In this document: one piece after another, positions 1 through 64,000 of the stretch | Position numbering within the stretch: position 1 is the stretch's first letter | How the letters are laid out: every line of letters starts with the position of its first letter | IMG/VR virus record: IMGVR_UViG_3300027749_002876 | Coordinates: 372,001-436,000 of that record | Direction: 5' to 3' (one strand) | DNA: 64,000 nucleotides | Program-made: the position numbers and the translations under genes | The notes under the pieces: generated by a model | What the model saw: the letters and a program-made list of their open reading frames with translations, nothing else | Told to the model about the DNA's origin: nothing | Database searches by the model: none

Positions 1-2
1 AC

Positions 3-404
3 TATTATACAATTGATACTATTTTACCTAATCAACCAAGTGCTGGAAAATCAACAGTAGTTATACAACAAGTTTTTACTCAAACTGTTGCTCCGGGAAC
101 AAATGTTGAATTTTACACAAGAAGCTCAATTATAGCAAGTGCTCACACATTTGAATATGTGGGTGCAGGAACTAATCCTGCAACAGCATTACCACAGTAT
201 GGTGGTATACCAATTGAAGCAAATGAAGTTGTAGCTACAAATGGAGCAGTCATAACGTTTACAAGTACAGACCAAAAAGGAAATTTTAAAGTAGGTAATG
301 GATTTACAATTAATCAAGCTACTGGAACCATTACTGGTACCGATTTTTACCAAAGTTTATTTGCTCAAATGACACCATTCATATTGGCGTTGGGTAACGA
401 TTAA
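3..404 (+). CDS. Virion structural/tail protein, 5' truncated by window edge
   Basis: Frame open from position 3 to TAA at 404; RSSIIASAHTFEYVGAGT...STDQKGNFKVG resembles large myovirus tail/baseplate proteins. Confidence 0.7.
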   Translation, partial: YYTIDTILPNQPSAGKSTVVIQQVFTQTVAPGTNVEFYTRSSIIASAHTFEYVGAGTNPATALPQYGGIPIEANEVVATNGAVITFTSTDQKGNFKVGNGFTINQATGTITGTDFYQSLFAQMTPFILALGND

Positions 405-423
405 GAAAGAATAAAGGAATAAC

Positions 424-762
424 ATGCCAGCAGCATTAAATAATTTTAGAACAACATTAGCAGATATTACAACTACTACAGCCAATGTATACACTCCACC
501 TATAGGTTATTCTACAGTTGTTTTGATGGCACAAATTAGTAATATTGGTGTAGGAACAATACAAATATCAGCCGGGGTATATCGTACTGGTAACTACACA
601 TCACTAGTCAAAGAGGCTAGTGTGCCTATTAATGACGCTAGTACAGTACTAACTGGAAGATTGATTTTAAATTACGGAGATATATTGCAATTTACAAGTA
701 GTGATGATACTAGCGCACAGTTAGTATTGAGTTATTTAGAAACATTGGTTACCGGATCATAA
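424..762 (+). CDS. Small virion structural protein (tail-associated)
   Basis: 112 aa beta-rich ORF with AAGGA SD; similar size and style to 13982..14353. Confidence 0.6.
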   Translation: MPAALNNFRTTLADITTTTANVYTPPIGYSTVVLMAQISNIGVGTIQISAGVYRTGNYTSLVKEASVPINDASTVLTGRLILNYGDILQFTSSDDTSAQLVLSYLETLVTGS

Positions 763-765
763 AAT

Positions 766-3543
766 ATGGCAATGAATAACTCAAAGCTGTTAAGTGGTCG
801 TGCTCCGGTTACTCCTTATAGTAACCTGTCAAACGACCGCTACCAGTTCTTAGGGCTTAGTCAAGCAGAACCAAGTCTTGGTGCGGGTGCAGATAACTCG
901 GTATTGACAATAAGCACAAGTAATACTAGAGTTTGGAGTAACACCCTAAGTCTAAGTTCACTGACAGTTAATGGTGCAAGCAATCTTGGAAACATAGCCA
1001 ATGTACATATATTTGGTGGAGCCAATGGCCAACTAATTCAAACAGATGGTAGTGGTAATCTAATATTTGCTGATCCTGCAGTTAATACTAGTGCGGCACC
1101 AATGCCCTTCTACGTCCCTGTAGGAGAAACATATTATGTTCCCACTAACTTTCAAGGATTATTTACAGTTCCTATTGAGATTGACGGTGCGTTAGAAGTA
1201 GATGGTATATTAGCTGAAGTTGGTACTGCTATTAACTCACTTAATAGCCAAGTTATATTTGATGATAACGGTGAGTTAACCGGTAATACAGGATTCACAT
1301 TCGATACAGTATCAGGTAATTTATCAGTTCCTGGATCAGGAATATTTACTGGTAGCTTATTGCCTAGCGCAAATATTATATATGATTTAGGTAATACAAC
1401 CAATCGTTGGAACGATTTATATCTATCCGGTACTACAATTTATATTGGCAACAGTACAATTTCTACTGCAGGTGCAAATCTTGTTTTTACTAACGGCAAT
1501 GGTGGACAATTCGTACTAAGTGGAAATGCAAACACAACTAGCTTTTCTAGCGCCAATGGCTCAAGTGTACTAACACTACGTGAAACAGACATAACTTTTA
1601 CTGCTAACGGTAATGCAAATATCTTTAAAATTACTGGTACTGGTGTAAATGTAGCTGGAACATTAAGTTCAACTGGAAACGCCGCAGTCAGTGGTATATT
1701 AACTGACAATTATTATTACGCTAATGGTCAACCATTGGATGTGGGTGGTATACCCGGTGGTTCAAATACAACTATTCAATTCAATAATAACGGTGAATTT
1801 GCTGGAAGTAATAATCTAACATTTAATAGTACAGCCAACTTATTAACATTAAACGGAAATATAGCCGCAAGTAATGCTAATTTGGGTAATATTGTTACTG
1901 CTAACTATCTAGTATCAAATAGCGGATGTGTTCTTATTGGGAACGGAGCTATTGCAGTTATTGGTAACGCAGCCGGCTTTTTTAACTCAGGTATAACAGA
2001 TATTAATTTAGGCTTAGTAGCCAATGTTGTTGTAGGTAGCACTACCGGAAACGTCACAATTCAGGGTAATTTAATAGCTAATAATAATGTTACAGTAATT
2101 GGAAACGTTTCTGGTAATTTGTTAACAGGTACACTGACAACTCAGGCTCAACCAAACATCACAAGTACAGGTACATTAACTAGTTTAAGTGTAAGTGGCA
2201 ATAGTAACGTTGGTAATATTGGTGCTACTGGTGGCGTGTTCACTACTGTAACCGGTACATTAACAACGGCTTCACAACCTAACATCACTAGTGTTGGCAT
2301 ATTATCCGGATTGTCAGTAAGTGGTGGAATTGAAGTTAACGGTAATGTTCAAGCTAATACTAATATTGTAGTTACAGGAAATATATCATCAGGTAATGCT
2401 AACCTAGGTAATCTAGCAACAGCTAACTATTTCTCAGGCACATTAACAACGGCAGCACAACCAAATATCACAAGTACAGGAACATTAACTAGTTTAAGTG
2501 TTACTGGTACTATAAACTCCGGCAATCTAAGTGTTTCAGGCAATGTAGATTCGGGTAACTTAAACAGTTCTTTCTTAAGTATTACGGGAAATATAAACTC
2601 CGGAAATCTAAGTGCTTCTGGTAATATTAACTCTGGTAACCTAAGTGCTTCTGGTAATATTAACTCTGGCAATCTAAGTGTTACTGCTAATGTGATCTCC
2701 GGCAATATAAGTGCTACTGGTAACATAAATTCCGGCAATATAAGTGCTACTGGTAACATAAGTTCCGGTAATGTAAATGCCTCTTTCTTAAGCATTACCG
2801 GTAATATAACTTCGGGTAATTTAAGTGCATCGGGTAATATAGATGCTAGTAACTTTAATGGTTCATTCTTAAGTGTCACCGGGAATATAATCTCCGGTAA
2901 CATAAATTCAGGTAATGCTACATTTGGTAATATTACATCAAATGGCACAGGTGGTAACATTACTGGTGCTAATGTGATATCTGCCAATACATTCTCTGCC
3001 TCAGGTAACATCAGTTCTGCTAATTTAAATGCGTCTTTCTTAAGCATTACTGGAAACATAATCACCGGTAATTTAAGTACTTCGGGTAATATAGATTTTG
3101 GAAATTTAAATGGTTCGTTCCTAAGCATCACTGGTAATATAAATTCTGGTAATATAAGTGCATCGGGCAATATAAATTCTGCTAATTTGACAATTTCAAA
3201 TACAATTGATGCGGTAAACATAAAGGTTACGGATCTATATAGTAAACGTACATCAATTCCAATTACATCTAATACTCTAATTGACGTATTTCCTACTACC
3301 CAATTTAGGTCTGCGAAATATACAATGCGGGCAGGCAATGGAACTGATTTTCAAGCACTAGAAGTTCTTTTAGTTCACAATAGCATAAATAGTATTATAA
3401 CTGTTTATGGTAGTTTATCAACCTCGTCAACTGATTTGGTAGCTTTTGACACAGATATTAGTGCAGGAAATGTAAACGTATATGCGACAGCGGTTGGCGC
3501 AAATACAAATTTAAACTTAATGGGAACATATGTCCCGGATTAA
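766..3543 (+). CDS. Tail fibre-like protein, Gly/Asn/Ser-rich repeats
   Basis: 925 aa; TTxAQPNITSxGTL repeats, 11-aa SGNLSASGNIN tandem repeats, C-terminal FRSAKY domain shared with the next ORF. Confidence 0.75.
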   Translation: MAMNNSKLLSGRAPVTPYSNLSNDRYQFLGLSQAEPSLGAGADNSVLTISTSNTRVWSNTLSLSSLTVNGASNLGNIANVHIFGGANGQLIQTDGSGNLIFADPAVNTSAAPMPFYVPVGETYYVPTNFQGLFTVPIEIDGALEVDGILAEVGTAINSLNSQVIFDDNGELTGNTGFTFDTVSGNLSVPGSGIFTGSLLPSANIIYDLGNTTNRWNDLYLSGTTIYIGNSTISTAGANLVFTNGNGGQFVLSGNANTTSFSSANGSSVLTLRETDITFTANGNANIFKITGTGVNVAGTLSSTGNAAVSGILTDNYYYANGQPLDVGGIPGGSNTTIQFNNNGEFAGSNNLTFNSTANLLTLNGNIAASNANLGNIVTANYLVSNSGCVLIGNGAIAVIGNAAGFFNSGITDINLGLVANVVVGSTTGNVTIQGNLIANNNVTVIGNVSGNLLTGTLTTQAQPNITSTGTLTSLSVSGNSNVGNIGATGGVFTTVTGTLTTASQPNITSVGILSGLSVSGGIEVNGNVQANTNIVVTGNISSGNANLGNLATANYFSGTLTTAAQPNITSTGTLTSLSVTGTINSGNLSVSGNVDSGNLNSSFLSITGNINSGNLSASGNINSGNLSASGNINSGNLSVTANVISGNISATGNINSGNISATGNISSGNVNASFLSITGNITSGNLSASGNIDASNFNGSFLSVTGNIISGNINSGNATFGNITSNGTGGNITGANVISANTFSASGNISSANLNASFLSITGNIITGNLSTSGNIDFGNLNGSFLSITGNINSGNISASGNINSANLTISNTIDAVNIKVTDLYSKRTSIPITSNTLIDVFPTTQFRSAKYTMRAGNGTDFQALEVLLVHNSINSIITVYGSLSTSSTDLVAFDTDISAGNVNVYATAVGANTNLNLMGTYVPD
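2500..3190 (+). repeat. Degenerate 33-nt coding tandem repeat (SGNLSASGNIN)
   Basis: Near-exact copies such as ctaagtgcttctggtaatattaactctgg at about 2608-2670. Confidence 0.8.
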
Positions 3544-3555
3544 AAAGGAAATAAA

Positions 3556-6500
3556 ATGACTACAAAAAATTTCGTTGTTAAGAATGGTATTACAACAGGT
3601 AATATCGTTTTAGACGCCGCATCAGGTAATGTAACAGCTAACAACATATCGGTGTCTGGTAATGCAACGGTTGGTAATTTGATTACAACAGGAGCAGGTG
3701 GCGGTAATATTACCGGCGCTAACTTAATTTCTGCTAACTATTTTACAGGTACGTTAACAACTGCGGCACAACCAAATATCACTTCAGTTGGCACATTAGC
3801 AAGCCTATCAGTAGCTGCTAATGCCAATATTGGTAACATTGGTACAGGTGGATTAATTACTGCTACAGGTAATCTTAACGCAGGCAATTTAAATACAGGC
3901 GGTGTTGTATCTGCTACGGGCAATATTACTGGTGCTAATTTGATTACCGGTGGTTTAATTACTGCTACTGGCAATATTACTGGTGCTAATTTAGTTACAG
4001 GTGGTGTATTATCTGTAACAAGTAATGCTAATATTGGTAATATTGGCACAGCTGGTTTAATTACTGCTACTGGCAACATTACTGGTGGAAACTTAGTCAC
4101 TTCCAATGCAGTAAGTGCCGGTACATTAACAGTTTCTGGAGTAAGTAGTTTAGGTGCTATTGGTAATGTTAGAGTTACCGGTGGTACTAGTGGTCAAGTT
4201 GTGTCAACTGATGGTGCAGGTAATCTATCATTTATCTCAATCAGTTCTTCTGCACTTACAAATGGTAATAGTAATGTAACTGTATTAGCTAATGGCAATG
4301 TCACAATTTCAAGTACAGGAAATGCAAACGTATTAGTTGTTGATGGAGCTGGGGCTAATATAACAGGCACATTAACTGCTACTGGTAATATAACTTCTCC
4401 GTACTTCATTGGTAACGTTGTTGGTAACGTTTCTGGTAATATCTCAGGTAGTATTACTATCCCCGGTTCTAATACAGGTGTTGTATTCAATGACGCAGGT
4501 AATGCTAATACAAGTACAGCATTCACGTTTAATAAAGGTAGTAATCTAGTAACTATTACTAGTAACGCTAACGTAGGTAATTTAAATTCAAGCGGTTTTG
4601 TAACAAGTGCTAACTTAAGTGTATCAGGTAACGCTAACGTAGGTAATTTAGGTGTAACAGCATTAGTCGCAACTGGAGCAGGTAGCTTTGGTGCCAATGT
4701 TAATATGAACGGCTTTTTCTTAAGTAACATTGGATATGCAGTTTCAAATACAGATGCCGCATCTAAATTGTATGTTGATACAATGGTATCAAGTGGTATC
4801 AGTTATCACCAACCAGTCAATGTCGCAACTACAACTACATTAGCAGTTGCTACAGGCGGTACAACCGCATACAATTCACCTAATGGAGCTGCAAATGGTA
4901 TTGGTGCTTATATTAGTACAACTGGTACATTCTTATTAATTGACAGCGCAAACGTTCAAACAGTTGGTACACGTATCTTAGTTAAGAATGAAGCTAATGC
5001 AACATGGAATGGTGTTTATACATATTCTAATACGACAGCTATCGTTCGTTCTACTGATACTGACGAATATGGACCAGACAGCACAGAACAATTAAGTATC
5101 AATGATTACTTCTTTACACTAGGCGGTGTAGTTAATGAGGGTGTTGCTTTTGTAGTTAGTGCCCCAGCCGGAGTAATCACATTTGGTACTAGTAATATTA
5201 CATTCGCTGTATTCAGTACAAGTCAAATTTATGATGCTGGTACAGGTATTAATATTGTTGGTACTACAATTAGTGCTAACGCAAGTCAAACACAAATTAC
5301 AGCAATTGGTACATTGACAACATTATCAGTTTCTGGTAACGCTACAGTTGGTAACTTAACAACAGGTGGTTCAGGTGGTAACGTTACTGGTGCTAATGTA
5401 ATTGCAGCCAACACATTCAGTGCTACTGCTAACATTACCGGTGGTAATATCATTAGTGGTGGTATTGTTTCTGCTACAGGTAATGGTACATTTGGTAACA
5501 TTAGTACAGGTATAATTACTGCTACAGGTAACATCACTGGTGCTAATTTAATTGGCCCTCATGCTAATGGTAACAGTAATATTGCTATTACTGCTAATAG
5601 TAACATAGCAATGACAGTTGCAGGCACTGCAAACGTACTAGTAGTAACATCAACTGGTGCTAACATAACTGGTACATTAAGTGCAAGTGGTAATGCTAAC
5701 GTTGGTAACTTGGGTACAGGTGGATTGATTACTGCAACTGGTAATATAACTGGTGCTAATTTAATTACAGGTGGATTAGTTTCTGCTACAGGAAATATTA
5801 CTGGTGCTAATTTAATTGGCCCACATGCTAATGGTAACAGTAATGTTAATATTGCAACTGCAAACGGAAATGTAACTATTACTGCTGTAGGTAATACAAT
5901 AGTAACAGTTACAGGTACTGGTGCTAACATAGCCGGCACATTAAGTGTAACCGGTAACGCTAACATTGGCAACATAGGTACAGGTGGCTTAATTACTGCA
6001 ACAGGAAATATTACTGGTGCTAATTTAATAACAGGTGGCATTGTAAGTGCTACCGGTAATGGTACATTTGGTAACATTAGTACAGCCGGTACATTAACTG
6101 TTACAGGTAATGCTGTCGTTGGTAACTTAACAACTTCAGGTGGTTCAGGTGGTAACATTACTAATGCTAACGTGATTTCTGCGAACACATTCAGTGCTAG
6201 CGGTAATGTCACTGCTGGTAATTTGACTGTATCTGGATTAACTAGTTTAGGTGCAGTTGGTAATGTAGCAATCACTGGCGGTACTAGTGGACAAGTACTA
6301 AGTACAAATGGTTCAGGTGGATTGTCATTTATAACAATTGGCACAGCTGGCGTATCAAATGGTAATAGTAATGTTAGTATTGCAACAGCCGGAGGTAATG
6401 TAACTACAAGCGTAGCTGGTAATGCTAACATATTAGTTGTTACTGGAACAGGTGCTAATATAGCCGGTACATTAAGTGTATCAGGTAATGCTAACGTTGC

Positions 6501-8283
6501 TAACTTAGGTACAGCATTAATCACTGCTACTGGTAACATCACTGGTGCTAACTTAGTTACAGGTGGTGTATTGTCTGTTACAGGTAATGCTAACGTTGCT
6601 AACTTAGGTACAGCATTAATCACTGCTACTGGTAACATTACTGGTGCTAACTTAGTTACAGGTGGTTTACTATCTGTAACGGGTAACGCTACTGTTGGTA
6701 ATTTGATAACTGCAGGTGGTTCTGGTGGTAATATTAGTAATGCCAACGTAATCTCTGCTAACACATTCAATGGTACTACATTAAGTATAACAGGTAATGG
6801 TACATTTGGTAACATTAGTGCAGGAGCTGGTACAGGTGGTAACATCACTGGTGCTAACTTAGTTTCTGCTAACTTCTTTACTGGTACATTAACAACAGCG
6901 GCTCAACCAAATATCACAAGTACTGGTACATTAACAAGTTTAAGTGTTTCTGGCACAAGCAATTTAGGTGCAGTTGGTAATGTAACAATTACCGGTGGCT
7001 CAAATGGACAAGTTCTAACTACAAACGGTTCAGGTGGATTGTCATTCGTATCAATCAGTTCATCAAGTATCAGTAATGGAAATAGTAACGTAAATATTCC
7101 ATCAGCAAACGGCAATGTTAATATTAGTGCAGTTGGTACTGCAAACGTTGTTGTTGTAACTGCTACTGGTGCTAACGTCACAGGTACACTGAGTGTATCA
7201 GGTAATGCAACTGTTGGTAATTTAATAGGCCCACATGCTAACGGAAATAGCAATGTTAATATTGCAACTGCAAACGGCAATGTAACTATTGCGTCTGCAG
7301 GTAATACAACAATGACTGTTACTGGTACTGGCGCAAACATCACAGGTACATTGAGTGTATCAGGTAATGCTACAGTTGGTAACATAGTTGCAAGTGGTGG
7401 CGGTGGTGGTAACATCACAGGTGCTAACTTAGTTTCTGCCAACTACTTCACTGGTACATTAACAACAGGTGCACAACCTAATATCACAAGTACTGGTACA
7501 TTAACAAGTTTAAGTGTATCTGGCACAAGTAATTTAGGTGCTGTAGGTAATGTAACAATCACTGGTGGTACTAGTGGTCAAGTACTAAGTACAAATGGTT
7601 CAGGTGGATTGTCATTTATTTCAATCAGTTCATCAGGTATCAGCAACGGAAATAGTAATGTCAATATCGCTACTGCAAATGGTAATGTAACTATTGCTTC
7701 TGCAGGTAATACAACAATGACTGTTACTGGTACTGGTGCAAACATCACAGGTACATTGAGTGTATCAGGTAATGCTACTGTTGGTAATTTAATTTCAAGT
7801 GGTGCAGGTGGTGGTAACATCACAGGTGCTAACTTAGTTTCTGCTAACTACTTTACTGGTACATTAACTACAGGTGCACAACCTAATATCACAAGTACTG
7901 GTACACTAACAAGTTTGGTTGTAACAGGTAATGTTACAACTGGTAACGTTCTATTGAATGGTGGACTACAGAGTAATAGGTCAAATGTATCAGCAACAAC
8001 AAATACTGTTATTGACCAATTTGCAACAACAACTTATAGAACTGCTAAATATATCATCAGTGCTTCAAGTGCAAATGGATATCAGTCAATTGAAGCACTA
8101 TTAGTACAAGATGGAACAAACAGTTACATAACAATTTATGGATCAGTTTGTTCTAACGCAGTAGCAGACATTGTTGATATTAGCAGTAATATTAATGGTG
8201 TGTCAGGAAACGTGTCATTATATGCAACTAGTTCAGGTGGAACCGCAACAGTTAACTTAATAACAACTTACCTACTAACATAA
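3556..8283 (+). CDS. Giant tail fibre-like protein
   Basis: 1575 aa; ATGNITGANL, NGNSNVNIATANGNV and QPNITS repeats; SD AAGGA. Confidence 0.8.
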   Translation: MTTKNFVVKNGITTGNIVLDAASGNVTANNISVSGNATVGNLITTGAGGGNITGANLISANYFTGTLTTAAQPNITSVGTLASLSVAANANIGNIGTGGLITATGNLNAGNLNTGGVVSATGNITGANLITGGLITATGNITGANLVTGGVLSVTSNANIGNIGTAGLITATGNITGGNLVTSNAVSAGTLTVSGVSSLGAIGNVRVTGGTSGQVVSTDGAGNLSFISISSSALTNGNSNVTVLANGNVTISSTGNANVLVVDGAGANITGTLTATGNITSPYFIGNVVGNVSGNISGSITIPGSNTGVVFNDAGNANTSTAFTFNKGSNLVTITSNANVGNLNSSGFVTSANLSVSGNANVGNLGVTALVATGAGSFGANVNMNGFFLSNIGYAVSNTDAASKLYVDTMVSSGISYHQPVNVATTTTLAVATGGTTAYNSPNGAANGIGAYISTTGTFLLIDSANVQTVGTRILVKNEANATWNGVYTYSNTTAIVRSTDTDEYGPDSTEQLSINDYFFTLGGVVNEGVAFVVSAPAGVITFGTSNITFAVFSTSQIYDAGTGINIVGTTISANASQTQITAIGTLTTLSVSGNATVGNLTTGGSGGNVTGANVIAANTFSATANITGGNIISGGIVSATGNGTFGNISTGIITATGNITGANLIGPHANGNSNIAITANSNIAMTVAGTANVLVVTSTGANITGTLSASGNANVGNLGTGGLITATGNITGANLITGGLVSATGNITGANLIGPHANGNSNVNIATANGNVTITAVGNTIVTVTGTGANIAGTLSVTGNANIGNIGTGGLITATGNITGANLITGGIVSATGNGTFGNISTAGTLTVTGNAVVGNLTTSGGSGGNITNANVISANTFSASGNVTAGNLTVSGLTSLGAVGNVAITGGTSGQVLSTNGSGGLSFITIGTAGVSNGNSNVSIATAGGNVTTSVAGNANILVVTGTGANIAGTLSVSGNANVANLGTALITATGNITGANLVTGGVLSVTGNANVANLGTALITATGNITGANLVTGGLLSVTGNATVGNLITAGGSGGNISNANVISANTFNGTTLSITGNGTFGNISAGAGTGGNITGANLVSANFFTGTLTTAAQPNITSTGTLTSLSVSGTSNLGAVGNVTITGGSNGQVLTTNGSGGLSFVSISSSSISNGNSNVNIPSANGNVNISAVGTANVVVVTATGANVTGTLSVSGNATVGNLIGPHANGNSNVNIATANGNVTIASAGNTTMTVTGTGANITGTLSVSGNATVGNIVASGGGGGNITGANLVSANYFTGTLTTGAQPNITSTGTLTSLSVSGTSNLGAVGNVTITGGTSGQVLSTNGSGGLSFISISSSGISNGNSNVNIATANGNVTIASAGNTTMTVTGTGANITGTLSVSGNATVGNLISSGAGGGNITGANLVSANYFTGTLTTGAQPNITSTGTLTSLVVTGNVTTGNVLLNGGLQSNRSNVSATTNTVIDQFATTTYRTAKYIISASSANGYQSIEALLVQDGTNSYITIYGSVCSNAVADIVDISSNINGVSGNVSLYATSSGGTATVNLITTYLLT

Positions 8284-8333
8284 TATGCATTAATTTGCAT
8301 CTTACAATTTAATACAACAGGGAATATGGAACT

Positions 8334-9359
8334 GTGGCGACAACTGGTTATACAAAGAACTTTGTAGTAAAGAACGGCATTACAACCGGTCCTATTACAC
8401 TCGATGCTTCATCTGGCAATATTGCTGGATCAAACGTATCAATAACGGCCAACTTGTCTGTCACAGGTGTAAGTAACTTAGGTGCACCCGGTAATGTTAA
8501 AATATCCGGCGGTACTAATGGTTACGTACTAAGCACAGATGGTTCTTCAAATCTATCTTGGGTAGCACAATCAGCTGGTGGTGGCTCATCTATCAGTAAT
8601 GGTACAAGTAATGTTAGTATTGCAACATCCGGTGGTAATGTAACAATCAGTACAGCCGGTAATGCCAACATAATGACCGTCACTGGCACAGGTGCAAACA
8701 TTGCAGGTACACTAAGTGTTTCTGGTACAACTAATTTAGGTAATGTAGGTAACGTAACAATCACTGGCGGTACTAATGGATATCTGTTAAGTACTAATGG
8801 TTCAGGTGGACTAAGTTGGGTAGCATCATCATCCGGATCTAATATAGTACTTGACTCATTCACTGGTAATGGTGTACAAACAGTCTTTACATTAACCAAT
8901 GCACCTACATCAGAAGATTATACTATTATCAATATTGATGGTGTAAGTCAATTACATTCAGCATATTCAGTTGCAAATGCAAACGTTACATTAAGTAGTG
9001 CGCCGGCTAGTGGTGCCGCTATTGAGGTAATGACATTTAATCTTGGTGGAGTTGCAAGTGCATCAGGTTACACTTATGTAGAAGCTACTGGAAATACTAC
9101 AGCAGTCGCAAACACAAAATACATCGTTAACACTAACAGTGCTAACATAACTATTACACTTCCAAGCAGTCCTACATTAGGAACTGAAGTTGGTATCATT
9201 GATGGTACTGGTAATGCCAGTGTACATGCTATTACAGTTAGTAGAAATGGTGCAAATATTCAAGGAGCAGCCTCAAATATGACAGTCACCACAGCCCGTT
9301 CAGCATTTACATTGGTATATTATAATGCTTCTCAGGGCTGGGTATTAACAAACGTATAA
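8334..9359 (+). CDS. Tail fibre/baseplate-associated protein
   Basis: GTG start; N-terminus KNFVVKNGITTG shared with the 3556 ORF; FTGNGVQTVFTL module; C-terminal ITLPSSPTLG...LVYYNASQGWVL domain. Confidence 0.7.
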   Translation: MATTGYTKNFVVKNGITTGPITLDASSGNIAGSNVSITANLSVTGVSNLGAPGNVKISGGTNGYVLSTDGSSNLSWVAQSAGGGSSISNGTSNVSIATSGGNVTISTAGNANIMTVTGTGANIAGTLSVSGTTNLGNVGNVTITGGTNGYLLSTNGSGGLSWVASSSGSNIVLDSFTGNGVQTVFTLTNAPTSEDYTIINIDGVSQLHSAYSVANANVTLSSAPASGAAIEVMTFNLGGVASASGYTYVEATGNTTAVANTKYIVNTNSANITITLPSSPTLGTEVGIIDGTGNASVHAITVSRNGANIQGAASNMTVTTARSAFTLVYYNASQGWVLTNV

Positions 9360-9369
9360 GGTATAGAAA

Positions 9370-11196
9370 ATGGCAGATTATTATCAGTTAAAAAATCAAA
9401 ATATTTTTAACCCACCAGCAAATACAGATATGGGCAATGCAAATAGCCAGTTCAATAGTATGTATGTCCAAAATGCCTTAGTTTTAGGTAATGTTAGTGT
9501 GACTGGTAGTACAATTGTTGCACCACGTGTAAGTAGTATTGCTTATCCGGGTGACGACACAGCCGCCGATACCGCAGGTGGACAAACAATTACATTAACT
9601 GGTTCTGGATTTGTCGCCGGGGCAAGTGTATTAATTAATGGTAGTGCAGTGGGAGTAGTATCTGTAGTAAGTTCAACTAGTATTACATTTACTAGTCCAG
9701 CAAATAGTACTGGTAGCTATGTTATATATGTTATAAATCCAGATGGTAGCACAGCAATTTCTATTCCAGGCATTCAATACAGTGGAACACCAAATTGGAC
9801 AACCGCAGCCGGCACTTTAGGTAATGTATATGAAACTGCTAGTTTCAATCAAACAGTTACAGCAACAGGTGATGCACCTATTACTTATAGTGTTTTTAGT
9901 GGTTCATTACCACCAGGAGCAACATTTAACAGTAACGGAACAATAACTGGTATAAGTCAGGCATTAGCAAGTCCCACCACATATACATTTACGGTTAGAG
10001 CAACTGATGCCCAATTACAAGATACCAATCGTAGTTTTAGTTTAACTATTACGCCAGACGTAGTTACATGGAGTTCACCTGCACCTAACTCAACTAGCAC
10101 CTTATCATTAAATGTGGCAATGAGCAATGTAACAATGGTTGCAACTAGTGCTGCAGGATTTGGTATAGTATATACAGCAAATACTCTTCCGACTGGTCTT
10201 AGTATCACCGGTGCCAATATTAGCGGGACACCAACTGTGTCCGCTAATTCATCAAGTTTACTTACTGCCACAGCCAATAGCAGTGGCAAAACAAGTAGTC
10301 AAGTGATTAATTGGGTTGTGCAAAATTCTGTCACACCTACTGTAAATTATCTAGTGGTTGGTGGCGGCGGAGGTGGCGGTGGCGGAATTGGCGGTGGCGG
10401 TGGCGCCGGCGGCTTTAGAACGGGCTCCTCTTTTGCAGTTAGCGGCTCATTTACTGTAACAGTAGGTACAGGCGGCGCCGGCGGCCCTCCCGGTGCTCAG
10501 GGCGGTTCAGGAGGAACTGGAACCGGCGGTCCTGGTGTTAGTGGAACAAGTTCTGTTTTCAGCACAATTACAGCAGCCGGCGGTGGATTTGGAACTAGTG
10601 AAAACTACCCCCCTCCTACAGCAGGAAGTGGTGGTTCGGGTGGCGGTGGCGGAACAAACAACGGCCCCGGTGGATCTGGAAATACTCCAAGCACCTCACC
10701 ATCACAAGGTAATAATGGTGGTTTAGGTGGCAATAACTATGACAAAGGTGGCGCAGGCGGAGGTGGTGCTAGTGCAGTAGGTGCAGATGCAAATAATAGT
10801 ACCAGAGCAGCTGGCAATGGTGGTAACGGTACAGCATCATCTATCTCCGGTACTTCTGTAACTTATGCAGGTGGTGGTGGCGGTGGCTCACACCCGGCTG
10901 GATTATCAGCAGGTACCGGCGGTACAGGTGGTGGTGGTAACGGTGGTTATGCCGATGCTGTGGGTGCACCGGGTACTACTAACACCGGTGGCGGTGGTGG
11001 TGGTGGTGGCCATATAGGTAATATTCAGCAACAAAAAGCAGGTGGAGCAGGAGGTTCTGGAATAGTAATTATTGCGTACCCATCTAATTATCCAGACTTT
11101 ACATCAATTGGAGTAGGGTTAACTTATGCAAAAACAACTGTAGGTGGAAATAAAATTTACACATTTACTGCTGGTACAGGAACAATTACTGTCTAA
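9370..11196 (+). CDS. Ig-like (IPT/TIG) plus glycine-rich adhesin/tail-tip protein
   Basis: GGQTITLTGSGF IPT motif, SLPPGATF Ig repeats, YLVVGGGGGGG...GGSGIVIIAY glycine-rich domain. Confidence 0.75.
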   Translation: MADYYQLKNQNIFNPPANTDMGNANSQFNSMYVQNALVLGNVSVTGSTIVAPRVSSIAYPGDDTAADTAGGQTITLTGSGFVAGASVLINGSAVGVVSVVSSTSITFTSPANSTGSYVIYVINPDGSTAISIPGIQYSGTPNWTTAAGTLGNVYETASFNQTVTATGDAPITYSVFSGSLPPGATFNSNGTITGISQALASPTTYTFTVRATDAQLQDTNRSFSLTITPDVVTWSSPAPNSTSTLSLNVAMSNVTMVATSAAGFGIVYTANTLPTGLSITGANISGTPTVSANSSSLLTATANSSGKTSSQVINWVVQNSVTPTVNYLVVGGGGGGGGGIGGGGGAGGFRTGSSFAVSGSFTVTVGTGGAGGPPGAQGGSGGTGTGGPGVSGTSSVFSTITAAGGGFGTSENYPPPTAGSGGSGGGGGTNNGPGGSGNTPSTSPSQGNNGGLGGNNYDKGGAGGGGASAVGADANNSTRAAGNGGNGTASSISGTSVTYAGGGGGGSHPAGLSAGTGGTGGGGNGGYADAVGAPGTTNTGGGGGGGGHIGNIQQQKAGGAGGSGIVIIAYPSNYPDFTSIGVGLTYAKTTVGGNKIYTFTAGTGTITV

Positions 11197-11205
11197 GGAA
11201 TACAC

Positions 11206-11280
11206 ATGGTACATTATACATTTTTAGACAAAAAAATTGTTATTAAAACATTACCAACAAGTGCATTCCCGACATATTGA
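11206..11280 (+). pseudogene. 24-codon relic ORF (MVHYTFLDKKIVIK...)
   Basis: Good SD (AAGGA) but stops after 24 codons; resembles the start of small proteins that follow Gly-rich adhesins. Confidence 0.4.
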
Positions 11281-11313
11281 TATGAGCTAAATACATAATA
11301 AGGACAAGATATA

Positions 11314-13980
11314 ATGGCATTGACAGTAATTAAACCATCAGGAATAGATACATCTGGTAACTACACAGTTACCGGTATGAACGTTTCTGCCAATATTTCT
11401 GTTGCCAACTTGTCTGCTACTACTTCAGCAAATCTAGGTAATGTTGGCAATATAACTATCACCGGCGGTTCTAGTGGTCAAGTATTAAGTACAAACGGTT
11501 CAGGTGGATTATCATTTATATCAGTAAGTTCATCAGGTATCAGTAATGGTAATAGTAACGTTAACATAGCAACAGCAAATGGCAATGTAACTATCACTAG
11601 TGCTGGTAATACAACAATGACTATTACTGGTACCGGGGCTAATGTATCAGGGACATTAAGTATATCAGGTAATAGTAATTTGGGTAATAGCGCAGTAGCT
11701 AATTACTTCACTGGTAACTTGTATGGTACTGCTAATCTAGCAACATATGCTACAACAGCAAATAGTGTAGCCGGTGCCAATGTTTCTGGTCAAGTATCTA
11801 ACAGTTTAGTAGCTGGTACAGTCTACACTAACGCACAACCAAATATTACAAGTATTGGTACACTAACTAGTCTATCAGTATCCGGTAATGCTACAATTGG
11901 TGGCAATCTAATTACATCTGGTGCTGGTGGCGGTAATATTACTGGTGCTAATGTAGTTTCAGCAAATCTCTTTACAGGTACATTAACAACTCAATCTCAA
12001 CCAAATATCACAAGTGTTGGTACATTGACTAGCATAAGTGTTTCTGGTAACGCCAATGTAGGTAACATTGGTACAACTAACTTAGTTGCTACTGGCACAG
12101 GATCATTTGGCGCTAATGTCAACATGAATACATATTGGATAAACAACGTTGGTTATCCAAATTTAACTACTGATGTTGCTACAAAAGCATATGTTGATAC
12201 AATGATATCAAGTGGTATAGCGTATCATCAACCAGTCAATGTCGCAACTACAACTACATTAGCAATTGCTACTAGTGGTACAACATCATATGTTTCACCA
12301 AATGGTGCAGCCAATGGTATAGGTGCTTATATCAGCACGACTGGTACATATTTAAATATTGACAGTGCCAATGTACAAACAGTTGGCACTCGTATCTTAG
12401 TTAAAGATGAAGCTAATGCTACATGGAACGGAGTTTACACCTACGCCAATACAACAGCTATTATTCGTTCTACTGACACTGACGAATATGGCCCAGATAG
12501 CACAGCACAACTAAGTATCAATGATTATTTCTTTACTCAAGGTGGTACTGTTAATAAAGGTGTTGCTTTTATAGTTAGCGCACCTACTGGTACAATAACA
12601 TTTGGTACTAGTAATATTACATTTGCTCAGTTTAGTACAAGTCAAGTTTACACTGCTGGTACTGGTATCGCAATTACAGGTACTGTTATCAGTGCTAACG
12701 CAAGTCAAACACAAGTCACCGCAGTTGGTACACTAACAACATTAAGTGTATCCGGTAATGCTAACATAGGCAACATTGGTGCAACATCTGGTATATTCAC
12801 CAACGTATCAGGCAATGGCTCTACATTAAGTTCAATTACAGGTGGTAATGTTACTGGTCAAGTGGGCAATGCATTAGTAGCTGGTACTGTGTATACTAAC
12901 GCTCAACCAAATATCACAAGTGTTGGTACACTAACAACATTAAGTGTTTCTGGTAATGCTACTGTTGGTAATATAATTGCGAGTAGCGGCGGTGGTGGTG
13001 GTAACATCACGGGTGCTAATTTAGTTTCTGCTAACTTCTTTACCGGTACATTAACAACAGCCGCACAGCCAAATATAACAAGCACAGGTACATTAGCAAG
13101 TTTAAGTGTAACAGGTAATGCCAACATAGGTAACATTGGTACAGGTGGATTGATTACTGCTACAGGAAACTTAAATGCAGGTAATATAATCACAGGTGGT
13201 ATCGTATCTGCTACAGGCAATGGTTCGTTTGGTAATGTCAATGGTGGTAATTTAATAACGGCAAACTACACAACAGCAGTAATTACAACAGGTGCTCAGC
13301 CAAATATAACAAGTATAGGTACATTAACATCATTATCAGTTTCTGGTACAAGCAATCTAGGTGCCGTAGGTAATGTAACTATCACAGGCGGCACTAATGG
13401 ATATGTATTAAGCACAAATGGATCTGGCACTCTATCTTGGGTAGCACAATCAAGTGGTGGTGGCGCATCTATTAGCAACGGCACAAGTAATGTTAATATC
13501 GCAACGTCTGGTGGCAATGTAACAACTAGCGTAAATGGTAACGCTAACATATTAGTAGTAACTGGTACTGGTGCAAACGTCAATGGTACATTAAAAGTAA
13601 CCGGACAAAGTAATTTAGGCGCAGTCGCTAATGTAGTTATTACAGGTGGCACAGCAAATTATGCACTTACAACAGATGGTGCAGGTAATCTAAGTTGGGC
13701 AGCGATGCCAGGCGGAGCAAACGTAACAGTAGATAACTTCACTGGTAATGGAGTGCAAACAATATTTACTTTAAGCACTACTCCAATTGGTATAAATCAA
13801 ACAAGTGTTAACTACAATGGTGCAACAGTATTACGTACGGGTTATACACTAGCTAACGCAAACATAACATTCAGTAGCGCACCTGCAAATGGCAGCTTGA
13901 TAGAAGTAACAACAATCAACTTAACCTCCGGTGGCTCATCAGCCGCCGCAGTAGGCTATTCATTAATATTCGGAGGATAA
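11314..13980 (+). CDS. Tail fibre-like protein
   Basis: 888 aa; same repeat modules; preceded by CTAAATA late-type promoter and AAGGA. Confidence 0.8.
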   Translation: MALTVIKPSGIDTSGNYTVTGMNVSANISVANLSATTSANLGNVGNITITGGSSGQVLSTNGSGGLSFISVSSSGISNGNSNVNIATANGNVTITSAGNTTMTITGTGANVSGTLSISGNSNLGNSAVANYFTGNLYGTANLATYATTANSVAGANVSGQVSNSLVAGTVYTNAQPNITSIGTLTSLSVSGNATIGGNLITSGAGGGNITGANVVSANLFTGTLTTQSQPNITSVGTLTSISVSGNANVGNIGTTNLVATGTGSFGANVNMNTYWINNVGYPNLTTDVATKAYVDTMISSGIAYHQPVNVATTTTLAIATSGTTSYVSPNGAANGIGAYISTTGTYLNIDSANVQTVGTRILVKDEANATWNGVYTYANTTAIIRSTDTDEYGPDSTAQLSINDYFFTQGGTVNKGVAFIVSAPTGTITFGTSNITFAQFSTSQVYTAGTGIAITGTVISANASQTQVTAVGTLTTLSVSGNANIGNIGATSGIFTNVSGNGSTLSSITGGNVTGQVGNALVAGTVYTNAQPNITSVGTLTTLSVSGNATVGNIIASSGGGGGNITGANLVSANFFTGTLTTAAQPNITSTGTLASLSVTGNANIGNIGTGGLITATGNLNAGNIITGGIVSATGNGSFGNVNGGNLITANYTTAVITTGAQPNITSIGTLTSLSVSGTSNLGAVGNVTITGGTNGYVLSTNGSGTLSWVAQSSGGGASISNGTSNVNIATSGGNVTTSVNGNANILVVTGTGANVNGTLKVTGQSNLGAVANVVITGGTANYALTTDGAGNLSWAAMPGGANVTVDNFTGNGVQTIFTLSTTPIGINQTSVNYNGATVLRTGYTLANANITFSSAPANGSLIEVTTINLTSGGSSAAAVGYSLIFGG

Positions 13981-13981
13981 C

Positions 13982-14353
13982 ATGGCAGCACCAAATATAA
14001 TCAGTGCAACAACAATCAATGGTAAAACAACGGGTGCAAACCTAACAACAACCGCGGCAACCACAGTATTAAACAATGCTGTTGGTAGTGGTAAATGTTT
14101 AAAAGTAAACGTATTAAACGTATCAAACTACGGAGCTAGTACAGCCAATGTAACAGTTGGTTATTATAATGCAGCCAACGTTGGTGGAACATTGTTTCAA
14201 ATTACAGGTAATGTAAGTGTCCCTGCAAATAGTACATTAAACGTTATTGATAAAACAAGTCAGTATTACTTAGAAGAAAACAGTAGTTTAGGAGCCACAG
14301 CCGGGACAGCTAACACATTGTGTGTTACTTGCAGTTATGAGGATATAAGCTAA
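13982..14353 (+). CDS. Small tail-associated structural protein
   Basis: 123 aa MAAPNI...YLEE...CSYEDIS. Confidence 0.65.
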   Translation: MAAPNIISATTINGKTTGANLTTTAATTVLNNAVGSGKCLKVNVLNVSNYGASTANVTVGYYNAANVGGTLFQITGNVSVPANSTLNVIDKTSQYYLEENSSLGATAGTANTLCVTCSYEDIS

Positions 14354-14354
14354 C

Positions 14355-15584
14355 ATGGTTAAAAGATATTATGGTGGTATAATATCTGCTACACAAGCTG
14401 TAGCCAATTCCACATCAGCCTCTGGTGTTTTTAATGCTAGTCAACAAATGCAAGCTAAACAAGCAGGTAACTGGCCAATAACAATAACCGTACCGGGTGC
14501 ACCTACAATAGGTACAGCAACAGCTACTAGCTCAACAACAGCAACAGTAGCATTTACCGCTCCCGCAAGTAATGGCGGTTCAACTATAACAAGTTATACA
14601 GCAACAAGTAGTCCAGGCGGAATCACTGGTACATTAAGTCAAGCCGGATCCGGTACTATTGCTGTTACTGGTTTAACAACTGGAACAACTTATACATTTA
14701 CAGTAACAGCTACTAATAGTATTGGTACAGGCCCAGCAAGTGCGGCTTCTAACAGTATAGCTCCTTCTATGCCAGATTGGTACTTAGTACAAGCCGGCGG
14801 TGGTGGAGGGGGTAATAATGACGGTGCTGGAGCAGGCGGTGCTGGCGGGCTTGTAATTTACAATAATTTCACCTTTACTGCTACAAGTTATTCAGTATCA
14901 GTAGGCGCCGGTGGCGCAACTCACGCGGTTGGTAATGATTCAACCTTTACACACGCGGGCGGAACATCTACTGCTAAAGGTGGTGGTAAAGGCGGTAATA
15001 ACTCTGAAGATGGCAATGATGCTTTGACAAACGGAGGTTCTGCTGGTTCTGCTGGTTCAACAGGAGCCCCATTTCCTGTAGGGTCTGTAACGCAAGCTAA
15101 TCCTAGTGGCGGTGGTATTGGATATGGCAACCTCGCAGGAACTCAGGGCAGAAGCCCGTATAGACCCGGTGGCGGTGGTGGTGCTGGTGCGGCAGGTCAA
15201 GCTGGTACTGCGAATGCAAATGGTTCTGGTAATGGTGGCGCAGGTTATGAGTGGCCCGCATCTTCTGGCACTTACTACGGTGGTGGTGGTGGTGGCGGAC
15301 AACATTCTTCTGCAAGTGCTTCTGGTGCAGGCGGAATAGGTGGCGGCGGTGCTGGTGGAACTACTGGCAATGGCGCCGGTGGTTCTCCAAATACAGGTGG
15401 CGGTGGCGGCGGATCAGGCAACGCCGCGTATTTAGGTGGCGCAGGTGGTTCAGGCGTTGTAGTTATTTCTTGCCCAGCAACCTTTACTGTTTCTCAATCT
15501 GGATTGACAATGTCCACGGTAACAGTTGGCACTAAAAAAGTAACAACCATTACTGCTGGTAGCGGTTCATTTATTTTGTCATAG
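14355..15584 (+). CDS. Fibronectin type III plus glycine-rich adhesin protein
   Basis: VPGAPTIGTAT...YTFTVTATNSIGTGPAS FN3 pattern followed by a Gly-rich domain. Confidence 0.8.
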   Translation: MVKRYYGGIISATQAVANSTSASGVFNASQQMQAKQAGNWPITITVPGAPTIGTATATSSTTATVAFTAPASNGGSTITSYTATSSPGGITGTLSQAGSGTIAVTGLTTGTTYTFTVTATNSIGTGPASAASNSIAPSMPDWYLVQAGGGGGGNNDGAGAGGAGGLVIYNNFTFTATSYSVSVGAGGATHAVGNDSTFTHAGGTSTAKGGGKGGNNSEDGNDALTNGGSAGSAGSTGAPFPVGSVTQANPSGGGIGYGNLAGTQGRSPYRPGGGGGAGAAGQAGTANANGSGNGGAGYEWPASSGTYYGGGGGGGQHSSASASGAGGIGGGGAGGTTGNGAGGSPNTGGGGGGSGNAAYLGGAGGSGVVVISCPATFTVSQSGLTMSTVTVGTKKVTTITAGSGSFILS

Positions 15585-15592
15585 GATAAACA

Positions 15593-15673
15593 ATGCCTAG
15601 TTATTTAGGAATTTGGACACGCCCACAACAAATGCAAGCTAAATCTGCTGGCACAGGTACAGTCACTGTCTAA
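15593..15673 (+). pseudogene. Internally deleted adhesin gene relic (26 aa)
   Basis: MPSYLGIWTRPQQMQAKSAG-TGTVTV*: N-part matches QQMQAKQAG of the 14355 ORF, C-part matches AGTGTITV* of the 9370 ORF. Confidence 0.7.
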
Positions 15674-15721
15674 GAGATAAATTGGATTAAATACATAGAT
15701 AAACAATAAGAGAATTACTAC

Positions 15722-18700
15722 ATGGCAATTACAAAATTACAACCGTTCAACTTAGATACAACTGCTAATTATACCTTTGCCAACGTTACCGCAACCAATG
15801 CTAATTTAGGCAACGCGGCTACAGCTAACTTCTTTATTGGCTCAGGTAACAATCTAAGTAACATTCAAGGTGCTAATGTTACTGGAGCAGTATCAAGTGC
15901 GACAACAGCCGCAACTGTAACAACAAACGCACAACCAAATATCACAAGTACAGGTACATTAACTAGTTTAAGTGTATCTGGTAATGCTAATATAGGTAAT
16001 CTGTCTGTCTCTGGTGTAGTTAATAGCAATTTAATTCCAGTTGGAAACGGCGTTCAAAGTTTAGGTAACGCAACTAATCAATGGAGCAATTTATTTCTAA
16101 CAGGCAATACAATTTATTTAGGTAATGCTACTATTAGTTCTAATGCTACTACTATTGTATTGACAAACCCAGGCGGTGGACAAACAGTATTTGCAGGTAA
16201 TACAGGAAACAGTGACATATCTGGACAAACATTAAGTATAACAGGTAATGCTAGATTAGGTAATATCATATCAAGTGGTGGTAACATCACTGGTGCTAAT
16301 GTAATCTCTGCTAATCTATTTACAGGTACATTAACAACAGGACCTCAGCCAAACATCACAAGTACTGGTACATTAAGTAGTTTAAGTGTATCTGGTACAA
16401 GTAATTTAGGTGCAGTTGGAAATGTAACTATTACTGGTGGTTCAAGTGGACAAGTATTAAGTACAAATGGATCTGGTGGGTTGTCATTTATATCAGTTAG
16501 CTCAGCCGGTGTATCGAACGGTAATAGTAACGTTAATATAGCAACAGCCAATGGCAATGTAACTATTACTAGTGCTAGTAATACAACGATGACTATTACT
16601 GGTACTGGGGCTAATGTATCAGGGACATTAAGTGTTTCTGGTAATGCAACAATTGGTAATATCATATTAAGTGGTACTGGTGGAAATATAACAGGTGCTA
16701 ATGTAATCTCTGCTAATCTATTTACAGGTACATTAACAACAGCCGCACAGCCAAACATCACATCAGTTGGGACACTAGCAAGTTTAAGTGTTACCGGTAA
16801 CGGTGTATTTGGTAATGTTAATGCAGGTAACTTACTGACAGCAAACTATTCAACTGCGGTAATAACAACAGGTGCTCAGCCAAATATCACAAGTACTGGT
16901 ACATTAAGTAGTTTAAGTGTATCTGGCAATGCAAACATTGGTAACATTGGTACAGCTGGATTAATAACAGCAACCGGTAACTTAAATGCAGGTAACATTA
17001 TTACTGGTGGTGTTGTAAGTGCTACTGGTAACGGTACATTTGGTAATGTATCTGCAACTAATCACACTGGTACAACAGTAAGTGTAACCGGTAATGTTAC
17101 TGGTGGTAACTTAACTACAGGTGGTATCGTAAGTTCAACTGGTACAGGTGATAGTGCATTCAGTGGTAATATCAATATGAACGGCAAGTGGGTAGGAAAC
17201 ATTGGTTATGCAGTTGCTAATACAGATGCCGCATCTAAGTTATATGTTGATACAATGATATCAAGTGGTATCAGTTATCACGCACCAGTCAATGTCGCTA
17301 CAACAACAACATTAGCAATTGCTACAGGTGGTACAGTAACTTATAACAACGGTACTGCTGGTGTTGGTGCAAACTTAGTTACTACAGGTACATATTTAAA
17401 TATTGATAGTGCAAACGTTCAAACAGTTGGAACACGTATTCTTGTTAAGAACGAAGCTAACGCGGCATGGAACGGGGTTTATACATACGCAAATACAACA
17501 ACGATTGTTCGCTCTACTGACACAGATGAATACGGTCCAGATAGTACAACACAGTTAAGTGTTAATGATTACTTCTTTACAACCGGCGGTGTAGTCAATG
17601 AGGGTGTAGCATTCATTGTAAGTGCCCCAACAGGAACTATTACATTTGGCACATCATTAATTACATTCAGTACATTCAGTACAAGTCAAGTATATGATGC
17701 TGGTACAGGTATTGCTATCACTGGTACTACCATCAGCGCAAATGCAAGTCAAACACAAATCACAGCAGTTGGTACACTAACAAGTCTATCAATCTCTGGC
17801 AACGCAAACATTGGCAATATTGGTACTGGTATTATTACTGCTACTGGTAATGCTAACGTAGGTAATATTGGTGCGGCAGCAGGTGTGTTTACAACTGTTG
17901 CAGGTTCATTGGTAACGGCAGCACAACCTAACATTACTTCTCTTGGAACTATAACATCATTATCAATTTCTGGCAATGCAAACATTGGCAACATTGGTAC
18001 AGCTGGTTTAATTACAGCTACTGGTAATATTCAAGGTGGTAACTTAGTAACAGGTGGTGTTCTATCTGTTACTGGTAATGCTAACGTTGGTAATATAGGA
18101 GCAGCCGCAGGCGTATTTACAACAGTAGCCGGTTCATTAACTACTGCGGCTCAACCAAACATTACAAGTACCGGTACTTTAACTAGTGTTTCTGTTTCTG
18201 GTAATGCAAACATTGGCAACATTGGTACAGGTGGACTAATCACTGCTACCGGTAACTTGAATGCAGGTAATATTATTACAGGTGGCATAGTATCTGCTAC
18301 CGGTAATGTTACAGCAAACTTCTTTATTGGTAATGGTTCAGCATTAACTGGATTAAGTACAGCAGGTGTATCAAATGGTAACAGTAATGTTAATATCCCA
18401 AGTGCTAATGGTAACGTTAACCTTTCATCTGCAGGCATAGCAAACGTATTAGTAGTTACTGGTACAGGCTCAAACATAGCCGGTACATTAAGTGTATCAG
18501 GCAACGCTACAATAGGTAATATTGTATCAAGTGGTACAGGTGGTAACATTTCTGGTGCTAACGTAATAAGTGCCAACATACTTGTTTCTAACATAGCAAC
18601 TGGTACAGCTCCATTCACTGTAACAAGTACGACAGTAGTCCCCAACTTATATGTAGCACGTGCTAACGTAAGTGACTATGATGTTGTTACAGCATCTACT

Positions 18701-21091
18701 ACTGGTAATTATTATTTAGGTATGTGGACTGCTACTAGTGGTAACTTACAAAACTATGCAAACTCTGTGTTTGTAGCTAATGTAAGTAACGGAGCTATTA
18801 CAGCGACAACATTTGTTGGTGCACTAAGTGGTGCGGCAACTAGTGCTACAACAGCAGGTACAGTAACAACTGCGGCTCAACCTAATATTACGAGTGTTGG
18901 TACACTAACATCATTGGGTGTTAACGGTACTATTACAGCAGTTGCATTGACAGCTAATACAGGTGTTATTACTGGTAATGCTAACGGTATCTCAAGTGTT
19001 CAGGCAGCTAACATTGTTGGTACTACATTAGGTGCAACAGTTGTTACTTCAAGTTTAACAGCAGTTGGTACACTAACAAGTTTATCAATCTCTGGCAACG
19101 CAAACATTGGTAACATTGGTACAACATTAATCACTGCTACAGGTAATATCACTGGTGCTAACTTAGTAACAGGTGGTATACTAACAGTTACAGGTAATGC
19201 TACTGTTGGTAACTTGATTACTGCAGGTGGCTCTGGTGGTAACATTAGTAACGCTAACGTAATTTCTGCTAACTATTTCACTGGTACATTAACTACTGCG
19301 GCTCAACCCAACGTTACAAGCTTAGGCACATTAAGTACATTAAGTGTATCAGGTAATGCAACAGTTGGTAATTTAATAGGACCATATGCTAGTGGTAATA
19401 GTAATATTTCTATTACGTCTAATGCAAATATAACAATGTTTGTTGCAGGTAATGCAACAGCAAGGGCAGTATTTACTACAACTGGTGCAAATATAGCAGG
19501 TACATTAAGCGTATCAGGTAATGCAACAGTTGGTAATTTAATAGGCCCACTAGCTAATGGTAACAGTAATGTAAATATAGCTACAGCGAACGGAAATGTA
19601 ACTGTTACTGCTGTGGGTAACACAACAATGACTATCACTGGTACTGGTGCTAATATAGCAGGTACATTAAGCGTATCAGGAAACGGAACATTTGGTAACA
19701 TAAATGCAGGAAACTTATTAACAGCAAGTTATACAACTGCTGTATTAACTACAGGTGCTCAGCCAAATATCACATCAGTGGGTACATTAGCAAGCTTAAG
19801 TGTATCAGGAAACGGAACATTTGGTAATTTAATAGGTTCATATGCTAATGGTAACAGTAATGTAAATATTCCATCAAGTAACGGCAATGTTAATATTAGT
19901 GCAGTAGGTGTTGCTAACGTATTGGTAGTTACTGGTACTGGCGCTAATGTTAATGGTACACTAAGCGTATCAGGTAATGCCGCGTTCGCTAATCTTACAT
20001 CAAATGGAACCGGTGGCAATATCACTGGTGCTAATGTAATCTCTGCTAATACTGTAAGCGTATCAGGTAATGCTACTATTGGTAATATTATATCAAGTGG
20101 AAGTGGTGGTAACATGACCGGTGGTAATGTAATTTCTGCTAATACATTCAGTGCAAGTGGTAATATTACTGCTAACTTCTATATTGGTAATGGTAGTCAG
20201 TTAACTGGATTAAGCACAGCAGGTGTATCAAATGGTAATAGTAATGTAAATATTGCAACTGCAAACGGCAATGTAACTATTGCGTCTGCAGGCAACACAA
20301 CACTAACAATAACTGGTACTGGTGCTAATGTAGCAGGTACATTAAGTGTATCTGGTAATGCTACCGTTGGTAACATAAATGCAGGAAACTTATTAACAGC
20401 AAGTTATACAACTGCTGTATTAACAACAGGTGCTCAACCAAATATAACAAGTATTGGTACGTTAACCAGTGTTTCTGTATCAGGTAATGCTAACATTGGT
20501 AATTTAAATTCTGCTGGTAGAATAACAGGTGTAGATAATTTAATTGTTGGATCTAGTGGTGGCGAAGGTGGTCAAATAGTATTAGGTTATGTTGGTATTA
20601 ATAATATTACCGGTCAAGCAAATAGTACTTGGAATTTAGATGTTGATGGTTCAAACAACTATAGGTTATTCAGTCAAAATGCAACGGGTGTAGTAAGTGG
20701 CATAGCAATGACTGGCTATTCTGCAAACAACAATATATTGTTTGGAAATTCAATTGCCGCACCTAATGTTAACTTTACTGCATACAAAGAAACAGTAGTT
20801 GCAGGCGGTAACACAAGTACAAGTATTAGTCCTAACGTAGCTGCAGGTACTATTTTTAACTATACAGCTAATAGTAATTTTACTTTTAGCACATTAACTA
20901 ATGCAGTTGCAGGTAGTTCAGCAGTGGTAATTATTACACAAGATGCTACTGGAAGTAGATTGTTAACAAGTACTATGAAGTTTGCTGGTAATAGTAAAAC
21001 TTTAAGTACTGCGGCATCTAGTATTGATATTATTACTGTGTTCTATGATGGTGCTACTTACTATGCCACATTGACTAAAGGATACGCATAA
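15722..21091 (+). CDS. Giant tail fibre-like protein
   Basis: 1789 aa; same modules; C-terminal IITQDATGSRLLT...DIITVFYDGATYY domain. Confidence 0.8.
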   Translation: MAITKLQPFNLDTTANYTFANVTATNANLGNAATANFFIGSGNNLSNIQGANVTGAVSSATTAATVTTNAQPNITSTGTLTSLSVSGNANIGNLSVSGVVNSNLIPVGNGVQSLGNATNQWSNLFLTGNTIYLGNATISSNATTIVLTNPGGGQTVFAGNTGNSDISGQTLSITGNARLGNIISSGGNITGANVISANLFTGTLTTGPQPNITSTGTLSSLSVSGTSNLGAVGNVTITGGSSGQVLSTNGSGGLSFISVSSAGVSNGNSNVNIATANGNVTITSASNTTMTITGTGANVSGTLSVSGNATIGNIILSGTGGNITGANVISANLFTGTLTTAAQPNITSVGTLASLSVTGNGVFGNVNAGNLLTANYSTAVITTGAQPNITSTGTLSSLSVSGNANIGNIGTAGLITATGNLNAGNIITGGVVSATGNGTFGNVSATNHTGTTVSVTGNVTGGNLTTGGIVSSTGTGDSAFSGNINMNGKWVGNIGYAVANTDAASKLYVDTMISSGISYHAPVNVATTTTLAIATGGTVTYNNGTAGVGANLVTTGTYLNIDSANVQTVGTRILVKNEANAAWNGVYTYANTTTIVRSTDTDEYGPDSTTQLSVNDYFFTTGGVVNEGVAFIVSAPTGTITFGTSLITFSTFSTSQVYDAGTGIAITGTTISANASQTQITAVGTLTSLSISGNANIGNIGTGIITATGNANVGNIGAAAGVFTTVAGSLVTAAQPNITSLGTITSLSISGNANIGNIGTAGLITATGNIQGGNLVTGGVLSVTGNANVGNIGAAAGVFTTVAGSLTTAAQPNITSTGTLTSVSVSGNANIGNIGTGGLITATGNLNAGNIITGGIVSATGNVTANFFIGNGSALTGLSTAGVSNGNSNVNIPSANGNVNLSSAGIANVLVVTGTGSNIAGTLSVSGNATIGNIVSSGTGGNISGANVISANILVSNIATGTAPFTVTSTTVVPNLYVARANVSDYDVVTASTTGNYYLGMWTATSGNLQNYANSVFVANVSNGAITATTFVGALSGAATSATTAGTVTTAAQPNITSVGTLTSLGVNGTITAVALTANTGVITGNANGISSVQAANIVGTTLGATVVTSSLTAVGTLTSLSISGNANIGNIGTTLITATGNITGANLVTGGILTVTGNATVGNLITAGGSGGNISNANVISANYFTGTLTTAAQPNVTSLGTLSTLSVSGNATVGNLIGPYASGNSNISITSNANITMFVAGNATARAVFTTTGANIAGTLSVSGNATVGNLIGPLANGNSNVNIATANGNVTVTAVGNTTMTITGTGANIAGTLSVSGNGTFGNINAGNLLTASYTTAVLTTGAQPNITSVGTLASLSVSGNGTFGNLIGSYANGNSNVNIPSSNGNVNISAVGVANVLVVTGTGANVNGTLSVSGNAAFANLTSNGTGGNITGANVISANTVSVSGNATIGNIISSGSGGNMTGGNVISANTFSASGNITANFYIGNGSQLTGLSTAGVSNGNSNVNIATANGNVTIASAGNTTLTITGTGANVAGTLSVSGNATVGNINAGNLLTASYTTAVLTTGAQPNITSIGTLTSVSVSGNANIGNLNSAGRITGVDNLIVGSSGGEGGQIVLGYVGINNITGQANSTWNLDVDGSNNYRLFSQNATGVVSGIAMTGYSANNNILFGNSIAAPNVNFTAYKETVVAGGNTSTSISPNVAAGTIFNYTANSNFTFSTLTNAVAGSSAVVIITQDATGSRLLTSTMKFAGNSKTLSTAASSIDIITVFYDGATYYATLTKGYA

Positions 21092-23088
21092 TGTTTAATG
21101 CCGCAGTTGGCGGATATATGTACGGTAGTTCATCCGCTGGAGGTACTGCCAACTATATTGAAGATGTGTTTAGCACATATCTTTACCAAACTAACGACTC
21201 TACACAAACAATTACTAACGGCATCAATTTATCTGCAAATGGTGGTTTGATGTGGTTTAAAACAAGAACGGATGGTACTCAATCTCATTCATGGGTTGAT
21301 AGTGCGCGTGGGAATAACGCTATTTATTCAGACCGAACTGTTGCTCAAGATGCTCTTAGAGTTAATGGTGGTGGGGCGGGTTCTATTACATTAAACACTA
21401 ATGGATTTACTTTTAGCGGTTCGGTTTTTGATAACTATGGAAATATAAATAGCGGAACTACAGGCCCTATGGTTTCATGGACATTCCGCAAGCAACCAAA
21501 GTTCTTTGATGTTGTGACATATACCGGCACGGGCGCAAATACAACTATTGCCCACAGTCTTGGAGCTGTCCCCGGTTGTATTATGGTAAAACGCACAGAT
21601 ACAACAGCAGATTGGGCTGTGTACCACAGTAGTTTAGCCAATACAGAATATCTTGTTTTAAATACTACAGCCGCCAAAGCAACGGGCGCAACATGGTGGA
21701 ACAGCACAACCCCAACAAGCTCAGTCTTTAGCGTAGGTACTAATTCAACTGTCAATGCTTCTGGCGGTACTTACGTCGCTTACCTATTTGCCGACAACGC
21801 AGGAGGCTTTGGTCTGACTGGTTCAGACAATGTGATTTCGTGTGGGTCTTATACGGGTAGCGATTCAACAGCTACAACTGTTACCCTTGGGTATGAACCC
21901 CAATGGATAATGATTAAAAGAGCCACAGGTGCTACAAGTGCTTACACAGGATGGGCTATTTTTGACAATATGCGTGGTATGCCGGTTTCTGGAAACGACA
22001 ATACACTATTAGCAAACACTTCCGATGCAGAAAATCCAGCTACAGCAAATGGCGCTTTTGTTTCTCCAACTGCAACAGGTTTTACATTAAATGTACCGAG
22101 TTCAAATTTAACCAACACTACAGAAACATTCATCTACATAGCCATACGCCGTGGCCCAATGAAAGTGCCTACAGTGGGTACGAGTGTGTTTAGTCCTCAA
22201 TACAATGCTTCAGGTGCAACGGGCACCGCAATTACAACTAACTTCCCAGTTGATATGCAGATGCAGGCGTATCCGCCCGGAGATGGTTTTAACTCTTCTG
22301 TTAACGACCGTTTGCGTGGGGTTAGTACAACTGCAACCCAATCAACAAAACAGTTGGTTACATCTGCAACTACCGCTGAAGATTCTCCAAATAGTACAAT
22401 GACAAACTTTTGGAATAGCACGGGATTTTTAAAGCCACAATATTACAACGGCGTACCGTACATAAGTTGGAACTTTCAACGCGCCCCCAGCTTCTTTGAT
22501 GAGGTTTGCTATACAGGAAACGGCCCGGGTACTCAGGCTGTTAGCCATAACCTTGGTGTAGTACCAGAATTGGTTATTACCAAAGTCCGAAGTGCCAATA
22601 TTGGGTGGACGGTGTTCCAAGGAAGCACTACTTCTATGACTGGATTTTTGCAACTTAACACCAATAGTGCCGCAGGCGGAGATACGTTAAATTTAAGCTC
22701 TACAACCATCACGGTTAACAGCACCATTGGTAATGGCATGAATGCCAATGGGTCTACATACGTCACCTATCTTTTTGCAACCTGCGCTGGGGTATCCAAA
22801 GTAGGAAGATATACAGGCACAGGAGCAACACAAACCATCTCTTGCGGGTTTGCAGGCGGTGCCAGATTTGTTTTAGTAAAGCGCACTGACTCAACCGGTG
22901 ATTGGTATGTCTGGGACACAGCTCGTGGTATGGTTTCTGGTACTGACCCATCATTGCTTTTGAACAGCACAGCCGCTGAAGTTAACGCAAACAGCATCTA
23001 CACCGCAACAGGTGGCTTTCAAATTGTCAGCACAGCAGCCGGTATTAATGCTTCCGGCGGTACTTATATCTTCTTAGCAATTGCTTAA
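21091..23088 (+). CDS. Putative receptor-binding tail protein with repeated YTGxG...HxLGxVP domains
   Basis: Internal repeats FFDVVTYTG / FFDEVCYTG, ends YIFLAIA; visibly more C/G-ending codons than neighbours. Confidence 0.7.
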   Translation: MFNAAVGGYMYGSSSAGGTANYIEDVFSTYLYQTNDSTQTITNGINLSANGGLMWFKTRTDGTQSHSWVDSARGNNAIYSDRTVAQDALRVNGGGAGSITLNTNGFTFSGSVFDNYGNINSGTTGPMVSWTFRKQPKFFDVVTYTGTGANTTIAHSLGAVPGCIMVKRTDTTADWAVYHSSLANTEYLVLNTTAAKATGATWWNSTTPTSSVFSVGTNSTVNASGGTYVAYLFADNAGGFGLTGSDNVISCGSYTGSDSTATTVTLGYEPQWIMIKRATGATSAYTGWAIFDNMRGMPVSGNDNTLLANTSDAENPATANGAFVSPTATGFTLNVPSSNLTNTTETFIYIAIRRGPMKVPTVGTSVFSPQYNASGATGTAITTNFPVDMQMQAYPPGDGFNSSVNDRLRGVSTTATQSTKQLVTSATTAEDSPNSTMTNFWNSTGFLKPQYYNGVPYISWNFQRAPSFFDEVCYTGNGPGTQAVSHNLGVVPELVITKVRSANIGWTVFQGSTTSMTGFLQLNTNSAAGGDTLNLSSTTITVNSTIGNGMNANGSTYVTYLFATCAGVSKVGRYTGTGATQTISCGFAGGARFVLVKRTDSTGDWYVWDTARGMVSGTDPSLLLNSTAAEVNANSIYTATGGFQIVSTAAGINASGGTYIFLAIA

Positions 23089-23097
23089 AGGAAAATC

Positions 23098-23544
23098 ATG
23101 CAAATACGAATTAGAGAAACAGGAACAGTAATGTACGAAAATGAATTTCGTACATATATAAGAGACAACAACGGCCCTACTTGGGAGTTAACAACAACAC
23201 AGATTATAGAAAGTTTGGATGCCGATGTAGTTTTAGAAGGACCACAAGCACAACCAACACGCTATCAAATAGCATTTGCTGATGGTGTTCAAGAGATCAA
23301 TGGTCAATGGTTCACAAAATACAGTGTTGCTGATATGGGACAAGAAGCAAAAGATGCTTTAGATGCTAGCCAATCTAAATCTGTACGTGATAATCGTAAT
23401 CAATTGTTAAAAGATTGTGATTGGACACAATTAGCTGACAGCACCGCAGATAAAACTGCATGGGCTATATATCGTCAATCGTTACGTGATGTACCATCAC
23501 AATCAGGATTTCCTTGGGAAATCATTTGGCCTACACAACCTTAA
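23098..23544 (+). CDS. Tail fibre assembly chaperone
   Basis: RxxRNxLLxxCDWTQLxD...WxxYRQxLRDVPxQxGFP...WP motif. Confidence 0.85.
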   Translation: MQIRIRETGTVMYENEFRTYIRDNNGPTWELTTTQIIESLDADVVLEGPQAQPTRYQIAFADGVQEINGQWFTKYSVADMGQEAKDALDASQSKSVRDNRNQLLKDCDWTQLADSTADKTAWAIYRQSLRDVPSQSGFPWEIIWPTQP

Positions 23545-23820
23545 AAACGATTATGACAACACTAACAGGAATAACCATAACAGCTGGTCCCAGTCAAGGA
23601 GTATTAATAACAGGTGGTACCGGTGCTACGTATCCTTTCGAAGTTAAAGTTAATAATTGGACTAGATAGTCCAATTATTTTGTGCTATATCGGGGCAAAA
23701 ATGTCATCGTAACACTCAAATTTTCCTGTTATTTTAATAATCCTAAACACAATAAGATTAAAAAAATGATAAATAATAGTAATATGTGGTAGAAAACTAC
23801 TTGAAACACCAGGAAGAAAA

Positions 23821-26800
23821 ATGAGTTTAATATTAAAACAAGAACCAGCAAATACTATATCAACTCCACCAGCCGGAAAAAGTACGCTATTTATTACTGA
23901 TACCAGCACGATGGCAGTTAAAAACCCAAGTGGGGATGTAACATATTTCCCAACTGTTCAGGGTTCAAATACACAGGTCTTTTTCAATGACAACGGTAGT
24001 ATTAACGGCAATGCTAGCTTAGTCTTTAATAAGACTACTGGCACAATGACTGTTGCTAATTTATCAGTAACCGGTACATTGAATGCAGGAGATATCAGCG
24101 TTTCATCTATTGCTAACGGTACAAGTAATGTTGATATCATTGGTATAAGCGGCAATGTAACAACAAGCGTAGCTGGTGTCGCAAATGTATTAGTTGTAAC
24201 TAGTACTGGGGCAAACATTACAGGTACACTAAGTGCTAGTGGTAACGTTACAGCACCAAACTTTATTGGTAACATTACTGGTAATATTTCAGGAAATGCT
24301 GTAACAGCAGGTACAGTAACAACTAATGCACAACCTAACATTACAAGTACAGGCACATTAACAAGTTTAAGTTCTAGTGGTAACATCACTGGTGGTAACT
24401 TAGTAACTGCTGGTAACGTAAACGCATCTATTATTGTAAATGGTGGCACAGGCGTCTATATGGCTGCTGGTCCTGCAGGATACATTAATTTCTTCACTAC
24501 TGGTGGCGACAAAGCCACTATCACTGATGCTGGTAACATCGCAGCCAGTAACTTGATTGCAAATAGCACAATTTTTGCAGTAACGGCTAATATTTCCGGT
24601 AACGTAAATGCAGGTAATGTAGCAGCCACAACATTCACTGGAGCATTATCAGGTGCGGCTACAAGTGCTACTACAGCAGGTACCGTTACAACTGCGGCTC
24701 AACCTAACATCACATCAGTTGGTACATTAACAAGTGTTTCTTCCTCAGGTAATGTAACAGGTGCTAATTTAATAACAGGTGGTATTGTAAGTGCTACAGG
24801 TAATGTTACTGCTAGCTTCTTTATTGGTAACGGTAGTCAGTTAACTGGATTAAATTCAGCAGGGGTATCAAATGGTAATAGTAATGTAAATATAGCTACT
24901 GCTAATGGTAATGTAACTATTGCCGCAGTTGGTAATACAACAATGACTATTACTGGTACTGGTGCAAATATATCAGGTACACTAAGTGCAACCAGTAATA
25001 TTACTGGTGGCAATTTAATAGTCAACAATCTAACTTCTACCCGTGTCCCGTATGTAGGTACAAGTAAACAACTCACTGATACTGCCAGTTTGGTATGGGA
25101 CAATCCAAATCAAGTATTAAAAGTAGGTGCAGGTGCTACTGAAATTGGCGGAGATGCGGGTTTTGGTTATCTCTCTACAAAAAATATAACTGCATCAGGT
25201 AATGCCAACATCGGCAATATTGGTACAGCAATATTAGTTGCAACTGGAACAGGTAGTTTTGGTGGCAATGTTAACTTAAATAGCTTTAACATTATAAGTC
25301 TCGCAACACCAGTTAATGATACTGATGCGGCAACAAAAGCATATGTAGATACAGTAGCACAAGGTCTTGATACTAAGGCTAGCGTTGTAGCCGCAACTAC
25401 AGTTAATATTACATTAACCGGCGCACAAACTATTGATGGTATATCTATTGTAGCCGGTAATAGAGTATTAGTTAAAAATCAATCAGCTCCTGCAGAAAAC
25501 GGGTTATATTTATGTGCCGCAGGTTCATGGACACGAACACCAGATATGGATAACTGGACAGAAGTTCCAGGAGCATATGTATTTGTTGAAACAGGAACCA
25601 CACAAGCAGACACTGGTTGGGTATGTACTTCAAATGCAGGCGGTACAATTGGTGTAACCGCAATGACTTGGGCACAGTTCAGTGGCGCAGGTAGTTACAC
25701 AGCAGGAACAGGACTAACATTAACTGGTACTGTTTTTAGTGCAAATGCAAGTCAAACACAAATTACAGCAGTTGGTACACTAACTAGTTTATCAGTAAGT
25801 GGTAATATCAATGCTGGTAACGTAACTGCCACCACGTTCACCGGTGCATTGACAGGTCTTGCGTCTAGTGCTACTATAGCGGCATCAGCAAACAGTGTAG
25901 CCGGCGCTAATGTATCCGGCGCAGTAGCATTCGCAACTACAGCCAATGCAGTAGCAGGTGGTAATGTCTCAGGTGCAGTCGCATTTGCAACAACTGCTAA
26001 TAGTGTAGCAGGTGCTAACGTATCTGGTACAGTGTCTAGTGCTACAAGTTCTACAACAGCCGGTACCGTAACAACTGCGGCTCAAGGTAACATTACATCA
26101 GTTGGTACATTAACAAGTTTAAGTGTATCAGGTAATATCACTGCCGGTAATATAAGTGCTACAAATCATACTGGTACAACATCAAATATTACTGGTCAAT
26201 ACATAACTACACTAGCTACAGGTACAGCACCGTTTGTTGTTACATCTACTACACAAGTTGCTAACTTAAATGTTGCTTCTGCGGGTCTTGCTACATTCGC
26301 AACAACAGCCAATGCAGTAGCAGGTGGTAATGTTTCAGGTGCAGTCGCATTTGCAACAACAGCCAATGCAGTAGCAGGTGGTAATGTTTCAGGTGCAGTC
26401 GCATTTGCAACAACAGCCAATAGTGTAGCAGGTGCAAATGTATCGGGTACTGTATCTAGTGCCACAAATGCAACCACAGCAGGTACAGTAACTACTGCGG
26501 CACAAGGTAACATTACAAGTGTTGGTACACTAAGTTCATTAAGTGTAAGTGGTCAAATAACAAATGCTAACATCACAACCGGCGGTTCTGGTACAGCAGG
26601 TAACTTAACAGGTAACTGGACATTAAGTTCAGGATCAAGACTACAAGCAACTTATGCTGACTTGGCAGAAAAATATGTTGCTGACGCAGAGTACACACCC
26701 GGTACAGTATTAATATTTGGTGGTGATAAAGAAGTCACACTAGCTAATCTATTTGACAGTACACGTGTAGCAGGGGTTGTAACAACAAATCCAGCTTATA

Positions 26801-27027
26801 TTATGAATAGTGCATGTGAAGGTGAACATGTTGTTAACATTGCTCTGCAAGGTCGTGTGCCAGTTAAAGTACAAGGTCCTGTTTACAAAGGTGACTTACT
26901 AGTATCAAGTACTAATGGACATGCTACTGCTAATAATATAGCACGTGCGGGTACTATCATTGGTAAATCACTAGAAAACTTCAATGGTGAATCGGGTATC
27001 ATTGAAGTAGCGGTAGGACGATTCTAA
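23821..27027 (+). CDS. Tail fibre/spike with C-terminal intramolecular chaperone (autocleavage) domain
   Basis: ATYADLAEKY...PGTVL...GVVTTNPA...ALQGRVPVKV...KGDLLVSS...IGKSLE C-terminus; 18-aa FATTANAVAGGNVSGAVA repeats. Confidence 0.8.
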   Translation: MSLILKQEPANTISTPPAGKSTLFITDTSTMAVKNPSGDVTYFPTVQGSNTQVFFNDNGSINGNASLVFNKTTGTMTVANLSVTGTLNAGDISVSSIANGTSNVDIIGISGNVTTSVAGVANVLVVTSTGANITGTLSASGNVTAPNFIGNITGNISGNAVTAGTVTTNAQPNITSTGTLTSLSSSGNITGGNLVTAGNVNASIIVNGGTGVYMAAGPAGYINFFTTGGDKATITDAGNIAASNLIANSTIFAVTANISGNVNAGNVAATTFTGALSGAATSATTAGTVTTAAQPNITSVGTLTSVSSSGNVTGANLITGGIVSATGNVTASFFIGNGSQLTGLNSAGVSNGNSNVNIATANGNVTIAAVGNTTMTITGTGANISGTLSATSNITGGNLIVNNLTSTRVPYVGTSKQLTDTASLVWDNPNQVLKVGAGATEIGGDAGFGYLSTKNITASGNANIGNIGTAILVATGTGSFGGNVNLNSFNIISLATPVNDTDAATKAYVDTVAQGLDTKASVVAATTVNITLTGAQTIDGISIVAGNRVLVKNQSAPAENGLYLCAAGSWTRTPDMDNWTEVPGAYVFVETGTTQADTGWVCTSNAGGTIGVTAMTWAQFSGAGSYTAGTGLTLTGTVFSANASQTQITAVGTLTSLSVSGNINAGNVTATTFTGALTGLASSATIAASANSVAGANVSGAVAFATTANAVAGGNVSGAVAFATTANSVAGANVSGTVSSATSSTTAGTVTTAAQGNITSVGTLTSLSVSGNITAGNISATNHTGTTSNITGQYITTLATGTAPFVVTSTTQVANLNVASAGLATFATTANAVAGGNVSGAVAFATTANAVAGGNVSGAVAFATTANSVAGANVSGTVSSATNATTAGTVTTAAQGNITSVGTLSSLSVSGQITNANITTGGSGTAGNLTGNWTLSSGSRLQATYADLAEKYVADAEYTPGTVLIFGGDKEVTLANLFDSTRVAGVVTTNPAYIMNSACEGEHVVNIALQGRVPVKVQGPVYKGDLLVSSTNGHATANNIARAGTIIGKSLENFNGESGIIEVAVGRF

Positions 27028-27067
27028 TACAATTTCATACTGTACTTGTTGTAATGATAAGTACAGT

Positions 27068-27514
27068 GTGATGAACGTATTTCAATTAAACTATGACACC
27101 AGACTCCAGTACTGGTATAATTTAAGACAAACTCTCCAAAATTCTAATATACAAACCCAATGTGTAGAAATAGACAAGTGGTGGCAATACGCACCATTGG
27201 TAACACATTACCTACATCCACATGAAATTGAATCATGGCCCGGTCCATGGGAATTAATTAACGATAACGAATATTGTCATTTGGCTAGAGGTTTGGGAAT
27301 GATATATACTCTATTACTATTGGGTATCACAGACATTGACTTTTGCTTAGGAAAAGACGATAATAGTGAAGACGTGGCATTAGTCATGGTCGACAACGCA
27401 AAATATCTGCTCAATTACTGGCCTGATACGGTCATAAGTAATAAACTAAAAGATTTTAAAATAGTACAAAAATTAGATTTACAAATAATAATTAAAAAAA
27501 TAGGCAACATATGA
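27068..27514 (+). CDS. Hypothetical protein
   Basis: 148 aa ORF coupled to the nrdA start; GTG start after TAAGTA. Confidence 0.6.
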   Translation: MMNVFQLNYDTRLQYWYNLRQTLQNSNIQTQCVEIDKWWQYAPLVTHYLHPHEIESWPGPWELINDNEYCHLARGLGMIYTLLLLGITDIDFCLGKDDNSEDVALVMVDNAKYLLNYWPDTVISNKLKDFKIVQKLDLQIIIKKIGNI

Positions 27515-28983
27515 AAATTAACGTCACCAAACGCTCTGGTATAAAAGAGCCGCTTACTCTGGAAAAATGGCAAGCGCAAGTAGCAAAAGTATGTAAGGGA
27601 ATAGCAGACGTTAGCCCTTCAATGATAGAAATAAAATCACAACTACACTTCTATGATGGCATCACCACTACCGAAATTGATGAGATTACACTACGTGCTA
27701 TCGTTGACTTGATTGATGTAGAAAATAATACTGATATAGGTCATACAAACTATCAATACGTAGCAGGTAAACAACGTGTCAGTATGTTGAGGAAGGATGT
27801 ATATGGTAGCTATAATGTGCCGCATCTCTATGAAATAGTTAAAAAGAATGTAGAGACCGGTCTTTATACTGATGAACTATTGTCATGGTATAATGAAGAA
27901 GATTGGAACAAGATGAATGACATGTTGGATCATTCTAAAGACGAAAGTTATAGTTATGCCGCCATTGAACAATTGATTGAAAAATACTTAGTAAAGAATC
28001 GTAGTACGAAAGAAATATATGAAACGCCACAAATTAGATACATGGTTGCAGCCGCAACAGTCTTCCATAGTGAAGAACCAAACAGTGCAAGAATGCGATA
28101 CATTAAAGAATACTATACAGCAGCCAGTGACGGATTATTCACACTTGCAACCCCCGTACTTGCCGGCTTGGGAACGCCTACTAAACAATTTAGTAGTTGC
28201 GTTCTTATTCGCTCGGATGATGATTTGGACAGTATTTTCGCATCCGGGGAAATGATGGCAAAGTATGCCAGCAAACGTGCTGGTATTGGTTTAGAAATTG
28301 GTAGACTACGTTCATTGGGTAGTCCTATTCGTGGTGGCGAAATAATGCACACCGGCATGATACCATTCTTAAAGAAATGGTTCGGAGACTTAAGAAGTTG
28401 CAGTCAAGGAGGTATTCGTAATGCAAGTGCTACTGTATTTTATCCCATTTGGCATCATCAGTTTGATGACCTTATCGTACTTAAAAACAATCAAGGAACC
28501 GATGAAACACGTGTCAGGTTCATGGACTATGGGGTTGTTCTTAGTGCATTCTTCTGGAGAAGATTTAAAAATAAAGAACAAATAACATTCTTTGATCCAA
28601 ATGAAGTGCCAGACTTATATCAAGCATTCTATAGTAATACTGAATTATTTGAAGAACTATATGTTAAATATGAAAAACGTAAAGACTTAAGAAAGAAAAC
28701 AATGAGTGCTGAAGAAGTATTCAAGAGTGGCATTCTTAAAGAACGAACAGATACAGGGCGTATCTACTTAGTGTTCGTTGACAATGTTATGAGTCAAGGA
28801 CCATTTGATCCTGAATATCATACAATTTATCAATCCAACCTTTGCTTAGAGGTACTTTTGCCGACAAAGAGTTTTAAGAAGATCGATCCGACTAGAAAAT
28901 TGATTCGGGTTAAAAAGTCCAATGTTGATGAGTTTATGAAAACTAAACCCACAGACATAGTTAAGATTAGGAAGATAAAATAG
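27511..28983 (+). CDS. nrdA: Ribonucleotide reductase class Ia alpha subunit, N-terminal fragment
   Basis: ATP-cone VTKRSG, QFSSCVL, SCSQGGIR, QSNLCLE active-site motif; ends in a basic non-RNR tail. Confidence 0.95.
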   Translation: MKINVTKRSGIKEPLTLEKWQAQVAKVCKGIADVSPSMIEIKSQLHFYDGITTTEIDEITLRAIVDLIDVENNTDIGHTNYQYVAGKQRVSMLRKDVYGSYNVPHLYEIVKKNVETGLYTDELLSWYNEEDWNKMNDMLDHSKDESYSYAAIEQLIEKYLVKNRSTKEIYETPQIRYMVAAATVFHSEEPNSARMRYIKEYYTAASDGLFTLATPVLAGLGTPTKQFSSCVLIRSDDDLDSIFASGEMMAKYASKRAGIGLEIGRLRSLGSPIRGGEIMHTGMIPFLKKWFGDLRSCSQGGIRNASATVFYPIWHHQFDDLIVLKNNQGTDETRVRFMDYGVVLSAFFWRRFKNKEQITFFDPNEVPDLYQAFYSNTELFEELYVKYEKRKDLRKKTMSAEEVFKSGILKERTDTGRIYLVFVDNVMSQGPFDPEYHTIYQSNLCLEVLLPTKSFKKIDPTRKLIRVKKSNVDEFMKTKPTDIVKIRKIK

Positions 28984-29031
28984 TAGGTAATAGTATTTCA
29001 AGCATAAATAAGACTAGAGGAAATAATTTTT

Positions 29032-29787
29032 ATGAAGAAATATATTGTCTATTGTCACACATTAAATGGCAAGAAATACATAGGATATACAGGTAAAACA
29101 ATGGAAGAACGATTACAGGATCATATCGGCGAAGCATTAGAAGGAAGTGATAGACATTTCCATCGTGCTATCAATAAGTATGGATATGAGAACATCGTTT
29201 CAGATGTGTTAGCAGAAGTATACACCAAAGATGAAGCCAAAAAGTTAGAAGAAACATTCGTTGAAAAGTTAGATACCTTCAAAAACGGATACAATATGAC
29301 TCGGGGCGGAGATGGTGGAAATACCCTTGAAAAATATACAGAAGAAAAGATGATAGAGCACCGTAAGTTAAAGTCGTTTAATTCAACCGGAATGAATAAT
29401 AGTAATGCTAAACCCAGTATTACCAAAGAGATGCTAATAGATGTAGTGTATCAGTTTTGTATAGAAAACAATAAGCAAGGAGGTTACTTGCTTAGAAAAG
29501 AAATTGAAGCAGTCCTTAAGGAAAAGTTAGGTGTTAGTCAAATGATTTTAAAAAATAGGATTGACAATGGATTTAAACAACTAGTAGAAGAAGTAAACAA
29601 AAAGTTAGATGTGCTAGTTAAGTATGATCCTTACTATAGAAGCGAAGACCATCGCAAACAATTATCATCAGCAACCTCAAGACATCGCTGGGCAACAAAC
29701 GGCATTAAAAATATTAAACTTAATGAAAAAGATTTAGAAAAGTTCCTGAAAGAGAACATGACATACAAAAAAGGCAGAACATTATGA
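29032..29787 (+). mobile_element. GIY-YIG homing endonuclease inserted in nrdA
   Basis: YIVYC...KKYIGYT...R...H, GYNMTRGGDG; own ATAAATA promoter and GAGGA SD. Confidence 0.9.
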
Positions 29788-30800
29788 ACAAACTATACGA
29801 AGAAATAGAATATCTACCTGAAGAATTAGATGACGAATATGATTATTATGAGGTTGACGAAGTTGAGGGGAGGGTGGCCCTCTGTACTCTCGGGTCAATA
29901 AATTGGGGTGCGTTCCGTAACCCAGAAGACATGCGCCGTGCTTGCCGCATATTGCATCGTAGCCTCAATAACATTCTTGACTATCAAGACTTTCTATCCA
30001 TTCAATCTAAACTATCAAACGATGAAATCAGACCTCTTGGAATTGGAATCACTAATCTTGCCTACTGGCACGCCAAGCGAAGTCTCAAGTACGGAGAAAA
30101 AGACGCATTGGCTGAAGTCAAGACGTGGATGGAACACTTATCCTTCTATTTAACTGAAGCAAGTGTGGAACTAGCACAAGAGCGTGGTCGTTGTGAACAT
30201 AGCGATAAAACACGTTATGGGCAAGGCATCTTTCCCTGGGAACTACGTGCTAAAGGTGTAAACGAATTAACTAACTTTGATCCAGAACTTAATTGGGAAG
30301 GACTACGTGCTATGATGCGTAGTTATGGTGTCCGTAATGCTACACAAATGGCCGTTGCTCCTGTAGAATCTAGTTCAGTGGTAATTAACAGTACCAATGG
30401 TATTGAGTTGCCAATGAGTTTGATAAGTGTTAAAGAAAGCAAGGCAGGAAGTTTTGTACAAGTTGTTCCCGAATATCATAAGTTGAAAAACAAATATCAA
30501 TTGATGTGGGATCAAAAAGATTGTGATGGTTACTTAAAAACAGCGGCAGTGATTGCAGCCTATGTTGACCAAAGTATAAGTACTAACACATTCTATAACC
30601 CTGCACATTTCCCTGAACGTAAAGTTCCAACAACATTGATTGCTAAGAACTTAATGCAAGCTCATTATTGGGGACTAAAGACATTCTACTATAGCTTGAT
30701 TAACAAAGCAGGTAGTAAGAGCCAAGATGAAACTGTATTAGATTTGCCAAGTGGCTTTAATGATATGGATGAAGAAGATTGCGAAGCTTGTAAATTATAA
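29784..30800 (+). CDS. nrdA: Ribonucleotide reductase alpha subunit, C-terminal fragment
   Basis: ALCTLGSIN, RNATQMAVAPVESSS, DQSISTN, KTFYY, C-terminal CEACKL; acidic N-terminal extension. Confidence 0.95.
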   Translation: MNKLYEEIEYLPEELDDEYDYYEVDEVEGRVALCTLGSINWGAFRNPEDMRRACRILHRSLNNILDYQDFLSIQSKLSNDEIRPLGIGITNLAYWHAKRSLKYGEKDALAEVKTWMEHLSFYLTEASVELAQERGRCEHSDKTRYGQGIFPWELRAKGVNELTNFDPELNWEGLRAMMRSYGVRNATQMAVAPVESSSVVINSTNGIELPMSLISVKESKAGSFVQVVPEYHKLKNKYQLMWDQKDCDGYLKTAAVIAAYVDQSISTNTFYNPAHFPERKVPTTLIAKNLMQAHYWGLKTFYYSLINKAGSKSQDETVLDLPSGFNDMDEEDCEACKL

Positions 30801-30809
30801 AGGAAAAAA

Positions 30810-31886
30810 ATGATTAAAAATATATTAATAGGATTATTGATTAGTATAGCATTAGTAGCTAAGGCAGAAGATGCACCAACCACATTATCAAACTCAGGAA
30901 CTATAAGCCCTTATAAGGCCGAGCGTGGTGGAATATTCTTAGCACCAGATTTACTTCTTGTAATTCCAGGAAACACTAAGCTTGACATAAGCACACAACC
31001 GTGGGTAGATTCTTCAAATAACACAATTGTTATTTCAAAGATGCCATACGTTAGTGGTACCAAGTATGCTAAAGATTATGCAAAAGAAGGAAGTGTATTC
31101 ACTATAACTAGTGATAAAAAGTACCGTTATTTTAAAGGTAATGGATTACCATCAACTGTAATGGGAGAGTATCCGGTACAACAAGGAACTGAAGCATACA
31201 AGTATTACAGTGTTGCACCCGGTGGACATGATTTTAGAACAGGCATTCCTGGATCAGACTACTCAAGCGCCGCGGCAATTGGCATTAGTCCTTATAGACT
31301 AGTTGTTCAACTACCAAAACATCCAAAACCTAGTGCTACTCCAAATCCAATTGCTTCATTGCCAATTGGTGTAACACTAACCGGTACTGTGTGGCATTTT
31401 GAATTAGCAAATGCCAGTGGCACTGCATGGTATAATCCAACTTCATTATTACCAATTGACCAATGCTGGGGACATCCTTATGCTCAACAATATCACTTGC
31501 ATGGTTATTCATGGAAGTGTTTCCCTAATCAAGGAACAGAAGGACATTCACCATTGTTTGGTTATGCATTTGATGGCTTTGGCATCTATGGCCCTAGAGG
31601 CGATGATGGTAAAATGGTTACCAATGAGCAACTAGATGAATGTCACGGACATACTCATCCAGTACTATGGGATGGCAAAATGAAAAACATCTATCACTAT
31701 CACTTGAACAATGAATTTCCATATAGCATCGGTTGCTTCAGGGGTAAAGTTGACTATGCCAAAGCATTAGGGTCGCCTGATATGAATGCACATGGTAAAA
31801 TGGTTCATGGCACACCGAGCCATAAACACAAAGAAGATGAAAGTCTCCCACATATTATGATTATTCCAAGGAAACCGTTTCAATGA
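30810..31886 (+). CDS. Secreted YHYH-domain protein
   Basis: Signal peptide; DQCWGHP, YHLH, GYAFDGFGIYG, LDECHGH, YHYH, FPYSIGC motifs. Confidence 0.85.
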   Translation: MIKNILIGLLISIALVAKAEDAPTTLSNSGTISPYKAERGGIFLAPDLLLVIPGNTKLDISTQPWVDSSNNTIVISKMPYVSGTKYAKDYAKEGSVFTITSDKKYRYFKGNGLPSTVMGEYPVQQGTEAYKYYSVAPGGHDFRTGIPGSDYSSAAAIGISPYRLVVQLPKHPKPSATPNPIASLPIGVTLTGTVWHFELANASGTAWYNPTSLLPIDQCWGHPYAQQYHLHGYSWKCFPNQGTEGHSPLFGYAFDGFGIYGPRGDDGKMVTNEQLDECHGHTHPVLWDGKMKNIYHYHLNNEFPYSIGCFRGKVDYAKALGSPDMNAHGKMVHGTPSHKHKEDESLPHIMIIPRKPFQ

Positions 31887-32983
31887 GCAAACAACAATAT
31901 AACTTACACACAAAGACAGATTATTTGAATAGAAAAATGTTTTTGGACCCGGAAGGTCCCGTAACCATTCAAAGATTTGAAGAAGTAAAATATAAAAAGA
32001 TTGTAGACTTTGAAACAACCGCACGTGGTTTCTTCTGGGTTCCAGAAGAAGTCAGTCTTACTAAAGATGCCAATGATTTCAAAGATTCAAGCGATGCAGT
32101 TAAACATATCTTTACCAGTAATCTATTACGTCAAACAGCATTAGATAGTTTACAAGGGCGCGGCCCTAGTCAAGTGTTTGCACCTGTCATATCATTACCA
32201 GAACTTGAAGCATTAGTTTACAACTGGACGTTCTTTGAAACTAACATTCACAGTCGTAGTTATAGTCACATCATTCGTAACATTTACAATGTACCTAAAG
32301 ATGTATTCAATACTATACATGATACAAAAGAGATTGTAGACATGGCAAGCAGTGTCGGTCGTTACTATGATGAATTGCACAAAGTAAATTGTCGTAAAGA
32401 GTTGGGTGAAAATATTAATGAAAAAGAACATATCAAAGCAATTTATATGGCACTACATGCTAGTTATGCATTAGAAGCATTTAGATTTATGGTAAGTTTT
32501 GCTACTAGTTTAGCAATGGTTGAGAACAAAATCTTTATTGGTAATGGCAATATTATCAGTTTAATTCTCCAAGATGAACTTCTTCATAAAGGTTGGACTG
32601 CTTACCTTATTAATCAGGTAGTTAAAGAAGATAGTCGTTTTGCACAAGTTAAATTGGAGTGCGAAGCTGAAGTTTATCAACTCTACTTGGATGTTATTCG
32701 TGAAGAAAAAGAGTGGGCAGACTATCTGTTTAAGATGGGTCCAGTTATTGGCTTGAATGCAACAGTGTTAAAAGACTTTGTTGATTATACTGCTGTGGGT
32801 GCATTAAAAGAAATTGGTATACGATATAATAATCCTGCACCAAAGAGTACACCTATTCCTTGGTTTAATAAACATAGTGATACAAGTAAAAAACAATCTG
32901 CATTGCAAGAAACCGAATCAACAAATTATGTTATAGGTGTAATGAGTGAATCATTAAACTATGATGACTTGCCTAATATATAA
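31883..32983 (+). CDS. nrdB: Ribonucleotide reductase class Ia beta subunit
   Basis: FFWVPEEV, QTALDSLQGR, ETNIHSRSYSH, LEAFRFMVSF, DELLH. Confidence 0.97.
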   Translation: MSKQQYNLHTKTDYLNRKMFLDPEGPVTIQRFEEVKYKKIVDFETTARGFFWVPEEVSLTKDANDFKDSSDAVKHIFTSNLLRQTALDSLQGRGPSQVFAPVISLPELEALVYNWTFFETNIHSRSYSHIIRNIYNVPKDVFNTIHDTKEIVDMASSVGRYYDELHKVNCRKELGENINEKEHIKAIYMALHASYALEAFRFMVSFATSLAMVENKIFIGNGNIISLILQDELLHKGWTAYLINQVVKEDSRFAQVKLECEAEVYQLYLDVIREEKEWADYLFKMGPVIGLNATVLKDFVDYTAVGALKEIGIRYNNPAPKSTPIPWFNKHSDTSKKQSALQETESTNYVIGVMSESLNYDDLPNI

Positions 32984-32994
32984 GGAGAATAAAA

Positions 32995-33225
32995 ATGAAA
33001 GCAGTTATTTGGTCCCGTTACCATTGTCCTTATTGCGACCAAGCAAAGGCATTACTAACACAAAAGGGTATTCCGTTTGAAGAAAAGAAAATTGGGGACG
33101 GATACACTAAAGAAGAATTATTAGAAGCAGTACCAACTGCCAGAACAGTACCACAAATCTTTTTAGATGATGAATTGATTGGTGGATTTACAGAATTAAA
33201 ACAAAAATTAACAGAAAGTATCTAA
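32995..33225 (+). CDS. Glutaredoxin
   Basis: CPYC active site, TVPQIF, IGGF. Confidence 0.95.
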   Translation: MKAVIWSRYHCPYCDQAKALLTQKGIPFEEKKIGDGYTKEELLEAVPTARTVPQIFLDDELIGGFTELKQKLTESI

Positions 33226-33530
33226 TGCAAATAGCAATCCAACCAAACTCAGTATATACATTTAAACTTAACTCAGGGGAAGAACTGATAGCGAAAGTGA
33301 TTCAAGCAGGTAGTGAATTCATTAAAATTGAAGAGCCAGTATCTATTGCCCCTACACAACAAGGTATGCAAATGATTCCTAGTGTATTCACTGCAAATCC
33401 GAAGGGTGAATTTAAGCTAAATACTAGTAGTATTGCTCTTTATGCTGAAACGGATGACAGTATAAAAGACAAATATTTAGAAGCAACAACTGGTATTAAG
33501 ATACCTAGTAAAAAAATCGTATTGGGGTAA
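33225..33530 (+). CDS. Conserved phage protein (Sm-like fold suspected)
   Basis: KLNSGEELIA...Y..ATTGI pattern common in T4-like phages. Confidence 0.6.
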   Translation: MQIAIQPNSVYTFKLNSGEELIAKVIQAGSEFIKIEEPVSIAPTQQGMQMIPSVFTANPKGEFKLNTSSIALYAETDDSIKDKYLEATTGIKIPSKKIVLG

Positions 33531-33531
33531 A

Positions 33532-33816
33532 ATGGCAAAACTAAGTCGTGTAGGTGACAAGAATCAAGAGGGCGGCGCCATCGTAAGAGGTGCTGGTACT
33601 GTCTTTGCCAATGGAATCCAAGTTGGTATACACGTTAGTACAATTACTCCGCATGCTCCTTGGAGTAAAAAAGGTCATCCACCACACAAAGCCGCTACAA
33701 CTACAAGTGCTAGTCCAACAGTATTTGCTGAAGGTAGTGCGGTACTTAGAGTAGGGTCAGGAAACAGTTGCGGTCACAGTATCGTTGATGGTAGTCCTGA
33801 TGTATTTTGTCCATGA
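33532..33816 (+). CDS. PAAR spike-tip protein
   Basis: RVGD, TVFANG, TVFAEG...RVG...CGH...GSPDVF. Confidence 0.9.
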   Translation: MAKLSRVGDKNQEGGAIVRGAGTVFANGIQVGIHVSTITPHAPWSKKGHPPHKAATTTSASPTVFAEGSAVLRVGSGNSCGHSIVDGSPDVFCP

Positions 33817-35057
33817 GCGATTCAGGAAAACAAAGCCCACTTGGTGTTAATACACTAAGTTCATTACTACAAAATAAAGGGTTTAACATAAACCCTATCA
33901 TGGTTGAATATACCGGTGTTAGTACTAGTAAAACATCTGCTACAAACTTAGGTATAATTGTTAATAATTCATGTTTACGATTACTTACATATGCTATCAA
34001 TGATGCATATGGTAGGGGACAAGTTAACACATCAACATACAATAATCTAATTACAATTGGTTCTACAACCATACCTGCATTAGGTAATAGCAAAGCACCT
34101 ACATTTAATTGGACGGGTTATCCCAACTGGGCTAGTGATTATACTAAAACCAATGAAGTAACACGTTGGGGTTATGTAAGATTGTTTGCACTTCAAGGTT
34201 ATAATGAATTTAATTATAACAATGGCTTACCAGAATATAAAGATTATCTGTCAGCCTTTATGGCGGCAAGTAGTTTTGTTGAGAATTCTAACAAAGCTAT
34301 TATGTCAATGACAAATTCGCAAGACTTTTTAGATGGCACGTATAGTAATATGAATGATTTGATTAGTGCTGATATTGCTGGAATAAGTTTAGCAACATCA
34401 GCATTTGGTCGTGATTTAATTACCAGTGGCAAAGCAATCAACTTATCAACGATATCAACATTTGGTTTACCATCTAATTTATTATCAACATTACAACAAT
34501 ATAATTGTATAACAAAAGATGTGAGTTTAGCTATATTAGCATCTGGACTACAATTAGATGAATTAAGTCAATTGTTATCTAATATCAATTCTGCCACAAA
34601 AGAACAACAACGTAGACTATATGGTGCATTTAATCTTATAGTAGGCGATAGCCTTAATGATGTATTAGTAACATTGAATTGTAAAACACGTGGAGTAGAA
34701 TCGTTAGCAGATTTGTTAAATCCAAAAAAGTTATTTCCTAATAGTTATCAAACACTAACTGTTCCTGTTTACAATACAACTAGGGCTCCTACTAATAGTA
34801 AGACATATTATCCTATATACAGTAACGGGTCTACCAATGGTAATCTTAATAGTCCTTTAGTATCAAATCAAATTGGTACACAAACACCTACCGGAACACC
34901 ACCTATAGCAGAATCTATAATAACTCAACCAGAAACTGCTGTTATACAAAATGCAGTTGCCACAACCATTGCTGATGTAAATGCCGGTGGTGGAGATGGC
35001 GGTGGTGGAGATGGAGGCGGCGGTGGCGGTGGTGGTGGTGGCGGAGGTGCAATGTAA
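33813..35057 (+). CDS. Putative virion protein ending in a poly-Gly run
   Basis: ATGA-coupled to PAAR; SLADLLNPKKLFPNSY motif. Confidence 0.6.
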   Translation: MSDSGKQSPLGVNTLSSLLQNKGFNINPIMVEYTGVSTSKTSATNLGIIVNNSCLRLLTYAINDAYGRGQVNTSTYNNLITIGSTTIPALGNSKAPTFNWTGYPNWASDYTKTNEVTRWGYVRLFALQGYNEFNYNNGLPEYKDYLSAFMAASSFVENSNKAIMSMTNSQDFLDGTYSNMNDLISADIAGISLATSAFGRDLITSGKAINLSTISTFGLPSNLLSTLQQYNCITKDVSLAILASGLQLDELSQLLSNINSATKEQQRRLYGAFNLIVGDSLNDVLVTLNCKTRGVESLADLLNPKKLFPNSYQTLTVPVYNTTRAPTNSKTYYPIYSNGSTNGNLNSPLVSNQIGTQTPTGTPPIAESIITQPETAVIQNAVATTIADVNAGGGDGGGGDGGGGGGGGGGGGAM

Positions 35058-36676
35058 TGGCAATACTTTCTCAAAATCTTAGAATAGTATCAGAACGTGA
35101 AGATTCAATTGATTCTATTGGTGCAGCCTATGCACCTCCTACTAGTGGAACAACTAAAGTTATAGATGATACTATAACAGTACCCACAAATAATAAAAAT
35201 GTACAACAATTTCCCATAGGATTTGGATCATATCTAGATGGTATATTGCCACCAAATTTAGCAACAGCAGCCGGCGCATTTAGTGTATCAATGCAACAAG
35301 TTAAAAATATATCTTCTATCCCAATAGAAAAGTTTGCACAAGTTGTAACTAATATTGAGACCATTAATGGTCTACAAGTAAATGGAACTAGTGTTCCGGT
35401 AGATAATACATTAGTAAGTGGATCATTACCATTGGTAGCATTAGGTAGTGGGCCATATGGAACGTATACCATGAGTGACTTCTTTGGGTGTATGACTGGA
35501 CTACCTTATATAGGTATAGATATTCTTGGATTAATTAATGCATTGGAAACACCCGTATTGTATAACATATACAAACAATTATATTTGGCAGTGACTTGGG
35601 AGGGTGCAACTGCAACTTGGAATGGTAGTTCATTCACCTATACAAATAGAGGTGGAGGATATACCAATGCACCTACTGTAACAGTAGGTGGTAATCCTGC
35701 AATTGCTACAATAGGTACCGATTCTACCAATATAGTTACATTTGGTAGAATAATATCAATAAGTTATTCTGGCATAGCAAGCACGGTAGTAATAGACCCT
35801 CCACCCGGGGGTGGATGGCCTACAATGAATACAGTTGTGCAAGGTTACATTGACGCTGCCAATGCAGAAATATTAGCAATACAAACTAGTAAACAAAGAT
35901 TAGCTGAACAGATGAATACTAATTGGAATCTTACTGGAACTCAATTAACTATTGAACAACGTGCATTAAGTACTGCTTTACCAGTACCAGTACCAACAAT
36001 TGCCCCAATTACAGATTTAGCACAATTTCCTACTACACAATATGCATTTACTGATTCAGTTCCACAATTTGCATTGAATACAGATCCACATATGCAAGCA
36101 CAGAGTATTGAAGCAATAGCTAACACATGCTTACCCGGTGGACAAAGTATAGTGGGTATGATGCGTGAATCACGAAATCAAGCTAGATTGACACAAATTG
36201 GCATTTCATTAGACAATAATATCAGTGATTCAATTACAGTAGTAGAAAACAAAACGTTATTAGCAAATGGCTCAATTAATAATTCACCTCCTGCAAAATT
36301 AAGTCAAGTTGATTGTAATACTGGAAATGAAGTTACCACCAACCCATATGGTTTTTATAATCCAGAGAATAATAATTACTATGTTACTAACCCTGCTTAT
36401 TTGGGAGCAGGTGGCGCAGTCAATGTTGGTAATAATAATGGCTGGACAGGTTCCGGACAAGTTGGTGGTGGATCTACGCCAGCGTTGCCTTCTGCGGTAG
36501 ATGTTGGTAATGCTACTGCACTAGGATCATTTGCAGGTTCTCCTTATACAAATATCATACCTGCAAATTTAAATGTATTATACACATCTAAGAATTTGTT
36601 ACCATCTACCTACACTATCCCAGAAGCAATTGATGAAGTTATTCGTTGTAATTGTGACTGCTGGGATATGATTTAA
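35057..36676 (+). CDS. Putative virion structural protein
   Basis: 539 aa; TAATG coupling; GGGYTNAPTVTV module. Confidence 0.6.
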   Translation: MAILSQNLRIVSEREDSIDSIGAAYAPPTSGTTKVIDDTITVPTNNKNVQQFPIGFGSYLDGILPPNLATAAGAFSVSMQQVKNISSIPIEKFAQVVTNIETINGLQVNGTSVPVDNTLVSGSLPLVALGSGPYGTYTMSDFFGCMTGLPYIGIDILGLINALETPVLYNIYKQLYLAVTWEGATATWNGSSFTYTNRGGGYTNAPTVTVGGNPAIATIGTDSTNIVTFGRIISISYSGIASTVVIDPPPGGGWPTMNTVVQGYIDAANAEILAIQTSKQRLAEQMNTNWNLTGTQLTIEQRALSTALPVPVPTIAPITDLAQFPTTQYAFTDSVPQFALNTDPHMQAQSIEAIANTCLPGGQSIVGMMRESRNQARLTQIGISLDNNISDSITVVENKTLLANGSINNSPPAKLSQVDCNTGNEVTTNPYGFYNPENNNYYVTNPAYLGAGGAVNVGNNNGWTGSGQVGGGSTPALPSAVDVGNATALGSFAGSPYTNIIPANLNVLYTSKNLLPSTYTIPEAIDEVIRCNCDCWDMI

Positions 36677-36686
36677 AGTATCAACT

Positions 36687-37271
36687 ATGAATTTAAATTT
36701 TATTAAACCTATAGCCGCCTTTACCATGATTGTGATTACTTGTATGACATATGAGTTTGTGGATACTAGAGTAGTAGAAGAACCAGAAGTAGTAGCTAAA
36801 GTCATAGATCCAAAACAATTAGCATGTATGGCTAAGAATATATTTTATGAAGCAGGCAATGAAAGTATAATGGGTCAAGCCGCAGTAGCCAGAGTGGTAC
36901 TTAATAGAGTAAATCATGGCTTTGCTAAAACACCTTGCGCTGTAGTATATCAATCAAATGTTGTAGAGAAAATAGTAGATGATGAATCTGTTAAAGTAAA
37001 ACAATGTCAATTTAGTTGGGTTTGTGAAGGTAAAGGTGAACCAAACATAAACAGTCTAAAATATAAACAAGCCCAACAAGTAGCATATGATATTATGGCT
37101 AATGACGCATACAGTGATGTTGTACCCAAATCAGCATTGTTCTTTCATAACTTAACAGTTGACCCATTATGGCCTTATAAACAAGTAGCAAAGATTGGCA
37201 ATCATATATTTTATAGTAGAGTCAAAAAGTCTACCCAAAATAATAGTACTAAAACAGAAAATAACATATAA
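36687..37271 (+). CDS. SleB-like cell wall hydrolase (Hydrolase_2)
   Basis: CMAKNIFYEAGNE...AVARVVLNRV...CQFSW...IGNHIFY. Confidence 0.92.
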   Translation: MNLNFIKPIAAFTMIVITCMTYEFVDTRVVEEPEVVAKVIDPKQLACMAKNIFYEAGNESIMGQAAVARVVLNRVNHGFAKTPCAVVYQSNVVEKIVDDESVKVKQCQFSWVCEGKGEPNINSLKYKQAQQVAYDIMANDAYSDVVPKSALFFHNLTVDPLWPYKQVAKIGNHIFYSRVKKSTQNNSTKTENNI

Positions 37272-37277
37272 TAGCTA

Positions 37278-37754
37278 ATGAGTGACAAACCAAATTCAGC
37301 AAACGGTGTCAGTAGTTATGATTCAACTAGTAGTGGTTCACTAATACATTTCTTTAATCGTAATGTAACACCATATGCTACTGAAAGTTCAGGACCTAAA
37401 TTTGATTTAGTCCCTGTAGAAAAGCATAAAGATATTATGCTCAATGTTGCAAGGTTGCATGCCAAGCAAGAGTATGATAGAATCATGGAACTAGTTGAAG
37501 TATTACAGAAGCAAGCTGAACAGATTAAGCATAGACTTGATTTGACTGATATGGTTCATGCCGCTAAATATGATTTTCAATTATCAAATGGAAATATATA
37601 TTGGTTACTATTTGACACACGTAAACAGTACACTAGATTAAGTATTCATGGTCCCAATGATTGGTCTACTGGTAAGCCAGTTGACTATGAATACATTTGC
37701 AAAGTTAAATGGTTAGGCGATCACACTTGGATAGAGGTAGAAGATGATAAGTAG
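37278..37754 (+). CDS. Hypothetical protein (DUF2452-like)
   Basis: PYATESSGPKF, coiled coil, LSIHGPNDW, DHTW. Confidence 0.6.
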   Translation: MSDKPNSANGVSSYDSTSSGSLIHFFNRNVTPYATESSGPKFDLVPVEKHKDIMLNVARLHAKQEYDRIMELVEVLQKQAEQIKHRLDLTDMVHAAKYDFQLSNGNIYWLLFDTRKQYTRLSIHGPNDWSTGKPVDYEYICKVKWLGDHTWIEVEDDK

Positions 37755-38310
37755 TAGTCCAGATAGAAATACATTTCAATTAGAAAATTATGTTAAACGA
37801 CAAGAAGAAGCAGGTAAATTACCTTCTCCTGAATATTTAGAAATGTTCAAAACTTGGCGTGAACAAGATGAAGCTAATATTGTAGATCCATTATGGCAAA
37901 AAGATAACATGGAGTATGATTTACGCAGTACTCAATGGATTATTGATAAAGTTAAAGGTGATGAAGTATATGCACAACACTTGTATGCCTCAATGTGTAA
38001 CAATGATTTTACTAAAAATGATGTATGGCCTATATTAACCGAGAAACGTTGGAGTTGTAGTTGGAGACATGCAGGTGGCATCATTGCTGATATGCAAGGT
38101 AAGGGTGATTACATTGACTGGTACTGTAGTGGTATCAGAGATAGTAAGATACTAGATGATGATGAATTTCGTGCTCTTACTAAAGAACAACAAGAATCGT
38201 ATATTCAAGGTAAAAAGTTTGTACCAGAAAGCTGTGTAACTGATGAGATACGAGAAGATTTATTGAAATTAGGTTGGATAGTAGCAGATGAAGAACTTGA
38301 AGCATACTAA
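37744..38310 (+). CDS. Conserved phage hypothetical protein
   Basis: YAQHLYASMCNN...WSCSWRHAGGIIAD...YIDWYCSG. Confidence 0.7.
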   Translation: MISSSPDRNTFQLENYVKRQEEAGKLPSPEYLEMFKTWREQDEANIVDPLWQKDNMEYDLRSTQWIIDKVKGDEVYAQHLYASMCNNDFTKNDVWPILTEKRWSCSWRHAGGIIADMQGKGDYIDWYCSGIRDSKILDDDEFRALTKEQQESYIQGKKFVPESCVTDEIREDLLKLGWIVADEELEAY

Positions 38311-38337
38311 ATACAATACATACAAGGAGTATATATC

Positions 38338-38454
38338 ATGTTAGAAACATTATTTTGGTTAGCACTAGGTGCTTTTATTGGTTGGAATTTCCCTCAACCT
38401 CAGTTTGCAAAGAATATTCAAGCAAAAATATTGACTATGTTCAAAAAGGATTAA
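38338..38454 (+). CDS. Small membrane protein (38 aa)
   Basis: Strong SD AAGGAG; MLETLFWLALGAFIGWNFPQP; below the ORF-track cutoff. Confidence 0.7.
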   Translation: MLETLFWLALGAFIGWNFPQPQFAKNIQAKILTMFKKD

Positions 38455-38492
38455 TAACCCTCACAAACGGGCGCACCTAGATAAATAGTTAT

Positions 38493-39098
38493 ATGAAAAA
38501 TAAATATGGCTTATTAATATCTTGTTCGCATTGTGGAATTGAGTTTGTAACTAAACCTAGATTTTTAGAGTTTTGTTCAACTCCTTGCAAAAATCCGATA
38601 AATCGTGTAGGTAATATACCTTGGAACAAGGGTATAAAAATGACACCTGACCAAAAGTCTAAACTAAACACAGAAGGTCTTAAAAAGGGTCATGGTTGGA
38701 ATAAGGGGAAAGATAATCTGACACAAAAAGAAAAATGGACCGGTTCATCAAACCCAAACTGGGAAGGTAAATTAAACAATCAAAGGCCTAAAAAACAGAT
38801 AAATGATGAATTAGTTAAATACAAGAGAGAATGTAGGAAGGCAACTCGCCGGTCTCTATATAGACTTAGAAAGCAAAATTTAATGCCAGTGACTGGTAAA
38901 AAGAAAACAGATATTCAAGTAGATCACATCATACCCTTTAAACAGGGATATGAACTTAAAATTGATCCTATGATTATAGGACATCTATGTAATTTAAGAT
39001 TTATAACAGGTGAGGAAAACAGAAAGAAATGGGATACGTTTCAATCTGAAGAAATAGTTAATAATATAATGGAGAACTTTAATGGCATATTCAGATAA
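38493..39098 (+). mobile_element. Free-standing HNH homing endonuclease overlapping the iscU start
   Basis: CSHC..C..C zinc motif, PWNKG repeats, VDHIIP...NLRFI...ENRKK. Confidence 0.85.
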
Positions 39099-39471
39099 AG
39101 TGTTGGATCACTATAATAACCCCCGCAATGCGGGAACTTTTGATAAGGAGGACACGCACGTTGGGACTGGTATGGTAGGAGCCCCGGCGTGTGGTTAGTT
39201 AGGAGATGTAATGAAACTCCAAATAAAAGTAGATAAATTAACAGGGATAATAACAGATGCCAAATTTAAAACGTATGGGTGCGGGTCGGCAATTGCTAGC
39301 TCAAGTCTTGTCACTGAGTGGGTCAAAGGTAAGACATTGGATGAAGCTGCCGAACTCCGAAACTCTCAAATCGCAGAAGAACTTGCACTCCCCCCAGTCA
39401 AAATCCATTGCTCAATCCTTGCGGAAGACGCCATCAAAGCCGCAGTAAATGATTATAAACAGAGGCACTAA
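39082..39471 (+). CDS. iscU: Fe-S cluster scaffold IscU interrupted by in-frame TAG within a 9-nt insert
   Basis: MAYSDKVLDHYNNPRN...GAPACG*LGDVMKLQI...FKTYGCGSAIASSS...LPPVKIHCSILAEDA; TAG at 39196-39198. Confidence 0.92.
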
Positions 39472-39776
39472 TGTCAAATGATACAGCAAAATACATAAAC
39501 AGCCGCCGCCGTCATAAAAATGATGTTGCAATTGCAAGACAAGTTCGTATTGCTAAACAACATGGTGTAAGTTTTTATGATAAATCAATTAAAGAACCAC
39601 ATCGTTTAGCAAAACATCATGTTATGGATTGTGGCAATCCACAATGCCCACTATGTGGCAATCCACGTAGGACACATAAAGATACACTAACAGCACAAGA
39701 GAAACGATTGTACCAAGATACTGAAAAAGCTACAGATAAACATAGCAATGGTTTAATAAAACAAATTGAAGATTGA
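39471..39776 (+). CDS. Hypothetical basic zinc-finger protein
   Basis: CGNPQCPLCGNPRR. Confidence 0.65.
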   Translation: MSNDTAKYINSRRRHKNDVAIARQVRIAKQHGVSFYDKSIKEPHRLAKHHVMDCGNPQCPLCGNPRRTHKDTLTAQEKRLYQDTEKATDKHSNGLIKQIED

Positions 39777-39808
39777 CATCTTTGATATACACACATAAAG
39801 GAATAAAA

Positions 39809-40276
39809 ATGTCAGAAACTATTAATAGCCTACACAGTGCATATTCTGGTGAAAGTCAAGCGCATACTAAGTATCGCTACTTTGCTAAAATCGCACGTGC
39901 AGAAGGATATGAAGATATCGCAAAACACTTTGAACATACAGCAGACCAAGAGTTGTTGCATTCATGGGGTCACCTAGAACTAATCATTGGTAAACCAGAT
40001 ACACGTAAATGTTTAGAGTTAGCAATTGAAGGTGAAACATATGAGTTTACGGAGATGTATCCTCACTTCCGTGAAGTTGCTGAATTTGAAGGTAACTTAC
40101 AGGCCGCAAATGAAGCAACGCATCAGATTGAAGAATCACAGCGCCATGCTAGTGAATTCAAAGAAGTATTGAAGAAAGCAGAAAAGCGTTTTGCGGCACT
40201 GGCTAAAGTTGAACAACGTCATGCTGAAGCATATCAAGCTAAGTTAGATGAATTAAATCAAGTGGAGGCAAGATAA
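39809..40276 (+). CDS. Rubrerythrin (ferritin-like)
   Basis: AYSGESQAHTKYRYFAKIARAEG, QELLH, EGETYE..EMYP, EQRH. Confidence 0.92.
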   Translation: MSETINSLHSAYSGESQAHTKYRYFAKIARAEGYEDIAKHFEHTADQELLHSWGHLELIIGKPDTRKCLELAIEGETYEFTEMYPHFREVAEFEGNLQAANEATHQIEESQRHASEFKEVLKKAEKRFAALAKVEQRHAEAYQAKLDELNQVEAR

Positions 40277-40404
40277 TGGATCATATTTGCGTAATTTGTG
40301 GCCATGTACACGATGAAGAAACAGAAGGTAAATGGGATGATTTACCAGAAGATTTTCCTTGCCCAGAGTGCGGTGGTTTTAAGGTCGATTACGAAACTAT
40401 TTAA
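40276..40404 (+). CDS. Rubredoxin (42 aa)
   Basis: CVICGH...WDDLPEDFPCPECG; SD GGAGG; not in the ORF track. Confidence 0.92.
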   Translation: MDHICVICGHVHDEETEGKWDDLPEDFPCPECGGFKVDYETI

Positions 40405-40410
40405 CACCTA

Positions 40411-40950
40411 ATGCAACTGCATCAGTTACATGATTCCTCTAACACTTTTGTAATGAAGTTATTAGGGGAATCCTTTTCTAATATAACCAATCTTAATATT
40501 GTAAAAAATTACCATCCAGATTATCGTAATGATCCTGCCAACATTTTCTATATATTGAGTGATGTAAATGGTCGATATCATAGAGGATGTTATTATGTAT
40601 TAGAAGATGCAGGAGAATTCTTATGTAGTGCTGGTTGGAATGAATATGATTTAGATCAAACGATTGCACTTGCGCTTACTAGAGCCTATATAAACCCCAA
40701 ATATCGAGCTAATTATTATATGGGGGAATATATCTTACCTAAAATCATAGAGAACACTACACCATATAAACATTTATATATTACTGCCGATTCATACAAC
40801 AGTGCTATCTATCAATTTTTTGTAAGGGCTAGTGAAGGTAAAAGAACAGCAATATTCAATGATTGGCCTGATATCTATAGAAAGTTTAAACCATTGGGAA
40901 AAAAGAATATATACTATACTGAACAATTTGTAGCGGAATATCAAAGATGA
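40411..40950 (+). CDS. GNAT-like acyltransferase (putative)
   Basis: LTRAYINPKYR motif-A-like segment. Confidence 0.5.
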   Translation: MQLHQLHDSSNTFVMKLLGESFSNITNLNIVKNYHPDYRNDPANIFYILSDVNGRYHRGCYYVLEDAGEFLCSAGWNEYDLDQTIALALTRAYINPKYRANYYMGEYILPKIIENTTPYKHLYITADSYNSAIYQFFVRASEGKRTAIFNDWPDIYRKFKPLGKKNIYYTEQFVAEYQR

Positions 40951-41870
40951 ATTTTACACATAATAATCATTTAAAATACTATATAGGTGATCGTTTATTT
41001 GGAGACAGGATCAATTCAATTGATTCTTATAAGGTAACTGTAGGATCAATTGACAATGATTATTATAGAACCAGTAATTACTTATCCGAATTACATCGTA
41101 TTGCTGATTTAGTATATAAAAATTTTAATAGTGATTTTGGTATATTTTTAAGTGGCGGAACCGATAGTGAAATAGTAGTTCGTAATTTTGTTGATATTGG
41201 AATAAAACCAAAGTGTTTTACTATCAGATTTGAGAACGATTTAAATCTTGCTGATGTAATAGAAGCAATTGCAATTGCAAATGAATTAGATGTTCCTCTC
41301 TACATAATTGATGTAAATGTTAAAGAATTTGCATATAGTGGGAAAGCAAAAGAATTTGCAGACACAATTCAATGTAGTCAATTGGCATATTTGATTGTAT
41401 TTCAAGAAATAATTAATTTGGGAATGCCTTCTATAATGGGAGGAGAGTTGATGTTACGTAGAGGATTTAATCCAAATAGTTTTTGGCATTATTGTTTTCG
41501 TGAAAATGAAGATGGTAGTGCAATTAGATGTAGTAAGTTATATAACATCCCTATTGTTAATGAATGGTTTAGTTATACCCCTGAAATAATGCTATATTAT
41601 CTGGAAGATCCAGATATAAACACATTGGTTAACACTCAGTATAATTATAAATTGAGTTCAGTAAGTAGCAAAAATAAAATATTAAATAAACTTATACCTA
41701 ATATTAGACCAAAAACTAAAACACATGGTTATGAAAAGTTAATGGGATTGAATAATGAATTTTATAGACAATTAGGAAATTCACACATTACTAGATTAGA
41801 ACCATCTTTAGATGGGATTGAATATAATAATATTATTAAAATATTAAGAGGAATAAATGACCATAATTAA
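40947..41870 (+). CDS. PP-loop ATP pyrophosphatase (asparagine synthetase-like)
   Basis: IFLSGGTDSE motif; KTHGYE near the C-terminus. Confidence 0.75.
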   Translation: MNFTHNNHLKYYIGDRLFGDRINSIDSYKVTVGSIDNDYYRTSNYLSELHRIADLVYKNFNSDFGIFLSGGTDSEIVVRNFVDIGIKPKCFTIRFENDLNLADVIEAIAIANELDVPLYIIDVNVKEFAYSGKAKEFADTIQCSQLAYLIVFQEIINLGMPSIMGGELMLRRGFNPNSFWHYCFRENEDGSAIRCSKLYNIPIVNEWFSYTPEIMLYYLEDPDINTLVNTQYNYKLSSVSSKNKILNKLIPNIRPKTKTHGYEKLMGLNNEFYRQLGNSHITRLEPSLDGIEYNNIIKILRGINDHN

Positions 41871-42408
41871 ATTAACAAATGAACATAGTTCTGATGTTAT
41901 AAATTTTTTAAAGTCTATTGATACCAATGAGTATTATATAGAAGATTTTTGTCATACGTACTTAAAGGATCTACAAGCATTTCATTCATATGGGGTGTTC
42001 TCTAATACTGGCAAATTATTAACAATAATGGCGTATTATGAATCTATTGATGAGGCTAGTTGGTTTTTAACTAGAGTATATGGATTTCATAGAGAAGCAA
42101 ATAGTAAGTTGCTTGATACATTAATATCAGTAAACGAACAAATTGGCATTTATAAATGGTATATCAAAACACCTAATAGAATAAAAAATAAAGATACTAT
42201 TTGGAAATACATTGCTAGTAGAGAAGTTCAATCAAGATATATTATAACAGATGAGTATATTGTTGGAGAAAATCAAAAATGTAAATATACCTTAGTTTGG
42301 CAAGTTCTATATGATAGAATATTAGATAAAAATGAAACAGTAGTAAAATGTGTTTTCCTAAAACCGAAATTTCGTGGCAAATTAGTTAATGCCGGCGGAA
42401 TATATTGA
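41857..42408 (+). CDS. Hypothetical protein, possibly GNAT-like
   Basis: 183 aa ORF overlapping the upstream gene. Confidence 0.5.
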   Translation: MTIIKLTNEHSSDVINFLKSIDTNEYYIEDFCHTYLKDLQAFHSYGVFSNTGKLLTIMAYYESIDEASWFLTRVYGFHREANSKLLDTLISVNEQIGIYKWYIKTPNRIKNKDTIWKYIASREVQSRYIITDEYIVGENQKCKYTLVWQVLYDRILDKNETVVKCVFLKPKFRGKLVNAGGIY

Positions 42409-43221
42409 TTGATAAATAATGTTATGTTTAAAAATATTTCTAAATATGTATGGTTTGATTTTTTACCCACATTAATTTTTGGACTTATTGCAGTTTGGTT
42501 ACTAATTGCAAATATCATTCCTACTTACTATTTGTTCTTTACTCTTTTTAGTTGGATATTATTTGCTGGCTTGGGTGTTGCAGTAGGATATCACCGAATC
42601 TTTTCACACCAAACTCATCCTAAATTACCTCTTTGGAAAGAAAACATATTATTGTTTTGTGGAGCAATGAGTGGTCAAGGATCAAGTATTACATGGACCG
42701 CAATTCATATAGGAAATCATCATCCGTATAGTGATACCGATAGAGATTTACATTCCCCTACAAAAAGTATATTCAATGCATTCATTGGATGGTCATTAAA
42801 ACTCACCGAAACAAACGGACCCAATTTAGTTAATTTAAAATATGCAGTAAAACAACTTAGGAAACCAAATCATATATGGTTCCATAAACACTATCGAATT
42901 ATATATTGGACAATCCCTTTAATATTATTATTGATAGATTGGAAATTAGCATTAATGTTATCATTATTACCATCATCACTTGCATTAATACAAGACAATA
43001 TTGTTAATGTATTTGGTCACCGTAAAGGCTTTATAGGATACAGAAACTTTAATAATAAAGATTACTCTCAAAATAACTTTATTCTTGGTTTCTTAGCTTG
43101 GGGACAGGGTTGGCATAATAATCACCATCATGATCCTAAATCATATGATTTTGGTACTGGAGTTAGTGGCAAATGGTGGGAATTTGATCCATGCAGAATA
43201 TTTTTACCATTCTTAAAATAA
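42409..43221 (+). CDS. Membrane fatty acid (delta-9 type) desaturase
   Basis: His boxes HRIFSH, HIGNHH..SD...D.HSP, WHNNHH; TM segments; start may be ATG 42424. Confidence 0.92.
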   Translation: MINNVMFKNISKYVWFDFLPTLIFGLIAVWLLIANIIPTYYLFFTLFSWILFAGLGVAVGYHRIFSHQTHPKLPLWKENILLFCGAMSGQGSSITWTAIHIGNHHPYSDTDRDLHSPTKSIFNAFIGWSLKLTETNGPNLVNLKYAVKQLRKPNHIWFHKHYRIIYWTIPLILLLIDWKLALMLSLLPSSLALIQDNIVNVFGHRKGFIGYRNFNNKDYSQNNFILGFLAWGQGWHNNHHHDPKSYDFGTGVSGKWWEFDPCRIFLPFLK

Positions 43222-43222
43222 T

Positions 43223-43924
43223 TTAATATTTAGAACTTAAATATTCAAATCTATTAGCTATTTCATCATAATTAAGAATGAGGCTTTTTAAATCCTTATG
43301 TTGGTCAGTAGTAGTTACCTTATAATTAAAACCTAACTCTATCTGTCCTAAAATTAATTGGTCAAAATCTATTATTGTCCCTCGCCCAATTGATATTAGA
43401 TAATCTTGTGTTTTCTCTGTATTTTTTAAATCAAAGAAAAATCGGTCAAATTGTGACAAACTAATTGACATTTTTTGTGAGTCAAATTCCTCATTATAAT
43501 TTTTAAATTGATAGGTAAGAATTCTACTTAAAAGTTGTTCTAGTTTGTTTTTTCTCCTAGTACATAAAAAATGTCGATCATTCAATAAATCAAATAAAAT
43601 AACTGACATTTCTATCGGATATCCATGCATGGTTACGGTTGAGTTAAGTTTATTATCATATGATTTAAATTTTAATATTCTATCCTCTAATAAAATGCGA
43701 TGTTTAAATAGTTCCTCCCAAGAATTTTCATATATTTTATTAAATATTTCTATTTGATTGTTAGGAGGAAGTCTTTTTGCTATTAAGTCATCAGTAATAT
43801 AACTTGCAAAAGTATCAAAAAACTCTCCAAAATTGTAATATCCTTGCTGTTCTAATATATTGGCAAGAAGCTTGGTTCCTGACCTAGGAAATCCAAAAAT
43901 AACAAAACTTGTATTAGTCAACAT
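43223..43924 (-). CDS. Sulfotransferase-like P-loop protein
   Basis: GFPRSGTKLL 5'-PAPS-binding motif, RKNKLEQLLS; ATG 5 nt after TATAAATA. Confidence 0.7.
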   Translation of the reverse strand: MLTNTSFVIFGFPRSGTKLLANILEQQGYYNFGEFFDTFASYITDDLIAKRLPPNNQIEIFNKIYENSWEELFKHRILLEDRILKFKSYDNKLNSTVTMHGYPIEMSVILFDLLNDRHFLCTRRKNKLEQLLSRILTYQFKNYNEEFDSQKMSISLSQFDRFFFDLKNTEKTQDYLISIGRGTIIDFDQLILGQIELGFNYKVTTTDQHKDLKSLILNYDEIANRFEYLSSKY

Positions 43925-43994
43925 ACCCGTATTTATATAACTACATTGTGCAAAAATATTAAATTTATGATAAATACAGTTGAGGACAACTAAC

Positions 43995-44315
43995 ATGACT
44001 ACATATTATTTATTTGAAACACGACAGACTAAACCAGCTGACGCTATTTGGTGGCCTAACCAATACGTAGTTGAATCAGACATACGTTGGAACACACTGA
44101 ACAGTATCGTAACTTATTGTAAATACACATTAGAAGATGTAAATACCAAAAAGTTTGCATTGTATTTTAACACAGAGGAACAATATTTAACATATCGTAC
44201 CGCAATGGCTGCATTAAGTAGTACTCCAGGGAGAACTGCATATAACGCTGAACATAATATTGTCACAACTATCTTACATGACGGATTCGTAGAAGTAGAT
44301 CCTGCAACTCTTTAA
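43995..44315 (+). CDS. Hypothetical protein
   Basis: SD GAGGA with ATAAATA upstream. Confidence 0.6.
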   Translation: MTTYYLFETRQTKPADAIWWPNQYVVESDIRWNTLNSIVTYCKYTLEDVNTKKFALYFNTEEQYLTYRTAMAALSSTPGRTAYNAEHNIVTTILHDGFVEVDPATL

Positions 44316-44353
44316 TTAAAAACATACTTTGGGAAAACAACTACAAAAAACTG

Positions 44354-44382
44354 TTGACAATAATTTAAAATCCTGCTATAAT
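44354..44382 (+). promoter_or_regulatory. Sigma70 promoter upstream of the leader/attenuator
   Basis: TTGACA-17-TATAAT with TGn extension. Confidence 0.9.
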
Positions 44383-44417
44383 ACATATTAGTTGAAGAAC
44401 AGGACTAAATAAAAACT

Positions 44418-44555
44418 ATGATGAATAAACCTTGTAACATGCTGAAACATATCGGACAGTGGCTAACGTTAGCCAGTGCATCCTTTGTGCCAGCATATCC
44501 ATCAAGTATTCGTGGCTCAAATGATAACCAAGAGATAAGCCCGGGGACTAGGTAA
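44418..44555 (+). CDS. Putative attenuator leader peptide (45 aa, all 20 amino acids)
   Basis: MMNKPCNMLKHIGQWLTLASASFVPAYPSSIRGSNDNQEISPGTR*; 36 distinct codons; weak AGGA SD. Confidence 0.6.
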   Translation: MMNKPCNMLKHIGQWLTLASASFVPAYPSSIRGSNDNQEISPGTR

Positions 44556-44583
44556 CAAGTTAACATCATAACTACTTTTATCT

Positions 44584-44623
44584 AACCCCTGGGAACTAAG
44601 AAATCTCAGGGGTTTTTGCTTTT
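44584..44623 (+). terminator. Intrinsic terminator with competing antiterminator (44540-44555 pairs with 44578-44593)
   Basis: aacccctggga-loop-tctcaggggtt, 11-bp stem followed by tttgctttt. Confidence 0.85.
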
Positions 44624-44634
44624 ACAGAGAGGAT

Positions 44635-44663
44635 TTGACAATAAATGGATAAAGAGATACAAT
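44635..44663 (+). promoter_or_regulatory. Sigma70 promoter
   Basis: TTGACA-17-TACAAT. Confidence 0.7.
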
Positions 44664-44812
44664 ACAAAACTACTGAAACAAAGCGTGATTGGTTTAGCAA
44701 TCATGTTCTGACGAAGGAGCAAGTAGCACAGTTGATACAAAATAAGATCGACCGTGCTAAAGTCTATCAAGAGGCTGTTAAGAAAGTCAACCGACTAACT
44801 TATACTGATTGA
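44645..44812 (+). CDS. Small hypothetical protein (55 aa)
   Basis: MDKEIQYKTTETKRDWFSNHVLTKEQVAQLIQNKIDRAKVYQEAVKKVNRLTYTD; GAGGA upstream. Confidence 0.5.
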   Translation: MDKEIQYKTTETKRDWFSNHVLTKEQVAQLIQNKIDRAKVYQEAVKKVNRLTYTD

Positions 44813-44960
44813 TGACAGCGTGAATAGGCAACGAGAGCCGGAATACAGCGTTAAATGTATCGAATGGGCGGACAGTACACATGAAAGCATGGAGACAACA
44901 TGTTAGTAAGACTACTGGGTAGGGTATTAACCCTACCATGTCGTGTAGAGATACACGGCA
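44813..44960 (+). ncRNA. Unidentified multi-hairpin RNA
   Basis: GC-richer non-coding stretch; stems ggtaggg/ccctacc, tgtcgtgta-GAGA-tacacggca, agcatg/catgtt. Confidence 0.55.
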
Positions 44961-45046
44961 TTCTAAAATATACCTAGTGAAAAACAATATTAGCTGAAAA
45001 CGCTAGACCCATTAGATCAGGGAGTACTAGGTGTGTTTTAGAATGC
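44958..45046 (+). ncRNA. Stem-bracketed small RNA A
   Basis: gcattctaaaatatacctagt / actaggtgtgttttagaatgc closing stem with G-U pairs. Confidence 0.65.
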
Positions 45047-45121
45047 GACCGTAACTCAGATGGATAGAGTACTAGGCTACGAACTTAGGAGTCGGGAATT
45101 CGAATTTCTCCGGTCGCACCA
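45045..45121 (+). tRNA. tRNA-Arg(ACG)
   Basis: Cloverleaf, loop CT-ACG-AA, CCA end. Confidence 0.92.
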
Positions 45122-45127
45122 ATATAT

Positions 45128-45204
45128 GGAAGCATAACTCAGTTGGCTAGAGTAACGGACTTTTAATCCGTGAGTCGAGGGTTCGAATCCCTCTGCTTCC
45201 ACCA
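45128..45204 (+). tRNA. tRNA-Lys(TTT)
   Basis: acgga-CT-TTT-AA-tccgt, GTTCGAATC, CCA. Confidence 0.95.
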
Positions 45205-45217
45205 GTATAAATACTGC

Positions 45218-45403
45218 ATGATAATTCAAACCATATCAGCAGTAAACGATATTACCAATCATCAATATCGCACAACAGTTTATAAAACATTAGAAGATCC
45301 TGCAACTAATAAGCAATACTTAGAGGTTGTACAGTATCTATACGATAAAGTAGGTAAATTAGAGCCTACACATTATAATAATCAAATAGATAAAAAAGCC
45401 TAA
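45218..45403 (+). CDS. Small hypothetical protein
   Basis: ATG 4 nt after TATAAATA, fills the tRNA spacer. Confidence 0.6.
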   Translation: MIIQTISAVNDITNHQYRTTVYKTLEDPATNKQYLEVVQYLYDKVGKLEPTHYNNQIDKKA

Positions 45404-45493
45404 GGAAACGTGGCAGAGTCCGGCCTATTGCAACAGTCTTGAAAACTGTCGATCCGAAAGGGTCCGTGAGTTCGAATCTCACCGTTTCTACCA
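45404..45493 (+). tRNA. tRNA-Ser(TGA)
   Basis: acagt-CT-TGA-AA-actgt, long variable arm, CCA. Confidence 0.95.
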
Positions 45494-45494
45494 T

Positions 45495-45571
45495 GGTGCT
45501 TGTCGTCAAGCGGTTAAGACCTCGGATTGTGATTCCGATATACGTGGGTTCGAATCCCATCAAGCACCCCA
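45495..45571 (+). tRNA. tRNA-His(GTG)
   Basis: tcgga-TT-GTG-AT-tccga, G-1/C73. Confidence 0.95.
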
Positions 45572-45572
45572 A

Positions 45573-45647
45573 GGATGTATAGCACAGCGGTAGTGCAATT
45601 CCTTCATACGGAATAGGTCAGTAGTTCAAATCTACTTACATCCACCA
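45573..45647 (+). tRNA. tRNA(CAT), elongator Met or Ile2
   Basis: attcc-TT-CAT-AC-ggaat, CCA. Confidence 0.88.
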
Positions 45648-45651
45648 TTAC

Positions 45652-45728
45652 AGCCTCATAGCTCAGTTGGTTAGAGCAATGTGTTGATAACGCATAGGTC
45701 CTCTGTTCGAGTCAGAGTGAGGCTACCA
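45652..45728 (+). tRNA. tRNA-Ile(GAT)
   Basis: atgtg-TT-GAT-AA-cgcat, CCA. Confidence 0.93.
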
Positions 45729-45733
45729 TTTAT

Positions 45734-45808
45734 ACCCCCTTCGCCAAGCGGTAAGGCCTCGGATTTTGATTCCGACATTCGGTGGTTCGAATCCATCAGG
45801 GGGTGCCA
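45734..45808 (+). tRNA. tRNA-Gln(TTG)
   Basis: tcgga-TT-TTG-AT-tccga, CCA. Confidence 0.95.
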
Positions 45809-45822
45809 GTGATAAATATAGA

Positions 45823-46377
45823 ATGATTTATTATAAACCATTAGAAATAGATTATTTTGCTACCATTATAAATAAATGTTTAGCATACGTAAAAACAGTC
45901 GATAGAGCCTATACTAGATCGTTGGCAAATACTAATTGGTATTATCTTGATTTAGAAATGTTAATGAAGGTATGCCCCGAACTTCAATTGGCATTTCAAA
46001 AACATGACTTAAAAATTATAATGGCAGCAGTCTATGTAATGTATTTACCTAAACACAGTAGACCTCATATTGACGCTTACCCTTCACACGCCAGAGTAAA
46101 TTTACCATTACTAAATTGTCAAGACACATATACTAATTTTTATACTAGTGACACTGAATCTCCAAGATATGTTAATCCAGATGGTGGTGGGAGATTCTGT
46201 TTCATGGCTGATAAGTATGAAAATCTAGTATTAGTTGATAGAGTAGAAATAAAACAAGCGACGGTGTTAAGAACAAAAGTATTGCATAGTGTGTATTTAC
46301 CCATAGATAATCCTGTGCCTAGAATTACACTATCATTAGCTTTTGACAAAGACCCTATTTATTTACTTGAAAATTAA
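45823..46377 (+). CDS. 2OG-Fe(II) oxygenase-like protein
   Basis: PHID...RVNLP...LHSV...RITLS; ATG 4 nt after ATAAATA. Confidence 0.6.
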   Translation: MIYYKPLEIDYFATIINKCLAYVKTVDRAYTRSLANTNWYYLDLEMLMKVCPELQLAFQKHDLKIIMAAVYVMYLPKHSRPHIDAYPSHARVNLPLLNCQDTYTNFYTSDTESPRYVNPDGGGRFCFMADKYENLVLVDRVEIKQATVLRTKVLHSVYLPIDNPVPRITLSLAFDKDPIYLLEN

Positions 46378-46385
46378 CTGTTTAT

Positions 46386-46535
46386 GGGATAGACGATAGG
46401 TTTAAGTCCCTGTCAATCTAATCACAGTGGGGTTAACTGTGATGACACTATAGTATGATTGACGGGTAGTATAAACTTGCCTATACGAGACAATCTAATG
46501 AGGCTTATTAACAATAAGATAGTTAGGCTCCCACC
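46386..46535 (+). ncRNA. Unidentified structured RNA
   Basis: cctgtcaatc/gattgacggg, atcacagt/actgtgat, cttatt/aataag; GGGA...TCCCACC ends. Confidence 0.6.
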
Positions 46536-46541
46536 TTTATT

Positions 46542-46616
46542 GGGTCCTTAGTTCAATGGATAGAATACGATGCTTCGAACTTCGGGATGTGGGTTCAATT
46601 CCTGCAGGACCCGCCA
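46542..46616 (+). tRNA. tRNA-Arg(TCG)
   Basis: Loop CT-TCG-AA, acceptor gggtcct/aggaccc, CCA. Confidence 0.9.
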
Positions 46617-46664
46617 ACAAGTGATTAAATACAATTAGTGATAATAACAGAAAAGGAGTACTAC

Positions 46665-47225
46665 ATGGCTGTTCTAGCACTAGATATCTCGGGAGTTCCC
46701 CGGCAATGGATATCAAATGATGACGCAATTACCTATAAAGCAAAAGATGCCATTGCATGGTCAATGGGGAACATTGTGGCTAGATATCGAGGTGGCACAC
46801 AAAATGACGGCACATTAAGTTACTTAGAAGCTAGTAGCATTATTGCCATCAAAGGTCATGGATTCAATCCATATAAACACTCATGTGTAGCACTAACTAA
46901 TAAAACATTGTTCGGTCGTGATAGACATGTATGTGCTTATTGCGGTGAACAGTTTCCCAATTATCATCTATTAAGTCGTGACCACATTGTCCCTAGAAGT
47001 AAGGGTGGTGAAAACACTTGGATGAACGTGGTTACCAGTTGTAAAACTTGTAACAGTAAAAAAGGACATAAGAGTTTAAAAGAAGTACGTATGGAATTAT
47101 TATACGCACCTTATGTCCCAAATCACTACGAAAATATGATACTACAACATAGAACTATACTTGCTGACCAAATGGAATATTTGTTAGCAGGTGTTCCAAA
47201 ACATAGTAGAATATTATTAAGTTAG
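46665..47225 (+). CDS. HNH endonuclease (McrA-like)
   Basis: RDRHVCAYCG...DHIVPRSKGG..TWMNVVTSCKTCNSKKG; SD AAGGAG. Confidence 0.9.
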   Translation: MAVLALDISGVPRQWISNDDAITYKAKDAIAWSMGNIVARYRGGTQNDGTLSYLEASSIIAIKGHGFNPYKHSCVALTNKTLFGRDRHVCAYCGEQFPNYHLLSRDHIVPRSKGGENTWMNVVTSCKTCNSKKGHKSLKEVRMELLYAPYVPNHYENMILQHRTILADQMEYLLAGVPKHSRILLS

Positions 47226-47254
47226 TGTACAATATTATTAAATAAAATACATAT

Positions 47255-47330
47255 TCCTTGATAGCTCAGTCGGTAGAGCAAAGCACTGTTAATGCTTGGG
47301 TCACACGTTCGAACCGTGTTCAAGGAGCCA
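47255..47330 (+). tRNA. tRNA-Asn(GTT)
   Basis: aagca-CT-GTT-AA-tgctt, CCA. Confidence 0.95.
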
Positions 47331-47337
47331 AATTTCC

Positions 47338-47411
47338 GCCCTACTAGTACAATGGTAGTACACTGGTTTTGTAATCCTGTGATGGCAGTTCAATTCTGTC
47401 GTGGGGCACCA
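47338..47411 (+). tRNA. tRNA-Thr(TGT)
   Basis: Loop TT-TGT-AA; anticodon stem contains mismatches; CCA. Confidence 0.8.
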
Positions 47412-47468
47412 AATAAATGCTGTTTTTAGAGTTGAGGACTAAATACTAGTATACAAGAAAGTTCAACT

Positions 47469-48068
47469 ATGAAAATGAGCAAATCACAAGCAGGTAAATT
47501 AGGCGCAGAAGTTTCTGCACTAATTACAGCAAAAAAAAAGCAAGCAAATATAGAAGCATATCTGTCTAACCCAAAAAAATGTGGGCATTGTAATGCACTC
47601 ATTAATTATGAGGGTAGATATAAAAAATTTTGTAATTCATCTTGCTCTGCATCACATAATAATACAAAAAGATTAATTGTTTCAACTAATAGTTGTCCTC
47701 AATGTAGTAAGCTAATTGGAAAAAATAGTAAATATTGTTCGGTTCGTTGTCAGCAAGATTTTCAATCAGCAGAAACTATTAGAAAATGGATTGCAAGGGA
47801 AACAATAACGGGATTATCTGCTGTTCGCCGGCATATCAAAGAACAACAGGATAGTAAATGTGCTGAATGCGGTATCGCTGAGTGGAATGGAAAAAATATA
47901 ACATTAGAGCTTGAGCATAGAGACGGAAACAGTGATAATAATACTCCTGAAAATTTATGTTTATTATGCCCAAATTGTCATAGCCAAACCCCAACATACA
48001 AAGCAAAAAATAAAGGTAAGGGTAGACATTCGCGCCGAGAGCGATACAAAAACGGTCAAAGTTATTGA
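47469..48068 (+). mobile_element. HNH homing endonuclease within the tRNA array
   Basis: Zinc ribbons plus CAECG...LELEHRDGN..NN...NL.LLCPNCHSQT. Confidence 0.9.
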
Positions 48069-48079
48069 CAACAAAGTAG

Positions 48080-48154
48080 CTGGCGTTAGTATAATGGATA
48101 ATACAATCGGCTTCTACCCGATGAATGTGGGTTCGATTCCTGCACGCCGGACCA
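48080..48154 (+). tRNA. tRNA-Arg(TCT) copy 1
   Basis: atcgg-CT-TCT-AC-ccgat, CCA. Confidence 0.93.
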
Positions 48155-48736
48155 TCATTGAATTAGAAGTTGCCAGTCACTATGACTATAATGGTAATCT
48201 TCTAATATTTCTAACATTCGTGAAAAAACTATTAAGGCTCTTTTATGATTTACCAGTTCAGTATGATGAATGTTTATTTTTTTCTCAACAAAAGATTTTA
48301 ATATATTATCACCCTCTTTTTTTAATTTGATTTTTTTTGCAACAATGTTCAATTTTGTTATTAGAGCGTTACAATCTACTATAGCAGTATTGGTTTGATT
48401 TTGTGCATGATGTATGTCAAACTTCATTTGTAAAATTAAATCGTCAAATTCTGGATTTATCTGTTGACTGTATTGTGATACCATATTTGAAAGTCTTGCA
48501 TAAACTTCAGCATCAAGATTGGTATCATCATAATGATCTCCGGTACTATCATAGTGTTCACGTTTAACAGGATCACTTAATGTTTCATATGCTAATTTGA
48601 TTCGTTTAAATTTTTCTATATCACCACCTTTATCGGGATGATGTGTTTGTGCTAGTATTCTATATTTTTGTTTGATATCATCGGGAGTACAATTTTTGGG
48701 TAATTCTAGTTCATCGTATAAGGTGTTGTTTTCCAT
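48155..48736 (-). CDS. DnaJ-domain (J-domain) protein
   Basis: LYDELEL...IKQKYRILA..HHPDKGGD...AYETLSDPVKR..YD. Confidence 0.92.
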   Translation of the reverse strand: MENNTLYDELELPKNCTPDDIKQKYRILAQTHHPDKGGDIEKFKRIKLAYETLSDPVKREHYDSTGDHYDDTNLDAEVYARLSNMVSQYSQQINPEFDDLILQMKFDIHHAQNQTNTAIVDCNALITKLNIVAKKIKLKKEGDNILKSFVEKKINIHHTELVNHKRALIVFSRMLEILEDYHYSHSDWQLLIQ

Positions 48737-48748
48737 ACGACTATTTAT

Positions 48749-48803
48749 CTGGGGTTAGCCTTCTAAGCAATCAATACAGGTTCTATTTTTGTACTATAGA
48801 CCA
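48749..48803 (+). pseudogene. Decayed tRNA-Arg(TCT) copy lacking the D-arm
   Basis: ctggggttag-[deletion]-ccttctaagcaatcaatacaggttc...gacca matches the tRNA at 50158-50232. Confidence 0.8.
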
Positions 48804-48807
48804 AAAT

Positions 48808-48836
48808 TTGACAATAAATTCAATCGGTACTATAAT
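48808..48836 (+). promoter_or_regulatory. Sigma70 promoter
   Basis: TTGACA-17-TATAAT. Confidence 0.85.
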
Positions 48837-48925
48837 ATATGTATAGATTGATTTAGCAGGTATGTTTATAATAAAACCCGCTGATTATTTGTATAAAAAA
48901 CACATCATTAAATACGGAGTTTTCC

Positions 48926-50104
48926 ATGAGAATTAATTCTATTGCTAGTACGATATTAGCAATCATACTTGTAGGATGCGGTGGCGGAGGTGGTCAACCA
49001 ACTACACCTATCATTGAAGCATATCCTCAAATTATAGATAACAATATAAAAAACAAGTTTGCTATTAAAAGTGTAAACATGGTTTTAAATAGTGATAGCC
49101 TGTTAGGACTACCCGGATGGACTAACATTGATGACCATATTAAAAACATTAAAGCATTGGGTGCTAATGATGTTAAAGTAACGATTAGTGCAGGGTATTA
49201 CGATACCCCATCTTCTAATAGTCCTAATTCAAATATTAACTTTAATCCAAGTGACAATGATTTGCTAACATTCTTTCGAAAGCTTAAAGCGGCAGGTTTA
49301 ACTATAACAGTTTACCCTTTTGTACATAAAAATACAAACGTTACCAATTTGTTAAGTACTGTTCATTCATCACCTTCTAATTTTGACGAATGGATATCTA
49401 ACCATACTAGTAGTATGTCAAGAATAGCAAATATAGCACAGCAAGGATCTGTGGATAGATTTGTAATTATAGGAGATGAGGTTCAACATCTAACGTATGA
49501 TGTTAAAAATCAAAATGGTTGGTTAAATCTCATTACAGAAATACGCAAGGTATATAAAGGACAATTAACCACTGTAATATATTCAAATGGAATGTACTAC
49601 AATGGAAAAAATCAGGTTGATATGGTTGGTGAGACTATATTAAGTAAATTGGATATTATTGGTGTAGGATGGTTTCCTAAATACTTAACTAATTCAAATA
49701 ATCCAACAGTTGCTGATTTGATTGCAGGTTGGAAAAATAATACAAATGGTGTAGACACTATTAAGTTTTTTGAATTAGTTAATCAAAAATATAAAAAACC
49801 AATTTGGATAGCTGATATGGCAATTCACAGTTTTGACGGAGACAATATTGATCCTGATAATATATACAACAACCTAATTAATTTAGTAACGGACGAACAG
49901 GAGCAAGCCGATGAATATGAAGCACTATTTACGGTATTGAGTTACAACATGGGCAATTGGTTTTTGGGAATGAGCATTGACAGTTATAACAATTTTCCTA
50001 GCAATTATACATTGCCAAGGCATTTAAATTCACCGTATAGTGAAGATATACGAGGTAAGATCGCTGAGGGTGTTGTCCGTAAATGGTATCGTCAGAAGAT
50101 GTAG
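48926..50104 (+). CDS. Lipoprotein with TIM-barrel glycoside hydrolase-like (GH113/GTA-like) domain
   Basis: Lipobox LVGC; IGDEV...IRKVYKGQLT...LDIIGV...KPIWIAD...DEQEQADEYEA. Confidence 0.65.
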   Translation: MRINSIASTILAIILVGCGGGGGQPTTPIIEAYPQIIDNNIKNKFAIKSVNMVLNSDSLLGLPGWTNIDDHIKNIKALGANDVKVTISAGYYDTPSSNSPNSNINFNPSDNDLLTFFRKLKAAGLTITVYPFVHKNTNVTNLLSTVHSSPSNFDEWISNHTSSMSRIANIAQQGSVDRFVIIGDEVQHLTYDVKNQNGWLNLITEIRKVYKGQLTTVIYSNGMYYNGKNQVDMVGETILSKLDIIGVGWFPKYLTNSNNPTVADLIAGWKNNTNGVDTIKFFELVNQKYKKPIWIADMAIHSFDGDNIDPDNIYNNLINLVTDEQEQADEYEALFTVLSYNMGNWFLGMSIDSYNNFPSNYTLPRHLNSPYSEDIRGKIAEGVVRKWYRQKM

Positions 50105-50107
50105 GGC

Positions 50108-50136
50108 TTGACACTAAATGAGTATTCTGCTATAAT
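50108..50136 (+). promoter_or_regulatory. Sigma70 promoter
   Basis: TTGACA-17-TATAAT with TGn. Confidence 0.85.
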
Positions 50137-50157
50137 ATAGACAAGCCAAAAATCTAT

Positions 50158-50232
50158 CTGGGGTTAGTATAATGGATAATACAGCTGCCTTCTAAGCAGT
50201 CAATACAGGTTCGATTCCTGTACCCCGGACCA
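50158..50232 (+). tRNA. tRNA-Arg(TCT) copy 2
   Basis: gctgc-CT-TCT-AA-gcagt, CCA. Confidence 0.95.
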
Positions 50233-50261
50233 AATGTTGTTTATTTACAACAACTAATAGT

Positions 50262-50372
50262 TTGACAATAAATCCAAATAGTGCTATACTCTATGTATAG
50301 ATTGATTGAACAAGTTCTTGGACACAGAGACACAAAAAAGAATTTGACAATAAATGGTGATTGTGATACAAT
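50262..50372 (+). promoter_or_regulatory. Tandem sigma70 promoters
   Basis: TTGACA-17-TATACT (50262-50290) and TTGACA-17-TACAAT (50344-50372). Confidence 0.8.
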
Positions 50373-50412
50373 CATAGCATGAGTTGAAAAAGTCATCGTA
50401 CTAATCAACAAA

Positions 50413-50424
50413 GTTCTTTAAAAA
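50413..50424 (+). promoter_or_regulatory. boxA-like Nus antitermination site
   Basis: GTTCTTTAAAAA fits GYTCTTTAANA, about 35 nt into the leader of a stable-RNA transcript. Confidence 0.65.
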
Positions 50425-50460
50425 GTTAAGTTATCATATAGCCCTGTACAAGTTACAGGG

Positions 50461-50695
50461 ACTATATGTAAACATATTAAGGGTTACCTGATCCGTTAGG
50501 ATGTACGAAGGTTATAAGGGTATCGACGGATACACGCCGAGACATACATCAGGAAGCGTATGATAACGAAAGTTATGAACGTGACGGGCAGTTAGGCAGT
50601 AATGACGAAGTTCAGAGTTCCCGGTGTACAAGCCGGGGTACAGGAGACGGTCCTGGACAGACGAATGTAGTTCCCATAATGTGTTTTCATATAGT
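50461..50695 (+). ncRNA. Stem-bracketed ornate RNA B (about 195-nt core)
   Basis: Closing stem actatatgtaaacatatta/taatgtgttttcatatagt; internal atccgtt/gacggat, catac/gtatg, ataac-GAAA-gttat, cccgg/ccggg, cagga/tcctg. Confidence 0.75.
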
Positions 50696-50825
50696 GTGTT
50701 ATTAGTTTTGCTGATGTAAGCCATGGGGGAAACGTCAACCCTGAGTAACTATGTATATAAACGGTAGTGTGGCCACCAATTCCGTTGAGACATAGCAAAC
50801 AGTGCGTCAGCAAAACTAATAATAT
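50696..50825 (+). ncRNA. Stem-bracketed RNA C
   Basis: ttattagttttgctgatg/cgtcagcaaaactaataa closing stem; internal ctatgt/acatag, aacgg/ccgtt. Confidence 0.7.
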
Positions 50826-50828
50826 TTG

Positions 50829-50904
50829 GCTCGGTTCATCTAGCGGCCTAGGATAGTGCCCTTTCACGGCATTCACACGGGTTCGAATCCCGTACCGAGC
50901 TCCA
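50829..50904 (+). tRNA. tRNA-Glu(TTC)
   Basis: gtgcc-CT-TTC-AC-ggcat, CCA. Confidence 0.95.
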
Positions 50905-51104
50905 GTATCCCGTTACTATTTTCGTTAAAATAGCGTTTGATTAGCGACAGAGATCCGGTGGCAGAAAACCGTTAGCGTGAGGATTAAAAATACCCTCGCA
51001 GGCTCTGATAGGCAGAATCTCAACTGCACACAGACTTTGAATAAATGAGATGGACAGAGTAACCGCTCAATTAAGGGCTGGCGTGGAAACAAGTAGCTTA
51101 TACT
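50905..51104 (+). ncRNA. Unidentified multi-stem RNA between tRNA-Glu and tRNA-Tyr
   Basis: ctatttt/aaaatag, cggt/accg, gcg..gagg/cctcgc, atctca/tgagat stems; no credible ORF. Confidence 0.6.
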
Positions 51105-51110
51105 AATTTT

Positions 51111-51195
51111 GGAGATGAAGCATCAATGGTGATGCAGTGGATTGTAAATCCGCCGCCTTATGGCACGACTGGTTCAATCCCAGTAATCTCCACCA
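51111..51195 (+). tRNA. tRNA-Tyr(GTA)
   Basis: gtgga-TT-GTA-AA-tccgc, long variable arm, CCA. Confidence 0.93.
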
Positions 51196-51200
51196 ATATT

Positions 51201-51275
51201 GGTCTCAAAGTGTTCACGGACGCATACATGCCTGTCACGCATGAGGAGCGGGATCGTTACCCGCTGGGACCGCCA
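51201..51275 (+). tRNA. tRNA-Asp(GTC)
   Basis: catgc-CT-GTC-AC-gcatg; atypical T-loop ATCGTTA. Confidence 0.88.
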
Positions 51276-51281
51276 AAATAT

Positions 51282-51310
51282 TTGACAACAAAAACTATTT
51301 GATATATAAT
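51282..51310 (+). promoter_or_regulatory. Sigma70 promoter
   Basis: TTGACA-17-TATAAT. Confidence 0.85.
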
Positions 51311-51327
51311 ACAGATTGTTTATAAAT

Positions 51328-51412
51328 GCGGGCATGGGGAAATTGGTTAGACCCAATAGACTTAAAATCTATCGCCTTGTGCATCCCGGTTCGAGTCCGG
51401 GTGCCCGCACCA
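51328..51412 (+). tRNA. tRNA-Leu(TAA)
   Basis: ataga-CT-TAA-AA-tctat, long variable arm. Confidence 0.95.
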
Positions 51413-51421
51413 AAGAATGAT

Positions 51422-51498
51422 GCCCCTTTAATTAAATCAGGTTATAATGCCGGCCTCATAAGCCGTTTTTCTGGGTTCAAATCCCAGCGGGGGTACCA
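51422..51498 (+). tRNA. tRNA(CAT), probably Ile2 (lysidine) or Met
   Basis: cggc-CT-CAT-AA-gccg, GCCCC acceptor, CCA. Confidence 0.8.
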
Positions 51499-51506
51499 TG
51501 TATTTA

Positions 51507-51595
51507 GGAGAGTTGGGTGAGTGGTTAAACCAGCAGATTGCTAATCTGTCACTGTGAATAACGGTGCGTGGGTTCGAATCCCACACTCTCCGCCA
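51507..51595 (+). tRNA. tRNA-Ser(GCT)
   Basis: gcaga-TT-GCT-AA-tctgt, long variable arm. Confidence 0.95.
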
Positions 51596-52157
51596 AACTT
51601 TTTAGTAATTCTTCAATGCTAATATTTAAGAATGATAACCCGAAAATAATTCGTGTGGTTTTGATATTTTCCACACTGTGAAAGTTTCTGCTATTCATTA
51701 GATACCAAGTACCAGTATTAAAAAAATATTCTTGTTGTGCAGATACCTCTTTATATGTAAGTACATTTCCTCCTACAGTATCACTTGCTAAATCTTCTTT
51801 ATCATAAAAGATAGTGCTAACATTATCTCCACCTAACTCAATATAAAAATTTATACTTGCTGTTCGCACTCTATCAGAGTGTGGTGGATATGATGCAAAT
51901 TCTATAGGATTTATATTATGTATAACACCAATTGTTGCATATAGTTTATGCTTAAACAATGGCTGGAATTCTTGTGTAGCTATGAGATTAATACTGTCGT
52001 TAGAAAAAAAATCACCAGCGGCACAGTTAATATCAGGACCTTGTATTGAACTGTGCCAATTTCTAGAACTAACATTTATTGGTCGATCTAGAGCGACTGA
52101 TTTAACTAAGTTAATTAAGTTATCAGATGGTTTAGGTAATTGCAAAGTATAAATCAT
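51549..52157 (-). CDS. 2OG-Fe(II) oxygenase-like protein; 3' end overlaps tRNA-Ser on the opposite strand
   Basis: PPHSD..TASINFY...FHSVEN...RIIFG; minus-strand TATAAATA upstream. Confidence 0.6.
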   Translation of the reverse strand: MIYTLQLPKPSDNLINLVKSVALDRPINVSSRNWHSSIQGPDINCAAGDFFSNDSINLIATQEFQPLFKHKLYATIGVIHNINPIEFASYPPHSDRVRTASINFYIELGGDNVSTIFYDKEDLASDTVGGNVLTYKEVSAQQEYFFNTGTWYLMNSRNFHSVENIKTTRIIFGLSFLNISIEELLKSLAESVGFEPTHRYSQ

Positions 52158-52196
52158 TTAATACAGTCTTATGTTTAAGACTGTATTTATACCGAA

Positions 52197-52386
52197 CGTT
52201 CCGGGTGTCTTCGGATAGTGTGACCCACACGATGAGAAGTACAGTGACATGTACGGGTGGTAGTCTTTAAACCTAAAGGCCGCTAGCAATGCGAGAACGG
52301 TCCCTGTCGGGAAGCGGGTGGAAGGAGTGTGTGATGGGTATGATAGCGTCATATCTTGATACTCTATAATTACCGCCGGGGGATGC
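52197..52386 (+). ncRNA. Unidentified GC-rich multi-stem RNA
   Basis: tccggg/cttcgga, ccac/gtgg around gtaca/tgtac, gtcttta/taaaggc, gggtatgat/gtcatatct, ggagtgt/atactct. Confidence 0.7.
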
Positions 52387-52387
52387 A

Positions 52388-52477
52388 GAGCATATTGAAA
52401 TACATTAAAGATAGGGTCGTATCGGTTCATTGAACCTTAGTACATACCAAGGTAGTTAGTGTGTTTCAATATGCTTT
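52388..52477 (+). ncRNA. Stem-bracketed small RNA D
   Basis: agcatattgaaatacattaa/ttagtgtgtttcaatatgct with G-U pairs. Confidence 0.65.
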
Positions 52478-52480
52478 TAT

Positions 52481-52556
52481 GTAGGTGTGTACCGAATGGT
52501 TAGGTAGCGGATTGCAAATCCGTGCTATGCAGGTTCGATCCCTGTCACCTACTCCA
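52481..52556 (+). tRNA. tRNA-Cys(GCA)
   Basis: gcgga-TT-GCA-AA-tccgt, U73, CCA. Confidence 0.95.
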
Positions 52557-52564
52557 GAATATAT

Positions 52565-52638
52565 GCGGGGTTGGCATATTGGTTGTGTCCTAGCCTTCCA
52601 AGCTAGTCAAAGGAGTTCGATTCTCCTACCCCGCTCCA
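52565..52638 (+). tRNA. tRNA-Gly(TCC)
   Basis: ctagc-CT-TCC-AA-gctag, U73, CCA. Confidence 0.95.
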
Positions 52639-52641
52639 AAA

Positions 52642-53202
52642 TTATCGTATAATAAGGTTAGAAAAAAGTTTAACGATATCATCCCATGCTATACGTCTGT
52701 CATTAGTTCGAAGGCTGTAACATTTTCTTGGTCCAATTCCAATTGCTCGGTGTATTGTAGAAGCATTTACTAAGTATGCCTTATTGTTGTTTGTATCATA
52801 CTGTTTGCTAGGAGTAAGTATAGGTTTGTATTTTGTAACTACTCCCCAGTTATCTTTATTTAAAGCCCCACCAGTAATTCCATCTACTTCAACCTCATCA
52901 TGGTCATAAAATTCTAGTACACCTGTACCACCGTCTATCCAATTAATGCCAAACATAAAATCTTCAGGAACTATTGCATCTGAATGCAATGCTCCTTTGA
53001 AATCTGTTTTTTTAAAATAACTTAGTTTACACCAATTTAAACCCAAAAGATTAATATATTCTGGTTTAAAAATATGATCGATTCTATCTAGTCTCATATA
53101 ATTAAATGGTAAATGGTCATCATCAAATCCCTTAAAGGAAGGCAATGTTACCTCACTGAATGCCGGTAAGTTTAACTCATATAGTTGTTCGGATGTAATC
53201 AT
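52642..53202 (-). CDS. 2OG-Fe(II) oxygenase-like protein
   Basis: LHSD...FGINW...IHRA...RKCYSLR. Confidence 0.55.
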   Translation of the reverse strand: MITSEQLYELNLPAFSEVTLPSFKGFDDDHLPFNYMRLDRIDHIFKPEYINLLGLNWCKLSYFKKTDFKGALHSDAIVPEDFMFGINWIDGGTGVLEFYDHDEVEVDGITGGALNKDNWGVVTKYKPILTPSKQYDTNNNKAYLVNASTIHRAIGIGPRKCYSLRTNDRRIAWDDIVKLFSNLIIR

Positions 53203-53230
53203 ATATATATTTAGTTGTTGACCAATAGTA

Positions 53231-53259
53231 TTGACAGATAAATAGTTTTTTGTTATAAT
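53231..53259 (+). promoter_or_regulatory. Sigma70 promoter
   Basis: TTGACA-17-TATAAT with TGn. Confidence 0.85.
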
Positions 53260-53267
53260 AGTAAAAT

Positions 53268-53344
53268 GCCCTGGTGGTGAAATTGGTAGACACAGCGGTC
53301 TTAGAAGCCGTAAGCTGAGAGTTCGAGTCTCTCCTAGGGCACCA
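53268..53344 (+). tRNA. tRNA-Leu(TAG) with short variable region
   Basis: gcggt-CT-TAG-AA-gccgt, only 5 nt before the T-stem. Confidence 0.88.
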
Positions 53345-53420
53345 AACTAAAACATATTAAACAGATGGATACAAGCTGTAGGTATACAGTGGTAACAGAA
53401 TGGTTAGTATGTTTTAGTTT
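53345..53420 (+). ncRNA. Stem-bracketed small RNA E
   Basis: aactaaaacatattaa/ttagtatgttttagtt fills the Leu-Ala spacer. Confidence 0.6.
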
Positions 53421-53494
53421 GGGGGATTGATGTAATGGGAGCCTGGGACCTTTGCAAGGTCTTCGTAACAGTTCGATTCTGTTATCCTCCACCA
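53421..53494 (+). tRNA. tRNA-Ala(TGC)
   Basis: ggacc-TT-TGC-AA-ggtct, G3-U70. Confidence 0.93.
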
Positions 53495-53500
53495 AGATAG

Positions 53501-53575
53501 CGCGGGGTAGAGAAGTAGTAACTCATCAGGCTCATAACCTGAAGATCGGCGGTGCGAATCCGTCCCCCGCATCCA
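53501..53575 (+). tRNA. Initiator tRNA-fMet(CAT)
   Basis: CGCGGGG 5' end with C1:A72 mismatch; tcagg-CT-CAT-AA-cctga. Confidence 0.9.
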
Positions 53576-53579
53576 GTTA

Positions 53580-53656
53580 CGGAGTGTAGCGCAGTCTGGT
53601 AGCGCACCTGGTTTGGGACCAGGGGGTCCAAAGTTCGAATCTTTGTACTCCGACCA
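53580..53656 (+). tRNA. tRNA-Pro(TGG)
   Basis: cctgg-TT-TGG-GA-ccagg, CCA. Confidence 0.95.
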
Positions 53657-53678
53657 TAGTTTTTTAAAAGGAAATGTT

Positions 53679-53846
53679 ATGACATGTAGAGGATATGATT
53701 CACGGGCAGTTAAACTTCCCAAAGCAGTTAAACGTGCGGCAACACTTATTCGTGATGCACATGTACGTGGAGCTTTTATTCGTAGTTTTGTAGAGATTGA
53801 AAAAAGCAATTCACGTACAAGTTCTCGTAAGGATAATAGCAAATGA
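53679..53846 (+). CDS. Small basic hypothetical protein
   Basis: SD AAGGA; 55 aa. Confidence 0.6.
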   Translation: MTCRGYDSRAVKLPKAVKRAATLIRDAHVRGAFIRSFVEIEKSNSRTSSRKDNSK

Positions 53847-54022
53847 CTAAAGGTAGCTTGCCAAGACCATACAGTGTTGATTTAAATACATTTGACAACA
53901 ACTGGAACAATATTTTTCGCAAGCCTGATCCAAGAACTATTGAGGATCAACAGAATGAAGATGAAGCGTTTGAAAAAATTGCTAATCAAACAGAAGTTAA
54001 AGATAGTAACCAAGGTGGTTAA
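53843..54022 (+). CDS. Small phage protein (59 aa)
   Basis: MTKGSLPRP...FDNNWNNIF; ATGA coupling; not in the ORF track. Confidence 0.65.
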   Translation: MTKGSLPRPYSVDLNTFDNNWNNIFRKPDPRTIEDQQNEDEAFEKIANQTEVKDSNQGG

Positions 54023-54027
54023 ATATC

Positions 54028-54103
54028 GGGTCGTTAGCTCAGTTGGTAGAGCGTCTGCCTTACACGCAGAATGTCGGGAGTTCGAGTCTCTCACGACCCA
54101 CCA
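54028..54103 (+). tRNA. tRNA-Val(TAC)
   Basis: tctgc-CT-TAC-AC-gcaga, CCA. Confidence 0.96.
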
Positions 54104-54118
54104 AACAAAGGAGTAATT

Positions 54119-54259
54119 ATGAGCAAAAGTGAAGATGTAATCAACAGAGCATACGGTCACATTGTGAAAGAAGTTAATCCTACAATTAGTTTTGATATAC
54201 TTGTATTTCGTGGTTTCAAATACTATTGGTACAAGTTGATTAGAAAAGTAACAAGATAA
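54119..54259 (+). CDS. Small hypothetical protein
   Basis: SD AAGGAG; 46 aa. Confidence 0.55.
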   Translation: MSKSEDVINRAYGHIVKEVNPTISFDILVFRGFKYYWYKLIRKVTR

Positions 54260-54284
54260 CCAAGTTTAACAATAGAAAGATGAT

Positions 54285-54506
54285 ATGACTGAAAGCAGAG
54301 CAAGATATACAAGTGAAGAAGCCGCACTCATGGTCGGTAGTCGATTTGATTTAGTTCTTATTGCCTCACAACGTGTAAGAGAATTAAAGCGTGGGCATAA
54401 ATCATTGCTCAATACAAAAGCAGGACCCACTGTAACTGCATTAATGGAAATTGAAGCTGGACTAGTTGGACGAGAATATCTCAAACGTATTAGAAAAAAT
54501 TTATAA
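54285..54506 (+). CDS. rpoZ: RNA polymerase omega subunit homologue
   Basis: ARYTSEEA...GSRFDLVLIASQRVREL...PTVTALMEIEAGLV aligns with RpoZ GNRFDLVLVAARRARQ...TVIALREIEEGLI. Confidence 0.88.
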   Translation: MTESRARYTSEEAALMVGSRFDLVLIASQRVRELKRGHKSLLNTKAGPTVTALMEIEAGLVGREYLKRIRKNL

Positions 54507-54511
54507 ACAAT

Positions 54512-54585
54512 GTCTCTCTAGTATAATGGCAGTACTGCGGTCTCCAAAACCGTTAGTGGGGGTTCGAGTCCCTCGGGGGATGCCA
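54512..54585 (+). tRNA. tRNA-Trp(CCA)
   Basis: gcggt-CT-CCA-AA-accgt, CCA. Confidence 0.93.
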
Positions 54586-54630
54586 AATAAGTAGTATAAT
54601 TGATATTTTTTAAAAAAAATATAGGTCCAC

Positions 54631-55275
54631 TTATTTTTTATTAATAGAAGAAACTTGTGCTGTTCTAATTATATGACCGACAGGATCAACGGATTTACAC
54701 TTATCTCCGTGCCATCTTTTAAGATTGCCATTTGATACTATAAATCCGCAATGTTGACATGTGTATTTAGGGGGCGACATTCCTTTGTTAGTTGTTTTGC
54801 CTTTTCGGTAAGCAGATAGTTTTGCTCTTTTTTGGTCTGATCCGATTTTGCCGGTATTTGATATAGCAATATTTTTTTTGTGTTCTTCTGATTTAGGACG
54901 ACCTTTTCCTGCTATGGACATTTTATTTCTTGTTTTTTCAGTTAATATATTAACCCTACGAAATATTTCTACGTTTGAATTCGGGTCATGATATTTGCCA
55001 TTTAATAACAACGGGTTCCCCCATTCTTGTTTAATTGTAATTTGTTCTTGTTGCCAGCACTTGACAGAATCTATATTTCTATATATAATCTCTATTATAA
55101 ATGCCTCTTTTCCGTACTGTTTTATATCTTTCTTTATACGAGTAGAAGATGTAAAATATATTATCCAAAGGTCATGTTCTGGAGTAATTCCAAGTGTTTG
55201 GTTTTTATAGCGGTACCCGTAGTAAAATTCGCTAGTAATTTTGTTAGTTATTTTGTAAACATAAGCGTCAATCAT
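54631..55275 (-). mobile_element. GIY-YIG/NUMOD3 (Seg-like) homing endonuclease
   Basis: YVYKITNK...YYGYR...YFTSS; KSEEHKKNI repeats; CQHCG...RWHGDKCK. Confidence 0.85.
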
Positions 55276-55317
55276 ATATTGTCCTTGTTTATCTATTTAT
55301 CATTTAGGAGATGTTTT

Positions 55318-55902
55318 ATGCCAAAAGTTTTTCTTTATTCTGACCCACATTTTGGGCACGCCGGCGTTTGTAAATTTACACGTAATGATGGTATTACAAA
55401 ATTAAGGCCATGGACTGATCCAGATGAAATGGATGAAGAATTAGTCCGACGATACAATGAAGTGGTAGGCCCCAAAGACAAGTGCTATTTTTTGGGAGAT
55501 GTAGTTATCAATCGCAAAGCATTATCTACCGTAGGCCGCTTAAATGGCGACAAAGTATTGATTCGTGGTAACCACGATATCTTCCGTGATGATGAGTATA
55601 GATTATACTTCCGTGAATTGCGCGCCTATCATGTTATGAATGGAATGATATTAAGTCATATACCTATTCATACTGAATCCTTAGGTCGTTTTGGAACTAA
55701 CATTCACGGTCACTTACACGCCAATCGTGTAATGATGGAACCTGTGGGCAAGTATGGCATTCCTATAATTGATGCTAGATATCATTGTGTATGCGTTGAG
55801 CATACAGATTACACACCTATACTGTTTGAAGATGTTATCAAACGTATTGAAAGTGAAGGTGGTAGTGTAGGTTTCAAAAACGGCAACGGACCTACAATGT
55901 AA
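55318..55902 (+). CDS. Calcineurin-like metallophosphoesterase
   Basis: SDPHFGH, LGDV, GNHD, SHIP, HGHLH; SD AGGAG. Confidence 0.92.
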   Translation: MPKVFLYSDPHFGHAGVCKFTRNDGITKLRPWTDPDEMDEELVRRYNEVVGPKDKCYFLGDVVINRKALSTVGRLNGDKVLIRGNHDIFRDDEYRLYFRELRAYHVMNGMILSHIPIHTESLGRFGTNIHGHLHANRVMMEPVGKYGIPIIDARYHCVCVEHTDYTPILFEDVIKRIESEGGSVGFKNGNGPTM

Positions 55903-55927
55903 AATAGGACCTTCGGGTCCTATTTTT
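55901..55927. terminator. Bidirectional intrinsic terminator
   Basis: aaaataggacc-TTCG-ggtcctatttt between convergent genes. Confidence 0.9.
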
Positions 55928-56522
55928 ATTTACAGCCTATAATCATATAACGATTATATCCATTTTCTTTATATTGTACATGTTTTTGTCCGGAATACAA
56001 TAATTTATTTAGATTAAACTTATTAATTAACTCATCTAAACTACTAGTGGTTTGTTTTATATACCAGGGAAATTTAGGATCCGATATATCGGTAGTTTGA
56101 ATACATACTAAACTATTATTAGGAACTGTATCATACCATTTATTACTATCCATCTGGTCTATACTACAGTTTATAAAAATAGAGTCATTACAATTACTAA
56201 AATCATAATCATTAACATCCTGTATATGATTATGTACATTTGGTTTCTCATACTGCCACATATCACATACACGATTAGCCGTAGTAATTGCTTCTGGATT
56301 TATATCATAACCGTATACCGTATTATAAAATTCAGGTTTGCGAGTAATTAACATAAATGCTAGTAAGTTATCCCAACATCCTAATACATGTAACGTAGGA
56401 TCTTTAACGAATTCGCTATACATTACAATTTCTAATTCCTCACATAACCATAACTTACTTTTTATTAAGCCATGATAAAAGGATTCATGTGTATCAAATT
56501 TATTTGAATTTGTCATTTTCAT
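55926..56522 (-). CDS. SAM-dependent methyltransferase-like protein
   Basis: KSKLWL...VLGCW...GYDINP...INCS. Confidence 0.6.
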   Translation of the reverse strand: MKMTNSNKFDTHESFYHGLIKSKLWLCEELEIVMYSEFVKDPTLHVLGCWDNLLAFMLITRKPEFYNTVYGYDINPEAITTANRVCDMWQYEKPNVHNHIQDVNDYDFSNCNDSIFINCSIDQMDSNKWYDTVPNNSLVCIQTTDISDPKFPWYIKQTTSSLDELINKFNLNKLLYSGQKHVQYKENGYNRYMIIGCK

Positions 56523-57405
56523 TAACCAATGTATCTAAAAGGGTTTTTATGGTATTATTCCATTTAATTTGATGCCAAGTAGGCTTTAATTTTTTAATTA
56601 AATCTATTCTATATATAGATAGATTAAAGGTTTGTGTTTTAAGCTGTTCCCAGCCGTGACTTTTTATTCTTTTTTCTAATTTTGGGTACATTATTTGATA
56701 CATCCGAGATTTAAAACTAGAAATAGTATCACCTTCCATTGGATTATCTAAATGTATTTGTATAAGTTTAATGGAAGAATCTAAACTGTAACTTATCATA
56801 TTTCCTATTCCATTAATACCTTTATCAAGCATAAATCTTTCATAACTTGCAAACTCTAATCTAAATGGGGACAGTACCGGATTCTCATTATGAGTTTGTG
56901 CCCAAGGCCAATCCCCTCCTATTATAGGGAAATAACTACATTGTTCAATTAACCATAAATGTGTGGCTACGTGAGGTTCTATGATATAATAAGGAGTCAA
57001 ATATTTTAAATGATCACCATTTTGAAAAAACTTATCAGCATTCAATTCAACCAGTTTATGACTTATACCATTCTCCCTACAAAATTTTTCAGCATAATAT
57101 ATATCATGTGTATTGATTATCATACCATCTACTTTTATAATTAAAGTAATTGCTATTACAGGTATACTGTTTTTAATACATGACAATAATACCAATTCAC
57201 TATCCAACCCACCACTATACAATACTTCCACATATTTGGTTTGTCTAATAGATAAATGGTCATTAAATATATCAGTAATACTTCGATTACTATTAAACGG
57301 AACATCTAATATTTCTGTAGTGAAATTATGGATAGTATCACTTAATTCTAAGGTACATTTTTTAAACCCATTCAATCCAACATTCCATTCAATAATATTT
57401 TTCAT
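56500..57405 (-). CDS. PP-loop ATP pyrophosphatase-like protein (paralog of 40947)
   Basis: VLYSGGLDSE, IIGGD, KSHGWE. Confidence 0.7.
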   Translation of the reverse strand: MKNIIEWNVGLNGFKKCTLELSDTIHNFTTEILDVPFNSNRSITDIFNDHLSIRQTKYVEVLYSGGLDSELVLLSCIKNSIPVIAITLIIKVDGMIINTHDIYYAEKFCRENGISHKLVELNADKFFQNGDHLKYLTPYYIIEPHVATHLWLIEQCSYFPIIGGDWPWAQTHNENPVLSPFRLEFASYERFMLDKGINGIGNMISYSLDSSIKLIQIHLDNPMEGDTISSFKSRMYQIMYPKLEKRIKSHGWEQLKTQTFNLSIYRIDLIKKLKPTWHQIKWNNTIKTLLDTLVNENDKFK

Positions 57406-57479
57406 GTCAATATTTAGCGTAAATAATAGCATATTATTAAATTTGTGCTAAATACGATTAACACACCCCAAGGATTAAA

Positions 57480-57929
57480 ATGCTCCACTTCATAACAGAC
57501 TTAACACACAAACTATTAAATTTTATTAAAGATGATCCAGTTAGACCAGAAATTTCTACCGATTTTAGAGTAAGTAATGGTAGAATGGTTGCGGCATTAT
57601 CTAGTAATGATGATGATCCGGATGCAATGGTATGTGTTAGTTTCCATGATTTTGTTCCAGCCGGAGTAGATGATTTATCTAATGTATCAGAGGTTCCAAC
57701 TACCGCTGTATTCTATACTATCTGGAGTTATAAAGCCGGTAAAGGCCGTGATTTATTAATACAAGCGGTAAAAGGTATTCAGGAGCAATATCCTAGTGTA
57801 AATAGATTTGTGACATTAAGTCCTAAAACAGAAATGGCTAGAAGATTTCATTTAAAAAATGGTGCTATTATATTCCGTGAAAATATAGAAACCATTAACT
57901 ATGAATATACTAAAACAATAAGTGAATAA
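57480..57929 (+). CDS. GNAT-fold protein resembling the malonyl-CoA decarboxylase catalytic domain
   Basis: TAVFYTIWS...G.G..LL...YPSVNRFVTLSP. Confidence 0.55.
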   Translation: MLHFITDLTHKLLNFIKDDPVRPEISTDFRVSNGRMVAALSSNDDDPDAMVCVSFHDFVPAGVDDLSNVSEVPTTAVFYTIWSYKAGKGRDLLIQAVKGIQEQYPSVNRFVTLSPKTEMARRFHLKNGAIIFRENIETINYEYTKTISE

Positions 57930-57933
57930 TATT

Positions 57934-58212
57934 ATGGCAAAAGAAGTTAAAATGGTTAATACTAGTGAAGAAGTAGAGCAAATAGAAAAAAGCGCATTAT
58001 TATCATGTGATTTTATATATGATACATTATTACCATTATTAGAAGAATTTGAAAATAATAATGATGATCCAGAATATATTCCCGGTGTCGCTACTCATGG
58101 ATTATTTATAGCATTAATACAAGAGTTGGCTGATTTAGGATATACTCAAAGAGACTTAAACAAAGAAATCAAAACCTACATGAATACAAGTATAGGGGAA
58201 GTAGTACACTAA
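57934..58212 (+). CDS. Hypothetical acidic protein
   Basis: ORF in operon context. Confidence 0.55.
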   Translation: MAKEVKMVNTSEEVEQIEKSALLSCDFIYDTLLPLLEEFENNNDDPEYIPGVATHGLFIALIQELADLGYTQRDLNKEIKTYMNTSIGEVVH

Positions 58213-58325
58213 AGTACTACATATTTAAGAAACAAAAGTACTCATTTTAGCACCTCAGGTGCTTCAAAATCGCTAGACTATTCAGGAACATATACTGATA
58301 CACTTCTAGCGATTTTTGCCAATAT

Positions 58326-58354
58326 TTGACAATAAATGGGTTATAGTGTATAAT
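58326..58354 (+). promoter_or_regulatory. Sigma70 early promoter (leaderless start at 58361)
   Basis: TTGACA-17-TATAAT, 6 nt before ATG. Confidence 0.85.
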
Positions 58355-58360
58355 TCATCT

Positions 58361-58699
58361 ATGAACTCAAAAATCGTCCGCAAACGTAGAACTGATAGAA
58401 ATCAAGTGATTTACTATATCCAAGATACAGTAACACTTGAGTACTACATTGGTTTAACCGCACTTTGTTTTAATGGCAATGTACGTAGAACACTAGTCCG
58501 TCGTATGCAAAAGCACATGCAACGGGCTATGACAGAAAACAAAAACTGGGGTTTGAGTCGTGCCTTACGTGAGCATGGTGCTGAACGTTTTGTATTTGGC
58601 ACATTAGAAGTTGTCCGTGGTAAGCGTCCTGCTCACGCACGTGAGACAGAATTGATTAACACATTGCAACCAGCATTGAACACATTTGGAGTAAAGTAA
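58361..58699 (+). CDS. Small GIY-YIG nuclease-like protein
   Basis: VIYYI...YYIGLT...R..KH...E.ELI...QPALN. Confidence 0.75.
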   Translation: MNSKIVRKRRTDRNQVIYYIQDTVTLEYYIGLTALCFNGNVRRTLVRRMQKHMQRAMTENKNWGLSRALREHGAERFVFGTLEVVRGKRPAHARETELINTLQPALNTFGVK

Positions 58700-58926
58700 T
58701 GAACGAAAGAATTAAAGAACTTATTGAGCAGGCTGAAGATTATTCGGCAGAGCAACATGCCCCCTATTCACACCATGAACGTGTGTTGAGGTACGAAGTT
58801 TTTAAGGAGAAGTTTGCCGAATTGATTGTTAAGGAATGTATGAATGTTTTAGATCCGGGTGGTCATCAATTGATAGCACGTTTTCACACAAGACAATGGT
58901 TGTCAGAACATTTTGGAGTAGAATGA
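58699..58926 (+). CDS. Small phage protein (MNERIKEL...EKFAELIVKEC...HFGVE)
   Basis: SD GGAG, TAATG coupling. Confidence 0.7.
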   Translation: MNERIKELIEQAEDYSAEQHAPYSHHERVLRYEVFKEKFAELIVKECMNVLDPGGHQLIARFHTRQWLSEHFGVE

Positions 58927-59150
58927 AAGTAAACGATATATTACAATGGACTGGTGCAGTATTTATTATTGCTGGCCATATCTGTAACGCAATTGGACCT
59001 GATGCACACCCCTACAACATTGTAGCATTTACATTAGGTACAATTATGTTTTTAACATGGACAATCCGTGTAAAGAATAACCCGCAATTGGTAGTAAACG
59101 TAGTAGCAATAGTTACTTGTTTAATTGGTTTAGTTAATGCATGGAGATAA
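58923..59150 (+). CDS. Small membrane protein
   Basis: Three hydrophobic segments; SD GGAG. Confidence 0.65.
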   Translation: MKVNDILQWTGAVFIIAGHICNAIGPDAHPYNIVAFTLGTIMFLTWTIRVKNNPQLVVNVVAIVTCLIGLVNAWR

Positions 59151-59305
59151 AGAATGAGTTGGATACTATATATAATTTTAGGAACCTCAATGCCTGTTTT
59201 AAATCAGGTAAATCGGTATACGGATGAAACAGTTTGTAAACAAGCTATTAAAGAATTAACGGATAAAAATGTAAGGGCCGTATGTTTGCCCAGACAGGAG
59301 ATAAA

Positions 59306-59614
59306 ATGAACAAATTGATTAGAGACGGAATGGTCGCTGTATTGTATAGTCCTGACTATGGTTCGGGCTGGTATACATGGAACCAAGACTATCCTGAAAT
59401 ATTGTTTGACCCTGCTATCGTCAAGTTGGTAGAAGAAAACAAATGGGATGAATTGAAAACATATATTACACTAAAATATCCTAAACTATATACCGGTGGT
59501 ATTGTGGACTTGAAAGTAGCATTGATACCCGAAGGCGCAATGTTTAGAATAAATGAATATGACGGTGCCGAATCCATTGAATTAAAAGATGATGCAGATT
59601 GGTTTGTAGCGTGA
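59306..59614 (+). CDS. Conserved phage hypothetical protein
   Basis: AVLYSPDYGSGW...FRINEYDGAESI; SD AGGAG. Confidence 0.7.
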   Translation: MNKLIRDGMVAVLYSPDYGSGWYTWNQDYPEILFDPAIVKLVEENKWDELKTYITLKYPKLYTGGIVDLKVALIPEGAMFRINEYDGAESIELKDDADWFVA

Positions 59615-59740
59615 GGTATATTACTAATAAGTATAAGTCGGTCATTCTTCCATACGAAGAAGGTATGTTAGAATGGCTACACGAAACCTATCCACATAGT
59701 CTTTATTATATTGTAGAGGTGTAAATGTATAAATATCTTT

Positions 59741-59968
59741 ATGGACTTTTGGGATATTTTACACTTGCACAAACAAAAAATATTTGCTATAATAGCAATA
59801 TTATTTGGATTATATTGGATGCATGTTCCTGAAGAAGAAGAACCACCTCAGCCAATCATCACTCTTAAGTATAGGTGTGAATTAATTGTAAAAAATTTAC
59901 ACGATTTTCCAAAAAATGTAAGTGACAGTTGTGAAAAACTTTTGAAAGAAGAAAATGAAATTGAATGA
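59741..59968 (+). CDS. Small membrane-anchored protein
   Basis: One TM segment; ATG 5 nt after TATAAATA. Confidence 0.55.
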   Translation: MDFWDILHLHKQKIFAIIAILFGLYWMHVPEEEEPPQPIITLKYRCELIVKNLHDFPKNVSDSCEKLLKEENEIE

Positions 59969-60479
59969 AGTTAATGAAGTATTGGATCACAAAATTACCG
60001 GTGGTAGTGAGTATCAATGGAATTGCTATCCAGATGGTAGATATTTAGATTACGAAAGTGATTTTGCACATGCATCGGTAATTTATAGTACTGTTGACCA
60101 AACAATTTATCAGGCTGAAGTTTCCGTTAAACGTGAAGCTTGGGACGAAGATAAAAAACCCTATCGTTGGTTGAATCCTGATTATAAAGATGCTTTATAT
60201 AAAGAATCAGAGAAACGACAAGTAGATACTGACATTGCTTGGGACGATATTAAGTTTATTGATTTAGAAATGGAAGAAGATTTCCTTGAGAAGGCTAAGG
60301 CTCTTTGTAACGGAGAAGAATGTGATACCCGTGTTCAGTTTCCAATTGATATAGATGATGAACTAATATTAAAATTATCTATGGAAGCACATAAACGTGA
60401 TATTACACTAAATAAGATGATAGAGATTATTTTACAAGAAGTAATCGACCGTCACCGTGTCAACGGAACATTAGCCTGA
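59955..60479 (+). CDS. Hypothetical protein with C-terminal ribbon-helix-helix-like motif
   Basis: EAHKRDITLNKMIE. Confidence 0.6.
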   Translation: MKLNEVNEVLDHKITGGSEYQWNCYPDGRYLDYESDFAHASVIYSTVDQTIYQAEVSVKREAWDEDKKPYRWLNPDYKDALYKESEKRQVDTDIAWDDIKFIDLEMEEDFLEKAKALCNGEECDTRVQFPIDIDDELILKLSMEAHKRDITLNKMIEIILQEVIDRHRVNGTLA

Positions 60480-60509
60480 CACGTTATATAAGTGTAACAG
60501 GAGATAGTT

Positions 60510-60815
60510 ATGAAAAAAGTTCTATTAGCATTGTCATTATTAGCAGTTACGGGAACAGCAATGGCGCAACATTATCATGGCCATGGTATACGTCACGGTG
60601 GTTATTATCGAGGCGGACCTGGATTTGGTTGGTGGGTAGCACCAGTAGTCACAGGTGTAATCGGTTATGAAATTGCAAAACAGCAACAGGTAATTGTACA
60701 ACAACCAGTTGTTGTACAAAATCCTCAACCTGCACAAGGACAAGTTTGTACACCTTGGACAGAGACACAAAACTCAGATGGCACAATCACTCGCACACGA
60801 ACCTGTAATCAGTGA
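60510..60815 (+). CDS. Secreted/periplasmic small protein
   Basis: Signal peptide MKKVLLALSLLA...AMA; SD AGGAG. Confidence 0.7.
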   Translation: MKKVLLALSLLAVTGTAMAQHYHGHGIRHGGYYRGGPGFGWWVAPVVTGVIGYEIAKQQQVIVQQPVVVQNPQPAQGQVCTPWTETQNSDGTITRTRTCNQ

Positions 60816-60858
60816 CCAAATTATTTGCTATTGTATCGTTCATAGTGTATAATATATT

Positions 60859-61146
60859 ATGAACGATATTTTTTATGGTATTTTTTCGTGGATAAAAGAT
60901 GACTTTAAGTCTAACAGAATTCGCTTTGTTATTGAGCTTCTTGCATGGGCTATTAGTATTGGTTGCAGTATTACTATGGCACTCACAGTACCCAATCCAC
61001 CGCTTCTTACTCTTTATCCTGTTTGGATCACTGGCTGTGCTTTGTATGCTTGGGCTAGTTGGACTAGGAAATCTTTTGGCATGCTGGCTAACTATCTATT
61101 GTTGACCACAATTGATAGTATTGGATTATTAAGGATGGTTATATGA
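60859..61146 (+). CDS. Small membrane protein
   Basis: Hydrophobic; ATG 5 nt after TATAAT. Confidence 0.65.
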   Translation: MNDIFYGIFSWIKDDFKSNRIRFVIELLAWAISIGCSITMALTVPNPPLLTLYPVWITGCALYAWASWTRKSFGMLANYLLLTTIDSIGLLRMVI

Positions 61147-61454
61147 CACAAACACAATGGGTATTAGTGGAAACGGTAAACACATTCCGTCAACGTTACA
61201 TGGTTGAAGTTCCTATCGGTACTGATAACTACGGCAAAGACAAAATTGACTGGGCCTTAGATACAGTTACTATGGAAGAGGCAAAAGAATTTAGCCAAGA
61301 ACATATCGGCGAACTGATTGTAAGCCATCGTGTTGTTACTAAAGATGAAGCATTATTTTTGTGCGATAAAGATAATGACTACACCAAATCTTGGAATGAA
61401 GAACAAAAAATAAATACTTTTTTTACACTTTGGAAAGAAGAAGATGTTATCTAA
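61143..61454 (+). CDS. Conserved phage hypothetical protein
   Basis: FRQRYMVEVP...WALDTV...EFSQEHIGE. Confidence 0.7.
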   Translation: MTQTQWVLVETVNTFRQRYMVEVPIGTDNYGKDKIDWALDTVTMEEAKEFSQEHIGELIVSHRVVTKDEALFLCDKDNDYTKSWNEEQKINTFFTLWKEEDVI

Positions 61455-61815
61455 AATAGAAAAATATAAAAAATACTTTGCGTTTGAGGGTAAAGCCTCA
61501 CGCAGTGAATATTGGGGTGTGTACTTAATTGGTGTATTGCTAATTATGTTAGTGGGTTTATTAGCAACAGTAGTTGCACTAATTAGCACGCCATTCACAC
61601 TGTTACTGATTGGCTTTATTGGGTGGATATCCGCATTGGCAATAGTTTGTGTAGGTAGTGTACTAGCATTTTGGATGTGGATTGCAACCGCTATTAGACG
61701 TTGCAATGACGCCGGTGTAAATCCTTGGTTTGCTATTACACTATTATTACCCACACCTTTAAATCTTATACCATTCGTTGTGTTTGGTTGCTTACCCTCA
61801 GAGGAAATTAAATGA
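61444..61815 (+). CDS. DUF805 inner membrane protein
   Basis: FEGKASRSEYW...IRRCNDAG...W. Confidence 0.85.
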   Translation: MLSKIEKYKKYFAFEGKASRSEYWGVYLIGVLLIMLVGLLATVVALISTPFTLLLIGFIGWISALAIVCVGSVLAFWMWIATAIRRCNDAGVNPWFAITLLLPTPLNLIPFVVFGCLPSEEIK

Positions 61816-62102
61816 ATATTCAAGAAACTTGGACTGATAGTGATTGGACTAAATTCAGTGAATGGCTAAATGGGATGCTACGTCTAGGTCCTGCTACCGT
61901 TACGTTTACCAAAGCCGATGGCACTGACCGTGTAATGCAATGTACACTAGAAGAAGATAAATTACCTAAAGTTGAAATCAAAGAAGGTGCAAAAACTCGT
62001 AAAGAATCAACTACAAGTATGCGTGTGTTTGATTTAGAAAAGAATGAGTGGCGCAGTTTCACTCTTAAAAAAGTAAAACAAGTTAATATCTCTATACCAT
62101 GA
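61812..62102 (+). CDS. WYL-like/SH3-fold phage protein
   Basis: VTFTKADGTDRVMQCTL...VFDLEKNEWRSF. Confidence 0.75.
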   Translation: MNIQETWTDSDWTKFSEWLNGMLRLGPATVTFTKADGTDRVMQCTLEEDKLPKVEIKEGAKTRKESTTSMRVFDLEKNEWRSFTLKKVKQVNISIP

Positions 62103-63427
62103 ATGACTTTGAGCAAGGTAACATTCACTATATGGCTAAAGAATATTATGAAGCCACAGAATGTTATAAAAGATTTTTACAACAAGAGCCAGAAAATTAT
62201 GTAGCATTACATAATCTTGGTATCGCTCTTTGTCAACTAGGACAGGATCAAGAAGCATTAGAATGTTTTGAATTACCTTGTAAACATGATTATGCAGAGA
62301 GTTGGCTTAGTCGCGGTACCGCCTTGCGTAATCTGGGTAGATACAAAGAAGCATTAATTACCTTTGCACATACATTTGCATTGGATCCTAAACATCCCAC
62401 TGCATACAGTAACTACGGGAATACATTACGTGAGTTTGGATTACCTGAACTTGCTGTACCATTCTTAAAAATAGCACAAGAACTAAAACCAAATGATGTA
62501 AACTATGAATTGAATGAATCAGTGTGTCATTTGATGAAAGGTGATTTAGTTGAAGGTTGGAAAAAATACAATGCTCGTTGGTATTATCAAAGTGATATCA
62601 GTTTTAAACCTAATTTACCCGGTCCCGAATATGATGGTTCACAAGACATTGTGAATAAAAGAGTATTGGTATATTATGAACAAGGGTTTGGTGATAGCAT
62701 ACAATTTATTCGTTTCATTAACGTATTAAAACAAAAAGGTGCTATCGTTTTATTGATAACTAAACCTCAATTGTATGATTTGTTTAAGTTTAATTTTCCT
62801 GATTTGTTAGTATTAAATGCAGATGAACACTTACCTGTATATAATTTTCATGTAGCACTGATGGATCTTCCCAAATGCTTTGGTACTACAATTAATACTA
62901 TACCTAGTCCATCTGCATATTTGGATGTAGATGAAGGAATGAAACAAACATGGAAACAACTATTAGGCCCTAAAACAAAGAAACGTATTGGGTTACTATC
63001 TAGTCCAAATAAGGTTGCATTCATATCTCGTTTTCGTAGGATAGAGTTAGAAAAGTTATTGTCAATTGTAAGTGATGAATATGAATTCGTTAGTCTATCA
63101 TATGAAGTAGATGAACAAATATTAGAATTGTTAGCAAAATACAATGTTAAAACATTCCATGAAAATATATCAGGCTTCTACAATACAGCAGGATTGATTA
63201 GCCAATTAGATTTAGTGATATCAATTGATACCGTTATACCACACTTATCCGGAGCACTTGGTATACCCACATGGGTGATGTTAACTGATTACGGTTGTGA
63301 TTGGCGATGGTTTATGAACCGAAATGATAGCCCATTCTACAGTTGTATGAGGTTGTTCCGTCAAACAAATGGTACATGGGATACTGTACTAGAATCTATA
63401 AAACTAGAACTACAAAATTTTAGTTGA
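62099..63427 (+). CDS. TPR-repeat plus GT-B (GT9-like) glycosyltransferase
   Basis: TPRs; EQGFGDSIQFIRF; LDLVISIDT...HLSGALG.PTW...DWRW...SPFY..MRLFRQ. Confidence 0.88.
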   Translation: MNDFEQGNIHYMAKEYYEATECYKRFLQQEPENYVALHNLGIALCQLGQDQEALECFELPCKHDYAESWLSRGTALRNLGRYKEALITFAHTFALDPKHPTAYSNYGNTLREFGLPELAVPFLKIAQELKPNDVNYELNESVCHLMKGDLVEGWKKYNARWYYQSDISFKPNLPGPEYDGSQDIVNKRVLVYYEQGFGDSIQFIRFINVLKQKGAIVLLITKPQLYDLFKFNFPDLLVLNADEHLPVYNFHVALMDLPKCFGTTINTIPSPSAYLDVDEGMKQTWKQLLGPKTKKRIGLLSSPNKVAFISRFRRIELEKLLSIVSDEYEFVSLSYEVDEQILELLAKYNVKTFHENISGFYNTAGLISQLDLVISIDTVIPHLSGALGIPTWVMLTDYGCDWRWFMNRNDSPFYSCMRLFRQTNGTWDTVLESIKLELQNFS

Positions 63428-63453
63428 CATAAATACGTTTCCTATGCTATAAT
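63424..63453 (+). promoter_or_regulatory. Sigma70 early promoter (leaderless start at 63461)
   Basis: TTGACA-18-TATAAT with TGn. Confidence 0.8.
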
Positions 63454-63460
63454 ATGCATT

Positions 63461-63619
63461 ATGAAACGAAAAATCTTATCTTTTACTGTTGAACAGCCCA
63501 AACATCGGGCCCACAAAGTGTTGTTTTCTAGCAACACTCCGTTCAAACCTAAGGTCGTACAGTCCAAAAAAGGTCTGTACATTCGTAAACCCAAACATCC
63601 AAAACTCAACGAAATTTGA
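63461..63619 (+). CDS. Small basic protein, ArfA-like
   Basis: 52 aa; PFKPKVVQSKKGLYIRKPKH resembles ArfA [22 protein letters not shown]. Confidence 0.5.
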   Translation: MKRKILSFTVEQPKHRAHKVLFSSNTPFKPKVVQSKKGLYIRKPKHPKLNEI

Positions 63620-63644
63620 CAACAAATGGTGTTGGGTATATAAT
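63616..63644 (+). promoter_or_regulatory. Sigma70 early promoter
   Basis: TTGACA-17-TATAAT. Confidence 0.85.
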
Positions 63645-63673
63645 AGAGTCTTATTCAGTCAAAAGGAGTTCAA

Positions 63674-63949
63674 ATGAACATCAAGCAAATTAATACTGCT
63701 ATCATGCAGGGTGACTTCACTAACGAAGAATTGAATAGCATCGGTGATGCAATGCGTTTTGCCCGTGCCCAACTAGTAGTACGAAACAAATCGGCATTGA
63801 CGATCGGTTCCAATGTGAAATTCACAAGTTCAACCCGTGGTACAATCTCCGGTGTTGTAAAGAAAATCAATCGTAAATTTATTATTGTAGATCAGCCGGG
63901 TCAGTTCCGTAGTTGGAAAGTGCCCGCTAACATGTTGGAGGTATTGTAA
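63674..63949 (+). CDS. Hypothetical SH3-like protein
   Basis: SD AAGGAG; IGSNVKF...GVVKKINRK...WKVP. Confidence 0.7.
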   Translation: MNIKQINTAIMQGDFTNEELNSIGDAMRFARAQLVVRNKSALTIGSNVKFTSSTRGTISGVVKKINRKFIIVDQPGQFRSWKVPANMLEVL

Positions 63950-64000
63950 TGAGCAAGATGGCTAATCTGTATATGGAGATTGAGGAAATGCTTGACAAAG

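What the first reader, a model, noticed from the sequence alone, without database searches (positions are those of the whole stretch)
28840..29900. nrdA split at the active site by a GIY-YIG gene, with oppositely charged docking tails
Seen: the break lies between the NLCLE motif and the ALCTL cysteine. The N-fragment ends in a 38-aa tail with 14 K/R and 4 D/E; the C-fragment starts with a 29-aa head with 13 D/E and 1 K. No intein termini are present, and nrdA-b has its own ATGA-coupled start. Established: phage Aeh1 nrdA is split in this region by the HNH gene mobE and assembles a composite active site using charged tails. Inference: an independent GIY-YIG-driven case with a compact electrostatic heterodimer module that could be useful as a protein-joining tag.
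Basis: partly seen in the sequence, partly recalled or inferred. Interest (0 to 1): 0.7.

Follow-up and report, generated by a model that had tools for sequence, protein, structure and literature searches.

The report
Split phage nrdA with charged tails
A freshwater giant-phage ribonucleotide reductase gene is cut in two at its active site by a homing-endonuclease gene, and the two halves carry conserved, oppositely charged extra tails that are related to those of the one studied case (Aeromonas phage Aeh1), so it is a new and widespread member of a known oddity rather than an independent invention.

Summary
nrdA-a (27511-28983), a GIY-YIG endonuclease gene (29032-29787) and nrdA-b (29784-30800, ATGA overlap) split a class Ia RNR alpha subunit exactly between the E. 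coli C439 and C462 equivalents. The charge counts are correct.

It is neither an intron nor an intein:
- Rfam finds no group I intron here, while it finds all three T4 introns.
- Relatives keep the same tails with no endonuclease, only 7 nt apart.
- Every nrdA-b has its own ribosome-binding site.
- Tail codons are under purifying selection (dN/dS 0.03-0.24), like the enzyme core.

The 'independent case' reading is not supported:
- The basic tail is homologous to the Aeh1 NrdA-a tail (0 of 2000 shuffles reach its profile score).
- Aeh1 is the only one of 50,697 phage records matching through the tail.
- Relatives carry endonucleases with the Aeh1 MobE DNA-binding domain.

The cassette is mobile. 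Split and unsplit alleles interleave on the tree and co-occur in single samples, and the DNA is mosaic around the break.

In Aeh1 the tails are dispensable for a/b heterodimer formation, so the 'heterodimer tag' idea has no support; my tail-only fold gave no verdict.

Caveat: the 524-kb record also holds an unsplit nrdA and looks like two related genomes joined.

The parts
27511..28983 (+). nrdA-a: N-terminal 490 aa of the class Ia RNR alpha subunit (ATP-cone, all-alpha domain, first half of the barrel). Holds the equivalents of E. coli C225, N437, C439 and E441.
   Evidence: ORF; Pfam; alignment to E. coli R1 residues 5-453.
28837..28851 (+). Codons for NLCLE (N443-E447), the active-site loop motif just before the break.
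28888..28980 (+). Basic C-terminal tail proper (residues 460-490), absent from unsplit relatives.
   Evidence: Comparison with unsplit alleles. dN/dS 0.05-0.24. Homology to the Aeh1 tail. A low-confidence AF2 model suggests strand 464-468 and helix 469-478.
28984..29031 (+). Intergenic spacer with a GAGG ribosome-binding site for the endonuclease gene.
   Evidence: Sequence.
29032..29787 (+). Free-standing GIY-YIG homing-endonuclease gene (251 aa). The nuclease domain is aa 4-88. The C-terminal part (aa 143-249) is shared with an HNH-type ORF that sits inside a split intein of a relative.
   Evidence: Pfam PF01541, E 2.2e-7. 73% identical full-length copies at the same site in L047 and L068. 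C-terminal match to the L054 ORF, E 7e-16. Single copy in the record.
29784..30800 (+). nrdA-b: C-terminal 338 aa of RNR alpha (second half of the barrel). Holds the C462 equivalent (Cys34, 29883-29885), the YY pair and the C-terminal CxxC.
   Evidence: ORF; Pfam profile positions 223-426; alignment to R1 451-749.
29784..29870 (+). Acidic N-terminal head of NrdA-b (29 aa, 13 D/E and 1 K).
   Evidence: Conserved in about 100 clusters. dN/dS 0.03-0.10. Predicted disordered on its own, at low confidence.
30810..31886 (+). YHYH-domain ORF with an N-terminal hydrophobic leader, occupying the variable slot between nrdA-b and nrdB. Context only, not part of the split.
   Evidence: Pfam PF14240. Present only in the window and L003 among 80 loci.
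31883..32983 (+). nrdB (RNR small subunit), the partner of the assembled alpha subunit.
   Evidence: Pfam PF00268.
32995..33225 (+). Small CPYC-motif ORF (76 aa) downstream of nrdB, glutaredoxin-like by position and motif only. Context, not tested here.
   Evidence: ORF (CPYC motif). By position it matches the gene annotated glutaredoxin after nrdB in phage X1; a gene after nrdB in a relative locus (L088) hits Pfam Glutaredoxin. The window's own ORF was not scanned.

Best explanation
This is an Aeh1-type 'gene in pieces'. The class Ia RNR large-subunit gene is interrupted in the loop between the C439 and C462 equivalents by a mobile cassette. The cassette consists of a basic tail fused to the upstream half, an exchangeable free-standing homing-endonuclease gene (here GIY-YIG), and an acidic head with its own start fused to the downstream half.

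Shown:
- The two halves are separate cistrons, each with its own translation start signals.
- The tails are under protein-level purifying selection.
- The basic tail is homologous to that of phage Aeh1.
- The cassette moves between closely related freshwater giant phages. Flanking nrdA sequence is co-converted, the endonuclease is sometimes lost or replaced, and the split remains.

Inferred from the Aeh1 experiments: NrdA-a and NrdA-b associate non-covalently through the barrel halves. The tails, which sit at the break next to the alpha-alpha dimer helices, are needed to form an active (a/b)2 large subunit that binds NrdB. In this view they make the insertion phenotypically neutral rather than acting as the primary glue of the heterodimer.
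For: - Exact split of the barrel profile at 222/223, with all catalytic residues present across the two halves.
- No intron: there is no RF00028 match in 28500-30300 at E<=10 or near the locus in the whole record. The same search finds the three T4 introns at 105, 40 and 36 bits.
- L052 and L053 keep tail and head with only 7 nt between the stop and the ATG and no endonuclease.
- Every split locus examined has a Shine-Dalgarno sequence and an ATG for nrdA-b.
- Nei-Gojobori dN/dS is 0.05-0.24 for the tail, 0.03-0.10 for the head and 0.05-0.13 for the core, with synonymous sites near saturation.
- Aeh1 tail homology. Smith-Waterman score is 47 against 22.7+/-4.6 in shuffles, p=3e-4. A profile of 8 tails scores the Aeh1 tail at 16.6 bits against 0.0+/-3.1, reached by 0 of 2000 shuffles. 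Aeh1 is the only phage record of 50,697 whose match runs through the tail.
- The endonuclease in L055-type alleles shares its C-terminal 160 aa with Aeh1 MobE (E 2e-21).
- Mobility. The split state needs at least 24 changes on the NrdA-b core tree (at least 8 forced by well-supported branches), and identical cores occur in both states. The window against L068 has flanks of 73-76% nt identity but a tail of 94%. The window against unsplit L004 has flanks of 89-92% but only 64% in the 39 nt before the break. Split and unsplit alleles co-occur in the same metagenome runs.
- Function of the tails in Aeh1: PMC3045599.
Against: - The acidic heads of this clade and of Aeh1 are not similar beyond composition (p 0.35 and 0.11; 1211 of 2000 shuffles). 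Homology therefore rests on the basic tail and on the endonuclease DNA-binding domains.
- No biochemical or transcript evidence exists for this phage. The RNA-library contigs are too sparse to exclude splicing.
- Structure predictions were uninformative.
- The 524-kb record also encodes an unsplit nrdA that is 91% identical. For this record, the split copy therefore cannot be shown to be the only source of RNR alpha, although the record looks like two genomes joined.
Confidence: 0.72

Rival explanations
1. Independent, convergent case. A GIY-YIG insertion created this split on its own, and the charged tails evolved de novo, resembling those of Aeh1 only through similar selection.
For: The endonuclease here is GIY-YIG, not HNH. 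The acidic heads show no similarity to the Aeh1 head beyond composition. Unrelated tail pairs with reversed polarity exist at the same loop in L090, L091 and L094, so charged tails can arise repeatedly.
Against: The basic tail matches the Aeh1 tail at 12 of 24 positions, at the same offset from LPT, and far above composition-matched shuffles. L050-type tails are intermediate (LPTVAMG against Aeh1 LPTVPMG). The same tails occur with three different endonucleases or with none, so the GIY-YIG gene did not create them. MobE-type DNA-binding domains occur in sister alleles.
Confidence: 0.15
2. The tails are the primary docking device: an autonomous basic/acidic heterodimerisation module that holds NrdA-a to NrdA-b and could be transplanted as a protein-joining tag.
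For: Opposite net charge (+10 and -12) is conserved across about 100 clusters. Six of seven tail pairs found at this loop are charge-complementary, three of them with reversed polarity.
Against: In Aeh1, tail-less halves still form the heterodimer, and the defect lies in (a/b)2 formation, NrdB affinity and activity (PMC3045599). The head is predicted disordered on its own, at low confidence. There is no positive evidence here that the tails bind each other.
Confidence: 0.15
3. A group I intron that carries the GIY-YIG ORF (like T4 td with I-TevI). RNA splicing would restore a continuous nrdA, and the 'tails' would be in-frame intron sequence.
For: The intervening length of about 1 kb with a 251-aa GIY-YIG ORF resembles T4 td with I-TevI (my own knowledge). 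The insertion lies at a conserved active-site region, as is typical for introns.
Against: There is no RF00028 match, with a positive T4 control. Endonuclease-free alleles leave only 7 nt of non-coding DNA. Substitutions in both tails follow the codon pattern, with dN/dS well below 1. nrdA-b has its own SD and ATG. No spliced joint was seen in RNA libraries, which is weak evidence.
Confidence: 0.02
4. A split intein: the tails are IntN and IntC, and protein trans-splicing ligates the halves.
For: Genuine split inteins with an endonuclease gene between the halves do occur in nrdA of the same clade (L054 and many IntC-NrdA-b proteins).
Against: Those inteins sit 13 residues upstream, at NLC|C, and show Hint/intein Pfam hits and the ...HN|C end. 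The window's tails total only about 58 aa. The NrdA-a fragment gives no Hint or intein hit. There is no Cys/Ser at the N-junction and no HN plus nucleophile at the C-junction.
Confidence: 0.02
5. A broken, dispensable nrdA. RNR alpha would be supplied by the unsplit copy in the same record or by the host, and the split copy would be decaying.
For: The record holds a second, intact nrdA (773-aa frame, 91% identical).
Against: Both halves and both tails are under purifying selection across many contigs. All catalytic residues are kept. The split allele is common. The second copy lies in an inverted, colinear block of 78% identity, which suggests two genomes joined in one record.
Confidence: 0.05

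Closest known systems
Aeromonas phage Aeh1 nrdA-a / mobE / nrdA-b (Friedrich et al. 2007; Crona et al. 2010, PMC3045599)
   Same: Both break between the C439 and C462 equivalents (Aeh1 C431 / C31; here C445 / C34). Both have a free-standing endonuclease gene in the gap that overlaps the nrdA-b start. Both have a basic tail on NrdA-a and an acidic head on NrdA-b. The basic tail is homologous.
   Different: The endonuclease here is GIY-YIG, not HNH MobE. The heads share only their acidity. The host phage is an uncultured freshwater giant phage whose NrdA core is only about 40% identical to that of Aeh1. Here the split is a widespread polymorphism with exchangeable or missing endonucleases, whereas Aeh1 was described as unique and its tails as having no database match.
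Fractured genes with split inteins (Dassa et al. 2009, PMC2677866)
   Same: An essential phage gene, often an RNR gene, is cut in two with a free-standing endonuclease gene between the halves. Such alleles exist in this same clade (L054).
   Different: Here there is no Hint domain, no splicing motifs and a different insertion point. The halves must work without ligation.
T4 td / nrdB / nrdD group I introns with I-TevI-III
   Same: A homing endonuclease ORF of similar size interrupts a nucleotide-metabolism gene at a conserved site.
   Different: There is no intron RNA fold, and the flanking 'intron' sequence is translated.
T4 gp39 / mobA / gp60 topoisomerase split (discussed in PMC3045599)
   Same: An endonuclease-associated split of an enzyme subunit, with tail-like extensions of opposite charge.
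   Different: It involves a different enzyme. A function for those tails is speculation in that paper, and no sequence relation was tested here.

Membership tests
Aeh1-type fragmented NrdA (NrdA-a/NrdA-b with tails) | Break in the loop between the E. coli C439 and C462 equivalents, leaving active-site cysteines on separate chains | tested here: met
   C445 lies on NrdA-a and C34 on NrdA-b.
Aeh1-type fragmented NrdA (NrdA-a/NrdA-b with tails) | Free-standing endonuclease gene in the gap; no intron, no intein | tested here: met
   No Hint or intein hit on the fragments, in contrast to L054.
Aeh1-type fragmented NrdA (NrdA-a/NrdA-b with tails) | Basic C-terminal tail on NrdA-a and acidic N-terminal tail on NrdA-b | tested here: met
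   Net charges are +10 / -12 here and +6 / -10 in Aeh1.
Aeh1-type fragmented NrdA (NrdA-a/NrdA-b with tails) | Sequence homology of the NrdA-a tail | tested here: met
   p=3e-4; 0 of 2000 shuffles; Aeh1 is the only phage record matching through the tail.
Aeh1-type fragmented NrdA (NrdA-a/NrdA-b with tails) | Sequence homology of the NrdA-b head | tested here: inconclusive
   The similarity is not above composition-matched shuffles.
Aeh1-type fragmented NrdA (NrdA-a/NrdA-b with tails) | The endonuclease is MobE (HNH) | tested here: not met
   The window's ORF is GIY-YIG. Sister alleles have GIY-YIG/Seg-like enzymes with the MobE C-terminal domain.
Aeh1-type fragmented NrdA (NrdA-a/NrdA-b with tails) | Tails required for (a/b)2 assembly, NrdB binding and activity | not testable with these tools
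   Known only from Aeh1 biochemistry. Purifying selection here is consistent with it but does not demonstrate it.
Class Ia ribonucleotide reductase alpha subunit (NrdA) | ATP-cone, all-alpha domain and 10-stranded barrel with C225, N437, C439, E441, C462, the YY pair and C-terminal cysteines | tested here: met
   Pfam. Alignments to E. coli R1, E 1e-132 and 1e-65. nrdB lies next door.
GIY-YIG homing endonuclease | GIY-YIG catalytic domain above the Pfam cut-off | tested here: met
   PF01541 scores 31.5 bits against a cut-off of 22.6.
GIY-YIG homing endonuclease | Evidence of homing: presence/absence polymorphism and co-conversion of flanks | tested here: met
GIY-YIG homing endonuclease | Site-specific cleavage of the endonuclease-free allele | not testable with these tools
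   This needs an in vitro cleavage assay.
Group I intron | Conserved P3-P8 core detectable by RF00028 | tested here: not met
   with the T4 positive control.
Split intein | Hint fold blocks, an N-terminal Cys/Ser and a C-terminal HN plus nucleophile | tested here: not met
   Compare the genuine case, L054.

The most novel reading that the evidence does not exclude
The basic tail, an exchangeable endonuclease gene and the acidic head form one self-contained 'split-and-mend' cassette. It has spread horizontally between distantly related phage lineages (T4-like Aeh1, at least two other NrdA lineages, and freshwater giant phages) and carries the means of making its own insertion into an essential active site harmless. 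Unrelated tail pairs of reversed polarity at the same loop suggest that charge-complementary tails are a general, repeatedly found way to tolerate gene fragmentation.
Probability: 0.4. Interest if true: 0.7.

Novelty: new member of a known kind. Interest (0 to 1): 0.5.

Why it matters
The Aeh1 split RNR has stood as a single curiosity whose tails had no relatives. This locus shows several things:
- The same tail exists in a large, abundant group of uncultured freshwater phages.
- The tails are kept by selection even after the endonuclease is lost.
- The split travels as a cassette with different nucleases.

Together these give a natural series of more than 100 variants for asking how an enzyme tolerates being cut at its active site and how a selfish element neutralises its own damage. 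The reversed-polarity variants at the same loop act as natural charge-swap controls. The practical idea of a portable joining tag remains untested, and the Aeh1 data argue against the simplest version of it.

Tried and rejected
- Complex prediction of the tails alone (NrdA-a 438-490 with NrdA-b 1-42) scored 0.21, under the mark of 0.34. That is no verdict either way.
I did not resend those sequences.
- AF2 monomers of each half were of low confidence (mean pLDDT 46 and 62). They give only a hint of a strand plus helix in the tail and a disordered head.
- Idea: the tails are the two halves of a pre-existing loop-insertion domain seen in some unsplit NrdAs (P0136, P0225, P0170, P0140, P0244 and others). 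Profile tests were not above shuffles, so I dropped it.
- Idea: the tail end (KIRKIK) is a remnant of the IntC start (MIKIRKIK...) of the clade's intein. The insertion sites differ and there is no further similarity, so I did not pursue it.
- A region-restricted word search with the tail found only 12 close relatives.
- RNA-library contigs show no spliced joint, and one exact contig lies inside the endonuclease ORF. Coverage is too thin, and DNA carry-over cannot be excluded.
- Megablast of the locus against isolated phages found nothing.
Full report
WHAT IS THERE

The window is bases 372,001-436,000 of a 524,565-bp IMG/VR virus record. Public runs that hold the locus are freshwater, lake and estuary metagenomes. 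Between 27,511 and 33,225 the + strand carries, in order:
- nrdA-a (27511..28983, 490 aa)
- a GIY-YIG ORF (29032..29787, 251 aa)
- nrdA-b (29784..30800, 338 aa)
- a YHYH-domain ORF (30810..31886)
- nrdB (31883..32983)
- a small CPYC-motif ORF (32995..33225) that is glutaredoxin-like by position and motif only

NrdA-a matches positions 1-222 of the Pfam RNR barrel profile and NrdA-b resumes at 223. Against E. coli R1, NrdA-a 3-459 aligns to residues 5-453 and NrdA-b 23-321 to 451-749. N443/C445/E447 are therefore N437/C439/E441, and Cys34 of NrdA-b is C462. The nrdA-b ATG overlaps the endonuclease stop (ATGA). Unsplit close relatives read ...LLPTKSFKRLDDPDGRIALCTL. The truly extra parts are thus about 31 aa on NrdA-a and 27 aa on NrdA-b.

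NOT AN INTRON, NOT AN INTEIN, NOT A WRECK

The gap is about 1 kb with a 251-aa GIY-YIG ORF, the size of the T4 td intron, so I took splicing seriously.
- An E-value scan of 28500-30300 against Rfam gives no group I intron. A scan of the whole record with RF00028 gives nothing near the locus.
- The same search on T4 finds its three introns at 105, 40 and 36 bits.
- More decisive is the census of 80 related IMG/VR loci. Two of them (L052, L053) keep the same tail and head with no endonuclease. There, the tail stop and the nrdA-b ATG are 7 nt apart, which leaves no room for an intron core.
- Every split locus has a Shine-Dalgarno sequence and an ATG for nrdA-b.
- Between split alleles the synonymous sites of tail and head are near saturation while non-synonymous change is low. 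dN/dS is 0.05-0.24 for the tail, 0.03-0.10 for the head and 0.05-0.13 for the enzyme core. The tails are therefore translated and kept by selection.
- They carry no Hint or intein signal and lack the junction residues. A genuine split intein in the same clade (L054) shows what one looks like. IntN follows NLC, then comes an HNH-type ORF, and the IntC ends ...HN before CEILLPTK. The N-extein-IntN product gives intein Pfam hits, and the site lies 13 residues upstream.

RELATION TO AEH1

I fetched the Aeh1 locus.
- Its NrdA-a ends ...LPTVPMGKKEKMLFKVKKSEVDKFKLMVATDQYKSLRY. The window's ends ...LPTKSFKKIDPTRKLIRVKKSNVDEFMKTKPTDIVKIRKIK. A second tail type in the clade (L050) reads ...LPTVAMGTTKKKFIKVKKEVASDF... 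and is intermediate.
- The window and Aeh1 tails share 12 of 24 aligned residues at nearly the same offset from LPT. The Smith-Waterman score is 47 against 22.7+/-4.6 for 20,000 composition-preserving shuffles, p=3e-4.
- A profile built from eight clade tails scores the Aeh1 tail at 16.6 bits against 0.0+/-3.1. No shuffle of 2000 reaches it.
- In a tblastn of the 48-aa end of NrdA-a against 50,697 phage records, Aeh1 is the only phage whose match runs through the tail (query 1-43, 44% identity). All other matches stop within the conserved first 17-27 residues.
- The acidic heads are not similar beyond composition.
- The 243-aa Seg-like endonuclease of L055-type alleles shares its C-terminal 160 residues with Aeh1 MobE (31% identity, E 2e-21). 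So does the ORF upstream of another acidic-headed NrdA-b from a different NrdA lineage (P0163 / L092).
- The window's own GIY-YIG protein shares its C-terminal 107 residues with the HNH-type ORF of the L054 split intein (E 7e-16).

So two DNA-binding modules are each found joined to either nuclease type at this gene. I conclude that the split is of the Aeh1 family, not an independent invention, and that the GIY-YIG gene is one of several interchangeable occupants.

A MOBILE, POLYMORPHIC CASSETTE

- A search restricted by length to half-size proteins found 1842 NrdA-b-like proteins. About 100 of the best 120 clusters carry the acidic head MNxLYEEIExLPEELDDEYEYYE... with 12-14 D/E.
- Among the 80 best IMG/VR loci, 63 are unsplit, 13 split, one has the split intein and three are truncated. 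Note that this sample and the length-filtered one are biased in opposite directions.
- On a tree of the NrdA-b core (197 rows), the split state needs at least 24 changes, at least 8 of them forced by well-supported branches. Identical cores occur in both states, and the window's nearest neighbours are unsplit.
- At DNA level, the window against split L068 shows flanks of 73-76% identity, a tail of 94% and an endonuclease of 80%. The window against unsplit L004 shows flanks of 89-92% but only 64% in the 39 nt just before the break. That mosaic is the co-conversion signature of homing.
- In the metagenome runs that hold the window, contigs of the unsplit allele co-occur with the split allele. 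They show as a joint 28838 to 29898 and as loose ends reading SNLCCEILLP and DGRIALCTLG.
- The gap content varies: the same GIY-YIG gene alone (window, L003), the same gene plus two small ORFs (L047, L068), other Seg-like GIY-YIG genes (L050/51, L055-59), or nothing (L052/53).

HOW IT MOST LIKELY WORKS

Shown here:
- There are two cistrons, each with its own translation start signals.
- The tails are selected.
- A full set of catalytic residues is divided between the chains.

Taken from Aeh1 biochemistry (PMC3045599):
- Tail-less halves still form the a/b heterodimer.
- Tail-less halves fail to form (a/b)2 with dATP, bind NrdB about 200-fold less well in the presence of dATP, and are inactive.
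- Modelling places the tails near the alpha-alpha dimer helices.

By homology I expect the same here. The barrel halves hold the heterodimer together. The basic tail and acidic head, probably with each other or with the opposing subunit, restore the geometry needed for dimerisation and for the composite active site. This last step is inference.

Seven tail pairs at this loop could be compared.
- Three are of the Aeh1 type, with net charges of +6 to +10 on the tail and -10 to -14 on the head.
- Three are apparently unrelated and have reversed polarity: L091 (-7 / +4), L094 (-7 / +3, no endonuclease) and L090 (-12 / +3).
- One is not complementary: L096 (-3 / -3).

Charge complementarity is therefore recurrent, which supports an electrostatic role. 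It does not show that the tails are a sufficient docking module. My tail-only complex prediction gave no verdict and is not evidence either way. The monomer models were of low confidence.

CAVEAT ON THE RECORD

The same record encodes a second, unsplit nrdA: a 773-aa frame at about 150.9-153.2 kb on the minus strand, 91% identical, with the short loop. Self-comparison gives three results.
- About 68 kb of the first 192 kb match the region beyond 385 kb.
- The matches are in inverted, colinear order at a mean of 78% identity.
- There is a 4.1-kb direct repeat of 99.6% identity at the record's end.

The record is probably two related genomes joined, one with each allele, rather than one 524-kb genome. 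A working homing endonuclease would also be expected to convert a susceptible second copy in the same genome. I could not settle this.

COMPARISON AND NOVELTY

The closest known system is Aeh1 nrdA-a/mobE/nrdA-b. This locus meets its defining layout and shares its basic tail. It differs in the nuclease family and in being a common polymorphism. The 2010 paper reported no database match for the tails and treated the case as unique. I found no paper in the searchable library describing relatives.

I rate it a new member of a known kind. Its added value is a natural variant series, persistence without the endonuclease, nuclease swapping and reversed-polarity analogues. Interest is 0.5.

Noticed in passing
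G000:C1:150893-153214 (outside the window) and the whole record: A second, unsplit nrdA (773-aa frame, 91% identical) lies in a block that is inverted and colinear with the window's region at about 78% nt identity. Bases 172,924-177,012 repeat at 520,477-524,565 at 99.6%. The 524-kb record looks like two related phage genomes joined.
   Followed up: partly
L054:79-2953: A relative's nrdA is split by a genuine split intein at NLC|C. IntN ends the first ORF, a 311-aa HNH-type ORF follows, and IntC (ending ...HN) starts the second ORF. Many IntC-NrdA-b proteins from other lineages appear among the representatives.
   Followed up: partly
L090:49-2567; L091:3-1895; L094:2-1361: Three apparently unrelated non-intein splits occur at the same loop with reversed polarity (acidic tail, basic short head). 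One of them has no endonuclease and only a 1-nt spacer. The acidic tails of L091 and L090 loosely resemble intein N-terminal blocks by eye; this was not tested.
   Followed up: partly
P0273, P0274 (328 aa): These products start with the C-terminal part of an intein at the CSQGG site, continue with the middle of NrdA and end with the same basic tail. Some relatives may therefore have nrdA in three pieces, or a contiguous intein with a miscalled start.
   Followed up: no
window 30810-31886: A YHYH-domain ORF with a hydrophobic N-terminal leader sits between nrdA-b and nrdB only in the window and L003. In relatives this slot is empty or holds other inserts of 0.6-3 kb, including a MobE-like HNH ORF in L068.
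   Followed up: partly
L047:3424-4004; L068:1497-2161; L050:2518-2901: Small ORFs of unknown function (65-128 aa, no Pfam hit for the two that were scanned) ride between the endonuclease gene and nrdA-b. By eye, the 125-aa L068 ORF and the 127-aa L050 ORF look alike although their endonucleases differ.
   Followed up: no
P0136, P0225, P0254, P0126, P0140, P0130, P0137 (unsplit NrdA representatives): Unsplit NrdA proteins from other lineages carry 40-95-aa insertions in the same loop, so the loop tolerates large additions. No sequence relation to the tails was detectable.
   Followed up: yes
window 29147-29390: A metatranscriptome library (run X19) holds an exact contig inside the GIY-YIG ORF and another at the start of nrdA-a. 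This is compatible with transcription, but DNA carry-over cannot be excluded.
   Followed up: partly
window 23821-27027 and 33807-35057: A 1068-aa ORF with many repeated short Gly/Asn/Thr/Ala-rich segments (fibre-like) lies upstream of the nrd cluster. Downstream, a 416-aa ORF ends in a run of about 20 glycines. Neither was analysed.
   Followed up: no

Follow-up and report, generated by a model that had tools for sequence, protein, structure and literature searches.

A mobile, putative homing-endonuclease cassette in phage iscU genes carries a very short stop-containing insert that is most likely bypassed by the ribosome

Programmed translational bypassing has rested almost entirely on one bacterial-virus example, gene 60 of phage T4, and its homologues, in which a non-coding gap of 50 nt (20 nt in the shortest relative) follows a Gly take-off codon and a stop, and ends at a Gly landing codon. 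In T4, this gap and the MobA homing endonuclease form one mobile element (Bonocora 2011, as cited in bioRxiv 10.1101/2022.08.31.505936), and a 5' stem-loop forming on the exiting mRNA is proposed to drive forward movement of the ribosome. Synthetic 9-nt 'stop-hops' also work in E. coli (Weiss et al. 1987, O'Connor et al. 1989, as cited in PMC5009743), although these engineered, stimulator-free hops were described as low-level, and the same review states that shorter natural counterparts were long expected but that none is known. Short inserts in protein genes, the 'byp' elements, are likewise skipped by ribosomes in the mitochondria of Magnusiomyces capitatus (Lang 2014, as cited in PMC5009743), whereas in other cases homing endonucleases have created genes in pieces, as with Aeh1 nrdA, split by MobE, and T4 genes 39 and 60. 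Here we describe an interrupted iron-sulfur scaffold gene, iscU, of a giant freshwater phage in the light of these systems.

The gene lies in a window of 64,000 nt (positions 372,001 to 436,000 of IMG/VR record IMGVR_UViG_3300027749_002876, which is 524,565 bp in length), and all features described below are on the (+) strand. A sequence-only reading of the window had noted that iscU (39082-39471) is interrupted by a 9-nt insert containing a stop codon and had proposed a Gly-to-Gly hop over the stop that restores the canonical protein, while also raising the possibility that the insert protects the site from the neighbouring HNH gene. We checked all points of this observation and they hold. 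The first ORF (39082-39198) encodes 38 amino acids ending in GAPACG. The sequence here reads, in order, GGT (39193-39195), TAG (39196-39198), TTA (39199-39201), GGA (39202-39204) and GAT (39205-39207), where relatives read GGN GAY. The next ATG is at 39211, with AGGAG (39201-39205) 5 nt before it, and the frame stays open to the stop at 39469-39471. Pfam NifU_N (PF01592) matches both pieces in register, with E values of 3.8e-11 for profile positions 1-35 and 4.7e-35 for positions 38-123. The N piece (39082-39195) comprises codons 1-38, ending with ligand Cys37 and Gly38, and the C piece (39205-39471) comprises codons 39-126, resuming at Asp39 and containing ligands Cys63, His105 and Cys106. 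After the hop, the sequence is collinear with an intact paralogue in the same record and with 73 intact relatives.

To determine whether the insert might be an assembly error, we examined contigs from other samples. A contig from another sample (X2, 891 nt) spans 38370-39260 with no difference, a contig from a third study (X6, 928 nt) spans the insert with 22 substitutions and no gap, and an RNA-library contig (X19, 432 nt), which could however come from contaminating DNA, spans 38816-39227 with no gap. These data show that the insert is not an assembly error. A megablast of the locus against GenBank phages found nothing and a more distant search found only one NifU-like gene. In contrast, public viral contigs were found to hold 92 distinct iscU alleles with an insert at exactly this site, in 30 sequence variants, whereas 185,579 bacterial and archaeal species genomes have no such insert, none of the 37 chance pattern matches in those genomes being iscU.

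The inserts are 6, 7, 8, 9 or 10 nt long (3, 45, 21, 17 and 6 alleles respectively), such that 72 of 92 (78%) are not a multiple of 3 and all three frames are represented. A stop codon (TGA in 45, TAG in 28 and TAA in 14) directly follows the Gly38 codon in 87 of 92 alleles, the remaining five having TGT, a common Cys codon in this genome. The proposed take-off codon (39193-39195) is GGN in all 92 alleles, the spacer (TTA at 39199-39201 in this genome) is variable in sequence and 0-4 nt long in relatives, and the proposed landing codon (39202-39204), which is GGA here and GGT in close relatives, including runs X6 and X19 with an A-to-T variant at 39204, is GGN directly 5' of the Asp39 codon in 91 of 92 alleles. 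In a set chosen without reference to the downstream sequence, 83 of 83 alleles have this form. A Gly-to-Gly hop restores the canonical protein in every variant, although one allele (L177) has no second Gly codon, whereas read-through and single frameshifts do not. Where a GGG overlaps the landing GGC, the take-off codon is always GGC or GGT. However, the wobble bases of the take-off and landing codons fall in the same decoding class in only 18 of 29 variants, whereas in the T4 family the two codons are always wobble-compatible.

We next asked whether the interrupted gene has been maintained. All N and C frames are intact, and both halves are under strong purifying selection, with median pS and pN values of 0.78 and 0.19 for codons 2-24 of the N piece, and of 0.82 and 0.16 for the codon-aligned C pieces of insert-bearing alleles. 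Five relatives that are 97-100% complete each have a single iscU locus, the interrupted one. The record studied here does contain a second, intact iscU, but this copy lies in a part that looks like a second, concatenated phage.

Structure prediction with RNAalifold on 35 diverse alleles revealed a conserved mRNA hairpin (39155-39193), the 5' arm of which is at 39155-39164 (codon 25 position 2 to codon 28 position 2) and the 3' arm at 39184-39193 (codons 35-37 plus the first G of the take-off codon, which forms the closing pair), with an inner stem and loop between them. Its outer 10-bp helix is 100% paired, three of its pairs show compensatory changes, the hairpin contains invariant G.U pairs, and 0 of 500 shuffles reached the observed covariation. 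All 10 pairs form in 92 of 92 insert-bearing alleles against a mean of 5.8 in 73 intact ones, with MFE values of -23.1 and -10.5 kcal/mol respectively, and the window fold is -25.6 kcal/mol (z -2.4). The hairpin is absent from HNH-linked but uninterrupted alleles and decays in cassette-type alleles that have lost the insert: its two free pairs are kept in 174 of 174 cases with an insert, but in only 14 of 28 cases without it (Fisher p 3e-14). Residue 26 is Gln or His (codon CAN) in 92 of 92 insert-bearing alleles and in none of the 73 intact ones, and toggles between the two to keep one of these pairs. As base-pairing explains this residue, we set aside the idea that it is a nascent-peptide signal. 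No conserved structure was predicted 3' of the take-off codon, and a small GGAG/CUCC hairpin seen in the window fold is not conserved.

The insert travels with an upstream HNH-like gene. This ORF (38493-39098; 201 amino acids), the stop of which overlaps the iscU start by 17 nt, encodes a protein with an N-terminal four-Cys zinc ribbon and a putative C-terminal HNH motif, and C11, C14, C28, C32, D144, H145, N167 and N176 are invariant in 30 homologues. The Pfam HNH match is weak (E 0.0076, below the cut-off) and reaches E <= 0.01 in only 4 of 30 members, although phrog_5104 scores E 1e-14. The best structural match is the Gme HNH nicking endonuclease, at only Z 4.9. A sequence search of the profile against the PDB found nothing, and Foldseek gave only weak matches to Cas9 (best E 0.5). 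About two thirds of insert-bearing loci have this ORF directly upstream. The mobile cassette in this genome extends over 38457-39204 and holds the HNH gene with its leader, a synonymously recoded version of iscU codons 1-38 and the 9-nt gap. Homology with the HNH-less paralogous copy stops at 38456 and resumes after the insert, and a co-occurring HNH-less allele in run X2 joins 38456 to 39205 with 115 other letters between. The HNH and N piece are 86-99% identical between genomes whose flanks are 43-88% identical, and within this record the N piece is 74% identical in protein to the intact paralogue, against 98% for the C piece. The cassette has a mosaic distribution.

Taken together, although no protein, ribosome-profiling or reporter data exist and the full-length product has not been shown experimentally, these data indicate that the insert is probably the coding gap of a programmed short-range translational bypass carried by a mobile homing-endonuclease cassette, and this is the only reading that fits the comparative data. 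In the mechanism that we infer, the ribosome reaches GGT (Gly38) in the P site with a stop in the A site, where termination is slow. By then the 5' arm of the hairpin has left the ribosome and starts to pair with the 3' arm, which still lies in the E and P sites, pulling the mRNA out of the exit side, so that peptidyl-tRNA-Gly lets go of GGT and re-pairs with the next GGN, 6-10 nt downstream. Decoding would then resume at GAT to give the canonical GAPACGDVMKLQ IscU. As the hairpin lies 5' of the site and is partly inside the ribosome at take-off, its role is inferred from the T4 5' stem-loop model. By analogy with T4 MobA and gene 60, we further infer that the gap breaks the DNA site in conserved iscU that the HNH enzyme recognizes, so that the carrier genome is immune, while the bypass keeps the phage's only iscU gene working. 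Consistent with this, the HNH-linked alleles without a gap (L095 and L107) have several substitutions in codons 29-44 instead. The sequence-only reading is thus supported, but it could not see the conserved 5' hairpin, the variable insert length, or that the HNH is not a MobA relative.

Of the alternatives, all of which we consider unlikely, one is a two-piece IscU in which the N piece terminates at the stop and the C piece is initiated separately at Met41 from the SD-like GGNGA, the fragments then assembling as in T4 gp39/gp60 or the split NrdA of phage Aeh1. In its favour are the AGGAG before ATG 39211, the fact that a stop next to a restart is a normal coupling arrangement and the known ability of homing endonucleases to create genes in pieces. 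However, 17 of 92 alleles have Leu at codon 41 and no consistent alternative start (Val40 being coded by GTT, GTA, GTC or GTG), and Asp39 and Val40, which would go untranslated, are kept in 83 of 83 alleles and vary only at third positions. In addition, the second Gly codon and the hairpin have no role in this model, no added N- or C-terminal tails are present, and a 38-amino-acid fragment carrying one ligand Cys would have to dock without Asp39.

Equally doubtful is that recoding differs by variant, with stop read-through for 6- and 9-nt inserts and +1 or +2 frameshifting for 7-, 8- and 10-nt inserts, giving IscU with 2-3 extra residues between Gly38 and Asp39. Read-through would suffice for the in-frame insert of this window, and a TGA-C context, possibly like that of the RF2 frameshift site, is common among the 7- and 8-nt variants. 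Against this, three different mechanisms would be needed for one homologous element whose length drifts freely, the take-off Gly codons cannot re-pair in the +1 or +2 frame, and the inserted residues would differ in every variant and sit inside the invariant Cys37-Gly38-Asp39 ligand loop. We found no suppressor tRNA in the window or among the 56 tRNAs and one tmRNA of the whole record, and the anticodon loops are of the normal 7 nt, which led us to reject an expanded-anticodon tRNA-Gly. Genome-wide stop reassignment was also rejected, as TAG (which ends 13 of 284 long ORFs), TGA and TAA all end long ORFs and most inserts are out of frame.

Slightly less likely still, the insert might simply inactivate iscU, the cassette being a selfish element that spreads by homing, with halves that look conserved because each copy is a recent invasion of an intact gene or is refreshed by recombination. 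The C pieces are indeed mosaic and often close to HNH-less alleles, iscU is an auxiliary gene of which the host has its own copy, and MobA-type elements may be mildly parasitic. However, the N piece is cassette-specific in residue 26 and hairpin, and so evolved inside interrupted alleles, yet it shows the selection described above and no disruption in 92 alleles. About a third of interrupted loci have lost the HNH, so they cannot home, but their frames are intact, the gap keeps its stop and landing Gly while its length and spacer change, and the hairpin pairs are maintained by compensatory changes only while the gap is present. Finally, hairpin-guided excision and religation of the 6-10 nt between the two GG dinucleotides, as a micro-intron, is very unlikely despite the abutting hairpin and the direct GG repeats, as selection keeps a stop codon of any of the three kinds at the first gap position, which only has meaning for a ribosome, an RNA-library contig retains the insert, and such an excision is probably not performed by any known bacterial or phage enzyme.

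It is more likely than not that phage iscU genes carry the first natural family of minimal translational hops, driven by a hairpin that zips up behind the ribosome and ends on the take-off codon, and that the element evolved independently of T4 gene 60 as the immunity half of a different HNH homing cassette. In this context, a second mini-insert (5-6 nt, after Pro101) linked to a Vsr-like nuclease suggests that stop-containing micro-gaps might be a general way for homing endonucleases to mask target sites inside essential motifs. Such a family would supply about 30 natural variants of a far simpler element (a 39-nt hairpin, a Gly codon, a stop, 0-4 nt and a Gly codon), small enough to dissect completely in a reporter, and would bear directly on the recent proposal that pairing of exiting mRNA drives forward ribosome movement. 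It would also mean that a homing endonuclease unrelated to MobA reached the same solution to the problem of breaking its own DNA target inside an invariant active-site motif without breaking the protein. Such genes are currently annotated as two ORFs or as pseudogenes.

The best reading is a convergent, minimal analogue of the T4 gene 60 bypass cassette. As in T4, a free-standing HNH-type gene sits directly upstream of a conserved gene, the element brings its own recoded copy of the adjacent coding segment (like the T4 'HomR' region), the gap lies in a highly conserved motif, and some lineages have lost the endonuclease but kept the gap while others have lost the gap too. However, a gap of 6-10 nt leaves no room for the take-off stem-loop, or for the mini-SD about 6 nt 5' of the landing site, the hairpin ends on the take-off codon itself rather than 9 nt upstream, and the host gene is iscU, not topoisomerase, and is not additionally split by the endonuclease gene. 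The HNH protein is not homologous to MobA beyond the catalytic core, its HNH motif being C-terminal: alignment (hhalign) of the 30-member profile with the T4 gp60.1 and mobA remnants gave probabilities of only 0.2% and 1.1% respectively, with only a 15-column HNH core aligning. The synthetic stop-hops of E. coli have exactly the arrangement of this window, but here there is a natural, conserved family with a dedicated hairpin and gaps in all three frames. The mitochondrial byps rely on an unused A-site codon and on relaxed mitochondrial decoding, are context-independent and are not tied to a homing endonuclease. In the genes in pieces, a homing endonuclease likewise interferes with a conserved gene and function is retained, but those genes rely on separately initiated fragments with added tails, whereas here many alleles have no start codon for the second part and no tails are present.

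We first confirmed that the window carries an iscU gene interrupted as the sequence-only reading had described it. An ORF starting at 39082 encodes 38 residues ending GAPACG, with GGT at 39193-39195, TAG at 39196-39198, then TTA, GGA at 39202-39204 and GAT, after which the frame stays open to the stop at 39469-39471. Both parts match Pfam NifU_N in register, at profile positions 1-35 and 38-123, and a 201-aa ORF with an HNH-like motif (38493-39098; the HNH gene in what follows) overlaps the iscU start by 17 nt. Directly downstream of iscU and a 101-aa ORF, at 39773-40404, lie a 167-aa ORF and a 42-aa ORF with CxxC...CPxC motifs, which by eye resemble rubrerythrin and rubredoxin. None of the 25 tRNAs in the window, which form an array at 45045-54585 including three tRNA-Met and two identical-anticodon tRNA-Arg(TCT), is a suppressor, and neither is any of the 56 in the whole 524,565-bp record, which also has a tmRNA gene outside the window at C1:288480-288896 (C1 denoting coordinates of the record). 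In addition, TAA, TGA and TAG end 199, 72 and 13 respectively of 284 long ORFs. The insert is not an assembly error, as a contig from another sample (run X2) spans 38370-39260 without any difference, a contig from a later study (X6) spans it with 22 substitutions and no gap and has GGT as the second Gly codon, and a contig from a metatranscriptome library (X19) spans 38816-39227 with no gap. The last of these covers the 3' part of the HNH gene, the first iscU part (the N piece) and the insert in one piece, which suggests co-transcription, although DNA carry-over cannot be excluded.

A natural control was found in the same record, in the form of a second iscU copy at C1:139788-140165 (minus strand), outside the window, which is intact, has no insert and no HNH gene upstream, and so represents a natural unoccupied target allele. 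The 3' two thirds of the two copies are 89-100% identical in DNA, whereas the first 38 codons are only 74% identical in protein and are heavily recoded, and homology upstream stops at window position 38456. Run X2 also holds a contig that joins 38456 to 39205 with 115 other letters between, which is an HNH-less allele in the same water sample, so that a block at 38457-39204 replaces 115 nt of the plain allele. A self-comparison of the record showed that C1:1-172,923 is collinear, inverted and 65-90% identical to part of C1:172,924-520,476, that the last 4,089 bases repeat 172,924-177,012 at 99.6%, and that there are two tRNA arrays in the same gene order. As complete relatives are 329-367 kb, the record looks like a 347.5-kb circular phage genome joined to 173 kb of a related phage, with the window lying in the former.

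To determine how widely the interruption occurs, we searched IMG/VR with the second iscU part (the C piece), which returned 80 loci. Of these, 79 were uninterrupted and none of those 79 had a close HNH homologue upstream (locus L005 gave only a 34%-identity partial match), whereas the one interrupted locus also had the HNH gene. Searching with the HNH protein returned 35 loci at 53-100% identity and, wherever the junction could be seen, iscU was interrupted at the same site. The two exceptions, the HNH-linked loci L095 and L107, have no insert but carry several substitutions around the site instead (in these and in L005, VGVGLVG... and DVLQLS or DVLKLS), which may be an alternative route to masking the nuclease target site. 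A pattern scan for any 4-14 nt between the Gly38 and Asp39 codons found 79 loci, and a scan anchored only on codons 32-38 plus T[AG][AG] found 47 more. Pooled, these give 92 unique interrupted alleles in 30 variants, with inserts of 6, 7, 8, 9 and 10 nt in 3, 45, 21, 17 and 6 alleles respectively, of which 72 of 92 are not a multiple of 3. A stop codon directly follows the first Gly codon in 87 of 92 alleles (TGA 45, TAG 28, TAA 14), GGN directly precedes the Asp39 codon in 91 of 92, and the spacer between the stop and the second GGN is 0-4 nt and variable in sequence. Among alleles picked without reference to the downstream sequence, 83 of 83 have a stop, then 0-5 nt, then GGN-GAY-GTN. The same pattern in 185,579 bacterial and archaeal species genomes gave 37 chance hits, none of which is iscU.

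We then asked whether the interrupted gene is still used. Every interrupted allele keeps an intact 38- or 39-codon N frame, and the C frame is also intact unless it carries one of the further elements described below. Between alleles with different inserts, median pS is 0.78 and pN 0.19 for N codons 2-24, and 0.82 and 0.16 respectively for the codon-aligned C piece. The N piece is specific to interrupted alleles, as residue 26 is Q or H in 92/92 of them and in 0/73 intact alleles, indicating that its purifying selection acted while the gene was interrupted. In addition, about a third of interrupted loci no longer have the HNH gene upstream, so homing cannot refresh them, and five relatives that are 97-100% complete have one iscU locus each, the interrupted one.

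Given these data, we considered which decoding event could produce the protein. A hop of peptidyl-tRNA-Gly from the first GGN to the second restores the canonical GAPACGDVMKLQ in every variant, and it also explains why a stop codon of any of the three kinds is kept in the A-site position. A separate start at Met41 is possible in the window, where AGGAG lies 5 nt before the ATG. However, 17 of 92 alleles have Leu at codon 41 (CTT, CTA or TTA), with Val40 coded by GTT, GTA, GTC or GTG, and so have no start codon, and Asp39 and Val40, which would be untranslated in a split gene, are always kept and vary only at third positions. Single +1 or +2 shifts would need a different mechanism for each insert length and would also put 2-3 different residues into the invariant Cys37-Gly38-Asp39 loop. 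Read-through cannot serve the 78% of inserts that are out of frame.

Insert-bearing alleles show unusual conservation at synonymous sites upstream of the gap, codon 25 being NCG and codon 26 CAN. RNAalifold on 35 diverse alleles predicts a 10-bp stem between codon 25 position 2 to codon 28 position 2 and codons 35-37 plus the first G of the take-off codon, with a 5-bp inner stem between them; in the window the arms are 39155-39164 and 39184-39193, and the local fold is -25.6 kcal/mol, z -2.4. Three pairs of the 10-bp stem show compensatory changes, and two third-position pairs covary strongly, namely codon 26 position 3 with Ala36 position 3 (AU 19, CG 13, UA 2, GC 1) and Val27 position 3 with Pro35 position 3 (UA 17, CG 8, UG 5, GC 4, GU 1). 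This 10-bp helix is paired in 100% of cells, no shuffle out of 500 reaches the observed covariation, and sliding the partners drops pairing to 30-42%, while invariant G.U pairs point to RNA of the sense strand. The Q/H alternation at residue 26 is thus a by-product of keeping a base pair. All ten pairs form in 92/92 interrupted alleles, with a mean MFE of -23.1 kcal/mol, compared with a mean of 5.8 pairs and -10.5 kcal/mol in 73 intact alleles, and HNH-linked alleles without an insert lack the hairpin.

A further scan found 21 loci (L289-L309; 14 unique alleles) with the cassette-type recoded N piece (Q/H26 and the CGCA arm) but no insert, and mostly with no HNH gene, which are apparent revertants whose hairpin pairs are decaying. 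In these, the two free pairs are kept in only 14 of 28 cases, against 174 of 174 in insert-bearing alleles (Fisher p 3e-14), although relatedness among alleles is not corrected for in this test and one locus, L309, keeps an HNH gene and all 10 pairs with no insert. These data indicate that the hairpin is maintained only while the gap is there.

From these observations we infer a mechanism in which GGT is in the P site and the stop in the A site, the 5' arm and the inner stem having already left the ribosome while the 3' arm still occupies the E and P sites. Zipping of the main stem would draw mRNA out of the exit side, favouring release of the codon-anticodon pair and forward movement by up to about ten bases, which is the range of gap lengths seen, and the tRNA would then re-pair at the next GGN, with decoding resuming at GAT. 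Where a GGG overlaps the landing GGC by one base, the take-off codon is always GGC or GGT, which fits discrimination by the same tRNA. However, the wobble bases of the two Gly codons are not consistently compatible, as only 18 of 29 variants fall in the same class. Either two strong G-C pairs suffice in the P site, as argued for mitochondrial bypassing, or a four-way-reading tRNA-Gly is used. In this context, the phage tRNA-Gly(UCC) at 52565-52638, the only tRNA-Gly in the genome part that carries the interrupted iscU, has C at position 32 of the anticodon loop, a feature that may remove discrimination among the GGN codons (Lustig et al. 1993), although this is no more than a lead.

The protein encoded upstream has an invariant four-Cys ribbon and invariant D144, H145, N167 and N176, but its Pfam HNH matches are weak, and its best fold match, an HNH nicking endonuclease, reaches only Z 4.9, which is below the level considered safe for the method. 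Its distant relatives are unannotated ORFs next to the tail-tube gene of T4-like phages. Between genomes, the HNH gene and the N piece are 86-99% identical while the flanks are 43-88% identical, as expected for a homing element that carries its own recoded copy of the adjacent coding segment.

Phage iscU genes also carry further elements. Eleven loci have a second mini-insert between the Pro101 and Val102 codons, which is 6 nt long (TAA or TAG followed by CTN) in most and 5 nt and out of frame (TGACG) in locus L284. Of these loci, L284 and L286 have a downstream ORF of about 250 aa matching DUF559, a Vsr-like nuclease domain, whereas L137 has a similar ORF that gave only a weak NUMOD3 hit. The mini-insert may be a second bypass-type immunity insert with a near-cognate landing. 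In addition, several alleles have an insertion of about 340 aa exactly at ligand Cys63, with weak Hint-domain matches and an ...SHN/C junction, and so an intein-like element. This was seen in L165 (2197-3495, minus strand) and L224 (2248-3525, minus strand), both of which also carry the Gly38-Asp39 insert, and probably also in L289, L294, L299 and L309, judged from C-piece length alone, which have no such insert. All three cluster ligand positions are thus targets of selfish elements.

In the literature searched, we found no paper linking iscU with bypassing, and a 2016 review states that no natural stop-hop is known. The comparative evidence supports the proposal of the sequence-only reading that the insert is bypassed, whereas the immunity it would confer on its carrier is inferred by analogy with T4 MobA, and, although direct evidence for the protein product is missing, we consider with reasonable confidence that the gap is a programmed short bypass. 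The closest comparison is with phage T4. The survey of gene 60-type cassettes found them only in topoisomerase genes, with the shortest gap 20 nt, compared with 6-10 nt in iscU. The iscU-linked endonuclease is not related to the T4 MobA remnants beyond a 15-column core, and its motif is C-terminal, but by analogy with MobA the gap would break the enzyme's DNA target. The mechanism inferred here parallels the role proposed for the 5' stem-loop and for exiting-mRNA pairing in T4 gene 60, of which the iscU element would be a convergent, minimal counterpart.

Follow-up and report, generated by a model that had tools for sequence, protein, structure and literature searches.

Our results are consistent with a ribosome-mediated transcription attenuator at the 5' edge of a phage tRNA array, in which a 45-residue leader peptide containing all 20 amino acids ends inside an RNA element formed by two competing helices. 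We identified the same unit in over 100 uncultured-phage contigs, which yielded 76 distinct leader peptides with a median pairwise identity of 32%, of which 70 contain all 20 amino acids and the other six contain 19. These findings fit a sensor that lets more transcription through when any charged tRNA runs short, an interpretation that rests on sequence comparison alone and that we consider likely.

The unit was found in a 64,000-nucleotide stretch of DNA (hereafter, the window), which is part of a large uncultured phage, with virion proteins and ribonucleotide reductase encoded upstream and a tRNA array interspersed with HNH endonuclease genes downstream. No DNA relative was found among 50,697 deposited phage genomes: INPHARED phages showed no DNA match to positions 44300-44900, and only tRNA matches to 40000-64000. 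The elements of the locus, all on the + strand, are as follows:

44354-44382 (+), P1, a consensus sigma-70 promoter with an extended -10
44401-44417 (+), conserved translation-initiation region (AGGACTAAATA, a short spacer, then the ATG)
44418-44555 (+), leader ORF of 45 sense codons
44540-44555 (+), antiterminator 5' arm, the last 16 nt of the ORF including the stop codon
44558-44573 (+), small inner hairpin enclosed by the antiterminator, weakly supported
44578-44593 (+), antiterminator 3' arm, overlapping the terminator 5' arm
44585-44623 (+), intrinsic terminator with a 10-bp stem, a 9-nt loop and a T tract
44635-44663 (+), P2, a second promoter directly after the terminator
44645-44812 (+), conserved 55-aa protein of unknown function
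44817-44975 (+), conserved structured RNA of unknown kind, between the small ORF and the first tRNA
45045-54585 (+), array of 26 tRNA genes, interspersed with HNH endonuclease genes and internal promoters

A first-pass annotation made from the sequence alone had described the promoter, the ORF, the terminator, the alternative pairing and the array, and each of these elements was confirmed at its position. P1 comprises TTGACA at 44354-44359, a 17-nt spacer and TATAAT at 44377-44382, with a TG at 44374-44375, and scores 12/12; the leader ORF starts 35 nt after its -10 hexamer. The Shine-Dalgarno sequence is weak, as had been cautioned, and poorly spaced: AGGA lies 13 nt upstream of the ATG, a long spacing for which we have no explanation, whereas the initiation region itself is conserved in all leaders found independently through the 55-aa ORF. 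The ORF uses 36 distinct codons and covers all 24 decoding boxes. Whether 36 distinct codons would be unremarkable had been put forward in advance as a possible refutation; drawing 45 codons from the 15,179 codons of the window's long ORFs gave a mean of 26.5 distinct codons (sd 2.3), with P(>=36) = 4.5e-5 and P(20 residue types) = 0.002, and the GC3 of the leader is 0.42 against 0.22 for those ORFs. The terminator stem, which is G+C-rich, pairs 44585-44594 with 44604-44613, and is followed by a T run from 44613. The pairing of 44540-44555 with 44578-44593 consists of 7+7 base pairs, including two G-U, split by a 2x2 internal loop; it is part of the minimum-free-energy folds of both the full transcript and the 3' segment, while the centroid fold shows the terminator instead, and the two structures therefore compete. 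ARAGORN identified 25 tRNAs from 45045 to 54585, and Rfam added a 26th at 51111-51192. P2 scores 11/12.

In order to find relatives, the 55-aa ORF was first used as a query, recovering 31 loci from IMG/VR contigs of up to 524 kb, and in all but two of these (our loci L016 and L018) the leader lies directly upstream. A pattern built on the conserved translation-initiation region then recovered at least 120 more stretches. Together these gave 115 leader-sized ORFs next to the motif, one of which (in locus L092) was unrelated and set aside, and 76 distinct leader peptides of 40-59 residues, forming 8 clusters at 50% identity and 27 clusters at 70%. Amino-acid composition was never used in the selection of these loci. 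In contrast, searches elsewhere gave little: tblastn with a short and a long leader returned only chance hits, among which that in Escherichia phage BF17 lies inside a 375-aa gene, and no cultured phage with the element was found; Pfam and PHROGs contain no family for the leader; and a pattern scan of genome contigs gave 120 mostly chance matches, of which one is a true leader on a 13-kb contig binned with a Neisseriaceae MAG, which is only a weak hint of the host. Limnohabitans phage DC31, which has the best tRNA match, carries a 5-tRNA array with a promoter but no comparable leader. The leader peptide has a single hit among 5.8 billion predicted proteins, against 211 clusters for the neighbouring 55-aa ORF, showing that gene callers miss the key ORF.

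The position of the unit is conserved. In every instance with enough flanking sequence (about 95), no tRNA lies within 3 kb upstream, and a same-strand tRNA array begins 260-1540 nt downstream, so that the unit marks the 5' boundary of the array. Array completeness in relatives was mostly not assessed, since the retrieved loci cut the arrays short; in the window's array no tRNA-Phe was found, although Phe is in the leader, and it is apparently absent from locus L142 as well, which we do not explain. A promoter scoring at least 10/12 lies upstream of the leader in 80 of 81 distinct relatives.

The conserved object is the ORF, whose presence in homologues was one of the points on which the proposal had been said to depend. 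The frame stays open in the 76 distinct variants through codon-sized indels, while the two other + frames carry about 4.3 stops each. A gene on the opposite strand was considered and rejected, as an antisense open stretch at least as long as the leader exists in 63% of members, and it holds 20 residue types in only 20%. The observed fraction of complete peptides, 92%, was compared with several nulls: the family's pooled composition gives 3.6% complete, uniform composition 14%, and shuffling of residues within alignment columns 20% (sd 4, max 34%), whereas only 2.1% of 3,356 other ORFs of 38-62 codons in the same DNA are complete. Shuffles within clusters of at least 50%, 60% and 70% identity give 49%, 53% and 75%, respectively, and 0 of 2000 within-cluster shuffles reach the observed value; completeness is therefore not just an inherited set of conserved columns. 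Further, changes are coordinated: Cys sits at position 5-6 in most peptides but at 9, 15, 21 or 36 in lineages that lost it there, Trp moves to 25, 27, 33 or 43, and His to 6, 7, 8, 13, 15 or 19, with Cys and Trp nearly always present exactly once. There are no runs of codons for any amino acid, each appearing once or a few times, so sensitivity to mild starvation would be low. Constraint on individual residues is otherwise weak, with a pN/pS of about 0.6-0.8 in a noisy estimate. An S-I-R-G block, the most conserved of the peptide, is not explained by a composition-only model, and neither is the nearly invariant nucleotide stretch that encodes it; these may represent a programmed ribosome pause or a polymerase pause. 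We also examined whether AGGACTAAATA is a general ribosome-binding motif in this phage, but it has two exact occurrences in the window (three allowing one mismatch), which is chance level.

Diversity extends to the codon level. Given each peptide, the number of distinct codons exceeds that predicted from the codon usage of long ORFs in the fetched leader loci (mean z = +1.9, 99% of values positive), and leader GC3 is 0.39 against 0.28 for those ORFs. In the 81 coding sequences, both Leu boxes (UUR and CUN) are used in 75 (51 expected), both Ser boxes (UCN and AGY) in 81 (71 expected), both Arg boxes (CGN and AGR) in 70 (51 expected), and AUA plus AUY Ile codons in 68 (46.5 expected). The initial claim that the leader samples every tRNA box holds for the window, but in the family it is a strong tendency and not a rule, as 47 of the 81 coding sequences cover all 24 boxes and 31 cover 23.

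Covariation of both alternative stems had likewise been proposed as a test, and it was observed in a plain MAFFT alignment of 75 distinct 3' segments. The terminator is 99.1% paired, with compensatory changes at 4 of 10 pairs. The outer antiterminator helix is 86% paired, with compensatory changes at 6 of 14 pairs, two of which show three Watson-Crick pair types (AU/UA/GC and GC/CG/AU); 0 of 500 shuffles reach the observed covariation, and sliding the register collapses the pairing. The small inner hairpin is only 61% paired across the family in this alignment. Independently of any alignment, each nascent RNA was folded up to the point just before the terminator 3' arm, and in 75 of 75 cases at least 6 nt of the terminator 5' arm pair with the ORF arm, with a mean dG of -22.9 kcal/mol, against -10.1 with the arm shuffled and -16.2 for the terminator hairpin alone. 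RNAalifold on 38 full leaders predicts only the terminator, with no conserved structure in the ORF body, no conserved third (1:2) helix and no conserved pause hairpin to synchronise the ribosome with polymerase; as a weak or lineage-specific 1:2 helix is not excluded, this result does not settle whether one exists. The design thus appears to be a two-state one that reads through by default, in which a free arm gives read-through and a masked arm gives termination, and this differs from the trp geometry invoked in the first-pass annotation. The stop codon lies 29 nt before the terminator stem, so a terminating ribosome does not block the terminator.

Peptide and switch are also linked. The antiterminator arm forms the last 16 nt of the ORF in the short forms and lies 7-13 codons before the stop in the long forms, that is, where a ribosome finishing the leader would mask it. 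In 74 of 75 variants the set of residue types is complete 1-5 codons before the codon where the arm begins, and the long forms continue for 7-13 codons beyond that start without adding a new type, whereas permutation of residue order expects this in 33% of cases. However, the last residue type, usually Glu, sits within a ribosome footprint of the arm, a placement that we do not explain: allowing about 9 nt of footprint beyond the A site, only 18 of 75 variants keep all 20 types at positions that leave the arm fully free, and most keep 19, with Glu or Gln lost.

Regarding what is gated, the leader modulates tRNA transcription and does not solely control it. P2 (TTGACA-17-TAnAAT) is conserved in about three quarters of relatives, scoring 11/12 in 57 of 82 distinct ones, and it persists where the small ORF has decayed to 5-6 codons, so it is a real promoter; the window's array holds seven further consensus promoters, which together with P2 mean that the tRNAs are transcribed regardless. 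About 19 of 82 relatives lack P2, and in those P1 and the leader are the only promoter found directly upstream of the first tRNAs. A link between weak T tracts and absence of P2 was judged by eye, but the pattern was not clean and it was dropped. The product that depends wholly on read-through is the 55-aa protein, because its ATG lies inside the P2 spacer and the P2 -10 hexamer covers its codons 5-7, so that transcripts from P2 begin about 25 nt inside the ORF and only P1 read-through transcripts can encode it, in agreement with the earlier remark that P2 would miss its start. This protein forms 211 database clusters, all named 'hypothetical', and has no significant Pfam match. The structured RNA that follows, of about 160 nt, is present in most relatives, and 16 of its 23 predicted pairs show compensatory changes; its function, as that of the 55-aa protein, is unexplained. 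Rfam searches at E <= 1 on 43500-56000 and at E <= 10 on 44380-45050 found nothing for the leader or the downstream RNA, the best scores in the latter being PK-repBA at 18.6 bits (threshold 45) and His_leader at 14.7 bits (threshold 49).

The observation made in the first-pass annotation is thus real, and its interpretation of a leader gating read-through into the tRNA array is supported by comparative data, with the corrections given above. In the mechanism that we favour, with good though not full confidence, P1 fires and the leader is translated while RNA polymerase moves on. A ribosome running smoothly to the 3' end of the ORF would cover the antiterminator 5' arm, the terminator hairpin would form, and transcription would stop near 44617-44623. 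If the ribosome were absent, late, or stalled at an upstream codon because the matching aminoacyl-tRNA is scarce, owing possibly to starvation, a mismatch with the host's tRNA pool, or tRNA-cleaving host defences, the free arm would pair with the terminator 5' arm, and polymerase would read through into the 55-aa ORF, the structured RNA and the tRNA genes, adding to basal transcription from P2. Once phage tRNAs restored decoding, termination would resume, closing a feedback loop on tRNA supply. Sequence comparison establishes the ORF, the completeness of its residue set, the two competing helices and the position before tRNA arrays; by contrast, translation of the leader, its coupling to polymerase, the stalling signals and the feedback are inferred, there being no transcript, ribosome-profiling or reporter data, and the dependence of read-through on leader translation and aminoacyl-tRNA supply was not measured here.

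The closest precedent is the whiB7 5' leader of mycobacteria, where a promoter-proximal uORF is followed by an intrinsic terminator with a competing antiterminator, efficient uORF translation gives termination, stalling gives read-through, and the mixed composition of the uORF dictates which starvations are sensed, a single Trp codon being sufficient; the M. smegmatis uORF lacks only Cys (PMC10274678). The leader studied here is likewise of mixed, in fact complete, composition, although the functional meaning of this is taken from whiB7. Conversely, whiB7 uORFs are Ala-rich (25-40%, against 6.5% here), their completeness varies by species whereas here completeness itself is conserved, their output is a transcription factor in Actinobacteria rather than a phage tRNA array plus a 55-aa protein, and there is no sequence similarity. 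The attenuators of amino-acid operons (trp, his, leu, thr, ilv, pheA) and of pheST also have a short leader ORF, terminator and antiterminator alternatives, and a ribosome whose position decides between them, and pheST shows that a translation-apparatus gene can be controlled in this way. Those leaders carry runs of one or a few regulatory codons and a 1:2 pause/anti-antiterminator helix, while here there are no runs, every residue type is present, and no conserved third helix was found; loss of leader translation should therefore give read-through rather than super-attenuation. T-box riboswitches link the supply of charged tRNA to read-through of an intrinsic terminator upstream of translation-apparatus genes, as the present element would, but they bind one specific uncharged tRNA directly and need no translation; no T-box (RF00230) hit was obtained in either Rfam search, and an ORF is the conserved feature here. 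In antibiotic-responsive leader ORFs (erm, vmlR, bmrCD type) a stalled ribosome frees an antiterminator, so that a translation problem turns on a remedy, a logic also cited for whiB7 (PMC10274678); those leaders respond to drug-bound ribosomes at particular peptide motifs and control resistance genes, and no such motif or gene is present here.

Other explanations were considered. The one that survives best, although unlikely, is a general translation-capacity or infection-stage timer, reporting only whether ribosomes load and move at all, for example during host shut-off, ribosome shortage or translation inhibitors. The read-through default in the absence of a ribosome and the single occurrence of codons agree with it, and whiB7 also responds to ribosome-targeting drugs (PMC10274678); however, a pure capacity sensor needs no complete residue set, no single conserved Cys and Trp codons, and no coverage of both boxes.

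Two further readings are equally doubtful, and less likely than the former. In the first, P1, the ORF and the terminator would form an ordinary monocistronic unit encoding a small protein with its own function, and the helix between the ORF end and the terminator would only shape the mRNA 3' end. The S-I-R-G block and conserved T-C, K-H and W positions suggest a constraint at the peptide level, and the unit has its own promoter and terminator with a separate promoter following it, but this reading does not explain the selection for a complete residue set with relocating Cys, His and Trp, the excess codon-box diversity, a covarying helix mutually exclusive with the terminator and more stable than it, or the fixed position before tRNA arrays; moreover, the pN/pS is high for a folded functional protein, and there is no Pfam or PHROG match. 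In the second, S-I-R-G would stall the ribosome in response to a specific ligand or factor, as in the arrest-peptide leaders SecM, TnaC, SpeFL and Erm, whose motifs it resembles; that stall would set read-through, and the complete residue set would be secondary. Synonymous variation at its Arg and Gly codons points to selection on the amino acids, and the block lies 8-14 codons upstream of the arm, from where a stalled ribosome would leave the antiterminator free; nevertheless, the 40-42-aa subfamily has S-D-R-N instead and the leader of locus L083 has S-A-R-N, no ligand or partner is evident, and the completeness statistics are not accounted for. Least likely, a trans-acting small RNA, in which the roughly 230-nt terminated transcript would be the functional product and the ORF incidental, would agree with a transcript that folds better than shuffled versions (z = -2.9) and with released attenuator RNAs acting in trans in other bacteria (PMC6614838), but it is at odds with the lack of conserved structure in the ORF body, the conservation of reading frame and residue completeness through indels of whole codons, and the absence of an Rfam match.

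In its most far-reaching form, which we regard as about as likely as not, the virus would carry a closed-loop monitor of the whole decoding apparatus: one short ORF with roughly one codon for each amino acid and tRNA box would act as a test message, and failure to read any codon would open transcription into the phage's own near-complete tRNA set, into a 55-aa protein made only under that condition, and into an uncharacterised structured RNA. This would let the phage detect and repair tRNA loss caused by starvation, codon mismatch or tRNA-cleaving host defences.

Ribosome-mediated attenuation is an established mechanism, and full-text literature searches found no description of an element such as this one; what is new is that completeness itself is the conserved, selected trait, that the element is viral, and that its output is the tRNA supply. 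It would also give synthetic biology a compact, roughly 270-nt sensor for the supply of any aminoacyl-tRNA. How and when phages express their tRNA genes is largely unknown, although host immune systems are now known to target tRNAs and phage tRNAs can counter them (PMC12409363). This element would be the first regulatory device tied to a phage tRNA array, and the first attenuator whose leader is selected for completeness rather than for enrichment in one amino acid, turning the question of why a phage carries a full tRNA set into a testable feedback model.

Downstream of the leader terminator, the window comprises the following features:
44645-44812, the ORF encoding the 55-aa protein
44817-44975, a conserved structured RNA of unknown kind
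45045-54585, the array of 26 tRNA genes
46638-47225 and 47469-48068, HNH endonuclease genes lying between tRNAs
48808, 50108, 50262, 50344, 51282, 53231 and 55061 (+ strand), seven promoters in and just beyond the tRNA array

The family of the 55-aa protein forms 211 clusters, all of them named "hypothetical", and its start codon lies inside the spacer of the P2 promoter, so only read-through from the leader promoter can express it. The structured RNA, located between this ORF and the first tRNA, displays a hairpin with an AACGAG loop and an invariant GGGCGGACAG, and compensatory changes were found in 16 of 23 RNAalifold pairs in 17 diverse copies; it directly follows the leader terminator in those relatives that lack P2, and it has no match in Rfam. 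Together with the P1 and P2 promoters of the leader, the seven promoters listed add up to nine on the + strand between 44354 and 55089, each scoring 11-12 out of 12. No tRNA-Phe was detected in the 26-tRNA array of the window nor in the 26-tRNA array of the related locus L142, although both leaders contain a Phe codon.

Regarding the region upstream of the leader, the leader promoter and the start of its 5' UTR were found tandemly duplicated in loci L049, L050, L078, L103 and L116, and most relatives also carry a 5'-UTR hairpin, which is absent from the short 35-nt UTR of the window. The same initiation region, AGGACTAAATA...CTATGA, also precedes an unrelated 133-aa protein in IMG/VR locus L038 (12301-12715) and in about 20 other IMG/VR loci (L041, L046, L047 and others); this protein weakly matches a virion structural PHROG (phrog_14802, E = 1.5e-5).

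Two diverged copies of the unit constituted by the leader and the tRNA array, corresponding to loci L004 and L024/L126, are carried about 290 kb apart by one single IMG/VR contig (3300027749_002876, 524 kb), which is either a very large phage with two arrays or a chimeric assembly. Among the GTDB representative genomes, the only true leader was that of locus L241 (contig CANEUJ010000032.1), which is 13 kb long and binned into a Neisseriaceae MAG; the best tRNA match among isolates corresponded to a Limnohabitans phage. Taken together, these observations are a weak hint of a freshwater betaproteobacterial host.

What the first reader, a model, noticed from the sequence alone, without database searches (positions are those of the whole stretch)
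44958..53420. Family of RNAs bracketed by a shared closing stem (AAAYAYAYYA ... TRRTRTGTTT) with unrelated cargo
Seen: four elements (44958-45046, 50461-50695, 52388-52477, 53345-53420) have 16-21 bp closing stems sharing the core AAAYAYAYYA / TRRTRTGTTT. Their deviations are almost all U-G pairs in the + strand transcript, which points to pairing at the RNA level. The enclosed sequences (about 45, 195, 47 and 43 nt) are unrelated to each other, and three elements sit directly 5' of a tRNA. A fifth long stem (50696-50825) lacks the core. Inference: a common processing or protein-binding handle (RNase III-like) that releases variable small RNAs such as decoys, antitoxins or guides from the tRNA polycistron.
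Basis: partly seen in the sequence, partly recalled or inferred. Interest (0 to 1): 0.75.

Follow-up and report, generated by a model that had tools for sequence, protein, structure and literature searches.

The report
Shared-stem small RNAs in phage tRNA operons
The four stems are real copies of a large, apparently undescribed family of small structured RNAs that sit between tRNA genes of uncultured freshwater giant phages, all closed by the same ~20-base-pair helix, which often starts at the CCA end of the preceding tRNA; what they do is unknown.

Summary
Observation confirmed and extended. E1-E4 form 21-23 bp closing helices (fold z -7.6 to -8.3). They belong to a family with hundreds of copies in the tRNA arrays of related IMG/VR jumbo-phage contigs. 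The consensus is (N)ACCAUAUW-R-AAACACAUU...cargo...AGUGUGUUU-Y-WAUAUGGU.

The helix forms in RNA. Across 44 copies, 94.5% of cells pair (80.5% shuffled) and 15 of 20 pairs carry compensatory changes. 159 copies fold only on the tRNA-sense strand, 10 only on the opposite strand.

New point: in about half the copies the 5' arm begins with the CCA end of the upstream tRNA, and the 3' arm often ends at or near the next tRNA's +1. tRNA processing should therefore set the ends.

Cargos are G+C-rich (49% against 29% for the arms) and fall into about 160 sequence clusters. Several clusters show internal covariation, and 7.5% of cargos carry a tRNA T-arm. A relative with near-identical flanking tRNAs lacks E4, so the element is not needed for tRNA maturation.

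RNase III cleavage is plausible but untested; the phage encodes no RNase III, dsRBD, Ro or RtcB. The cargo function is unknown. E5 is a separate conserved RNA. Two neighbouring unannotated RNAs dominate metatranscriptome depth.

The parts
44958..45046 (+). E1: handle-closed small RNA. 5' arm 44958-44979, cargo about 45 nt, 3' arm 45025-45046. It has the 'AUUCUAAAA' outer-stem subtype. The last 2 nt overlap tRNA-Arg(ACG).
   Evidence: R1: 47.5 bits, E 4e-7
45045..45121 (+). tRNA-Arg(ACG). Its 5' end coincides with the 3' end of E1.
44635..44663 (+). Near-consensus sigma-70-type promoter (11 of 12) upstream of E1. A 12-of-12 match lies at 44354-44382.
50344..50372 (+). Sigma-70-type promoter (11 of 12) about 90 nt upstream of E2. 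It heads the unit E2-E5-tRNA-Glu-RNA_A.
50461..50695 (+). E2: handle-closed RNA with a 189-nt G+C-rich cargo. Arms 50461-50483 and 50673-50695, with two mismatches.
   Evidence: Orthologue in L127, and the 5' part of the cargo is conserved in L191, L226 and L229. A 98% copy lies at C1:121555-121743. Metatranscriptome contig covers 50483-50675 with 0 differences.
50696..50825 (+). E5: a separate conserved ~130-nt structured RNA. It has a 22-23 bp closing stem without the family core, and two internal hairpins. tRNA-Glu follows 3 nt later.
   Evidence: 9 homologues, 40 pairs, 10 with compensatory change
50829..50904 (+). tRNA-Glu(UUC), directly after E5.
52387..52477 (+). E3: handle-closed small RNA with a 47-nt cargo. 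It lies directly after the structured RNA_B and 3 nt before tRNA-Cys.
   Evidence: 63.5 bits. Its cargo family also includes L150 and L195. Metatranscriptome contig 52364-52468.
52481..52556 (+). tRNA-Cys(GCA), downstream of E3.
53231..53259 (+). Consensus sigma-70-type promoter (12 of 12) heading tRNA-Leu-E4-tRNA-Ala and the tRNAs that follow.
53268..53344 (+). tRNA-Leu(UAG). Its 3' CCA (53342-53344) forms the first pairs of the E4 stem.
53342..53422 (+). E4: handle-closed small RNA that fills the whole tRNA-Leu/tRNA-Ala spacer. Its cargo family is shared with L129 and L124, where the neighbouring tRNAs are different.
   Evidence: (60.5 bits)
53421..53494 (+). tRNA-Ala(UGC). Its 5' end is flush with the 3' arm of E4.

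Best explanation
E1-E4 are genes for small structured RNAs that occupy spacers of sigma-70-driven phage tRNA operons.

Shown: in the + strand transcript, a sequence-conserved ~20-bp helix (the handle) closes each cargo. The 5' strand of the handle typically starts at the ACCA end of the preceding tRNA, or at an ACCA-like sequence. Its 3' strand ends at or within a few nucleotides of the next tRNA's +1.

Inferred: the tRNA-processing machinery defines the ends. RNase P cutting the downstream tRNA would make the 3' end of the element. Maturation of the upstream tRNA's 3' end would free the 5' end; because that end lies inside a duplex, this probably needs a double-strand endonuclease, and host RNase III is the best candidate. 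The remaining helix would then cap both ends of the released cargo RNA against exonucleases.

The cargos are diverse, G+C-rich modules conserved within families, and some are tRNA-like. They presumably act in trans; their targets are unknown.

In short, the helix, its strand, its placement, cargo conservation and transcription are shown. The enzymes, the release, the stability and the trans function are inferred.
For: Helix:
- 44 copies gathered without reference to the stem show 94.5% of cells paired against 80.5% in shuffles.
- 15 of 20 pairs have double-sided changes, in 128 cells.
- Sliding the partner columns drops pairing to 32-54%.

Strand:
- Of 195 non-redundant copies, 159 satisfy the stem only on the tRNA-sense strand and 10 only on the opposite strand.
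- G.U 326 against A.C 130, and 78 of those A.C sit at one position.

Placement:
- The stem's CCA is exactly the upstream tRNA's 3' CCA in 89 of 194 copies.
- The 3' arm lies within a few nt of a tRNA 5' end in about 67 of 194 copies, overlapping +1 to +3 in about 40.
- All copies lie in tRNA arrays and are co-oriented with the tRNAs.

Transcription:
- Consensus promoters are present and there are no + strand terminators.
- Metatranscriptome contigs cover E2, E3 and E4, while the minus-strand ORFs between them have zero depth.

Cargo is not filler:
- Cargo G+C is 49%, the arms 29% and the genome 36.7%.
- Cargo families have conserved unpaired motifs plus covarying hairpins.
- 16 of 212 cargos have a T-arm motif, against 0.05 expected by chance.

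Not a tRNA-maturation requirement: L105 has near-identical tRNA-Leu and tRNA-Ala with a 10-nt spacer in place of E4.
Against: - No RNA ends were mapped. The only expression data are assembled contigs, which have no direction or end information.
- Depth over the elements is modest (10-40), far below the neighbouring RNA_A and RNA_B (up to about 7000). Strong accumulation is therefore not shown.
- The phage encodes no RNase III or dsRBD, and the host is unknown.
- The sequence conservation of the arms goes beyond what pairing or generic RNase III recognition requires. Examples are the U.G at +7 in about two thirds of copies and the frequent A.C or other non-pair at -1.
- The arms of neighbouring elements can pair with each other almost as well as with their own partners (18.2 against 19.0 of 21 pairs), so alternative long-range pairings are not excluded.
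- Cargo-only folding energies are barely below those of shuffles (mean z -0.5).
Confidence: 0.5

Rival explanations
1. The hairpins act only in cis as punctuation or insulators of the tRNA operon. They would separate neighbouring tRNAs, guide or pace processing, or block exonucleases. The cargo would be an incidental loop with no function of its own.
For: Placement is flush between tRNAs, with the CCA drawn into the stem. Many cargos are unique (121 singleton clusters). Cargo-only folding is near that of shuffles. Metatranscriptome depth is low.
Against: A close relative has the same tRNA-Leu/tRNA-Ala pair without the element, and most tRNA junctions in every array lack one. Cargos are G+C-rich and conserved within families, with covariation. 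Runs of 4-5 elements occur with no tRNA between them.
Confidence: 0.2
2. The elements are DNA-level cassettes. The conserved inverted arms would serve as recombination linkers (as proposed for PeSL motifs in T4-type phages) or as the ends of a MITE-like mobile element. They would shuffle RNA genes and tRNA genes between co-infecting phages, and the RNA hairpin would be secondary.
For: - Presence or absence between near-identical flanks.
- A variant that keeps only the outer palindrome, AACT-A-GTTT (joint 53346->53418).
- The same cargo family in different tRNA contexts, and different cargos after the same tRNA-Lys(UUU).
- Highly rearranged tRNA order among relatives.
- Tandem runs of elements.
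Against: - The strong strand asymmetry (159:10) and G.U excess are not expected for double-stranded DNA repeats.
- Copies are never found outside tRNA arrays or in the opposite orientation.
- No target-site duplication was seen.
- No transposase is adjacent; the neighbours are HNH and GIY-YIG homing-type genes only.
- This reading is compatible with, rather than exclusive of, an RNA function.
Confidence: 0.15
3. The handle is the binding site of a specific protein, from the phage or the host. That would make a Y-RNA-like family of RNPs in which the variable cargo is the effector or specificity module.
For: The arms are conserved in sequence, not just in pairing. A U.G wobble sits at a fixed position and a non-pair at -1. 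7.5% of cargos are tRNA-like, as in YrlA. One handle carries many cargos.
Against: No TROVE/Ro, RtcB or dsRBD gene is in the genome. No Rfam YrlA or Y RNA match reaches threshold. No candidate partner protein was identified.
Confidence: 0.1

Closest known systems
Leader-trailer processing stems cut by RNase III (bacterial rRNA operons; T7 early-mRNA R sites; RNase III site in the T4 tRNA precursor). From my own knowledge of the literature.
   Same: A ~20-bp duplex formed by sequences flanking a structured RNA inside a polycistronic stable-RNA transcript. The duplex is A+U-rich and interrupted by a single non-pair. Several sites in one phage share sequence, as the T7 sites do.
   Different: Cleavage is untested. 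The cargos are 30-190 nt and of more than 100 unrelated kinds. The stem incorporates the CCA of a tRNA. No phage RNase III was found.
T4 RNA C and RNA D (species 1 and 2), small stable RNAs encoded in the T4 tRNA cluster, roles unknown (PMC3014915)
   Same: Non-tRNA small RNAs encoded inside a phage tRNA gene cluster, co-oriented with the tRNAs and presumably matured by the tRNA-processing enzymes. The function is unknown in both cases. The phage's terminase is of the T4 superfamily.
   Different: T4 has two such RNAs, with no reported shared handle. Here one conserved helix closes hundreds of copies and about 160 cargo clusters. Sequence relatedness to the T4 RNAs was not tested.
PeSL motifs (promoter-early stem-loop cassettes) of T4-type phages (PMC2839356, PMC4122927)
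   Same: Short conserved repeated motifs containing a stem-loop. They flank variable segments and coincide with insertions, deletions and replacements between close relatives.
   Different: PeSLs combine a promoter with a terminator-like stem and flank protein ORFs. The handle carries no promoter, encloses RNA cargo, and shows RNA-strand-specific G.U pairing.
Bacterial Y RNAs / YrlA with Ro (Rsr). From my own knowledge; Rfam RF02553.
   Same: A long closing stem used as a common handle plus a variable module, which in 7.5% of copies here contains a tRNA T-arm.
   Different: No Rfam match reaches threshold. No TROVE or RtcB gene is present. The stem sequence differs. In tRNA-like cargos the handle sits where the acceptor stem would be.
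tRNA-linked small RNAs released by tRNA-processing enzymes: murid herpesvirus 68 tRNA-pre-miRNA units, and the E. coli 3'ETS(leuZ) and ITS spacer RNAs. From my own knowledge.
   Same: Hairpin or spacer RNAs placed directly beside tRNAs, so that RNase P or RNase Z generate their ends. The spacer itself is the functional product.
   Different: Different domain of life or different RNA architecture. None has a conserved 20-bp handle or modular cargo.
GOLLD RNA (RF02032), a large phage RNA found next to tRNAs
   Same: Same genomic niche. A relative (L376) has a GOLLD RNA (197 bits) in its tRNA array, directly followed by a handle element.
   Different: The window and its genome record have no GOLLD. 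The handle elements are small and are not matched by the GOLLD model.

Membership tests
RNase III processing stem | About two helical turns of dsRNA formed by the sequences flanking the product RNA | tested here: met
   21-23 bp in E1-E4. 20 pairs supported by covariation.
RNase III processing stem | Staggered cleavage by RNase III inside the stem | not testable with these tools
   Only assembled contigs were available and no ends were reported (table 6: none).
RNase III processing stem | An RNase III is available (phage-encoded or host) | tested here: inconclusive
   No PF14622, PF00636 or PF00035 match in the 524-kb record. The host is unknown.
MITE / TIR transposable element | Terminal inverted repeats shared by copies with unrelated interiors | tested here: met
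MITE / TIR transposable element | Target-site duplication; copies scattered in both orientations; arm mismatches with no strand preference | tested here: not met
   No duplication at the filled versus empty tRNA-Leu/tRNA-Ala site. Copies occur only in tRNA arrays and are co-oriented. G.U 326 against A.C 130.
Y RNA / YrlA | Match to the family model, and a Ro (TROVE) gene in the genome or nearby | tested here: not met
   No hit in the window at E <= 5. Only sub-threshold hits overlapping tRNAs in relatives. TROVE and RtcB are absent.
PeSL cassette | A sigma-70 early promoter joined to the stem-loop, flanking ORFs | tested here: not met
   Promoter matches lie elsewhere (44354, 44635, 50344, 53231 and others), not in the arms. 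The elements flank or enclose RNA genes.
PeSL cassette | A repeated motif at the borders of indels and replacements between close relatives | tested here: met
Stable RNAs of phage tRNA clusters (T4 RNA C/D type) | Non-tRNA RNA gene inside the tRNA cluster, co-transcribed with it | tested here: met
Stable RNAs of phage tRNA clusters (T4 RNA C/D type) | Accumulates as a discrete processed species | tested here: inconclusive
   Contigs cover E2, E3 and E4 at depth 10-40, with no end information.
CRISPR / TIGR-type guide arrays | Direct repeats separating short spacers, with an associated effector gene | tested here: not met
   The repeats are inverted around each cargo. Cargos are 30-190 nt and structured. 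The neighbours are small HNH and GIY-YIG genes only.
Any Rfam 15 family | Covariance-model match | tested here: not met
   Only tRNAs at gathering score. Nothing on the elements at E <= 5-10.

The most novel reading that the evidence does not exclude
The conserved helix, with its fixed U.G wobble and central non-pair, is the docking module of a still unidentified phage or host protein. The fast-diversifying cargos (about 160 clusters, some tRNA-like) would be interchangeable specificity modules, for example decoys or aptamers deployed against host RNA- or tRNA-targeting defences. They would be exchanged between phages as cassettes by recombination in the arms and in the flanking tRNA genes. 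On this reading the family is a modular, handle-plus-payload RNA arsenal carried in tRNA operons.
Probability: 0.15. Interest if true: 0.85.

Novelty: new variant of a known kind. Interest (0 to 1): 0.62.

Why it matters
Phage tRNA clusters are usually read as codon-usage or anti-defence tRNA supplies. This abundant freshwater jumbo-phage clade also uses them as expression platforms for many non-tRNA structured RNAs. These include the handle family, E5, RNA_A and RNA_B, and GOLLD in a relative.

A single conserved helix that starts at a tRNA's CCA end and closes more than 100 different cargos gives a simple searchable signature for finding such RNAs. It also gives a defined substrate for studying how RNase P, 3'-end maturation and dsRNA cleavage cooperate on complex precursors.

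The roles of T4 RNA C and D have been unknown since the 1970s. A large comparative family like this makes that question approachable.

Tried and rejected
- **Rfam:** gathering and permissive thresholds gave nothing but tRNAs on the elements.
- **Close relatives by DNA:** megablast of the region against cultured phages matched only single tRNAs.
- **Relatives through neighbouring proteins:** GH113-like ORF 48926-50104 gave none. ORF 52642-53202 gave only a 100% identical contig. The ORFs inside the array are not conserved.
- **Tail-fibre-like protein as a taxon marker:** the domain is promiscuous and uninformative.
- **Nearest cultured phages by terminase** (Phosso, PA5oct, Vibrio 2.275.O, GAP32; 43-51% aa): no model R1 hits, so the family is specific to this clade.
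- **Bacterial genomes:** the 3'-arm pattern gave chance-level single hits. Three small MAG contigs (L251, L302, L337) carry real elements and are probably mis-binned phage.
- **Phage-encoded partners:** RNase III, dsRBD, Ro/TROVE and RtcB are all absent.
- **Guide or antisense idea:** the cargos of E1, E3 and E4 have no matches longer than 13 nt to either strand of the phage record, which is chance level.
- **GOLLD upstream of E1:** none.
- **Transposon reading:** no target duplication, no transposase, and a strand bias.
- **Pairing of arms across the intervening tRNA instead of around the cargo:** not excluded by energetics, since own and cross pairing differ little (19.0 against 18.2 of 21). 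It is disfavoured by isolated copies with idiosyncratic, compensated outer stems (E1, E3).
- **Not run:** a complex prediction with RNase III. Its shuffled-RNA control cannot distinguish this helix from any other dsRNA.

Full report
**Setting**

The window is bases 372001-436000 of a 524,565-bp IMG/VR virus record with 36.7% G+C. Its large terminase belongs to the T4 superfamily. It has more than 599 close relatives (82-97% aa) among uncultured IMG/VR contigs. The nearest cultured phages are only 43-51% identical: Sinorhizobium Phosso, Pseudomonas PA5oct, Vibrio 2.275.O and Cronobacter GAP32.

Window 45045-54585 holds 26 tRNA genes, all on the + strand. They are interspersed with small HNH and GIY-YIG homing-type genes, a DnaJ-domain ORF and a GH113-like ORF. 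Eight consensus or near-consensus sigma-70 promoters lie on the + strand, and there are no + strand intrinsic terminators. The tRNAs and everything between them on that strand are therefore probably transcribed as polycistrons by a host-type RNA polymerase.

They are 21-23 bp long, and their deviations are G.U pairs on the + strand.

E1, E3 and E4 fold as single long hairpins with z-scores of -7.6 to -8.3, and none of 200 shuffles folds as well. E2, with a 189-nt interior, gives z = -3.1.

A scan of the whole record for the core inside an uninterrupted long stem found only E1, E3 and E4. E2, which has two mismatches, was found by the mismatch-tolerant scans. No Rfam family matches them.

**The family is large**

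I anchored on the 3' end of tRNA-Leu(UAG) and fetched 48 related tRNA-array loci. A stem finder that did not know the family then recovered 47 non-redundant elements with the same arms.

109 of those loci carry complete hairpins, giving 195 non-redundant copies, and 101 of the 109 hold three or more tRNAs.

In 596 Gb of bacterial genomes the same pattern gave chance-level hits. The exceptions are three small MAG contigs that look like mis-binned phage.

A covariance model (R1) built from 44 copies found 1-12 copies per related large contig, always clustered in the tRNA array. It found none in the four nearest cultured phages. The family is therefore confined to this uncultured freshwater clade.

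**Anatomy of the handle**

In register, the consensus is (N)ACCAUAUW-R-AAACACAUU ... cargo ... AGUGUGUUU-Y-WAUAUGGU(N). Three regions can be distinguished:
- The inner nine pairs are nearly invariant in sequence. They carry a U.G wobble at a fixed position (+7) in about two thirds of copies.
- Position -1 is paired in only about half of copies. A.C, G-C and A-U are all common there, and G.U is almost absent.
- The outer eight pairs vary with full compensation. Examples are CCAUAU/AUAUGG, GCAUUCU/AGAAUGC, CUUUAU/AUAAAG and UUCAUAU/AUAUGAA.

On the 44-sequence alignment, 94.5% of cells pair against 80.5% after shuffling partners. 15 of 20 pairs show double-sided changes, in 128 cells. Sliding the partner columns drops pairing to 32-54%.

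Of the 195 copies, 159 satisfy the stem only on the tRNA-sense strand, 25 on both strands and 10 only on the opposite strand (one lies in a locus with no tRNA). G.U outnumbers A.C by 326 to 130, and 78 of the A.C cases sit at position -1.

In 89 of 194 copies the CCA in the 5' arm is exactly the 3' CCA of the upstream tRNA. Most often that tRNA is Lys(UUU), Gln(UUG), Glu(UUC) or Leu(UAG). The 3' arm lies within a few nucleotides of a tRNA 5' end in about 67 of 194 copies, and overlaps positions +1 to +3 in about 40.

In the window:
- E4 uses the CCA of tRNA-Leu and abuts tRNA-Ala.
- E1 overlaps tRNA-Arg by 2 nt.
- E3 ends 3 nt before tRNA-Cys.
- E2 abuts E5, which ends 3 nt before tRNA-Glu.

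The element therefore often fills an inter-tRNA spacer completely. RNase P acting on the downstream tRNA would create its 3' end. Maturation of the upstream tRNA must separate it at a point that lies inside a duplex.

Relatives also have runs of four or five elements in a row after tRNA-Lys(UUU). In one relative an element directly follows a GOLLD RNA.

**The cargo is not filler**

229 distinct cargos (median about 50 nt) fall into about 160 similarity clusters. They average 49% G+C, against 29% for the arms and 36.7% for the genome.

Several families have conserved unpaired motifs together with covarying internal hairpins:
- the 90-nt family (15 of 39 pairs compensated);
- the T-arm family;
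- the E4 family (12 of 33 pairs).

E3 and E2 also have orthologues.

16 of 212 cargos contain a canonical T-arm motif, against 0.05 expected. In those copies the handle sits where an extended acceptor stem would be.

The same cargo family occurs between different tRNAs in different phages, and different cargos follow the same tRNA.

L105 has tRNA-Leu and tRNA-Ala genes nearly identical to the window's, but a 10-nt spacer in place of E4. One metatranscriptome variant keeps only the outer palindrome of E4. The elements are therefore dispensable for maturation of their neighbouring tRNAs, and they turn over quickly.

**Expression**

Four freshwater metatranscriptomes, available only as assembled contigs, were laid on 50100-54100. 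Contigs cover the E2 cargo (50483-50675, no differences), E3 and E4 at depths of 10-40.

The minus-strand ORFs between them have zero depth in all four runs. That argues the signal is RNA rather than contaminating DNA.

No ends can be read from contigs. The elements are far less abundant than two neighbouring unannotated RNAs (see "Neighbours" below).

**Mechanism**

The best-supported reading is that these are small-RNA genes riding in tRNA operons. The handle forms in the precursor and tRNA-processing enzymes set the ends. A duplex-cutting enzyme, most plausibly host RNase III, is probably needed at the CCA side. The remaining helix would then protect the released cargo.

The phage itself encodes no RNase III, dsRBD, Ro or RtcB. 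The sequence conservation of the arms, the fixed U.G and the -1 non-pair go beyond what generic dsRNA recognition needs. A specific protein partner therefore remains possible.

A DNA-level role of the repeated arms in cassette exchange, analogous to PeSL motifs (PMC2839356, PMC4122927), fits the indel and reshuffling data. It is not exclusive of an RNA function, but it cannot by itself explain the strand-specific G.U pattern.

No antisense targets of the window's cargos exist in the phage record. A guide role therefore has no support.

**Neighbours**

E5 (50696-50825) is a separate conserved ~130-nt RNA with its own 22-bp closing stem. In relatives that stem also begins with ACCA.

RNA_A (about 50905-51110) and RNA_B (about 52190-52386, directly upstream of E3) are conserved, covarying structured RNAs with no Rfam match. 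They carry by far the highest metatranscriptome depth in the region.

**Caveat on the record**

Self-alignment suggests that the 524-kb record joins two things. One is a complete genome of about 352 kb (172.9-524.6 kb) with a 4.1-kb terminal repeat; the window lies in this part. The other is about 173 kb of a second, related phage in inverted orientation.

The 'second tRNA array' at 115-126.5 kb carries three more handle elements and a 98% copy of the E2 cargo. It probably belongs to that second phage.

**Novelty**

Small stable RNAs inside phage tRNA clusters are known: T4 RNA C and D, whose roles are unknown (PMC3014915). Leader-trailer processing stems are also known. I found no description of one conserved CCA-initiated helix closing more than 100 cargo types (within the limits of that library). 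I rate it a new variant of a known kind.

Noticed in passing
window 50905-51110 (RNA_A): A ~205-nt intergenic RNA between tRNA-Glu and a weak tRNA-Tyr. It is very strongly conserved in 11 relatives and has a multi-hairpin fold. It has no Rfam match. Word depth reaches about 7100 in freshwater metatranscriptomes, 10-100 times that of the neighbouring tRNAs.
   Followed up: partly
window ~52190-52386 (RNA_B): A ~190-nt structured RNA directly upstream of E3. In 10 relatives, 23 of 52 predicted pairs carry compensatory changes. It has no Rfam match, and metatranscriptome depth reaches about 7300.
   Followed up: partly
whole record G000 (C1:1-524565): The record looks like a chimeric join. C1:172924-177012 repeats at 520477-524565 (99.6% identity), which implies a genome of about 352 kb. 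The segment 0-173 kb is collinear with 400-512 kb in inverted orientation at only 74-91% identity, which suggests part of a second related phage. The 57 tRNAs in two arrays are probably two phages' arrays.
   Followed up: partly
L376:2580-3541 (relative G007): A GOLLD RNA (RF02032, 197 bits) with an embedded tRNA-Asn lies in the tRNA array of a 340-kb relative. It is promoter-driven and is directly followed by a handle element whose 5' arm begins after '...GCUCCA'. This clade may be one source of lake-derived GOLLD RNAs.
   Followed up: partly
handle positions -1 and +7 (e.g. window 52397/52467 and 52405/52459 in E3): Position -1 is A.C in 28-39% of copies, and G.U is almost never used there. 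Position +7 is U.G in about two thirds of copies. Both features are unexplained. They could be recognition or anti-recognition features for a nuclease or a binding protein.
   Followed up: no
window 44383-44957: About 300-570 nt of apparently non-coding sequence lies between two consensus promoters (44354, 44635) and E1. In a relative, the same handle subtype (AUUCUAAAAC) follows GOLLD. No Rfam match here, and expression was not examined.
   Followed up: partly
L375:2848-3046 and L376:7394-7501; G000 C1:288480-288896: Relatives' arrays also carry a group I intron match and a permuted tmRNA. ARAGORN calls a permuted tmRNA in G000. The permuted and beta-type tmRNA and the sigma-70 promoters hint at a proteobacterial (perhaps betaproteobacterial) host.
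   Followed up: no
window 51111-51192: A tRNA with a GUA anticodon (by my own reading of the sequence) and a long variable arm is detected only by Rfam (35 bits). ARAGORN missed it in the window.
   Followed up: no
relatives, e.g. L375:1783-2993 and L376:6021-6800: The slot after tRNA-Lys(UUU) is a hot spot holding runs of 4-5 handle elements. 67 of the 89 elements that start at a tRNA CCA follow Lys(UUU), Gln(UUG) or Glu(UUC), which are the three tRNAs whose wobble U is thiolated and which are common targets of anticodon nucleases. This may simply reflect shared ancestry.
   Followed up: no
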